A stretch of DNA of 36,119 nt, taken from IMG/VR virus record IMGVR_UViG_3300018414_000181, positions 1-36,119 of that record; one strand, 5' to 3'. The translations under genes and the position numbers were made by a program. Shown one piece after another: positions 1 through 36,119 of this stretch. Source of the DNA: a virus. Its lineage: Duplodnaviria > Caudoviricetes. The notes below the pieces were generated by a model. That model was not told the DNA's origin and made no database searches. It worked only from the letters and a program-made list of their open reading frames with translations. Positions within the stretch are counted from its first letter, which is position 1; each line of letters opens with the position of its first letter.

Positions 1-687
1 TTAGAGAGTCCTCATGGATTCAGAGCGCCCATTACGTGTCATCCACATCAGAAACTCTACTCCGATATGAGTAATTTTCACTGTATCTCCTTCATCAACA
101 ATCAAGCCAGCAGCATAAAGATAACTTACATATACATGCCCATCCCAAGAGTCCAGCAGAGGGGCAAGCTTTTTCTGATGTTGCTCCCACAACATAGGCA
201 AATCCGACCTAGCAATGCCGACTCCCTGACGTTCATTCAGCATCCTCAAGAAAACTATTTGACCAGCATATATAAAATTGAAAATACGTTCAAAAAACCA
301 GAGCCCCCTAACATAGGCAAGATGCTCAGTAAGATAGCCAACCAAACCATCCTTATCGACCCCCGAAATTTCTTTCTCCAAATCTTCTTTTTGCTTATTT
401 ATCAGAAACAAATATTCTTTTAAATGATCAGTGTTAACAACAGCCGAAGGTAGTCCTTTTTCTGTAGAAGCTTCGGGTTGAACCAGACTCAACGGCGGGG
501 CAGCGGTAATACCAGACGGACCTAAATTAGTTAACCTACCTATTAGACTTCTAATATCCTTCCTAAAATAAATAGTAAAAAAAAGTCCAAAAACAAACGC
601 TGAATGCGGCCACCCCACAGCACTCAACAACTGAATAAACGAACCCAACACTCCAGACACCTCAACAGAGACAGTTCCTTCTGACAT
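1..687 (-). CDS. Hypothetical membrane protein (AT-rich moron at the end of the late operon)
   Basis: 228-aa ORF with N-terminal hydrophobic segment (FIQLLSAVGWPHSAFVFGLFFTIYF); AGGAGAAAGG RBS upstream; clearly more AT-rich than the phage core. Confidence 0.8.
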   Translation of the reverse strand: MSEGTVSVEVSGVLGSFIQLLSAVGWPHSAFVFGLFFTIYFRKDIRSLIGRLTNLGPSGITAAPPLSLVQPEASTEKGLPSAVVNTDHLKEYLFLINKQKEDLEKEISGVDKDGLVGYLTEHLAYVRGLWFFERIFNFIYAGQIVFLRMLNERQGVGIARSDLPMLWEQHQKKLAPLLDSWDGHVYVSYLYAAGLIVDEGDTVKITHIGVEFLMWMTRNGRSESMRTL

Positions 688-853
688 GACCTTTCTCCTA
701 AAAAACTACTCGTTGAATGCTGAACTTCTCGAGACAACACTACTTGACAGCATGCAGAATCGCATATCCCACCCACCTCAGACAACCAATTTAGTTTCGA
801 GCGCAGCAATAGCACGCTCTGTTTAAAGCGCATAGAAGGAGCACATTTCGGCG

Positions 854-1115
854 TTAAAATAATCCACCCAGGATTGTTGGTACCCAATTCATAATCGCTA
901 GTTGCCCGCTCACGTTGAGCTTACCCCGCCCCTCATTCGTGGTGGTGTATCGAATATCCAAAGCCTCGACGTGAAAGCCTTCGAATACACGCCAAATGTC
1001 TGGGTGTTCTGACGCTGACTATCACCCGCTCCTTACACCGCCGCATAAACGCAGCCATCTGCTCATAGTTTTCAAAAGGAAACTCGACCCCATATCCGGT
1101 TGCCTGCCAGTAAGG
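854..1115 (-). pseudogene. C-terminal remnant of phage DNA adenine methyltransferase (Dam/D12 class)
   Basis: Reads PYWQATGYGVEFPFENYEQMAAFMRRCKERVIVSV, then after a frameshift near 1010 EHPDIWRVFEGFHVEALDIRYTTTNEGRGKLNVSGQLAIMNWVPTILGGLF*; the DPPY motif is cut (now LAPY) and the N-terminal part is absent. Confidence 0.8.
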
Positions 1116-1231
1116 TGCTAGGCTCGCCGCGCCTTGTGCACAGAGCAAGAGCCTTGGCTGGACTTGCGGCACTTTTCGGCGGGGACAGCGGCCGAGTTAG
1201 ATGTTGATGCATCAGGCCCGACTGTTCCTTT

Positions 1232-1753
1232 TCACTTGTTTGAAACGATTTCTTTGACGTAGCTCTGGCACGCCGCCAGGGCAATCAGTCCCTGGTCTCC
1301 GTCGCCCACTATGGCGACAATTCGTTGAGCAGCCGCTGGGTCAAGCTCGGCTCGCGTTCCTCCATGAACCACGCCGCAGGTGCCGGCGGTGGCTGGCACC
1401 CCACCGCCACTACCCGAGGCGGCGGTTTTGAGTAGGACTGACAACCGCAAGTCAGCAGTAGCAAGCCGGTCACGCAGACGAGCCTGGTTCGTTTGAGCAT
1501 CACGTAGCTCCTTGTAATGGGTTTCGTCATTTGCCTGCAGGCGATCCTCCAGGGCCCGGCGGACGTCCTGCTGGGTTTCCTGCCAATTGATCACTGCAGC
1601 GGCGGCCTGCTCGCGGTCCCTGCTGTACGCCTCGGCCTGGTCAGCTAGATCTTTGCTGTAGGCGTTGGCCTGCCACGTCCAGGCCAACCAACCACCCAGG
1701 ATGAACCCCAGCACCAGGGCCAATAACGGCAACAGCCAGCCCGGGGCCTTCAA
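1232..1753 (-). CDS. Rz-like inner-membrane spanin
   Basis: N-terminal TM helix then coiled coil; directly downstream of the endolysin; contains a nested lipoprotein ORF. Confidence 0.85.
   Translation of the reverse strand: MKAPGWLLPLLALVLGFILGGWLAWTWQANAYSKDLADQAEAYSRDREQAAAAVINWQETQQDVRRALEDRLQANDETHYKELRDAQTNQARLRDRLATADLRLSVLLKTAASGSGGGVPATAGTCGVVHGGTRAELDPAAAQRIVAIVGDGDQGLIALAACQSYVKEIVSNK
1309..1500 (-). CDS. Rz1-like outer-membrane lipoprotein spanin nested in Rz
   Basis: MLKRTRLVCVTGLLLLTCGC lipobox-type signal then Pro-rich CQPPPAPAAWFM, in an alternative frame inside Rz. Confidence 0.75.
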   Translation of the reverse strand: MLKRTRLVCVTGLLLLTCGCQSYSKPPPRVVAVGCQPPPAPAAWFMEEREPSLTQRLLNELSP

Positions 1754-2301
1754 GGCAGCACCTTCAATGCACGCTCATACAGCGCCTCGCGATCCGCCAA
1801 GCCGTTGGTTCCGCCGTTGATGCGCTTGGTGATGGTGAGGAAGTCGCCCTTATCGGCAAGGCTGTTGAGCCCCGCCCGCTGCCAGAACCAGCCAGCCGAC
1901 AACGCGGCATAGACCGGGACTTCCAGCAGTTCAGGGGTGCTGAGCAGTCGAGCATCACTGAAAAGCGCTTCGCTGCAGGCTTCATAGTTGGCCCGGCCGG
2001 TGACCTGGATCAGCCCTCGCCCACGGTACTTCTGGCCGTCGCCATCCGCTTCGGGGGTATTGCCCAGGCGCTTGGCCAGGCTGCCGGTGTCGTACTTGCT
2101 CAAGTACTGATCGCTGCCCAGCTCGCGCACCCATTGCAACTGGCCGGACTCGTGGCCGATCTGCGCGATGAACGCCGCCATGCGCAGGCGGGTGATGATT
2201 GCGTACTTGCTCATGGCCGCGTTGAGAGCAGGAACAAAAACGCCGGCTTTAACGCCGGCGTTGGGGAGGATCTGCAGCAGTTGCTGCGCTGTAATCGTCA
2301 T
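1750..2301 (-). CDS. Glycoside hydrolase family 19 endolysin
   Basis: Motifs FIAQIGHESG, YRGRGLIQVTGRANY, ITKRINGGTNGLADR. Confidence 0.95.
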   Translation of the reverse strand: MTITAQQLLQILPNAGVKAGVFVPALNAAMSKYAIITRLRMAAFIAQIGHESGQLQWVRELGSDQYLSKYDTGSLAKRLGNTPEADGDGQKYRGRGLIQVTGRANYEACSEALFSDARLLSTPELLEVPVYAALSAGWFWQRAGLNSLADKGDFLTITKRINGGTNGLADREALYERALKVLP

Positions 2302-2328
2302 GCTTGATATCTCCAGTGATGATGGGGG

Positions 2329-3372
2329 TTAAAGCTGCACAACCTTGAGCGGCTTGGTTTCTTTCTTTTTCTTGCCTTTGGCTTTCGCCTTGCCCTTCTT
2401 GCCGCCGTTGCATTCGACCGTGGTGCTCCACCCGGACTGGGTAAACACCTGCTCGACCGAGTCCACCAGGTACTCGCCATCGAGGCCGACCTTGAAGCCC
2501 TGGGCATTGATCATGCGTTCAGCGAATAGATCGGTTCGGCCTGGCATCTCCAGGCGCACGCCGGCGGTGCTGCGGTTGAATGCCGCCAACCGCGCCTTGG
2601 CAGCCTGCTCGGCAGCGGACTTGTTCGGATAGATATGTCGGTCGGTGTGCACCGGCGGCAGGCCGTCCGGCGAGTCCTCGTTGCCCAGGTCGACGACCCG
2701 CAGCTTTCCGCTCTTCTTGTCCTGGTGCTTGGTCTGCACTGCCTTGTGGGTGCTTTTGTCCCCCAGGCGGAACTGATAGCGGCTCACGTCGCTGCGAGTA
2801 ATGGTGACAGTGCCGAGGGACTTGCCGCTTGCGCTCTGACCGACCTGCCGGGGCAGCACAAGCAGTTTGCCGTCGGCCACCTTGGCCGTGCAGTCGTACT
2901 GCTTGGCCAGGCGGGTGATGAAGTTGAAGTCGGATTCATTGAGCTGATCGACCCGGGGCACCTTGGTGGTCACCGGGCACACCGGTTGCCAGCCATTGCG
3001 GGTCGCCACATCGCGCACGATCTGCTGCAGCGGGACGTTTTCCCAGCTCCCGCTGCGGGTGGTCTTGCCACTGCCGCGCATGTCGCTGGCCTTGCCCCGG
3101 ATCTCGATAGAATCAGGCGGCCCCGTCACCACAACCTCGTCCACCATGTAGCGCCCAAGGCGGGTCAGTGACTGGCCGGCGTAGCCCATGAACACCTCGA
3201 TGCTCGCGCCCCGGCTGGGCAGCGCCACCGCGCCGTCGCGGTCGTCGATGCGCAACTCAAACTCGTCCGACTCCATGCCGGGCTTGTCCGAGGTTCGCAG
3301 GGTCAACAGCCGGTCATTGATCAGCGCGGTGATGTTCTTGCCGTCCGCAACGATTCGGAACTCTGGTTTCAT
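2329..3372 (-). CDS. Late control D family tail/baseplate hub protein (P2 gpD-like)
   Basis: DKPGMESDEFELRIDDRDG and DQLNESDFNFITRLA motifs; position after gpX. Confidence 0.9.
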   Translation of the reverse strand: MKPEFRIVADGKNITALINDRLLTLRTSDKPGMESDEFELRIDDRDGAVALPSRGASIEVFMGYAGQSLTRLGRYMVDEVVVTGPPDSIEIRGKASDMRGSGKTTRSGSWENVPLQQIVRDVATRNGWQPVCPVTTKVPRVDQLNESDFNFITRLAKQYDCTAKVADGKLLVLPRQVGQSASGKSLGTVTITRSDVSRYQFRLGDKSTHKAVQTKHQDKKSGKLRVVDLGNEDSPDGLPPVHTDRHIYPNKSAAEQAAKARLAAFNRSTAGVRLEMPGRTDLFAERMINAQGFKVGLDGEYLVDSVEQVFTQSGWSTTVECNGGKKGKAKAKGKKKKETKPLKVVQL

Positions 3373-3392
3373 TGCTCATGCTCCAGAAATGG

Positions 3393-3414
3393 AAAACCCC
3401 GCACATCGCGGGGT
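3393..3414 (-). terminator. Intrinsic terminator-like hairpin within the late operon
   Basis: Minus strand ACCCCGC-GATGT-GCGGGGT followed by TTT. Confidence 0.5.
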
Positions 3415-3433
3415 CTGTAGGTGACTCTGACAA

Positions 3434-3640
3434 TCAATCCCAGAGCAGCACGGAGGAATCGGTCTGGCTCGGCAGATCCGGCAGCACGATCAGCACCCCA
3501 GCCCGGAACGGCTGGGGTTCGTCGGCGAGCCCCTGGTTGGCATCCAGCACCGCTTCGACACTGCCATTGAGGTGCCCGTAATACTGGTGACACAGGGTGT
3601 CCAGCAGATCCCCGTCAGACGTTCTGCAGGTCGTCGCCAT
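3434..3640 (-). CDS. Tail protein X (P2 gpX-like)
   Basis: 68 aa; GDLLDTLCHQYYG...VLDANQGLA...GVLIVLPD signature. Confidence 0.9.
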   Translation of the reverse strand: MATTCRTSDGDLLDTLCHQYYGHLNGSVEAVLDANQGLADEPQPFRAGVLIVLPDLPSQTDSSVLLWD

Positions 3641-4460
3641 AGCTCACAAACTCCATTGAAAAGCCCTGCTTACGCGGGATGCCCCCGGCCAGCAGGTGGC
3701 TCTGTTCTTCCTCAAGGCTGGTCAGGCACCAGGTGCCCAGCACTTCGCCGTAGCCCGTGGTCAGACTCAGCGGCTGCAGGCGTCGCCCGATGCTGCGCAG
3801 TTTTTGCAACTGACCCAGTCCACCCTTGAACCCAGGAAACACCGCCCCCTTGAGGGTGATTTTGTCGTCGCCCTGCCCCACCGCCTGCTGCGCGATGCTG
3901 CGGGTCAGGCGTTCCTGGCCAGCCCAGCGGAACCCGGTCTGACGGCGCAGCTCTTCAAAGGCAGCGGTATCGAGGTTGAAGTAATACGGCTGTCCGCCAG
4001 CCTTCAGCGGATGGATGATCAGCAGGTGCGGGAACGGCTTCACCGCCTCGGCGGCAGGAGTACCCAGGCCGCCGAATGATCCAGTCGGGAGGATGTTGCC
4101 CAGGGAAGGACTGACCTGCCCACCGATCCGGTTGATCGCAGCACTGGCCTTGGCGGTCTGTTCCTGCAGCGTACCGAGCCGCTGCTGGATCTGCCCCGCC
4201 GCCGACACGGCCTGGCTGTACTTGGCCGCCACCTCACCGACCACGGACTGCGCGGCGGTGATGCCGCGCAAGGTCCGCTGCAGCTTTGCGCCCATCTCAG
4301 GCCCCACAAACGGGATGTTCTCCAGCTCCGAGGCGGCGCCGGTAATCTCGCTGATGGCTCCGTTCAGAGGGGTCAGCATGCCATCCGCACTGCTGCGGCC
4401 CGCCTCCCCCGCTTCAACCAGGGACTGAAACCCCGACTGCAGTTGCTCCATGTACGCCAT
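3615..4460 (-). CDS. P2 gpU-like tail tube initiator with N-terminal extension
   Basis: C-terminal half LRRQTGFRWAGQERL...QAVGQGDDKITLKG...LTTGYGEVLGTW; lies between tape measure and gpX. Confidence 0.85.
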   Translation of the reverse strand: MAYMEQLQSGFQSLVEAGEAGRSSADGMLTPLNGAISEITGAASELENIPFVGPEMGAKLQRTLRGITAAQSVVGEVAAKYSQAVSAAGQIQQRLGTLQEQTAKASAAINRIGGQVSPSLGNILPTGSFGGLGTPAAEAVKPFPHLLIIHPLKAGGQPYYFNLDTAAFEELRRQTGFRWAGQERLTRSIAQQAVGQGDDKITLKGAVFPGFKGGLGQLQKLRSIGRRLQPLSLTTGYGEVLGTWCLTSLEEEQSHLLAGGIPRKQGFSMEFVSYGDDLQNV

Positions 4461-4469
4461 GGCACCTCC

Positions 4470-7043
4470 TTAAACGTGTGGTTCATCCGACAGCTGACGA
4501 GCCGCAGCCTGGCGGCTGTACTCGTCGAACATCCGGCGCATATAAGGCTCAACCTCCCGGGCCACCTGAGCCGGGTCTTTAACGTCCCCCTGCACCGTGA
4601 CCTGCAGGCTCGGCGAGAAAGCAAATTGCTGGTCGACCTTGGGTACCTGCTTCGCAGGCTCGGGCACCTTGAGCATTGCCGGCACAGCTGCCGACGGTGC
4701 GGCGGTCCCCATGGAGCGCACCACCTGCCCCATCATCGAGGGTGTCTGGCCGGTCTTGAACGATTTCGCGATGTCACCCAGGACCGGAGGAATGTCCTTC
4801 CCGGCGTTGACCATCATCAGCGGCCCCGCTGCCGGCATTCGCTTGAGCGAATCGTCGGAACCAAACATCGCTTTGCCGGCATATGAGCCCAGGGCATCAC
4901 CCCCAAAGTAACCTACGGTTCCCCCGATGGCGGCACCGATAGCCCCGCCAATGGCCGTACCGAGACCTGGAACGACGGAACCGAGTGCCGCACCAGCGGC
5001 CAATCCCATTTTTGCCCCCACCAACGAGCCTGCTAAGCCCCCCGCCGCACCGCCATAACCTTCGGCCTTTTCATCACGGGTCTTGGCATTCTGGTAGGTG
5101 TCTGCAACCTTAAGACCGGAGCCCAACACCGACAGCAACCCCACCCCCTTAATCGCTGGCGCCAGTCCTTTGAACAGCGAACCTATCCCTTTCAGCGCCG
5201 TAGACCCTATGCTCGCCGCGCCCTTTGCAACACGCCCCACACCGCGATGGCTAAAGACATTCCTGAGCGCCTGACCGACACGGCCGAGCCGCCCCGTACT
5301 GCCTGCACGGCCTCCTTTACCGCCTTTTCCGCCTTTCTTGTCCTTGCCACCGTCGAGGTCGTAATCGCTACCGCCGCCCCCCAACCCGCCGGCGTTGGTG
5401 ACAAACACTCGCTGGATCACGTTCGGGTTACCCATCAACGAGCCTCGGGCCACATTGAGCATGCCCTTGCCGATCTTGAAGGCGTTGACCGCGAGCCCCA
5501 GGGCACTCAGCCCTGCGGCAACAGCGGTAAAACCTGCAATAACGGGGGGATATTTATCAGCGAGACCGGCCAAGGCATAACCCACTTTTGCCAGGCCGTC
5601 CGCGACACCATCTGTCAGCGGACGCAGCGCATCACCGATGCGGGTCATCGAGGCTTCCATACTGCTCTTGACCATCGACCACTTGGCGTTTGAAGTCTCC
5701 CGCGCCTTGTTCGCGTCCTGCTCGATCTTGGCCTGGCCATCGGTCTCCTTGATGGTGGTCATGTCCTCCTTGATCGTGCGGCCATACTTGATCTGCGCCA
5801 ACAGACCGGCGCTCGCACTCTTGTCGCTGACGATACCGACCAAGCCAGCCGACTCCAGCAGTGACGCCATGGCCTGGGCTTCCTCGGCACTACCGTCCGC
5901 GCTTTCGCGAATGCGTTTTTTGAGCGCGTCAACTTCCTTGGCTCTGGATGGGTCCTGCTTCCTGAGCAGTACATCGCTCAGCCTGATAAAGGCATCGACC
6001 GGGTTGTCGGCCTTACCGTTTCTGGTGTTCTCAGCAAGAGACCCCACCAAGTCGATTCCCTCCTTGGCGAATCGATCTTGACTGGTGCTACTGATGATCG
6101 CGCTCAGCAGGTTGTCCATATTGGTCGCAGCAGCGGCCGCGTCCTGGGTCTGCTTGTATTGCGACTGCAAACTGGCACCCAAAAAGCGCACCGCTTCGGG
6201 CCCCTCCATGCCCAATGTTTTGATGGTACCCAGCAAGCTCGGCATGTACTTGGCCATGTCCTTCGGACCAAACGCACCAATGTCGCCAGCGGCTGCGACT
6301 TGCCCCAGCATCGCGCCCATCTCTTCCTTTTTAACGCCAGCCTCCTTGAACGCGCTAAACAGCGTGGCAATGGTTTCGGCCTCCATACCCTGGCCATCGA
6401 CCAAGTCCGCGATCAGCGGCGAGTAGTCAACCGACTCCTCCCACTCGATCCCCTTTTCAATCAGCCCACCCACGGCCTTGGCCAAAGCTTGTTGGCCCAT
6501 CCCTTTCTTCGCCGCGACCTCAGAGATCTTGTCCGCCATCTGTTTTTCGGCGTCGGTGCCGGCGGTGTGGGCCCACAAGGCCATCTGCCGGATCTGAGCC
6601 TGATAGTCACCCGATATCTTGGTGGGGATGGCCACCATACCGACCCCGGCCACCGCCTGACCGATACCGGATTTAAGACCCTCCTTGCCCTGCTGGATCT
6701 GGGTGTACCCCAAAGCCTTCAGTTCAGCACCACGGGCGACCTTTCCCAGAGCCTGATACTCCTGGCGCAACTTGTGCACCTGGATACCTTGCTTCTGCAG
6801 GGTGCTCAGATTGCCCTCTAGCTTGCGCAGCAATCCGTCCGCCGATGCCGCGCCGGTGTCGTGGGCTTTCTTCCACTCGTCCCGCAAACGCATGGTTTCG
6901 CCGATGGTGTTCTTCAGTACCTTGGCCTTGTTGCCTTGTTCCTCCAGCTTCTTGATCCGGCCCTCAACCGTCTTGAAAGCAGCCCCCACCGTCGAACTGA
7001 CGGCGCCGCCGATCACCAGCCCCAACGCCAGCTTGCTTGCCAT
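4470..7043 (-). CDS. Tail tape measure protein
   Basis: 857 aa, Ala/Gly-rich, helical, with hydrophobic stretches; follows the chaperone genes. Confidence 0.92.
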   Translation of the reverse strand: MASKLALGLVIGGAVSSTVGAAFKTVEGRIKKLEEQGNKAKVLKNTIGETMRLRDEWKKAHDTGAASADGLLRKLEGNLSTLQKQGIQVHKLRQEYQALGKVARGAELKALGYTQIQQGKEGLKSGIGQAVAGVGMVAIPTKISGDYQAQIRQMALWAHTAGTDAEKQMADKISEVAAKKGMGQQALAKAVGGLIEKGIEWEESVDYSPLIADLVDGQGMEAETIATLFSAFKEAGVKKEEMGAMLGQVAAAGDIGAFGPKDMAKYMPSLLGTIKTLGMEGPEAVRFLGASLQSQYKQTQDAAAAATNMDNLLSAIISSTSQDRFAKEGIDLVGSLAENTRNGKADNPVDAFIRLSDVLLRKQDPSRAKEVDALKKRIRESADGSAEEAQAMASLLESAGLVGIVSDKSASAGLLAQIKYGRTIKEDMTTIKETDGQAKIEQDANKARETSNAKWSMVKSSMEASMTRIGDALRPLTDGVADGLAKVGYALAGLADKYPPVIAGFTAVAAGLSALGLAVNAFKIGKGMLNVARGSLMGNPNVIQRVFVTNAGGLGGGGSDYDLDGGKDKKGGKGGKGGRAGSTGRLGRVGQALRNVFSHRGVGRVAKGAASIGSTALKGIGSLFKGLAPAIKGVGLLSVLGSGLKVADTYQNAKTRDEKAEGYGGAAGGLAGSLVGAKMGLAAGAALGSVVPGLGTAIGGAIGAAIGGTVGYFGGDALGSYAGKAMFGSDDSLKRMPAAGPLMMVNAGKDIPPVLGDIAKSFKTGQTPSMMGQVVRSMGTAAPSAAVPAMLKVPEPAKQVPKVDQQFAFSPSLQVTVQGDVKDPAQVAREVEPYMRRMFDEYSRQAAARQLSDEPHV

Positions 7044-7072
7044 CTGATCCCCCTACGCCCGAGTTGAAGGGC

Positions 7073-7189
7073 TCAGTCCGTGAGCCACCAGACCATGTCG
7101 GAAAACCTCATGGTCATGATTTCCTCGGCGGAGAAATGCAGCTCGCTCGCGAGCCGCTTCGCCGCCATCTTCATCACCGCCGGGTCAAA
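7073..7189 (-). CDS. gpE'-like extension of the tail assembly chaperone (probably reached by frameshift)
   Basis: Not in the ORF track; +1 frame from the gpE stop reads FDPAVMKMAAKRLASELHFSAEEIMTMRFSDMVWWLTD*, a typical gpE' pattern (FS.EEI..M...W). Confidence 0.75.
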   Translation of the reverse strand, partial: FDPAVMKMAAKRLASELHFSAEEIMTMRFSDMVWWLTD

Positions 7190-7490
7190 GTTCGTCGTCT
7201 TGCACCAGGCGAAAATACCCGGCCTGCAGGCGCTGATAATCCTTGAGGGTCATGCCCTCCAGATCCTTGGCGCCGACCTCGGCCAAGCTGGAGAACAGCA
7301 TGAGTTCGCGTTGTTCGTCGTCACTGCCGGCGGCAGTGTTAGCGGCGCGCACATCGCGCACGGTGGGTGCGCGCAGGGTGACCTTGTCGCAGACCACGCC
7401 ATTCATCTCCACCGCCTTGGTGAGGGTCACGACCACGCTCTCGGCGCTCAGGGTCATCCAGGCCGGTGTCTTTTTCGCTACTTGAGTCAT
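7185..7490 (-). CDS. Tail assembly chaperone (gpE / FluMu gp41-like)
   Basis: TLRAPTVRD and MTLKDYQRLQAGY motifs; between tube and tape measure. Confidence 0.9.
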   Translation of the reverse strand: MTQVAKKTPAWMTLSAESVVVTLTKAVEMNGVVCDKVTLRAPTVRDVRAANTAAGSDDEQRELMLFSSLAEVGAKDLEGMTLKDYQRLQAGYFRLVQDDEL

Positions 7491-7500
7491 GGGGTTTTCC

Positions 7501-8010
7501 TTACAGGCCAAGGGCCGAACGTTGCGCGGCGAGCTGGTCGACGCCGTTGATCACGCGCTTCATGCCCAGCGCATCGATCTCATAGATGAGGCGGCCGTCG
7601 ACTTCGAGCTTGTAGTAAGTCAACGCCACGTTGTGCTTGATCTCGGCTTTGTCGCCAGCCTTCCAGTCGCCCATGTCGACCTCCTTGAGCATGCCGCGCA
7701 GGGTGACGATCACCGGGGTGACCTTGCCCTTGAGGCCCTTGAAGGCGCCCCGGAACACGCCATTGAAGGCGGTACCGTCGGCCAGGCCGAAGAGCTTCAA
7801 CGACTCGCGACGCACGCCGGTGGTGGTAAAGCCGGCTTCTTGTTTTTCCATGCCCATGTCCAGCTCCACCGGCAGGTCCATACCACCGGCCCGGTGCTCC
7901 TCGGTCTTGAGCGTGAGCTTGGGCAGGGTCAGGCTTGGGACATCGCCCTGGAAGCTGATGCCATCGGCGAACAGGTTCATGTTCGCCAGGGTTTCGGGAA
8001 TCATTGCCAT
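7501..8010 (-). CDS. Major tail tube protein (P2 FII-like)
   Basis: TLPKLTLKTEEHRAGGMD and YYKLEVDG...EID motifs. Confidence 0.95.
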   Translation of the reverse strand: MAMIPETLANMNLFADGISFQGDVPSLTLPKLTLKTEEHRAGGMDLPVELDMGMEKQEAGFTTTGVRRESLKLFGLADGTAFNGVFRGAFKGLKGKVTPVIVTLRGMLKEVDMGDWKAGDKAEIKHNVALTYYKLEVDGRLIYEIDALGMKRVINGVDQLAAQRSALGL

Positions 8011-8022
8011 TGCTGCGGCTCC

Positions 8023-9189
8023 TTAAGCGGCGGAATCGAGGACTTCGGTCAACCACTGGTTGGTGACCTCGACACGGAAGTTGGGGTTTTCGGCGGGCGG
8101 CACGTCGGTAAAGCGGATATTCCAGTACACCTTGCCCTGCTCCAGCTGGCTGGCGGTGTTGAGTTCGGTGTCCGCGTAGACCTCGAAATTGATAACCGCG
8201 CCCTGGTTCTTCAGGTCGCGCATGAACGCCTGCAGGCCCTCGGTCACGTCCTTGACATAGGTGGCGGTGATCGAGCGGTCGACCGCCCACTTGTGCCCGT
8301 AGAGGATCGCGTCCATGACGATGTCCATTGTCCGCACCCGCGTGACAAACGCCCACTTCGGATCACTCGACAGCGTGCGGTTACCCCACAGGCGGAAGCC
8401 CGCGTCTCGAATGATCGTGGTGATGTTGGCGTTGTTCAGCAGGTTGGCCCGGCAAGTCTCGTCGCCGTCGAGGAACTCAATGGGGCGCGTGGTACCGGTG
8501 AGGCCGACAAACTCCTTGTTCGACGGCGAAGCCCAGAAGCCGTACTCGTTGTCGGTCCAGGCGAACAAGCCCGCTGCCCAGGCCGAGGCCGGCGCATCGA
8601 CGGTCACGCTCTCGCCGGTGTCCCAGTATTGAATGCCCGGGTCGACCAGATAGGCCCGCTTGGCGCCGAAGTTCTTGGCGTACTCCATGGCCGCCTCGTC
8701 GGTGGTGTTGGGGCCGTCGAGGATGGCCAGGCCGCGCAGCTTGTCGGCCAGGGCCACCAGGGCTGTGCCGACCGGCAGATTGGCGCTGTGCTTGGGGGTC
8801 ACCAGCAACCGCGGCTGGGCGTTGAAACGGCTCTTGCCGTCCAGCAGCGCCTGCAGGCCGGTACGCTTGCCGCTGGCCAGCACCCCGCCGATGATCGCGG
8901 AGGTCTGCTGTGCGGCGTCCTGAACCTTGGCCACACCGCATGCAACGATCACCGCCTTGGCGCGCTGATAGATGGCCTTGCACGCCTTGGTGATGGCCGC
9001 ATCCGGGCCCCAAGCGGCAATGGCCTCACGCTCGTTGGTGATCAGCAACAAGTCGTTGGCCTTGGCGCTGAAGTCGGGGCCTTCGGTGAAGGTGTCCACC
9101 AGGCCGATGATCGAGGACGACGGCAGCGAGATAGTCCGCGTGCCGGTGTCCACATTGGTGACGGTAACGCCGTGAAAGAAACCACTCAT
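8023..9189 (-). CDS. Tail sheath protein (P2 FI-like)
   Basis: FFHGVTV N-terminus, GFWASPSNK, GFRLWGNRT, W.VDR motifs. Confidence 0.95.
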   Translation of the reverse strand: MSGFFHGVTVTNVDTGTRTISLPSSSIIGLVDTFTEGPDFSAKANDLLLITNEREAIAAWGPDAAITKACKAIYQRAKAVIVACGVAKVQDAAQQTSAIIGGVLASGKRTGLQALLDGKSRFNAQPRLLVTPKHSANLPVGTALVALADKLRGLAILDGPNTTDEAAMEYAKNFGAKRAYLVDPGIQYWDTGESVTVDAPASAWAAGLFAWTDNEYGFWASPSNKEFVGLTGTTRPIEFLDGDETCRANLLNNANITTIIRDAGFRLWGNRTLSSDPKWAFVTRVRTMDIVMDAILYGHKWAVDRSITATYVKDVTEGLQAFMRDLKNQGAVINFEVYADTELNTASQLEQGKVYWNIRFTDVPPAENPNFRVEVTNQWLTEVLDSAA

Positions 9190-9259
9190 GGATAAGCTCC
9201 AGAAATGAAAAAGCCCCGCATGAGCGAGGCCGTGGGAGGAACAGGCGCCGAAGCGCGGG

Positions 9260-9290
9260 AAAGAAAACGCCCCGTCGGTGCGGGGCGTTT
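9260..9290 (-). terminator. Intrinsic terminator after the tail fibre assembly gene
   Basis: Minus strand AAACGCCCCG-CACCGA-CGGGGCGTTT followed by TCTTT. Confidence 0.7.
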
Positions 9291-9717
9291 ACTCGGTTTG
9301 CTCGGCGATCCAAGGTGGTGCCACCGGGCGGTGCTCGATCTGCGGAAAGTCCGAAGACTGTGGCCAGTCTCGAAGAGCCTGAATGTAGCTCAGCAACCCC
9401 TTGAACTGCTCCGCATCAATGCTCGTCGGGGCTTCGATTTCAAGTTGATCCCGGTGCCGCTCGCGCAGCCACATGACAGATGCCAATTCTGCATCGCGCC
9501 ACTGGCGTTCCTGTGCTGCTGGATCCGGAAGCACCTCGGGGGCATCGATAAGATAGGGCAAACCCTGTGCATCGTGAGCACGGACCATCCCAGGGGCCGG
9601 GTTAGCGATCACCGATAGATAGAGCGCTTCGGGAATTTCAACCGCGTCGCCTGGAATCGCTGTATGCAGCCCACGCAAGTAAGTTGTTTGAGTCGTCTTG
9701 CTATAGAACCTGTTCAT
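9289..9717 (-). CDS. Tail fibre assembly chaperone
   Basis: ERQWRDAEL...WLRERHRDQ...YIQALRDWPQSSDFP...RPVAP; follows the tail fibre. Confidence 0.88.
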   Translation of the reverse strand: MNRFYSKTTQTTYLRGLHTAIPGDAVEIPEALYLSVIANPAPGMVRAHDAQGLPYLIDAPEVLPDPAAQERQWRDAELASVMWLRERHRDQLEIEAPTSIDAEQFKGLLSYIQALRDWPQSSDFPQIEHRPVAPPWIAEQTE

Positions 9718-9734
9718 GCCAATACCCCAAAATT

Positions 9735-11624
9735 TTATCGGCCGACTGCAAAGTACTTCGGAGTTACGTTCCCCGTCCCGCCGCTATTGAATAGATTGCA
9801 AAACGCTCTGAAACCATCCTTTGTTTCAGAGTGAGTCTGAACCATGCTGTCAAAGTTTCCTGTCGCCGCGTGCGCAGTCGAAGCGATAACAACAAAGCAT
9901 TCAGACGGAAACGATATTGGGAACGAAATGAGCTGTGCATCTGCAGCAGAGTTTCCACCAGCCTGCGGGACGCCAGTACCCCACTGAAAAACAAGACCGC
10001 CAAGCCAGACCGGGAAAGCAATGTAGCCGTTTGCCGCGAGACTTATAGCGAAGCCGAGGCGTAGCTTTTTCGGCGTAACCATTACCGAGTCGTTTGCGCT
10101 ATCGAGCATTTGTGCAGCCGTGCCAACCTTTGCCGTGCCCTGATTGACCTCGGTCGCCTGGGCTGCCAGAGAGGCCAGAGCTGCAACGTCAATGTTTCCT
10201 TGGTTGATCGGAGCGTTCCAGGCCTTGATGCACCACATGACCGATAAGTTGCGTGGCCGAGTTTCGCCCCCCCCTGTTTTCTTAGTCGGGTTGTCATAGT
10301 TCATAACCGGGCCACCATAATCGGCATAAAGAAAGCTGCCTATAGTGGTGCCACCAGTGTCTGAGTTAGGTACTCCGTGATCATGAGACTTCAACTCATC
10401 AGTTTGATAGCTTCCTAGCGCCCGGCCAGAATCCACACCGCGCCCATGGTCCCAGCCACGCAAAAACTCACCCCGGGAATCAGGTAGCCGGAAGTTACCA
10501 GCACCCTCGTCGCCCTTGTTGAAGGTAGTCCCCAGGTAAGCCGCCAGATCTGGATAAGCAGCACTGCTCTTCACACTGCCATCGATCTCAAGGAACCCCG
10601 GCGGCACGCTGGCTCTGGGAAACGCCACCATCGAGCCCACCGGTAACGACGACGCCTGGGCAACCAGGGCCTCGATCTCAGCCTTGGTGTAAGTGTCGGT
10701 AATGCCATGCCCGGCCAGGGTAGTCGGATTGGTCCCGGCAATCACCCGACCGTACTTGTCGACTGTGATGTTGGCATAGGAGCCCGCGCTGACACCGGTT
10801 CGCCCGATGGCCATCTCGAAGGCCAGCGGCGTGGTGCCGAGGACAATCGGCCCGTCGGTGACCAACTGCCAGACGCTGTCGCCGTTGACCGTGCCTGTCT
10901 CGATGCTGACGAATAGCCCGGGGGTGACCTCCAGACTGGTGTCAGCATCCTGGGCACGTTTCCAAACGCCCGTCGACGACACGACATACAGCCCGTTGTC
11001 CTTGGCCTGGGTCTGGTTTTTCACCAGCACCCGGGCATCGGCCGGCAGCAGTACGCCGTCGATGGTCTGAATCCCGCTCAAGGCGATGTTGGCGGTGGTG
11101 GCCACCAGCGCCGAGTGTTTGAAGTCCAACTTGGCCAGAGCCTCGATCACGGCATTGTCGACGTATTCCCGCGTGGCCAGGACCACCGCGGGGTCGATCT
11201 TCAGCACGATCTGCGCGGTGTTGGCAACGATGAAGTTCATGCGAATAACCTGGGTCTTGCCGGTGCCCTGGGCCAGCAAGGGCTTGAAGCTCGGCGCGCA
11301 GTTGGCCACCGCCACCAGATCACCATCGGCATCGAACAGGCCGATCTCCCGAATCCAGCGCCCACCCACATCGGACGGGATCACCTGCTCGGTGATGATG
11401 ATGTTCGGGTTCGCCGGGTCAGTGCGTACCTGGTTGACCGGAGCCCGGCGCCATTCGTTGATCAACTTGGTCTGGGTACGGTTCGGGATAGGGTCGGTGC
11501 CGTTGGCATCCCCTACCGCCATCTCCTTGAAGGTCCAGGGCACACCGAGCGCCGTAGCGTTGGCTTGTTTGGCCTCGCCTACCGCCGTGAGGATGGCGAA
11601 AAACTGACTGTTGGAATCGATCAT
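9735..11624 (-). CDS. Tail fibre protein (baseplate-anchoring N-terminus, tail collar domain, variable C-terminus)
   Basis: ILTAVGEAK...WIREIGL N-terminus; PVGSMVAF...FRLPDSRGEFLRGWDHGRGVD...ETRPRN collar domain; GLVFQWG...FPISFP C-terminal domain. Confidence 0.93.
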   Translation of the reverse strand: MIDSNSQFFAILTAVGEAKQANATALGVPWTFKEMAVGDANGTDPIPNRTQTKLINEWRRAPVNQVRTDPANPNIIITEQVIPSDVGGRWIREIGLFDADGDLVAVANCAPSFKPLLAQGTGKTQVIRMNFIVANTAQIVLKIDPAVVLATREYVDNAVIEALAKLDFKHSALVATTANIALSGIQTIDGVLLPADARVLVKNQTQAKDNGLYVVSSTGVWKRAQDADTSLEVTPGLFVSIETGTVNGDSVWQLVTDGPIVLGTTPLAFEMAIGRTGVSAGSYANITVDKYGRVIAGTNPTTLAGHGITDTYTKAEIEALVAQASSLPVGSMVAFPRASVPPGFLEIDGSVKSSAAYPDLAAYLGTTFNKGDEGAGNFRLPDSRGEFLRGWDHGRGVDSGRALGSYQTDELKSHDHGVPNSDTGGTTIGSFLYADYGGPVMNYDNPTKKTGGGETRPRNLSVMWCIKAWNAPINQGNIDVAALASLAAQATEVNQGTAKVGTAAQMLDSANDSVMVTPKKLRLGFAISLAANGYIAFPVWLGGLVFQWGTGVPQAGGNSAADAQLISFPISFPSECFVVIASTAHAATGNFDSMVQTHSETKDGFRAFCNLFNSGGTGNVTPKYFAVGR

Positions 11625-12226
11625 GGGTACACGTCCAGGGTGTCTGTTTCATCAATGCACACGACCTGGCCATAACGGCCGGTCACTTCGATATCGCGGG
11701 GTGTCGGAGGGTAAACGTCGATCACTTCGCCCTGGTCCACATAGGCGCCGTAGCCGATCACCCCTGAGGTTTCCAGGCTGATGGCCAGGCCGGTCATGTG
11801 CCGGCTGACGGGCTTGGCGTCGTCGATCAGCCGGGTCAGTTCCTGATACATCTCCTCGGTGATGCCGGTATCCAGCACGCCGACTTTCAGGGCAAAGGTG
11901 GCCGGTTCACCGGCGGGCACCGTCTGCCACCACTCGACCACCTCGATCAGGTAGCCCAGCGGCTCCACCACCCGGCGCAGCGCGCCGATGGTGCCCTTGC
12001 GGGCATGGATGAAGTGGGCCGCCCTGATAGCGTTGCGCTTGACCGTCTCGGACCAGCGCGGGTCCCAGCGATCCACCGACCAGGCCCAGGCCAACTGGGG
12101 CAGCAGATGCACCGGACAGGTCGCGGGGTTGTACAGGGTGCGCAGCACAATAGAGGTGTCGCCGGCGTTCGCAGCCTCAAGGGCCCTTTCCAGCGGCGTA
12201 CTGTTGATCGGCAATAGGCTGGTCAT
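11621..12226 (-). CDS. Baseplate/tail protein I (P2 gpI-like)
   Basis: MTSLLPINSTPLE, LAWAWSVDRW, HARKGT motifs; true start at ATG 12226. Confidence 0.92.
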   Translation of the reverse strand: MTSLLPINSTPLERALEAANAGDTSIVLRTLYNPATCPVHLLPQLAWAWSVDRWDPRWSETVKRNAIRAAHFIHARKGTIGALRRVVEPLGYLIEVVEWWQTVPAGEPATFALKVGVLDTGITEEMYQELTRLIDDAKPVSRHMTGLAISLETSGVIGYGAYVDQGEVIDVYPPTPRDIEVTGRYGQVVCIDETDTLDVYP

Positions 12227-12227
12227 G

Positions 12228-13109
12228 TCAGCCTCCCAGCGTGACGCTGTAGCCGGTGCAGTACGCCGCCTGCGCCCGGGTCGGGGCAATGTCTTGCCAC
12301 CCTGGCAACTCGACCCGGGCCACGCCAGGCACATGCAGTTGCGCATCAATGGCCGAACGGGCCACCTCGATGCCCAGGCGCCGACGTGGGTTGACCCAGG
12401 CGGCCAGCTTGCGCTCAGCCTCAGCCAACGCGGCATCACTCTCCGGCCCCGGGCCCTTCATGTGCAGCACCGCATCAATGCGGTACGGCAGCACCTGGGC
12501 ACTCTGCACCGTGACCCGATCCCCCAGCGGCCGCACGTCCTCATCATTGAGGGCTGCCACGACTGTCGCCAGCAGCTCGGGAGCGGCCGCGCCGTCGCTT
12601 TCCAGGCTCAGCACCGTGACCGTCACACAAGCCGGTGACGGGCTTTCGGCCTCGGCATCGGCCACCAGCGCCGAGGCATTGCGCGCATGCAGGATGTAGC
12701 TATTGCGCGGGCCCGCCGTGGTCAGCCCCTCATAGGCCAACTGAACACGCTCGCGCAGTGCGTCGTCAGCTTCCTTGACCTCCTCCACCGGCGGCACCGC
12801 CTGCGAATCACCGGCCTGGATCACCAGGCGCTGCAAGTTCACGTTGGCGGCCAGGTGATCCAAATCAGAGCCCTTGGCATGGGCCAACAGCAGCGCCTTG
12901 GCAGCATCGTTGACCCGGGCCCGCAGTTGCATATCCCCGTAAGCCGACAGCTCCAGCTGCTTGGTGACCGGGTCGCTCTCCAGGTCAGCGGTCCAGTTCT
13001 CGCCCATGTGCAGGCGAAAGGCCGCCAGCTTGCTCTGATACAGTGCTTCAAAGTCCAGGGCTTCCAGCACCTGCGGCGCTGGCAGTACCGACAAGTCCAG
13101 CATGCTCAT
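12228..13109 (-). CDS. Baseplate J-like protein
   Basis: LDLSVLPAP, RARVNDAA, GSDLDHLAA, VRPLGDRVTV motifs. Confidence 0.93.
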   Translation of the reverse strand: MSMLDLSVLPAPQVLEALDFEALYQSKLAAFRLHMGENWTADLESDPVTKQLELSAYGDMQLRARVNDAAKALLLAHAKGSDLDHLAANVNLQRLVIQAGDSQAVPPVEEVKEADDALRERVQLAYEGLTTAGPRNSYILHARNASALVADAEAESPSPACVTVTVLSLESDGAAAPELLATVVAALNDEDVRPLGDRVTVQSAQVLPYRIDAVLHMKGPGPESDAALAEAERKLAAWVNPRRRLGIEVARSAIDAQLHVPGVARVELPGWQDIAPTRAQAAYCTGYSVTLGG

Positions 13110-13432
13110 GCCGTTACCTCCAAAACCGCGTTATTACCCAGGTACTGGCCGACCAGCTCGAAGCTGATCTGGCCACCCACAACCGCTACCACCCGCACCC
13201 GCTCCAGCTTCAAGCGTGGCTCCCAGCGCAAAAGCGCCCGGGCCACCTCGGCCTGCACCGCGCTTTTCCAGCCGCCGGTCACTGGCAAGTCGACGTATCG
13301 GCGCAGGTTGCTGCCGTACTCCGGCCGCATCCGCCGGCTGCCCAGCGGAGTGGTCAGGATGTCCTCGATGGACTGCCGCACATGCTCGATGCCCGACAGC
13401 GGCTGGCCGGTGCGGCGATCCATTCCGATCAT
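13106..13432 (-). CDS. Baseplate wedge protein W (gp25-like)
   Basis: QSIEDILTTPLGSRRMRPEYGS...WEPR. Confidence 0.93.
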   Translation of the reverse strand: MIGMDRRTGQPLSGIEHVRQSIEDILTTPLGSRRMRPEYGSNLRRYVDLPVTGGWKSAVQAEVARALLRWEPRLKLERVRVVAVVGGQISFELVGQYLGNNAVLEVTA

Positions 13433-13436
13433 CGCG

Positions 13437-13637
13437 CTACTCCTGCTGCAGATCCGGGTGCTTGCTCAGGTACTCCCGCGCGGCGCTGTCTCCAGCGTCA
13501 GCGGATACCCGCCCCTGGACCACGGCCAACTGGCGGCCGTCCGGCAGGATCAGCACCCGGGAGGTGTAGAGGGTGTCTCGGAACACCGCAGGGCCAGCAC
13601 TGGCCGATTCGACGGTGAGTCTCTTGGGGGTGGACAT
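13437..13637 (-). CDS. Small hypothetical protein between gpV and gpW
   Basis: ORF with GGAG RBS filling the gap in the operon. Confidence 0.7.
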   Translation of the reverse strand: MSTPKRLTVESASAGPAVFRDTLYTSRVLILPDGRQLAVVQGRVSADAGDSAAREYLSKHPDLQQE

Positions 13638-13653
13638 GCTTTTCTCCAGGTAC

Positions 13654-13675
13654 AAAAAAGCCGCTTTAAGCGGCT
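13654..13675 (-). terminator. Intrinsic terminator after gpV
   Basis: Minus strand AGCCGCT-TAA-AGCGGCT followed by TTTTT. Confidence 0.65.
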
Positions 13676-13701
13676 CGGGTTGAGTAAGAGTTGCAGGGGA
13701 A

Positions 13702-14295
13702 TCATTGCGACGGCGCCGTTCCCCCAGGGCCCGGCATCACTCCCAGGTGGGTATGAGTCGATCCAACGTTAACCCCGTTGTGCTTCAAGCTCGCGCCGTT
13801 GATTTGCACTTCGCCATTCAAGGTGATCTGCCCGGTTAGCGTGATGGTGTCGGCCTTGCCTGTAATGCTGCTATCCGTCACCACCGCCGAGCTGCCGCCG
13901 ACCTGAATGGTCACCGTGCCGCTGGGCAGGTTGATGCTGTAGCTTTTGGCCTGCCAGTCGTAGATCAGCGAACCGCCATCGTCGAAGCGCCAGACCTCGA
14001 CGTGGTCGCGGTTATCCGGCTGCGCACCGGCGTTGCCGTACAGACCAGGGACGAAGGTGCCTTGTGCTGGCTCGCCACTGGGGCTGATCAAGGCCCCCTG
14101 CTCACCCAGACTCGGCGCCCGCCAGTGCCGAGCCTTACCGGCGGCCTGGCTGTGCCAGCGGACCCAGGCGCTGGTCCAGCCGGCGCCGTCAGACACTCGC
14201 ACCGTCCCACCAGCGAGATCCACAGCGACCACACTGCATGGGATGATCAGGCCCGCGATCATGCGGTCATGTGCAGCTGCAACGTAGCCGCTCAT
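13702..14295 (-). CDS. Baseplate spike protein V
   Basis: WRAPSLGEQ motif, FDDG...YD, C-terminal metal-binding HTH.G.PG (HxH). Confidence 0.93.
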   Translation of the reverse strand: MSGYVAAAHDRMIAGLIIPCSVVAVDLAGGTVRVSDGAGWTSAWVRWHSQAAGKARHWRAPSLGEQGALISPSGEPAQGTFVPGLYGNAGAQPDNRDHVEVWRFDDGGSLIYDWQAKSYSINLPSGTVTIQVGGSSAVVTDSSITGKADTITLTGQITLNGEVQINGASLKHNGVNVGSTHTHLGVMPGPGGTAPSQ

Positions 14296-14804
14296 GGCTG
14301 GACCTCGACACGGACACCCGGGGCATCCTCCCCGAGGTTAAGTTCAAGGACACCCGCCGGCTGATTCGGCCACGGCCATTCCTCTTTGCCGAGGTATATC
14401 CCCTGGGTCCACTCCACGACCCAGACCGCGTACCCATCCAACTCGGGACGTGTCCAGTCCTGGGCCGACCGCACAAACTCTGCAGCGGCCACCTCGACAC
14501 CCCAGGTTTGCATGCGCAACAGCACCGCAATCTGCGAAGCAACGAAGGCCGCTTGCTGCTGACACTGGGGTAGTTCAGATCCCACGATTACTCGCGCCTC
14601 AAAGCGAGCCTCCAGTGCCGTTTCGCCGGTCATCTGATCGCTACCTGGCTCCAGCTCCACCAACTCAATCACCACCGCCGGGATCGCCACACGATCCAAC
14701 AGATCGGGCATGACCGCGACATAGGCCAAGCCCTGGATGGCATCGCGAATATGTTGCTCTATCGCGCAGTACAACTGGTCCAGGCTGAAAGGTTCATCAG
14801 GCAC
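14292..14804 (-). CDS. Putative tail completion/terminator protein
   Basis: Synteny between gpZ-like and gpV; GTG start overlaps the upstream stop; W.VEW.Q motif. Confidence 0.65.
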   Translation of the reverse strand: MPDEPFSLDQLYCAIEQHIRDAIQGLAYVAVMPDLLDRVAIPAVVIELVELEPGSDQMTGETALEARFEARVIVGSELPQCQQQAAFVASQIAVLLRMQTWGVEVAAAEFVRSAQDWTRPELDGYAVWVVEWTQGIYLGKEEWPWPNQPAGVLELNLGEDAPGVRVEVQP

Positions 14805-15450
14805 GTTTGCCACCTCGCAGATACTTCTGCAGCTCAAAGTTCAGTTCCTGTTCGAGGATTTCCAGCAGCCTTTCATCAGCCCGCTTGACCCATTCATCAA
14901 AGATCGGCCGCACGTCATCCAGCGACACCTTGGCCTTGGCCAGGGGGAAGCGGTTGTCGTTCTCGTTGATGAAGCCTGAGCGCCGCTTGCCCTCCCGTGT
15001 TTCGGGGTAGTCGCTCGGGTCGAAGTGCTTGCTGCCAGTCCGAATCCAGATATCGGCCTGGCTGCCATAGACCTTCTTGAAGAAGGCCCCCTGATAGCGC
15101 CGCCCCGCGACCGACACACCCGACCGATTCTGGCGGGCTCGACCGATCCGGCTCGACTCAATCGGGTTGATGCCGAACCAGAGCTTGCCCTGTCCGTTGC
15201 TGTTGATGGGGTAAGCCCGCAAACGCTGGCGAACAGCTCCGACCGCAATGCGCTCCTTGCTGCTGACAGCCCTGGCGATGTAGGTCCGCAACCAACGCAA
15301 GGTTTTGTTTATCGCCCGGCGCTGGGCCGCTGCCGCTGCCTTGGGCACCACGGCCGCAAAGTCCTTGAACGCCTGCATATCGACGGCCGAGGGCTGCAGC
15401 GTGATCATGCCTTTGCTGGCCGATTGCCGTGCGTAGCTGCCGATGCTCAT
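14797..15450 (-). CDS. Minor tail protein Z-like (neck/tail completion)
   Basis: Basic protein, RAINKTLRWLRT motif; synteny. Confidence 0.7.
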   Translation of the reverse strand: MSIGSYARQSASKGMITLQPSAVDMQAFKDFAAVVPKAAAAAQRRAINKTLRWLRTYIARAVSSKERIAVGAVRQRLRAYPINSNGQGKLWFGINPIESSRIGRARQNRSGVSVAGRRYQGAFFKKVYGSQADIWIRTGSKHFDPSDYPETREGKRRSGFINENDNRFPLAKAKVSLDDVRPIFDEWVKRADERLLEILEQELNFELQKYLRGGKRA

Positions 15451-15761
15451 GGATTGATCCTCAGAATGAGACTGACCAGGCCATCGCCTCCTGGCTCAAT
15501 CAGAACCAAGGTGTACAGGCCACCTCCATCGTGCGCGGGCAGATCGATGCGCACCTGCTGACGTACCTCTACCCCCTCGGCATCCGATACACGGATCACC
15601 AGATGTGGCTCGCGCAGGCCCGTATTCATCTTGCCGAGCTTGGGTTGCAGCCAAGGCGCCGAGAACATCCCCAGCACCTCGCGCCCTTCGATGTAGGCCG
15701 TATCCCCCAGCGCCTCGAACACCGCATCGTCAACATCGGCGACCAGCTCGCGAATGCCCAC
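15447..15761 (-). CDS. Head-tail joining protein
   Basis: ~104 aa directly after the capsid gene; EPGGDGLVSLIL C-terminus. Confidence 0.65.
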   Translation of the reverse strand: MGIRELVADVDDAVFEALGDTAYIEGREVLGMFSAPWLQPKLGKMNTGLREPHLVIRVSDAEGVEVRQQVRIDLPAHDGGGLYTLVLIEPGGDGLVSLILRINP

Positions 15762-15763
15762 GG

Positions 15764-16759
15764 CTACATCTCCAGCAGGATCTGCGCCAATGGCCGCGTG
15801 CACAGGTGCAGCGGGTTGGACTGCGCTTCGCCGGCCATGCCCTTGCCGAACGGCATCGGCTCGATCTTGCTGTAGTACGGCAGGCCCTCGGTGTTGACCG
15901 TCTCCATGTAGTCGGCCGGGGCAAACACCGAGATGTACAGATCCGGTACGCCCTCGGGAATCAGCAGCGCCTTGTCGTCATGAACAAAGGAAGCCCCAGC
16001 AACCTTGCCGCGATAGCGCTCCCAAACGATGCCACCGAACTCGAAGCTCTCGCGGGCATCACCCCGCAGTGCTGCAGCCTGCTGGGTGTTGAGGAAGGTT
16101 TGCTTGACCTTCTCGTGGACGATCAGCTTGTTCCAGAAGTTCTTGCCACAGAAAGCTCGTGCTCCGGTGCTGGTGATACTGCCCAAGGCATCCTCTTGCA
16201 GGTCCAGGGCCTCGCCGCATTTGACGCGGATTTCAGTGGCAGGGTCGTTGAGCCCCATCGGCATCTTTTTGCGAGTCACCCCAAAGGTCTTGTAGATGTC
16301 CAACAGCACCGTTTTGCCGTCCGCATCGAGGATCTGGCCGTTCAAGGCACCCATGCGCTGGAATTCGTGGGTGGCGTCCAACTGTCGACGGCACTTGGCC
16401 AGGCGTTTGTTAACCACGTCCTGCACCGACTGCAGCTCACTGCGGGTACCGAAAGCGCGGATGCCCTGGATCTCGTCGGCCTTGATGGCAAAGCGTTCCG
16501 GCAGGTGCACGGTGTTAAACGGGATCAGGTTGCGCTTGCTACCACCGACCACCAGGCCCGAGGTGCCACGCTCGCCCGCAGGGACCAGGGCTATGGTGTC
16601 GCCGTCCTTCTCGATCTGCACTGTCAGGGTGGTAATACCCTGCTCCTGAAACAGGCCCAGGCCGCTTATACGACCCGGGAGATACTCCTGATCGTTGATC
16701 GCCGCCGTCAGCGAAGAAACAGAAAACGCGTCGTCGTTGAAAATCTCAATGTCAGCCAT
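15764..16759 (-). CDS. Major capsid protein (lambda E family)
   Basis: SLTAAIN...LGLF, T.EFQRMGALNG.ILDADG, AQSNPL.LCTRP motifs. Confidence 0.93.
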   Translation of the reverse strand: MADIEIFNDDAFSVSSLTAAINDQEYLPGRISGLGLFQEQGITTLTVQIEKDGDTIALVPAGERGTSGLVVGGSKRNLIPFNTVHLPERFAIKADEIQGIRAFGTRSELQSVQDVVNKRLAKCRRQLDATHEFQRMGALNGQILDADGKTVLLDIYKTFGVTRKKMPMGLNDPATEIRVKCGEALDLQEDALGSITSTGARAFCGKNFWNKLIVHEKVKQTFLNTQQAAALRGDARESFEFGGIVWERYRGKVAGASFVHDDKALLIPEGVPDLYISVFAPADYMETVNTEGLPYYSKIEPMPFGKGMAGEAQSNPLHLCTRPLAQILLEM

Positions 16760-16778
16760 GAAGCAATCTCCAGAAAGC

Positions 16779-16800
16779 AAAAAACCCGCAAAGGCGGGCT
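16779..16800 (-). terminator. Terminator-like hairpin between decoration and capsid genes
   Basis: Minus strand CCCGC-CTTT-GCGGG followed by TTTTTT. Confidence 0.6.
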
Positions 16801-16822
16801 CGGTAAACGAGGGTGAATCGTC

Positions 16823-17167
16823 TTAGCGGACGATCACGAAATGAGTCGCCAGGGCCTTCTCGGCGGCTGGGTCCAGGCCGATCAGGTGCGCTTCGCTGAC
16901 CTCGGCCAAACGCACCACAGCGCGACCGCGACGAACCACATCCGACTCACCCAAGGGGCCATAGAGAATGGCCTGGGCGTTTTCGCTACCGTCCTCGGCG
17001 GTCGGTTTGTAGGGGGCAAACTCACCGGTAGCCACCACCAGGCCGAGGATCTGCCCCGGCTCCAGAGCTGGGCCCGCCGCCACGTTGATGGCTTCGCGGG
17101 AAATGGTGCCGGCCCCTTCGGACAGCAGGAATTCACCCGCATGCATCGGCTCACGTTGAATGGTCAT
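16823..17167 (-). CDS. Head decoration protein (lambda D family)
   Basis: GEFLLSEG.G.ISRE, PGQILG, DGSENAQAIL motifs. Confidence 0.88.
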   Translation of the reverse strand: MTIQREPMHAGEFLLSEGAGTISREAINVAAGPALEPGQILGLVVATGEFAPYKPTAEDGSENAQAILYGPLGESDVVRRGRAVVRLAEVSEAHLIGLDPAAEKALATHFVIVR

Positions 17168-18306
17168 GGTCTAGCTCCTTTTGCGGATGGGTTTCGTGCG
17201 GCCTGGCGAGCGGCCCAGATGGAGGGCTGATCAATCTGTTTGGCCTGCACTTTGGGTGGTGGATCTGCTTCAAGCGGCAGACTGTTGTCGATCTCGAAAC
17301 CCTTGCCGCTGCCCACCAGCTTGTCGAACAGCCGCGCCCGCACAGCGGCAGCATCCAGACCGGCCGCCACATACTCGGCACTGAACTCAGGCAAACGGGC
17401 GGCCACGCACAGGTCGTTGATGGCTTTGGCCCGGGTCAAACCCGCCTGGACAACGGCCTCGCTTTCCAGCTGGGTGGACTTCAACAGTGGCTCGATCAGG
17501 TTGCTGATACCGGCAGCCGTGCAGCGCTGGGTGACGAGCAGCGCAAGCTGTGCGGCATCCACCACCGGAGCCGGCTCTGGCGGATCGGCTGGCACCTGCG
17601 GATCTGGCTGCGGCGCTTCATCCAATTGGGCCAGCAGCTCAGCCGGCGCATTGTGAAAGCGTTGCAGCGCCGCGCCCTGGCCCAAGCAAGCTTTGACCGT
17701 GACACCGTCGCCCACCTCGTCCGCCAGGCCCAGGGCAACCGCCTCGTTCGCCGTCAGCCACGTTTCGGCATCAACGAGGCGCCGCAGCTCCTCTTCATCG
17801 ATGTCCGGTGCCTTGGCCTTATAGGCGGCGATGATGGCTTCCATGGTCTGGTCGAGCACCTGGGCCACTTTGCGAAAGTCCTCGGCATCGCCCGAGGCGT
17901 AGGTCCAGGGGTTGTGAATCATCAGCATGGCATTGGCCGCGATCACCACCCGGTGAGCGCCGCACACTGCCACGCTGGCAGCACTGGCGGCCAGGGCGTC
18001 GATACGGCCGGTGCAGCGCTCCCCCAACCGCGACAGCGCGTTGTGAATGGCCAGGCCGTCGAACAGGTCACCGCCTATGCTGTTAAACGCGGCGATCACC
18101 GGAGACGCCCCGTCGTCCAGGGCCCGCAGATCCTGCACAAACTGATTGGCCGTCACGCCCCAGGTACCGATCTCGCCATACACGAAGACTTCAATGCTGC
18201 GCTGTTCGGCTTCGCCGCTGGCCCGCAGGGTGTACCAGGATTGGTCCTTGACCGGCACCAGCTTGCCGGCCTTGTCGTAAACGCGCACCTGCGCTTTCTT
18301 GCTCAT
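17164..18306 (-). CDS. ClpP-like head maturation protease with scaffold-like C-terminus
   Basis: FNSIGGDLFDGLAIHN, LAASAAS (catalytic Ser), MIHNPW, ETWLTANEAV.LGLAD. Confidence 0.93.
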   Translation of the reverse strand: MSKKAQVRVYDKAGKLVPVKDQSWYTLRASGEAEQRSIEVFVYGEIGTWGVTANQFVQDLRALDDGASPVIAAFNSIGGDLFDGLAIHNALSRLGERCTGRIDALAASAASVAVCGAHRVVIAANAMLMIHNPWTYASGDAEDFRKVAQVLDQTMEAIIAAYKAKAPDIDEEELRRLVDAETWLTANEAVALGLADEVGDGVTVKACLGQGAALQRFHNAPAELLAQLDEAPQPDPQVPADPPEPAPVVDAAQLALLVTQRCTAAGISNLIEPLLKSTQLESEAVVQAGLTRAKAINDLCVAARLPEFSAEYVAAGLDAAAVRARLFDKLVGSGKGFEIDNSLPLEADPPPKVQAKQIDQPSIWAARQAARNPSAKGARP

Positions 18307-19784
18307 GGTTGCTCCTTGTCGTCGACAGGATCGACGACTTCGTGAGTTCTGTAGTTGAGTTTTAGGCGCTCGGCCCTTTCCTGATCCGCCGCGTTCTCGG
18401 CGTCGACCGTTTCCGCGTCGTAACCCGTGCGCAGCACCATCTCGCTGCGCGAGGCAAAGCCGGCCTGCACCTCCATGCGTCGGGCTTGAACGTCCTGCAC
18501 TGGCTGGATGTAAGCCCAGCCTTGAGGCACCCAACGGGTACGCAGGTAATCACGGCGCCGTTGCGCGTAGTCCTCCAGCTGCAACGCGCCCGAGAGCACG
18601 GCCATATCCATCCAGGCCGCCCGGACGGGGCGGCACAGCTGGTGCACGTAAACGCCAAACTGCAATTGCTCCAGGCGGCGCCGAAACTCGTTGAGCACCA
18701 CCCGCAGCGCCCGGTCGTTGATCTCGCGCATGTCGCCCGTGAGGATCTCGTAGGGCGTGCCGGTACCCGCTGCGGCAGCCATCAGTTGCTGGCGCATGAA
18801 GTCGGGGTAGTTGTTACCCGCGTCCGGCGGCTTGGAAAACTCGACCTCCTCACCTGGCCCCAGCTCCTGCATCGTGCCCGGCTCCAGCGCCACCATCGGC
18901 GTGAAGCCATCGCGGTCAGTCGTCAGAGGGTGGCCGGTGACTGGATCTCGCGGTGGCGGACCGGTCTCGGGCGTCGGCCGCGAGATGAAACCGGCGAACA
19001 GGTTCGCCACCTCCTGCCGGAACAACACCGCGTCATCGTAGTTGTCGAGGCTGCGCAGGCGCTTGAGCACCGGCGACAAACGCGGAACACCGCGCAACTG
19101 GCCCGGCTCTATCGGTTCGAAGATGTGCAGCACCTGGGACGCTGGCACCCGTACCAGCTGGTTGTAACCGCCGTTCAACGACGAGGCGTCCCCCGGGTGC
19201 GAGCGATACATCCAGTACGCCACCCGTTTGCCCGTGGCGTTGAACTCGATCCCGGCTCGAATGACATTGCCGTCGCGGGTGCTTTCAAACTTGTCATGAG
19301 GCACGAACTCCGGCGCCAACAGTTGCAATTGCAGCGGCACCGCCAAGCCTTCGTTCAGACTGCGAGGACGCAGGCGCACAAAGCACTCGCCCGACGTCTC
19401 GACCGTTCGAGCCGCCAGGGCCTGCAGGCCATAGAAGTCGGTCAACTCGTCGGCGTCCGACTCATCCACCCAGTCCTCCCACAGCTCCTGCAGCAGCTTG
19501 CGCAAGTCGTGGTCATCCGTCCGTGGCCTGGGGTTGATCCCGGTGCCGATCAGGTTGCTGACCCGCTTGTCGATCACGTTGAACGCATACGGGTCGTTGC
19601 GCACCGCCGCCCGCGAGCGCGAGCGCAGGTTGCGCAAGGCCGGGGTGTTGATGGTGTTGATGCCGTTGTCGGGGGCATCCCAGCCCGAGGAACGGCGCCC
19701 CTCTCCGGCGCCCTCGTAACTGGCCTTGATATTGGACGGCAGCAAGAAACCGTTACGGGTCAGCGTCGGAAAGTGGCGAGCCAT
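18303..19784 (-). CDS. Portal protein, lambda family
   Basis: LRSRSR.AVRND, GQLRGVP, W..QGW.YI.PV.DV motifs. Confidence 0.94.
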   Translation of the reverse strand: MARHFPTLTRNGFLLPSNIKASYEGAGEGRRSSGWDAPDNGINTINTPALRNLRSRSRAAVRNDPYAFNVIDKRVSNLIGTGINPRPRTDDHDLRKLLQELWEDWVDESDADELTDFYGLQALAARTVETSGECFVRLRPRSLNEGLAVPLQLQLLAPEFVPHDKFESTRDGNVIRAGIEFNATGKRVAYWMYRSHPGDASSLNGGYNQLVRVPASQVLHIFEPIEPGQLRGVPRLSPVLKRLRSLDNYDDAVLFRQEVANLFAGFISRPTPETGPPPRDPVTGHPLTTDRDGFTPMVALEPGTMQELGPGEEVEFSKPPDAGNNYPDFMRQQLMAAAAGTGTPYEILTGDMREINDRALRVVLNEFRRRLEQLQFGVYVHQLCRPVRAAWMDMAVLSGALQLEDYAQRRRDYLRTRWVPQGWAYIQPVQDVQARRMEVQAGFASRSEMVLRTGYDAETVDAENAADQERAERLKLNYRTHEVVDPVDDKEQP

Positions 19785-19990
19785 TACAGTCCCTTGCCTC
19801 CATGGAAAAGTCGGATCACGCGGGCGCGTGGTCCGGCGGCTGCACTCAAGCTGCCCCGGATCTCCTCGCGGGCCCTGAGCAGTTCATCCACCGTGCGGTA
19901 CTCCACGGTGCGGTCGCCATAGCGCACGGTTTTTTCACCGCGAGCGATAGCGCCCTCGATAGCGTCGAGGTGTTTCTGGGTAAAGGACAT
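19784..19990 (-). CDS. Head-tail joining protein (lambda gpW-like)
   Basis: AIARGEKTVRYGDRTVEYRTVDEL; lies between terminase and portal. Confidence 0.88.
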   Translation of the reverse strand: MSFTQKHLDAIEGAIARGEKTVRYGDRTVEYRTVDELLRAREEIRGSLSAAAGPRARVIRLFHGGKGL

Positions 19991-19991
19991 A

Positions 19992-22007
19992 TCAGCGTCT
20001 CTTCAGATAGCCGCTAGTAGACATACGGCGTTGAGGGGGTGGAGCGGCTGGCCGGGGCATGACCACTGGTGCGGTCGGCTGAACTATCGGTTCAACGACT
20101 GGAGCAGGTTCTGACTCATCAGAAACAGACTCCACCTGCGCAGGTGCAGCGGTTGCCACTTCATCGAACAGCCCGGACTGGGCCATGGCCTGCCGCACGC
20201 GGTCCCAGTCAGATTCGAGATAGCGATTGATGCCCAGGTAATGTGCCATCGCCAGGCAGTACACCATCAGGTCGAGCGCCTCGTTCCGGTCGGCCTTGCC
20301 CTTGACCCACTCGATGCGTTTGTGGCCTTTGACGTAGCGCGCCACCTTGCTTTCGGCCACACACTGGTCGAAGAACTCGTCGGGCAAATCATTGGCAAAG
20401 TGCAAAGCACCCGGCCCGTTCTCGAAGGGATAGCGGTTGTAGATCCAGTCCTTGGCGGTATCGGTACCGACAAACCACAGCTCGGCACCGTTGCGTTCGG
20501 TCTGGCCCTTCCAGGTCACGTCCACCATCGACGGCCGCTGCGCAATCACCGGCCGGCCTGGCTTGCTCGCGCCCTTGATGGCGAAGACGTTGCGCCAACG
20601 ACGGAGCCGACAGAACTGATAAACCTCATCCGTGTGATGGCCGCCCGAGTCGACGCCAGCGGCAAGGATTGCCAGACCAACGCCGCAGGGGTGCCGGTAA
20701 CGCGCCTTGAGTTTTTCATCCAGCACCGCCCAGGTCTGTTCGTTCGCCGGGTCGCCCCAGATCACCTGATGGTCGATCACCCAGCGCTCCATGCCGACAC
20801 CGAAGCCCATCACCATCAGCTCCAGGCGGTTGGCCTGAACGTCGACCGAAGCGGTCAGCATCAGCACACCGGCTGGCATCGACCCGAGGCAATAGCTTTC
20901 AAGCCGTGCCCGATCCCGCAGCACATGGGCCTTGGTCTGCTCTTGAGCGCTATCCCACACCTTGGCAAGCCGGGTGTTATAGAACACCTGCATCGGCTCC
21001 AGATCGCCCTTGACCTGGGCTTTCTTGGCCTTCTCGAACTGCCGCGCCAGCGTGCGCCAGTCCATCCAGCCAGGTGGCGAGTACAAGGCGTTGAGGTGGA
21101 AACCTACCGTTTCGCCATCGCCCTGGGCATGCGAACGCCACTCGCCCTGGGCCAGCATCCAACCCTTGTGATGCTCCTCGATCAGCACGTCACACTCAGG
21201 CCCGGCACACTGGTAATGCGCCATGGTGAAGTCCGCCGAGTACAGCAAGCGCTCCCACTCCAACACCTGCCGGTGCCCGCAATGCGGACAGGGCACGTAG
21301 TAGTAACGTTGGTCGCTGGACTCGAACAGATCGCTGATCCGCGAGGCCCCCTTGATCGTGGGCGAGCTGGAGAAATAGAACTTGGCATTGCGGCCGAAGG
21401 TACTGCCCCGGGTTTCCGCCAGCTCGATGGGATCGCCCTCCTCACCGACGTCCACTTCCCAACGGTCCACCTCATCACCGTACACATAGCGAGCCGACAG
21501 CTCCGCCAAGTTGGCCGCAGACCCCGCCGTCGTCACGTACAGCGACCCGCCTTCAAACTCCTTGGTGTCCATGGTGTTGCGCGAGTCCCGCGAGCGGCTG
21601 GACGCCACCCGTTCGCGCAGCACAGGCGTGGCCTTGATGGTCTTGCCGATCCGTGAAGATACCCGCTTGGCCAGGCCCAGGCTGGGCAGCAACGTCAGGA
21701 TGTTGGACGGCGCCATGTGGATCAGGCCGCCAATCCAGTTCAAGGCGATCTGGGTTTTCATCAACTGCGAGGCCACCATGGTGACCACCCGCTTGCACGG
21801 GTGAGCCGGTGACAGGCAGCGCATGGGCTCCCGGGCATAAGGGGTGCGAGAGGTGCGGTATTGGCCGGGCTCCGCTGCGCCAGTATCACGCGGGATGCGC
21901 ATGTGTTCATCGGCCCACTCATCAATCCACACATCTGGGTCCGGCATCAGCCCACGGAAATAAGCCTCGCTGTACACCTCGGCACCGTCAGGTCTGCCCG
22001 GGGTCAT
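19992..22007 (-). CDS. terL: Terminase large subunit (lambda gpA family)
   Basis: RTPY, Walker A variant ASQLMKT, Walker B YVYGDEVD, SSPT, CPHC, nuclease D residues (VDVQ, DSGG, NEALD). Confidence 0.95.
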   Translation of the reverse strand: MTPGRPDGAEVYSEAYFRGLMPDPDVWIDEWADEHMRIPRDTGAAEPGQYRTSRTPYAREPMRCLSPAHPCKRVVTMVASQLMKTQIALNWIGGLIHMAPSNILTLLPSLGLAKRVSSRIGKTIKATPVLRERVASSRSRDSRNTMDTKEFEGGSLYVTTAGSAANLAELSARYVYGDEVDRWEVDVGEEGDPIELAETRGSTFGRNAKFYFSSSPTIKGASRISDLFESSDQRYYYVPCPHCGHRQVLEWERLLYSADFTMAHYQCAGPECDVLIEEHHKGWMLAQGEWRSHAQGDGETVGFHLNALYSPPGWMDWRTLARQFEKAKKAQVKGDLEPMQVFYNTRLAKVWDSAQEQTKAHVLRDRARLESYCLGSMPAGVLMLTASVDVQANRLELMVMGFGVGMERWVIDHQVIWGDPANEQTWAVLDEKLKARYRHPCGVGLAILAAGVDSGGHHTDEVYQFCRLRRWRNVFAIKGASKPGRPVIAQRPSMVDVTWKGQTERNGAELWFVGTDTAKDWIYNRYPFENGPGALHFANDLPDEFFDQCVAESKVARYVKGHKRIEWVKGKADRNEALDLMVYCLAMAHYLGINRYLESDWDRVRQAMAQSGLFDEVATAAPAQVESVSDESEPAPVVEPIVQPTAPVVMPRPAAPPPQRRMSTSGYLKRR

Positions 22008-22620
22008 CGATCACCTCCCAATTGGAATCAAGCGTGTGCCCAAGTTTTTCGCGTGACATCCGCGTGGCCTCGTCGAGCCGGAGCCGTAGAGCGGCACTCA
22101 GGTGTCGCTCGATCTCCCAGGGATCAGTCATCGAGGCCAACTCTGGGGCCAGTTGCGGCGGCATACCCATCAGCGTGTCGCGCAACATGCGACCCACGCT
22201 GTGCGCGCCCGACCGCACTACCGCGACATCCACCAGAGAGCCCTGCGCCTTGTGAAACTCAATCTCCGCCAGCTGGGCCAGGTAGTGCTCCCGGTGCGCC
22301 CTGGCCTTCTGAAAGTCCGCAGGCTTGCCTGAGCCGGTAAGGGGCTGCGGCGGCGCAGCCGTGGAAGTCGGCTCGGCCAGGGGGGATAGTTGGCTATGAA
22401 CGTCGCGCTGTATCCGCTCCTGTTGGTGGCGAGCGGCAACACCGGCCTTGCTAGGGTCGGCGGTTTCGAGGATCAGTGCCTCGGTGGCCTGCACATCGAC
22501 CTTCTTGCCGTCCGGCGAAAGCACCAACCGGTTGTTGTCTTTGAGCCAGGTGATGTAGCTGGGCGACCTGCCGATGCGAGCCGCAAAGGCGCTCTTTGAC
22601 AGGTAGGTTGGTTCTGTCAT
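21988..22620 (-). CDS. terS: Terminase small subunit (Nu1-like)
   Basis: N-terminal HTH (SKSAFAARIGRSPSYIT), FQKARAHREHY.A.LA..E, G.LVD; immediately upstream of terL. Confidence 0.9.
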   Translation of the reverse strand: MTEPTYLSKSAFAARIGRSPSYITWLKDNNRLVLSPDGKKVDVQATEALILETADPSKAGVAARHQQERIQRDVHSQLSPLAEPTSTAAPPQPLTGSGKPADFQKARAHREHYLAQLAEIEFHKAQGSLVDVAVVRSGAHSVGRMLRDTLMGMPPQLAPELASMTDPWEIERHLSAALRLRLDEATRMSREKLGHTLDSNWEVIDDPGQT

Positions 22621-22631
22621 GAGCCCTCCTT

Positions 22632-22681
22632 TTTCAACGGCTTTTCAATCGAACCTTTCAATTTCAATGGATTGAATTTCA
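22632..22681 (-). repeat. Cluster of TTGAAA repeats between cos and terS (candidate cosB / terminase-binding sites)
   Basis: Plus-strand TTTCAA at 22632, 22643, 22656 and 22662, plus an inverted TTGAA at 22672 and TTTCA at 22677. Confidence 0.55.
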
Positions 22682-22712
22682 GTAAGCTGGCAGCCCTGCC
22701 GCTAACGAAGTC

Positions 22713-22758
22713 CCGCGGGTTTCCGACCCCGTGTCCTCGGGAGCGTCCCAGGGTCCCC
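22713..22758 (-). other. Lambda-like cos site 1 (predicted 12-nt cohesive end GGGTCGGAAACC, 22729-22718)
   Basis: Minus strand ACACG-GGGTCGGAAACC-CGCGG aligns with lambda cosN TTACG-GGGCGGCGACCT-CGCGG; cosQ-like GGGACCCT upstream; adjacent to terS. Confidence 0.75.
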
Positions 22759-22837
22759 GGCGATTTTCGGTGGCCCGGGTGCATATCCATCCCCCTCGAC
22801 TAGTATCAGTCGACTATCTGTCAGAGGGAGAGACGTT

Positions 22838-23038
22838 GTGGAAATGATTGCCGTGCGCTCCAGTGCGATGAACGCCGTTGGCTACGATCCAGCAACGAGA
22901 AGAATGAGGATCCGCTTTGAACAAGGTCACTCTTACGACTTTTGCGGTGTCCCTCCAGCCATACACAATGGCTTGATGGCCGCAGTGTCCAAAGGCACCT
23001 ACTACAACCGACACATACGTGACCGTTATCGCTGCTGA
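22838..23038 (+). CDS. KTSC domain protein
   Basis: VRSSAMNAVGYD...IRF..G.SY.F.GVP......LM.A.SKG.YYN.HIR.RY matches the KTSC consensus; GAGGGAG RBS. Confidence 0.9.
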   Translation: MEMIAVRSSAMNAVGYDPATRRMRIRFEQGHSYDFCGVPPAIHNGLMAAVSKGTYYNRHIRDRYRC

Positions 23039-23096
23039 ACGTCATCTTTCATTTGGAAAGTCGGACATCCCTGCACTGATCTCAGTTGCAGGGAAC

Positions 23097-23142
23097 CCGC
23101 GAGTCCGAGCCCCCGTGTAGGGGCGCACCCGGGGGAGGCCCC
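23097..23142 (-). other. Lambda-like cos site 2 (12-nt core GGGGCTCGGACT, 23113-23102)
   Basis: Minus strand GGGGCCT-N17-ACACG-GGGGCTCGGACT-CGCGG. Confidence 0.6.
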
Positions 23143-23254
23143 AGACCACAGTCCATACCAAGGCCATCAGCGGGCTCTGCAACTCGCCTTTTTTCGCGCC
23201 GTTATCGATAAACTAGTCAACGTCAACAACCCCTCAGTACTTCAAGGACGTAAC

Positions 23255-23995
23255 GTGTTCTGGAAAAGAGAAAATAAAGTTCAAGTAGAACTTACATCCC
23301 CCATAACCATCAACTGCCCTACATGTGCAACTCAAGAACCCCAGACACCGGCGACTACAGTAGGGATTAGTTCCGACAGAGAACTCAAACTAAAACTATT
23401 AATCACTATCGCGCTTGCCATTCAAGCGTTTTTCTTTATCGTTGGTTATCTAGGATTCACTGTTCGCTACGAACAGTACGGAATAAAAACAGGCGAACTT
23501 GAACTAACCAATTCAGCAATTTTAGCTGAAGGATATCGACAATCCCTAAGCTATCTATCCATCGGCGACAACTCTTCAGTCATTATTACGCTTTTGCATT
23601 TACTACCATTTCTAATAATATCCGCACTTACCACCTACCTTATAACCGATCGCAATGCACCATGGCCTGTATTCATGAATAGGGGCTTCGCAGGATGGAT
23701 ACTATCATTCTTGTTATTCACCCTTCCAGTTTTTGGATTATTGCATAGTATTGAAGTCACAAAAGAAGAGATTCAACATGATACCGGCATAAAGGTGAAT
23801 AACGGGCTAAGCAGAGAATATATTATTTCAATAAAAAATGGTGAAAGACTTTCAGGACAACTCATAGCAGCAGATACTAAAACTACCTTCCTTCTTTCCA
23901 AACAGACTGTCTACAAGATTGACAATGCAACTGGTCAAATTATTAGGCAGATACTTCTCAAAGAAGATCCAGTTAAAGCGTCTACTGGAAATTGA
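23255..23995 (+). CDS. AT-rich multi-pass membrane protein (moron)
   Basis: 246 aa, about three hydrophobic segments, N-terminal CPTC; AAGGA RBS; opposite strand to the late operon. Confidence 0.8.
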   Translation: MFWKRENKVQVELTSPITINCPTCATQEPQTPATTVGISSDRELKLKLLITIALAIQAFFFIVGYLGFTVRYEQYGIKTGELELTNSAILAEGYRQSLSYLSIGDNSSVIITLLHLLPFLIISALTTYLITDRNAPWPVFMNRGFAGWILSFLLFTLPVFGLLHSIEVTKEEIQHDTGIKVNNGLSREYIISIKNGERLSGQLIAADTKTTFLLSKQTVYKIDNATGQIIRQILLKEDPVKASTGN

Positions 23996-24043
23996 ATCCT
24001 TGAAGTCCACCCCCTGTATGAAGGGATTGAACGTCAATTACTG

Positions 24044-24385
24044 CTAGGCAGTACCACTACCGGGCGGCTGATCCGATAAGCCAATCCGCCGAGCCGCCCA
24101 CCGCTCATACAGGCCAATGGCGACATCCGCCCCAGCCATCGCCGTCAGGCAGCCGAAGGCGCCCGCCGTCCAGACCGACACACCGGCGCCAATGAGCAAC
24201 ATCATTGCCGCCATCCCGCAGACGATGCAGGCACCGGACCGCAGCGCGAGACGCCGAACCAATGCCCAACCTCGCGCCCCTTCCTTGTCTGCTCGCCACA
24301 TCTCCCCGGAAACGCCGCCCACCAGGGCAAGGACGATCACTAACCAGATCGGCATCTCTGCCAGTGCTTGTTGCTCGTTCGTCAT
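24044..24385 (-). CDS. Holin (Pseudomonas pyocin/phage type)
   Basis: MTNEQQALAEMPIWLVIVLALVGGVSGEMWRADK...AMAGADVAIGLYERW; three TM segments; two Met starts. Confidence 0.88.
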   Translation of the reverse strand: MTNEQQALAEMPIWLVIVLALVGGVSGEMWRADKEGARGWALVRRLALRSGACIVCGMAAMMLLIGAGVSVWTAGAFGCLTAMAGADVAIGLYERWAARRIGLSDQPPGSGTA

Positions 24386-24403
24386 CGCCCGCCCCTTAAA
24401 CGC

Positions 24404-24429
24404 AAAAACCCGGCGCAAGGGCCGGGTTT
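24404..24429 (-). terminator. Terminator upstream of the holin (tR'-like)
   Basis: Minus strand AAACCCGGC-CCTTGC-GCCGGGTTT followed by TT. Confidence 0.65.
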
Positions 24430-24599
24430 GGTGTGTGGGTGCCTGCCGCTCTCTGCGGTCGCACCTATCGAAGATGGCTACTTTTTACAGGTGGATTTTA
24501 CTGGCAGCAACCCTGTTTTAACGCCACCCGGTGAATGTCTAGTGAACGCCTAGGCAATGTCGGCGAATATCTTTATTTCGGCTATCAGCGCCTTTGGCG

Positions 24600-24881
24600 C
24601 TGTCCTGCCTGTCCCACTGATAGTGAGTCAGGTAGGACAGCTACAGGCCCCGAAATACAAAGCTCTGCCCTACTGTCCTACCTCTGTCTTTCCTTTCTCG
24701 CCTGTAAGAAGAAATTGAAAGGCACGCGTGCGCGCCCACGGCGCGTAGTGTGTGCCCGCTGCGCTCATGTGTGCGCATGACGCGCTGAGAGGTTGGACAG
24801 TAGGACAGCCCACGAATGACAAGGCCCGCGCTTGTCCTGCTGCGCTAAAACGCAGTTGGACAAGGCGAGCCAGTAGGACAG
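24600..24881. repeat. Array of direct and inverted GTAGGACAG-like repeats; candidate replication origin
   Basis: GTAGGACAG at 24632, 24800 and 24873; GTTGGACA at 24792 and 24855; inverse CTGTCCTAC at 24673 and TGTCC at 24601, 24610, 24833. Confidence 0.6.
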
Positions 24882-24905
24882 CAGCAGACGTAGCCAGGGC
24901 AAGGC

Positions 24906-25271
24906 TCAAGCAGCCCTCCCCATGAGCAAGCCGTCGATGTACACGTGAGCCTCATGCAAGCGCAGGTAGTACGTCCTGGCGCTACAACCGCAGTGCAGCA
25001 TCTTCTGCGAGAGCAGACTGTCGTGATTGCAGTAATGCTCCATCACCACCAGGGCCAGCTCGGGCGGCAGGTGCTTGTTGACGATCAGCTCGATATCGGC
25101 CGATTCATCCAGCAGCACCCGACTGCCACGCGTTCCCCGTATCAGCTCACCTTTGCATTCCATCAGCATGGCGATCATGTTACCGCCGCCCGCACTGCCA
25201 ATGGCCATGGTCGTGGGCATGTGCAGATCCTGAGCCCAGAGTTTGAGCATCTCGTCGATTCGCTTAATCAA
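24906..25271 (-). CDS. Putative late-gene regulator/antiterminator (PA0613-like)
   Basis: TTG start overlapping the primase stop; IDEMLKLWA N-terminus and C-terminal sigma4/Q-like HTH (HY...KMLHCGCSARTYYLRLHEAH). Confidence 0.7.
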   Translation of the reverse strand: MIKRIDEMLKLWAQDLHMPTTMAIGSAGGGNMIAMLMECKGELIRGTRGSRVLLDESADIELIVNKHLPPELALVVMEHYCNHDSLLSQKMLHCGCSARTYYLRLHEAHVYIDGLLMGRAA

Positions 25272-27483
25272 AGCAAGGCTCCTCCTCCATCGGCGCCACC
25301 TGCAATGCAGATCCGCGCCCCCAGTTGGTCGGCTTCTGGTAGGCCCAGGGGCGTATACCACTCTTCGCGAGTGCCGGCATACGCCTCTTGCGCCACCCCA
25401 GCCGATGCATGATCGCACCTACGCGCATCTGCTCCGGCTTCCCCCAGTGACTGGGATCGATCTTCAGAACCTCGGACAGAATCTGACTGCCGGTGGTGGT
25501 CTCCCCCAGGTGTGACTCTTCCAACCACTTCAGGATAGGCACCTCCCATTCATCCACCACAAAGCGCTCTTCCTGCGCCTCGGCGAACAACGGCGCTTCG
25601 TCGCGAATCACCCACCAGATATCGCCAGCCTGATAGCAGAACATCGCCTCGGCCCAGAGCTGGTCGCGGATCTGCCGCAGTTGCTCCAGGTCGACCTTGG
25701 TGCAGGCCACAGGCCAATAACGCCGGTTGCCGGTGGCGTCCTTGAGGTATTCATCCTGGTTGGTGGTGCCCACGAAAACACACTGGCGTGGCACGTCCAT
25801 CGTTCTGCGGCCGTAGCTCTCACGGTAGGTGTCCACTGAGGCCGAGAAGAACTGCTTGGCCTTGGTCGATTCGGCCTTGTTGAAGCTGTCCAGCTCCCCC
25901 AGCTCGATAATCCACTTGCCCCGGATCGCCTGGAACGCATCCTTGTCGCCCAGGGTAAACGGCGTGTCCATAAACCACGAACCGCCGAGAATGCTCATCG
26001 CCGTAGACTTACCGGCGCCCTGGGCGCCTTCCAGAATCATCACCGAGTCCGCCTTGCACCCCGGAGCCATCACCCGGCCCACCGCCGAAACCATCCAGCG
26101 CTTGCCGACCTTTGAGCTGTAGTCGGTCGGTTCCACGCCCATGATCTCGGTGAGCCAGGAGTCGAGCCGGGGCACGCGGTCCCACTCCAGGCCGCGCAGG
26201 TAGTTGCGCACCGGGTGAAACGCCCGATAGTGCGCCACCACACTTACCGCCTCGATCACGTTGCCGACCTTGACCCGCAGGTTGTACTGCTGCGCGAGCC
26301 ACTTCATCACCAGCATGTCGTCGATGTCGGCCCAGTCGCCGGTGTCGCCGCCATAGGGCGGTACCCGCAGCTTGACGATCTTGGCGCTGAACGAACAGAA
26401 GCCGATCACCCCGGCCCAGCGCTCATCATTGCTCAGGATCAGTTCAACGTTCTGCATGTGCGCGATCAGCATGCCGCTGTCGCTGCGGGCCAACTGATCC
26501 CGCCAGCCGCCCGCGGCGGGTGGCCTGACCACCGCCAGCACCTGTCGACGCACCGCCTCCAAACCTTCGGCGCAGTGCAGGTCGTTGAAGTCGGTCCACT
26601 TGATCTCCCGCTCGCCGGAAAAGATCGGCGCCACCACCTGGCCACCGACCACCGTCGCCGCGTTTTCAGCACGCTCTCTGCCGGGGTTCCAGGGCTCACC
26701 GTTGGCCCGCTTGGTCTTCCAGTCATCATCTCGACAAACGATGATCGGGCACCCAGCAAAGCGCTCACGCATCGCCTTGCACACCGGCAAGAGGTTGCCT
26801 GCATCAAAGGCGATGGCCACGGTCAGCGAGGTCGCCATATGCAGGCTGGCGCCGGTGGCGTAGCCCTCACACACCAGCACCGGCTCGCCGGGCTCAGGGT
26901 GCGGACCGATCAGGTGGAAAGCGCCCTCTTTCGACAAGCCATAGGGCCAATAGGACTTGTCGCGCCCGGTGCCATCCTGCTTTTCGGGATAGATCACCTG
27001 CAAGCCGACAATCTGGTCACGTACGTTACTCATGGGCACCAGGAACGCACCCGAGCGCGGCGCATAGCGCACCCCGAAGCCCACCACTTGCTTGCGGTCC
27101 AGGTAGGTGCTCTTGCCCTTCTCCGGCATACGCTTGAACAACCCGGCGGCACGCTTTGCCGCACGACGCGCCGCATTGGCGGCCACCTCCGCCGCCCGGC
27201 GTTTCGCCTCTTCCTGCCGGGCGCGCATTACCTCACGCTCCTCGGCACTCATCCGCCCGGGTTTGACCTTGATCTTCTGCGTCACACCCGAACGCCAGTC
27301 GCCAAAGCTGCCGAAGATCAGGGTCTCGCCCTTCTCGGTGTAGTGCTCATGCACCACGTACCAGCCGTTTTTCTCCTTGCCTTTATCCTGCGCTGTCTTG
27401 CAGCGGGTGAGCTTGCCGAACACCAGTGGCTGCGCGGGCTCCAGGCCGTAATCGGCGAACTGCCCCAAGACCTCATCAAGCAT
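25264..27483 (-). CDS. Toprim primase fused to VapE/VirE-type helicase
   Basis: VCEGYATG and DDD Toprim motifs, TDFNDL, Walker A GAQGAGKST, WIIELGEL, GTTN...L.D.TGNRR. Confidence 0.93.
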   Translation of the reverse strand: MLDEVLGQFADYGLEPAQPLVFGKLTRCKTAQDKGKEKNGWYVVHEHYTEKGETLIFGSFGDWRSGVTQKIKVKPGRMSAEEREVMRARQEEAKRRAAEVAANAARRAAKRAAGLFKRMPEKGKSTYLDRKQVVGFGVRYAPRSGAFLVPMSNVRDQIVGLQVIYPEKQDGTGRDKSYWPYGLSKEGAFHLIGPHPEPGEPVLVCEGYATGASLHMATSLTVAIAFDAGNLLPVCKAMRERFAGCPIIVCRDDDWKTKRANGEPWNPGRERAENAATVVGGQVVAPIFSGEREIKWTDFNDLHCAEGLEAVRRQVLAVVRPPAAGGWRDQLARSDSGMLIAHMQNVELILSNDERWAGVIGFCSFSAKIVKLRVPPYGGDTGDWADIDDMLVMKWLAQQYNLRVKVGNVIEAVSVVAHYRAFHPVRNYLRGLEWDRVPRLDSWLTEIMGVEPTDYSSKVGKRWMVSAVGRVMAPGCKADSVMILEGAQGAGKSTAMSILGGSWFMDTPFTLGDKDAFQAIRGKWIIELGELDSFNKAESTKAKQFFSASVDTYRESYGRRTMDVPRQCVFVGTTNQDEYLKDATGNRRYWPVACTKVDLEQLRQIRDQLWAEAMFCYQAGDIWWVIRDEAPLFAEAQEERFVVDEWEVPILKWLEESHLGETTTGSQILSEVLKIDPSHWGKPEQMRVGAIMHRLGWRKRRMPALAKSGIRPWAYQKPTNWGRGSALQVAPMEEEPCFD

Positions 27484-27700
27484 GGCGGGCCCTCCGCACT
27501 TCATCGATCTCCTGACAGGTCACGCACAAGGTGCATCCGGGCTGCGCCAAGCGGCGCGCTTCGGGAATAGGACCGTCACAGTCTTCGCAGATGAGGAAGG
27601 AATGCACCGCCAGCTCAGGTCTCAGCAACTGACGCGCCGCGAGCGCTTGATCAAGGCGCTCTTGCACCAGATCGTTGGCAAAATCCGCAAGGTCAGCCAT
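27476..27700 (-). CDS. TraR/DksA C4 zinc-finger protein
   Basis: MADLADFA (DxxDxA); CEDC...IPEARR..PGC.LCVTCQ. Confidence 0.93.
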   Translation of the reverse strand: MADLADFANDLVQERLDQALAARQLLRPELAVHSFLICEDCDGPIPEARRLAQPGCTLCVTCQEIDEVRRARHA

Positions 27701-28211
27701 GGTCCGCCCCCCGAGTGGTCTGGTTGACGTAACTGGCGCGGTTAAACATGCCCAGCAGCCCCTGTATGCCGCGAAACACCTGCAGGCGGATTTCGGCCAA
27801 CTCGGCATCACTCACCACGCCATCGCCGATGCTTTTGGCCCAGGTGTCGGCCAGGTCGGCAACCTGACGGAAATACACAGCGATGCCCGTGGTCAGCGTC
27901 TCCGGCATGTCGTTGGTGTAAGCCTCGGCCAACTCCTGCCAGATCGTGTCCCCTACCAGGGCATGCACCGCATCGAGAATGCGCCGGTCCTTGGTCAGCT
28001 CCAGAATCTCGCCGAATTCTTGAATGTTGATGCTGTGGCTGGGATGGGTGGGAGACAGCTTGTGCTGCAGTGTGGTCGGGTTGCGGCCGGTGGTGGCGGC
28101 GATGGCAGCAGCGCCGCCGGGATAGTCCCGGGCAGCATGGTAAAGCGCGAGATCGAGCGGCAAGACTTCCCGCTTGGCCCGCTCAACAGAGTTCAGAGCA
28201 ATACGGCTCAT
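27693..28211 (-). CDS. Phage regulatory protein CII family
   Basis: YPGGAAAIA..GRNPTTLQHKLSP...H; AGGA RBS; downstream of cro. Confidence 0.8.
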   Translation of the reverse strand: MSRIALNSVERAKREVLPLDLALYHAARDYPGGAAAIAATTGRNPTTLQHKLSPTHPSHSINIQEFGEILELTKDRRILDAVHALVGDTIWQELAEAYTNDMPETLTTGIAVYFRQVADLADTWAKSIGDGVVSDAELAEIRLQVFRGIQGLLGMFNRASYVNQTTRGADHG

Positions 28212-28236
28212 GGCATTAATCCTAAAAGTTGCCAGT

Positions 28237-28536
28237 GCCGCGCGGTATGCAGTGGTGATACATTTGCCGCGTGGCTTGTAAGGGCCCAAACGCCGGCTAG
28301 GTCCGCAAGATCGACACCGGCACCGTGCCGAGGCGAACAATCCGTTGTTCACCTCTGGCGCAACAGCTGCCCAATCTGTGGTGGAGAAGGCAGCAACCCA
28401 AGGCTTCCGAGCCTTGAAAGCGCGGTTGAAGTAGACGTTTTTGCATGTGGTGTGCGCGCCTACCTAAACCGCGACCCGGCGACACTGTGGTGGTGTGTGC
28501 CGGGAGGAACTGGGCGGCCCTTGGGTCGCCTTTTTT
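28237..28536. ncRNA. Structured RNA element (hairpin array) in the cro-cII spacer; cis-leader and/or antisense sRNA
   Basis: Eight near-contiguous hairpins; four CACCAC loops and three GGA loops on the minus strand; terminator on the plus strand. Confidence 0.6.
28513..28536 (+). terminator. Intrinsic terminator antisense to the cro-cII transcript
   Basis: GGCGGCC-CTTG-GGTCGCC-TTTTTT; G-U pair and U-tract both indicate the plus strand. Confidence 0.7.
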
Positions 28537-28537
28537 C

Positions 28538-28729
28538 TTAGGCTGCTAACGCAGCATCTTGTTTCGTAGAGCTAACCTTTAGCTCCCCCCCAGATAGGGT
28601 CTGCAATTGGTACTGCCTCAATTGAGGTACACGCACACCCCATTGGGATACCGCCGCAGGGGAAATACCCAATGCAGCAGCCAGCTTCGATTTGCTCTTG
28701 AAAAATGTGACTGCATCTTCGGTGAGCAT
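28538..28729 (-). CDS. cro: Cro-like repressor
   Basis: 63 aa HTH: SKLAAALGISPAAVSQWG..VP.LRQYQL...SGGELK; divergent from cI. Confidence 0.92.
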   Translation of the reverse strand: MLTEDAVTFFKSKSKLAAALGISPAAVSQWGVRVPQLRQYQLQTLSGGELKVSSTKQDAALAA

Positions 28730-28760
28730 CAGGGCACTCCTTCAGTTACACAGCCAAAAT

Positions 28761-28830
28761 TTAAGAACATTTAAATTATTTTTGCAACAGCTAAACAAAA
28801 CTTAATTCCAAAGGATTTAAGCTAGCTTAA
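28761..28830. promoter_or_regulatory. OR-like operators TTAAG-N4-CTTAA between cro and cI
   Basis: TTAAGAACATTTAA (28761), degenerate site ending CTTAA (28792-28805), perfect palindrome TTAAGCTAGCTTAA (28817-28830). Confidence 0.7.
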
Positions 28831-29483
28831 TGAATATGTCCGAACGAATTGCCTACGCCCTGAGCACATCTGGCAAGCAACCAAGAGACCTCGCTAGAGA
28901 GATCGGGATTAGTGTTGCTCGCATAAGTCAATTGAAGGCTGGGTCCGGAGGCATAAAGGCAGAAAATCTATTCGCCTTTGCTCGCGCGACAAACTGCTCG
29001 GCACGATGGCTAGCAGAAGGTGCTGGAAAGCCAGAAGATGGGGATAGTACGCCAGCCCAAGACTTCACCATCATTCCCCCATACAGCACTAGAACGTCTG
29101 GCAACGGACAATTGAACGACAACGCAGGAGCCCCTTGCGGACTGGTATTCAAGCGTGAGTGGCTCAACCAGATGAATCTTGAAGAACGCAATCTCAAGGT
29201 TATATATAACCAAGGTGGCAGCATGGTGCCGACCTTGGCAGATGGCGATATGCTACTCCTTGATGAAAGCCAGACTGAGCCCTCGAATCGGCGGATCTTT
29301 GCCATTAGCCGTCCAGACGGTGAACTCACTATCAAACGACTTGTGCTCACAATGACCAACGGATGGATCATTCGTAGTGACAATGAAGACAAGCGTCAGT
29401 ATCCCGACGAGATCGCCTCAGAACAAGAAATACGCCACCTTCATATAGCAGGCAGAATCGTCTGGCATGGCGGAGCGCTTTAA
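28830..29483 (+). CDS. cI: CI-type repressor (HTH + S24 peptidase; PrtR-like)
   Basis: N-terminal HTH; G.SM.PTL.DGD catalytic Ser and IKRL catalytic Lys; IAGRIVWHGG C-terminus. Confidence 0.93.
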   Translation: MNMSERIAYALSTSGKQPRDLAREIGISVARISQLKAGSGGIKAENLFAFARATNCSARWLAEGAGKPEDGDSTPAQDFTIIPPYSTRTSGNGQLNDNAGAPCGLVFKREWLNQMNLEERNLKVIYNQGGSMVPTLADGDMLLLDESQTEPSNRRIFAISRPDGELTIKRLVLTMTNGWIIRSDNEDKRQYPDEIASEQEIRHLHIAGRIVWHGGAL

Positions 29484-29506
29484 AAAATCAAGATCAGGGA
29501 GCCCTT

Positions 29507-29899
29507 ATGACAACGAATGTCATCCGCAGCAAAAACGCCCCACAGAGAGCAGGGCTAACCCACGAAGAGATCTGGGACGGGCCAGACCAAGGACTAATTA
29601 TGTCGTGGGAGGTCGGACGCGCTCGTGCCATGACATATCCAGAGCTTGCCCAGCAGTGCCTGTCCGGCCAGCTTCCCATCTTGGGCTGGAAAGGGGGAGT
29701 ATCCCGGGCACTAAAAAAACGCGAAAAATTCGGTTCACTTAAGTACCTAGCGCAATGGCAGGGACTAAGGGGCGAAGATCTCAACATTGATTGCTCGAAG
29801 GAGCACACGCTTACCTGCACAAACACTGGGATGGCCGTTACGTTCACATCAGATAAGGCGAAATACGTCAATCAAAGCACGGAAAACGATAGCGATTAA
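29507..29899 (+). CDS. Hypothetical protein downstream of cI
   Basis: 130-aa ORF with AGGGAG RBS, 23 bp after the cI stop. Confidence 0.8.
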   Translation: MTTNVIRSKNAPQRAGLTHEEIWDGPDQGLIMSWEVGRARAMTYPELAQQCLSGQLPILGWKGGVSRALKKREKFGSLKYLAQWQGLRGEDLNIDCSKEHTLTCTNTGMAVTFTSDKAKYVNQSTENDSD

Positions 29900-29912
29900 G
29901 GAGAGACGCGAA

Positions 29913-30545
29913 ATGGTTGATTTGCATCAGGAATTTCAAAATAGCCGTTTTTTTCATGAGGCTCGCATAGACAGGCGATCTGTAGACGCACTGATCGGTA
30001 TTGCAGCAGGCATAACGGCCGATGGAAACATCAACGAAAAAGAAGCAATTTTTCTGAAAAACTGGATCAAAAGTAACCTAATTCATCTTGATGATCCTGT
30101 TGTAAACATCCTCTACCGGCGCCTGGACGATATGCTACGCGACGGGATCCTTGATTCTGATGAAGCAGCAGAACTACTGAGCCTCCTTAAGCAGTTCACA
30201 GGGATTCAGGAGGGGCCCGCAAAACTCTTCTCAGCTCCAACATCCCTACCCCTGAACAACCCTCCCCCCACCCTCTCCTGGGAAGACCAAGTATTTATGC
30301 TTACCGGGACAATGGCATATGGCCCTCGAAAACATTGCGAAGCCTTGATCACAGAGCGAGGTGGCCGTATTGGAGGCTCCGTTAGCAAGAAGGTTAATTT
30401 TCTGATTATCGGCAGCATTGGCAATGAACAATGGATGCACACAAGCTACGGGCTAAAAATCAAAAAAGCCGTTGAGCTCCGCGAAGCAGGTACGCCGATT
30501 TCGATCATCAGTGAGGAGCACTGGCAAAGAGCCATATTCGGATGA
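29913..30545 (+). CDS. TerB-like N-terminal domain + BRCT domain protein
   Basis: GITADGNINEKEAIFL and DGILDSDE (TerB-like acidic repeats); FMLTG...ITERGG....VSKKVNFLIIG...KIKKA..L....I.IISEEHW (BRCT); AAGGAG RBS. Confidence 0.85.
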   Translation: MVDLHQEFQNSRFFHEARIDRRSVDALIGIAAGITADGNINEKEAIFLKNWIKSNLIHLDDPVVNILYRRLDDMLRDGILDSDEAAELLSLLKQFTGIQEGPAKLFSAPTSLPLNNPPPTLSWEDQVFMLTGTMAYGPRKHCEALITERGGRIGGSVSKKVNFLIIGSIGNEQWMHTSYGLKIKKAVELREAGTPISIISEEHWQRAIFG

Positions 30546-30582
30546 GTGTCGCTCCAGACCACTACCGCAACCCGCCTAACTG

Positions 30583-30642
30583 GTAAGACCTCTTAAAGAA
30601 AAATTAAGAGATATTGACATTAATATTTAAGAGTTCTTTAAT
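30583..30642 (+). promoter_or_regulatory. PL-like sigma70 promoter with three operator sites
   Basis: TTGACA (30614)-N17-TTTAAT (30637); operators GTAAGACCTCTTAA (30583), TTAAGAGATATTGA (30604), TTAAGAGTTCTTTA (30627) match the OR consensus. Confidence 0.8.
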
Positions 30643-30677
30643 TTGCCTCACTCTTCACCACAGAGCGAGGCAATACC

Positions 30678-30857
30678 ATGCACACCACCGCCACACTGCA
30701 TGTCCATCCGGCATGTGCCAGAAACCCAAAACTGATCGAGCAGCTGCAATCCAGTACCGGCTGCCTGGTTGTTCTTCACGACAGAAAACTTAAGCTCGTG
30801 GCAAAAAAACGCGGGCCCTCCCCATTCGATCCGAACGGCGGAGGCGACGCAGCATGA
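30678..30857 (+). CDS. Small hypothetical protein, first gene of the early operon
   Basis: 59 aa (MHTTATLHVHPACARNPKLIEQLQ...GGGDAA), below the ORF-track cutoff; GAGG RBS; ATGA overlap with the next gene. Confidence 0.75.
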   Translation: MHTTATLHVHPACARNPKLIEQLQSSTGCLVVLHDRKLKLVAKKRGPSPFDPNGGGDAA

Positions 30858-31438
30858 GCAAATTCAGAGTAGACAACCGCACGCTGCAGTTGCTCAAGGC
30901 CCAGGTCAACCTGAGCGAAACCTTCCACCACACCCTGCGCGATTCACCACAGCGCACGGCGTTGAAGCTTCGGCTGAAGGTTGATCGCAACCCGGCAGAC
31001 ACCACTTTTGTTGTCGAGGTCGGCAGCGAACGCCACACGCTGACCCTGGCCAACGACAAGAAAGCCCACCTGAAGCTGGCTGACTTCATCGAAGAAATCG
31101 CCAACGGCCCAATCGATCCTAACGCCGAGCTGGCTCCACCACGGCACGCCGAGCGCGTGTTCGGAGCCTTCAGCGCCCAACAGCGCGAGCAGGTGTTTGG
31201 TGTGGTGTGCCTGGGTGGCTTCCTCGATCTGGATCTCGGGTTTGAACTGCCGATTCGTCTGGCCGTGCACCGCACCCGAACGCGCAAGGGCGTCACCGTT
31301 ATCCTGAGCATCGGCATCAAAAGCCCACGGACCAAATGCTTCACCGTCTCGGGCAGCGACGTGCAGATGTACCAGGATGTCTGCGAATCCATCCTTCACT
31401 TGGCAGCGCTGGCGACTCCCGCCGCGCACGCTGCTTAG
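30854..31438 (+). CDS. Hypothetical phage protein
   Basis: 194-aa ORF, GGAGG RBS, translationally coupled. Confidence 0.8.
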   Translation: MSKFRVDNRTLQLLKAQVNLSETFHHTLRDSPQRTALKLRLKVDRNPADTTFVVEVGSERHTLTLANDKKAHLKLADFIEEIANGPIDPNAELAPPRHAERVFGAFSAQQREQVFGVVCLGGFLDLDLGFELPIRLAVHRTRTRKGVTVILSIGIKSPRTKCFTVSGSDVQMYQDVCESILHLAALATPAAHAA

Positions 31439-31447
31439 GAGGCGGTC

Positions 31448-31732
31448 ATGGATCGCAACCTCAAGGAAACGGCCCGGTACTTCGGCATCACACGACCGCA
31501 TCTGATCAGCCTGATGCAAGAGAAAGGCTTGCTCGACGCTGAGCGACTGCCAGCCTATCCAACGCGCGACCGTGAGTACCTGGGAACCAAGGAAGGCAAA
31601 TGGTTCCACCCGGAGCTGGGCCTGCAGTACAGCCAGTCAACGCGGGTTCGACAGGCCGGCATTCCCTGGCTCGCCGAGCAACTGGGCCTCGCCCTGCCCG
31701 CTATCCCGGCAGATCGCCGTGACGTGGCCTAG
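31448..31732 (+). CDS. Antirepressor KilAC (ANT) domain protein
   Basis: LKETARYFGITR..L...M.EKG.L....LP.......YL..KE...STRV.Q.GI.WL. Confidence 0.75.
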   Translation: MDRNLKETARYFGITRPHLISLMQEKGLLDAERLPAYPTRDREYLGTKEGKWFHPELGLQYSQSTRVRQAGIPWLAEQLGLALPAIPADRRDVA

Positions 31733-31898
31733 GGAGTACGCCCGCCAGATCATCGCCTTACGGACCAAAGAGGAGCGCAACGCTGCGCTCCTTGAGGTAC
31801 CCGAGCATCTGCGCGAGCTGACCAAAGCCCACTGCCTGATTACCTGGAACCACCCGAAACGCCGCCAGCGCATGGAGAGCCAGCAAGCCAATGAGTAA
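31719..31898 (+). CDS. Small hypothetical phage protein
   Basis: WPREYARQIIALRTKEERNAALLEVPEHLRELTK; overlaps both neighbours. Confidence 0.65.
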   Translation: MTWPREYARQIIALRTKEERNAALLEVPEHLRELTKAHCLITWNHPKRRQRMESQQANE

Positions 31899-32217
31899 CG
31901 CCAACCAGACCCCGCTGCGCCTGATGCCAGCACCGGAAACCGCCACCGTCGAGCTGCTGTATCGCACCTTCGGCGATGTACTGATCCCGCTGGAAAAGAT
32001 CCGTGTGCAGTACTTCCGCAACCTCAACGAACAGTCGTTCGCCGCCGAGATCAGCAGCGGTCGCATTCAACTGCCCGTCACCACCCTGGACAGCAGCCGC
32101 AAGGCGCCGAAGTACGCACACATCCGCCACATTGCCGCACTGATCGACATCCGCGCCTACCGGGCGGATGAAGAACACGCCAAGCAACAGCACGACGCCA
32201 ACGAGCACGACCAATAA
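31891..32217 (+). CDS. Pyocin activator PrtN family protein
   Basis: TVELLYRTFGDVLIPLE....YF..L....F......G.I.LP.....S.KAP...HI..IA..ID. Confidence 0.8.
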   Translation: MSNANQTPLRLMPAPETATVELLYRTFGDVLIPLEKIRVQYFRNLNEQSFAAEISSGRIQLPVTTLDSSRKAPKYAHIRHIAALIDIRAYRADEEHAKQQHDANEHDQ

Positions 32218-32261
32218 CCCAACGGCTGCCACCACCAGCCAAACCCACCGGAGCACACCAC

Positions 32262-32681
32262 ATGACCCACATACAGATCATTGCCCTGATCGGCCTGATA
32301 CTCACCGTCGCCCTGCTCTACTGGGCCGGCTACCTGATTGGCCGAAGCAATGGCCGAGCAACCGGGATCGAGGAAGGCAAAGCCGTTGCCGAAGCGGACA
32401 ACGCAAGAGCCATGCGCGAGCTGACAACCGCCCTCAAGTTCGTGCGAGCCGATAACCAAAGGCTGGCTCAACTGCACAAGCACCTGCAGGACAGCCAAGC
32501 CCTCAAGCCAGCACACCGGCAGAACTTGCTGGCAATCGCGGATCTGCTGCGCATTGCCGCCGAGACATTCAGCGCCTTCAAAACCGGAAAAAAACTCGAA
32601 AGAGACTCGCGCTCGCTGCGCGATCAAGCCCTGGCAATGGCCGCCCTAGTGGAGCCAGCAGCAAAGGAGGAAGCGGCATGA
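32262..32681 (+). CDS. Hypothetical membrane-anchored coiled-coil protein
   Basis: N-terminal TM helix, GGAG RBS. Confidence 0.75.
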   Translation: MTHIQIIALIGLILTVALLYWAGYLIGRSNGRATGIEEGKAVAEADNARAMRELTTALKFVRADNQRLAQLHKHLQDSQALKPAHRQNLLAIADLLRIAAETFSAFKTGKKLERDSRSLRDQALAMAALVEPAAKEEAA

Positions 32682-33019
32682 GCCAGCAGATCGATGGACC
32701 AGCCCGCTATCAGAAACCGGAGGAAAGCGGCATGCCGCACGCTCAGCCCACCGCCCGAGCCATGACCGCTTTGCTCCGCAACGCCGCCAGCGTCGACGCT
32801 CAGAAAACAAAGAGCCTCTGCTGCGTAGCAGCAGGCATTACTGCTCTTGCCCGCAGCACCACCGAGGTACGTATACCCCACGCAAAGCTGCGCGGGGCAG
32901 CCACCACTGGAGCAACGCTGATCGCTCAGAGTGGCCCGCTCGCGCAGCTTGCTCAGGGGTATAAGCCTCCCTCAACGATCAAGGGTTATCAGTCAGAGCA
33001 ACAGGCTCAGGAGGCATAA
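32678..33019 (+). CDS. Hypothetical protein
   Basis: 113-aa ORF with AGGAGG RBS and ATGA overlap. Confidence 0.55.
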   Translation: MSQQIDGPARYQKPEESGMPHAQPTARAMTALLRNAASVDAQKTKSLCCVAAGITALARSTTEVRIPHAKLRGAATTGATLIAQSGPLAQLAQGYKPPSTIKGYQSEQQAQEA

Positions 33020-33021
33020 CA

Positions 33022-33258
33022 ATGGAACTACAAAGCGAAACCCTGGCCGACGAAGAGCTCGCAACCATCACGGGTTATCAGCTCCCGTCCAAACAAATCC
33101 AATGGCTGACCAACAACCATTGGGAGTTTGTTCTGACCGGTGCCCGACGTCCCATCGTTGGCCGGGTTTACGCCAGGATGAAGTTAGCCGGCGTTAAACC
33201 CTCTGCAGCTAGTGCCGTGACTGAAGTCTGGTCACTCAACCTTGCGAATGTGAGCTGA
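33022..33258 (+). CDS. DUF4224 family putative excisionase
   Basis: L..EELATITGY.....QI.WL.......F.....RPIVGR; immediately upstream of the integrase. Confidence 0.85.
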   Translation: MELQSETLADEELATITGYQLPSKQIQWLTNNHWEFVLTGARRPIVGRVYARMKLAGVKPSAASAVTEVWSLNLANVS

Positions 33259-33261
33259 TTG

Positions 33262-34326
33262 ATGCGCCAGAAAAGCATAGCCAATCGCGACCTTCCGCCG
33301 CGAATGATAAGGCGCACCCGCAAGCGCAAAAATGGTGCCATATGGACCTCGTACTATTACAACGGCAGGGACGCCGACGGAAACCGAAAAGAAATACCGC
33401 TAGGCGGCGATCTCGACGAGGCGAAGATCGAGTGGGCTCGGCTGGAACGCCGCGAACCACCAAAGCCCAACCATCTGTTGGGCGCACTTTTCGACGAGTA
33501 CGAAAAAAAGATCATCCCGACCAAATCAATACGGACTCAATCCGATAACCGCAAGGAACTGAAACAGCTCCGGAAAGCATTTGAAAACGCGCCTCTCGAG
33601 TCAATTACTCCCCAGGTAGTGGCGCAGTATCGGGATGCTAGAACCGCTAAGGTCAGAGCTAATCGAGAAATTGCGCTGTTGTCACACATCTTCACGATCG
33701 CGCGCGAGTGGGGCATGACTAAGAATGCCAACCCTTGCTTCGGTGTACGCCGGAATAAGGAGAAACCGCGAGACTACTACGCTGGTGAAGTCGTTTGGAA
33801 TGCGGTGTATGCAGAGGCCGTGCAGGAACTGAAGGATGCTATGGACCTGGCCTACCTAACTGGCCAGCGCCCCGCCGACGTACTTAAGGTGGCGACTACC
33901 GATCTGAACGACGGCTTTGTGAGTATCCGCCAGGGTAAGGGCGGCAAACTTCTGCGCATCCGGCTGGATGAAGCCGGCGAACAATCGGCACTTAGTATGC
34001 TCCTGGACGATCTACTGGAACGAAGATCGCTCAGTGGTATTAAGACCTCAACACTGATCACAAATACGTCTGGCCTTCGGATGAGCCAACAGATGCTACG
34101 CAACCGCTGGGATGAGGCTAGGGAGAAAGCAGCTATCAAGGCCGGTGCCGACGGCAACCAAGCCCTGGCCGTGCAGATCCGACAATTTCAATTTAAAGAT
34201 ATCCGGCCCAAAGCCGCAAGCGAGATCGAGCTAAGCCATGCGAGTCGCTTGCTCGGGCACTCAACCGAAGAAATCACCAAAAAAGTTTACCGACGCATTG
34301 GTGAAATTGTCCGCCCAACAAAATGA
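33262..34326 (+). CDS. int: Tyrosine recombinase (integrase)
   Basis: AYLTGQRPAD (R), QGKGG (K), FKDIR (HxxR variant), LLGHS (H), TKKVY (Y). Confidence 0.93.
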   Translation: MRQKSIANRDLPPRMIRRTRKRKNGAIWTSYYYNGRDADGNRKEIPLGGDLDEAKIEWARLERREPPKPNHLLGALFDEYEKKIIPTKSIRTQSDNRKELKQLRKAFENAPLESITPQVVAQYRDARTAKVRANREIALLSHIFTIAREWGMTKNANPCFGVRRNKEKPRDYYAGEVVWNAVYAEAVQELKDAMDLAYLTGQRPADVLKVATTDLNDGFVSIRQGKGGKLLRIRLDEAGEQSALSMLLDDLLERRSLSGIKTSTLITNTSGLRMSQQMLRNRWDEAREKAAIKAGADGNQALAVQIRQFQFKDIRPKAASEIELSHASRLLGHSTEEITKKVYRRIGEIVRPTK

Positions 34327-34433
34327 AAACCTGACCGCGATTGATTCCTAGACTCCACTATAGAATTTGTATCTAGCCCATGACTAAATCATAATTAGAG
34401 ATCTCTACTCATTATTTTGACAAGGAAGCCCTC

Positions 34434-35477
34434 ATGACGACAAGTGGAATTACGCACTACATCATCGTTCCGGAAAATTCAAAAACATATCGTACAACTT
34501 TTTTCAAGGCTATTCGACTTTCTGGCACGCCCAATTTTCTGAAATACTTAAAGCATTGATTTTTTTCCTCATGACATATCGGACATATATCTCCGCGGAG
34601 AAAGCTACGTAAGAGCAAGAACATGGGGGGCAGTGCTGAATATAAAAACTTTGCGCGCCGATCTTGTCGAAAAGACCCTACCATTAAAACAGAATAGCTT
34701 ACTGGTTTTTTGGAGTTCTGAAGAAACAGCAGAGCAAGTCGAAAAGGCAATCTCTCACCTTCCAGTCAAACCTATACATATTTCCACGTCCAAAATAACC
34801 AACGCAACGCTAATAAGCAACCTAAACAGAGGATCCGTTAAGAAGCTAGTTTCCGACCTTCTGCTTAGGGCATCCACCAAAGATTCACAGCTTGCGAACT
34901 ATCGAAACTTCCTGATATCAAACAAAAAACCAGCCAAATCTCCGCCCTATAAAAATCACAGCCAAAAACCATAACTGCACCACCCCTCTATTAGGGGTTC
35001 TATCCACATATGGTGCTTCGATTAAAACAAGTTCCATTAAGCTGTCCGGGGAAATCAGGGAACATATAACTAGCATGTTGGATTTGTCGTCAAGGATTGA
35101 TAGATTGCGACCTCAGGCATTAAAGAGTTCACCGCACAGAAAGAATGACGTTATCGTCTACTGCCAGTCCTCTTACACATTTTTATATCGCGCGGATAGT
35201 AAGCAATGGCGAGACATATCTAGACAGCTCAACAACCCAAAAAGAAATCTCCTTAGGAATGCACTTATTAGAGCAAAAGGTTACGGCAATTCACCAATAT
35301 CCATTTCTAGAGAAGACATATTCAACCCATATGAAGATGAAATACTTGGCGCGCTACTAAGAGATCGTCAGGCTGAAATAAGAGTCTTCACCAGTGCGAT
35401 TGCCATTGTAGCCTCCAATCAGTTCATCCCGGCTCTGCGCCTACCCAATGCGGTAATGCTTCACCACGACCACCTAA
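34434..35477 (+). pseudogene. Frameshifted and truncated AT-rich gene (single original ORF of more than 340 codons)
   Basis: AAGGAAG RBS and ATG at 34434; three consecutive overlapping open frames joined by +1 shifts near 34551 and 34916-34972; interrupted at the palindromic element. Confidence 0.65.
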
Positions 35478-35537
35478 GGACTCTCCGATCAAGTCAGCAC
35501 AGGTCAGATGGCCTGTGCTGACTTGATCGGAGAGTCC
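35478..35537. mobile_element. 60-bp palindromic IS5-family-end-like remnant (MITE-like)
   Basis: Perfect 26-bp inverted repeat GGACTCTCCGATCAAGTCAGCACAGG with an 8-nt spacer, flanked by CTAA and CTAG. Confidence 0.6.
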
Positions 35538-35647
35538 CTAGCAAGGGATGTATTAGATCGTGCCGCGTTTCAGAATCACCTTATGTTCTGATGCTAAATT
35601 ATTGTGCAATATGAGGCAATTTGATCAACTGCGGTATAGAACCGATT

Positions 35648-36119
35648 ATGAGCCTCCGAGCTACCGAAGTTAAACATGTCGTCGCAGCGCTTTTAGCTTT
35701 TTTATTTTATTACGCTGGAGGAGCATTGGCTGAGACACCAACATGCGAGACGGCAACGCTGGAGACAATTCTGAATGTACCCGATATGACAGTGCGGCAC
35801 GACACTCCTATTGGCGCTGAAATCGGCACGTCTATTGTCAGCGCTCCTATCGACGCATTTAACTGTAAGAGGGGTTTAACTTTTCAGAGCTTTTACGTGA
35901 AGGCCTCAGGCTTGGCAGCAGCGAAAATCAATGGATTGAATATATATAAATTCGGTACGGCAACGAGCGGTATCGGTTATGCAGTATCTGGTAGTGCTGT
36001 CGGTACTTGCGGATCGTTTTGGCCTATCATTGGTAACAATAGTCCTGGTGGTGTTAACTCGCAACTTTTGTGTGAGATTAATGGAACGTTTCCGAAACAA
36101 CCGATCCAAGGAGCGCTGA
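35648..36119 (+). CDS. Fimbrial adhesin / chaperone-usher pilin-like protein (5' part, runs off the window)
   Basis: Not in the ORF track (no stop in window); signal peptide ending GALA, early Cys, MTVRHDTPIGAEI and TSGIGY motifs. Confidence 0.75.
   Translation, partial: MSLRATEVKHVVAALLAFLFYYAGGALAETPTCETATLETILNVPDMTVRHDTPIGAEIGTSIVSAPIDAFNCKRGLTFQSFYVKASGLAAAKINGLNIYKFGTATSGIGYAVSGSAVGTCGSFWPIIGNNSPGGVNSQLLCEINGTFPKQPIQGAL

Follow-up and report, generated by a model that had tools for sequence, protein, structure and literature searches.

A conserved multi-hairpin element between cro and cII as a candidate antisense small RNA against early-left gene starts in a prophage family

The window analyzed here is a 36,119-nucleotide stretch of a Caudoviricetes virus (IMG/VR record IMGVR_UViG_3300018414_000181, positions 1 to 36,119), and the record behind it is of the provirus type. 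The closest named relative, in a Pseudomonas genome, has a CII 99% identical to that of the window. The switch region runs in the order cII (minus strand), a 326-nt gap, cro (minus), cI (plus), two cargo ORFs, and an early-left operon (plus). The cII gene (27693..28211, minus) encodes a 186-type activator (Pfam Phage_CP76, phrog_101), cro (28538..28729, minus) matched Pfam P22_Cro, and the cI repressor gene (28830..29483, plus) combines an HTH with a peptidase S24 domain. After cI, at 29507-30545, lie the cargo ORFs of 130 amino acids (no family) and 210 amino acids (phrog_3989, with a weak BRCT match), which are possible defence or accessory genes. A TraR/DksA zinc-finger gene (27476-27700) accompanies a PrtN-like gene (31891-32217) in the window, a pairing also seen in the pyocin regulatory region.

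The early-left operon reads ORF 30678, ORF 30854, an antirepressor KilAC-domain ORF, ORF 31719, a PrtN-like ORF, ORF 32262, xis, and int. A candidate promoter (TTGACA, 17 nt, TTTAAT; 30614..30642, plus) was read by eye; a consensus promoter scan reported neither this candidate nor the predicted spacer promoter described below. The first ORF (30678..30857, plus, 59 amino acids) has a stop that overlaps the start of the conserved 194-amino-acid ORF 30854 (30854..31438, plus). The KilAC-domain ORF (31448..31732, plus) scored just below the Pfam cut-off, and the PrtN-like ORF (31891..32217, plus) has excisionase-family matches. For the whole proteins of ORFs 30678 and 30854, searches of the atlas, Pfam, PDB sequences, folds, and representatives named no function; ORF 30854 has about 99 relatives at 50% clustering.

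Relatives were collected by CII from viral loci (80 of 452) and genome loci (80 of 111). A P. aeruginosa phage CII matched a further 37 loci, and a promoter pattern brought in 120 of about 610 loci; three phage records and 36 of the 64 matches in 401 family genomes, picked for divergence, completed the set. A CII match was present in 324 loci and the flank was sufficient in 255, which were reduced to 62 representatives: 25 close (clade A), 21 middle (clade B), and 16 distant (clade C). In relatives, the cro-cI-cargo block is replaced exactly between the end of the spacer terminator (28538) and the first target site (30656), and the spacer element and its targets are kept. With the window Cro as query, a Cro match was found beside 1 of the 142 other unique spacers.

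An earlier note on this DNA had described six hairpins with CACCAC loops, four of them in the cro-cII spacer. All six were recovered where that note had placed them, and all fold with CACCAC exposed, the first spacer hairpin (28504-28475) having its best fold in a shifted register with a 9-nt loop and the early-left hairpin at 30651-30665 being marginal by itself (-0.7 kcal/mol). CACCAC is common in the window (55 copies), which would favour chance as an explanation, and CACCAC hairpins beyond these six exist, 7 of the copies having stems of at least 4 bp, including those at 31000, 28095, and 11100. The 268-nt spacer holds 4 such loops, while 5,000 dinucleotide shuffles gave a maximum of 2. 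With any 6-mer allowed in the loop, none of 2,000 shuffles exceeded 3, a value reached once, and 3 was also the highest count among 536 window tiles. The fold z-score of the spacer is -4.67 for the minus strand and -4.01 for the plus strand, and the fold energy is lower on the plus strand (-145.5 versus -138.5). We also found two unstructured CACCAC copies at start codons, at 30680-30689 and 32253-32264, that the earlier note had overlooked.

Conservation pointed the same way. All 143 unique spacers (161 loci) carry at least one CACCAC and most have four to six, with spacer identity among 31 representatives at 77-88%. Both sides of the stem had changed in 27 of 82 consensus pairs across 22 sequences, a count that is inflated by relatedness according to the tool's own warning but was reached by 0 of 500 shuffles, and slid controls gave 5-10. 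The spacer hairpins are thus real and conserved, and the account by which they are chance products or DNA-level repeats, such as operators or origin iterons, is hardly credible in view of the shuffles, the covariation, the start-codon placement, and the co-change of loops and sites reported below. A protein-coding role for the spacer was also considered; it contains short ORFs, but this role is unlikely because relatives carry one-base indels inside them. In blastn, the spacer had no match among 50,697 phage records.

A model of the element (R1) recovers the predicted spacer RNA in 20 clade A/B relatives. It did not reach the clade C elements or that of the Halomonas phage L164, and their homology therefore rests on position and logic, not on sequence. 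Two variant architectures were seen. In loci L199, L333, L337, and L339, the stretch separating the cII start from the promoter contains a further array of hairpins with GUGGUGG loops, on the antisense strand and about 200 nt past the cII start, so that the element looks tandem. The cro-cII gaps of L343-L357, from a distant CII clade, have a shorter element with loop codes GUCAGAG, GUGAGAG, GUAAGAG, and GUGGUAGG, a different promoter repeat, and a 5' guide lying over the SD-AUG of up to four genes.

We then asked which strand of the spacer is the functional one. Overlapping the cII start is an inverted repeat, TGGCA-N14-TGCCA (28211..28234), which is a predicted CII site. It occurs once in the window, and one copy alone is within chance expectation; an exact-pattern search gave no second CII repeat near int. 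A predicted extended -10 (TG-n-TACATT, 28256..28264, plus) puts the predicted start at about 28271, from which the half sites are centred near -58 and -39. The CII of phage 186 is described as binding at -38 and -58 of pE (PMC6593788), and the spacer shows the same pE-type layout relative to its predicted start, with a repeat about two turns apart near -38/-58, then a -10, convergent with the lytic transcript. The promoter repeat is conserved in 44 of 46 clade A/B representatives (right half present). In all 44 anchored A/B representatives, TAnnnT lies 23 nt (17 representatives) or 24 nt (27 representatives) past TGCCA, and it lies at none of 10 other offsets tested; it is mostly preceded by TG, while the bases between the repeat and TAnnnT vary. 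In ten of the 16 clade C representatives a different repeat stands at the same distance of 24 nt. The repeat predicted to be bound by CII differs in sequence between CII clades. CII would be the activator of the predicted plus-strand spacer promoter.

At the opposite end of the spacer, a terminator scan identified an intrinsic terminator on the plus strand (28512..28538, a GC stem with a T run at 28531-28536), and sequence conservation among relatives stops there. The plus-strand terminator is found in 24/25 clade A, 9/21 clade B, and 0/16 clade C representatives, and a minus-strand terminator in 3/25, 2/21, and none, respectively. In the window, the scan found no terminator on the minus strand of the spacer and one weak plus-strand site inside ORF 30678. 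Together, promoter, terminator, fold, and covariation delimit a predicted multi-hairpin small RNA of about 268 nt (28271..28538, plus), antisense to the cro-cII message and presenting three UGUGGUG loops. On these sequence features, we consider it very probable that a plus-strand spacer RNA is made. The earlier note had treated the minus strand as the functional one, which is probably wrong given that a predicted plus-strand promoter and a terminator bracket the spacer. The minus strand of the spacer is part of the cro-cII message, but the statement of the note that the loops always lie in the transcribed orientation is incomplete, in that the spacer carries a predicted promoter and a terminator of its own on the plus strand. 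A search of sequencing runs with a 5.7-kb query returned 24 runs, all contigs, 1 of which is on record as RNA; the eight examined gave no transcript of the element, being long contigs across the spacer and its neighbours, most probably DNA, that carry nothing on strand, ends, or level, and a query of this length probably hid small-RNA runs.

The G-U pairs noted earlier as favouring the minus strand were borne out by the counts, with 159 wobble cells for minus versus 104 for plus among 31 representatives and 237 versus 194 wobble events on the spacer tree. However, this bias comes mainly from hairpin P2 (28327..28359; 66:12 for minus), the guide hairpins being mixed and the last hairpin favouring plus (35:3). 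Wobble counts therefore leave the strand unsettled and lean slightly to minus. P2 has a UCCG loop on the plus strand and an ACGGAU, Rsm-like loop on the minus strand, and hairpin P3 (28398..28417) likewise reads UCCG on plus and NCGGAN on minus, with compensatory changes at 5 of 7 pairs. The UCC of these loops on the plus strand could also pair with an SD. The fuller CsrA consensus is ANGGA in hairpin loops. When the UCC-loop hairpins of 46 representatives were read on the minus strand, A preceded NGGA in 56 of 64 (the GGA being fixed by the search pattern), consistent with the GGA-in-loop rule described for Rsm/CsrA sites (PMC4353343). The Rfam model of the Rsm/CsrA-type TwoAYGGAY RNA (RF01731) had no match in the spacer. 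Through the two ANGGA loops on the minus strand, a host Rsm protein might act on the cro-cII leader.

Having a candidate RNA, we examined its loops against the 59 gene starts of the window. Guide hairpin C (28366..28394, plus; loop UGUGGUG at 28377-28383) has the ORF 30678 leader as its best partner (-22.5 kcal/mol, rank 1 of 59), where target 1, a CACCAC-loop hairpin (30651..30665, plus), sits just 5' of the SD. Guide hairpin A (28475..28504, plus) pairs best with the first codons of the same ORF (-22.3 kcal/mol, rank 1 of 59), and its complement is target 1b (30678..30689, plus). Guide hairpin B (28421..28473, plus) includes at 28444-28455 a perfect 12-nt complement of 32253-32264 and also ranks 1 of 59, at the start of ORF 32262; this site, target 2b, is the SD-to-AUG stretch (32250..32264, plus). 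Two of the best sites, those over the SD and AUG, are not hairpins. Target 2a, the conserved CACCAC-loop hairpin 5' of ORF 32262 (32224..32240, plus), has no perfect spacer complement of at least 9 nt. The fourth spacer hairpin of the earlier note (28237..28275, minus; loop TCACCAC) straddles the predicted plus-strand promoter and can fold only on the cII leader; it is a possible target there, and its CACCAC loop is lost in distant relatives.

Complementarity of this kind extends across the family. Perfect matches of at least 12 nt between the plus-strand RNA and start windows numbered 62 sites in 45 of the 62 representatives, with 14 outside the windows, compared to 3 for the minus strand, 4 for a cII control, and 1.3 for shuffles. 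The first gene could be placed by homology in 49 of the 62 representatives, and there the mean length of the longest complement is 12.4 nt with the plus strand and 6.7 nt with the minus strand. On clade C targets, the complements of clade A/B RNAs are only about 7 nt long, while those of the clade C RNAs themselves measure 11.2 nt (5 loci). Guide-target matches extend over 12-17 nt, into the stems. At L323, L342, and L351 there was no clear guide match at the first gene. Match counts alone cannot separate pairing from repeated protein sites, because a complement of the plus strand is an identity with the minus strand.

Co-change of loops and sites separates the two, since a single protein behind it would need to recognise two different codes in each phage and to change them at will. 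For loop B and its site, 141 of 161 clade A loci could be called; both had changed in 8 and neither in 133, with two positions changed in each of loop and site. In the three of these variants inspected (L092, L106, and L132), the old code persists in loops A and C as well as in the leader sites. For loop C and its site, called in 146 loci, both had changed in 22, neither in 120, and 4 were discordant. On the spacer tree, the loop B and loop C changes each trace to a single event within clade A (on the cII tree, to 3 and 2 events, respectively), and the 8 and 22 loci therefore cannot be counted as independent cases. The loop B variant with its matching site recurs in L330, L335, and the Halomonas phage L164, which fall in separate parts of the CII tree and could be linked by module exchange. 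The distant phages L343, L344, L346, L347, L349, L353, and L355 use other codes, and each of these phages carries the matching sites, near -25 or -45 as well as over the SD-AUG. Within the target ORF 30678, Thr3 is encoded by ACC in 144 of the 145 loci, whereas all four codons occur at Thr4, so the Thr3 codon is under synonymous constraint. Taken together, the loop-site co-change and the Thr3 constraint show what reads, at the level of sequence, as continuing selection on the match.

We have demonstrated a conserved structure, a promoter signature and terminator that bracket it on the plus strand, complementarity to gene starts, and co-change of loops and sites. The explanation we favour, and consider probable, is that the plus strand of the cro-cII spacer encodes a small RNA, about 268 nt long, with three GUGGUG loops that pair with early-left starts and block their translation. 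The earlier note had offered antisense pairing as one of two options, and the pairing is supported; the antisense RNA, however, would be the plus strand of the spacer itself, which makes three of the four spacer hairpins guide loops rather than targets. In the proposed sequence of events, CII made from the early lytic transcript would turn on the plus-strand promoter, and a c4-like RNA would act in trans on the early-left operon. That CII switches on this RNA from a pE-like promoter, perhaps with some basal activity through the extended -10, seems to us reasonably likely. Somewhat more confidently, we expect ORF 30678 to be clamped by loop C at its leader and by loop A at its first codons, and the SD-AUG of ORF 32262 to be covered by loop B, so that initiation fails and overlapping downstream genes fall. 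ORF 30678 would be bound at two sites and ORF 32262 at its SD-AUG, and ORF 30854, the antirepressor-like ORF, the PrtN-like ORF, and xis would be lowered with them. During establishment, early-left functions would be held back while CI accumulates, and lysogeny would be favoured. The lytic cro-cII message, a full complement, would neutralise or remove the RNA in lytic growth, and the minus strand may have a role of its own through its two Rsm-like GGA loops. Repression is the direction of control suggested by the sites covering SD and AUG; binding might instead activate, because the ORF 30678 leader hairpin can bury the SD.

Other readings of the same sequences were weighed. The other option of the earlier note was a boxB/nut-like site for an antiterminator, and a general form of it, in which a phage RNA-binding protein (an antiterminator or translational repressor) recognises the CACCAC loops of the two early messages and the minus-strand spacer is a nut-like array or sponge, is in our judgment unlikely. 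ORF 30854 would be the candidate binder. It is conserved in 25/25 clade A, 18/21 clade B, and 10/16 clade C representatives, and the wobbles lean to the minus strand as this reading would have it. Its predicted structure, with two beta4-alpha units, may resemble the PUR/Whirly/MRP nucleic-acid binders (top Foldseek matches PUR-alpha, MRP1/2, Whirly, and dsRBDs), but the resemblance is weak and non-significant (best E 3.7e-3, TM about 0.2), and a wide structural search gave unrelated folds at Z of at most 6.2. As in the earlier note, no N homologue was recognised, 17 ORFs giving no N-family match, and the antiterminator option found little support. One loop can change together with its site and leave the other loops and sites as they were, at least two codes occur per phage and many across phages, the matches run into the stems, the SD-AUG sites are not hairpins, and the plus-strand promoter and terminator are left unexplained.

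Two further readings keep the locus and alter what it does. The same plus-strand RNA would activate ORF 30678 if it opened the SD-burying leader hairpin, in the manner described for IsrK and orf45 (PMC4825925). The SD lies in the outer stem of this hairpin in 24 of 25 clade A leaders, and loop C invades the inner stem; the corresponding inverted repeat around target 1 (30644-30673) buries the SD if transcribed. However, because the candidate promoter starts near 30650, the outer arm may stay untranscribed, and the repeat may be a DNA site instead. With loops A and B covering first codons and SD-AUG, and the main guides of clade C covering the SD-AUG of several genes, activation is doubtful, and slightly more so than recognition by a protein. 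Less plausible again is that the plus-strand promoter is only the cI establishment promoter (pE/pRE), that the selected structure is a cro-cII leader bound by host RsmA/E at GGA loops, and that the early-left matches are old duplications. The A before NGGA, the P2 wobbles toward minus, and the many distant relatives without a plus-strand terminator are all accommodated by that account. It is at odds with the terminator that 24 of 25 clade A representatives have ahead of cro, with the continuing selection indicated above, and with P3, whose closing pair is swapped from A-U to U-A in 15 of 31 representatives, losing the Rsm A but keeping the pairing.

If translational repression by the spacer RNA is correct, the lambda-like switches in many Pseudomonas prophages would include a second repressor, an RNA produced from a CII-controlled establishment promoter, and this RNA brake would add to the choice between dormancy and lysis. 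Such wiring is not known to us from lambda or 186. The natural loop and target variants are ready-made compensatory pairs and open the mechanism to direct testing. Where phages with different repressors share the code, cross-immunity is predicted that could not be foreseen from their CI sequences. A bolder reading, less likely than not, is that this large Pseudomonadaceae/Halomonas prophage family uses a re-programmable multi-guide RNA from the establishment promoter that silences several early-left genes through a repeatedly rewritten two-site code. As the cro-cI cassette is exchanged among relatives and both RNA and targets are retained, the RNA of a lysogen would then also silence heteroimmune relatives, and ORF 30854 would perhaps be a matchmaker or antagonist.

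The earlier note had set the hairpins apart from characterised Rfam families, and this agrees with the Rfam searches, which at gathering score gave nothing in the window or 10 relatives and at E of at most 10 gave 0 matches over 28000-33100 and 3 chance matches (E 1.2-9.2) over the spacer. The covariance model of C4 antisense RNA (RF01695) had 0 matches at E of at most 10 in the window. In the papers searched we found no description of the spacer RNA, although supplementary catalogues of Pseudomonas sRNAs could list it. The nearest systems are the c4-icd-ant mechanism of P1/P7 and the CI RNA of P4. Likeness lies in short exposed segments complementary to paired sites on an early message with an antirepressor gene (here the KilAC-domain ORF), as in the pairing of P4 CI RNA with seqA and seqC (PMC4825925) and in the catalogued c4 and its a1/b1 targets (PMC2864571). 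Pairing by C4 or P4 CI RNA leads to a translation block or to premature termination. Unlike c4, whose RF01695 model has 87 positions, the spacer RNA is about 268 nt. P4 CI RNA is described as processed from the transcript it controls (PMC4825925), whereas the spacer RNA has its own predicted promoter and terminator, separate from the controlled transcript. It also has three guide loops and is separated by cro and cI from its targets, which are 2-4 kb away, the early-left leader lying 2.1 kb downstream of the element.

Lambda pRE is a comparable establishment promoter. The closer likeness is to 186 pE, in a promoter that faces the lytic transcript at the cII start beside a 186-type cII, with its repeat near -38/-58 (PMC6593788). 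However, pE drives cI, while the spacer terminator precedes cro in most close relatives, so the product of the spacer promoter would be a small RNA. Lambda nut boxB and HK022 put are hairpins early in both early operons. They differ from the spacer hairpins, whose loops are not GNRA-like, whose sites overlap start codons, and beside which no N homologue was found; since loops and sites change together, we favour pairing over boxB-like recognition. The phage RNAs sar, OOP, and aQ are transcribed from the strand opposite their own target. In contrast, the main targets of the spacer RNA are remote and matched by guides of 9-17 nt. All the same, it resembles P22 sar, lambda OOP, and aQ as a phage RNA tuning lysis and lysogeny by pairing, sar being described as blocking ant translation and aQ as transcribed from a CII-dependent promoter (PMC12197685). 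Gifsy-1 IsrK is likewise described as a prophage small RNA acting in trans at two places on a phage early message (PMC4825925). It differs in being the 5' portion of the very transcript that it targets and in acting as an activator, and the spacer is without an Rfam match. Taken together, we believe that the spacer RNA, apparently undescribed in the papers searched, would be a form of phage antisense control.
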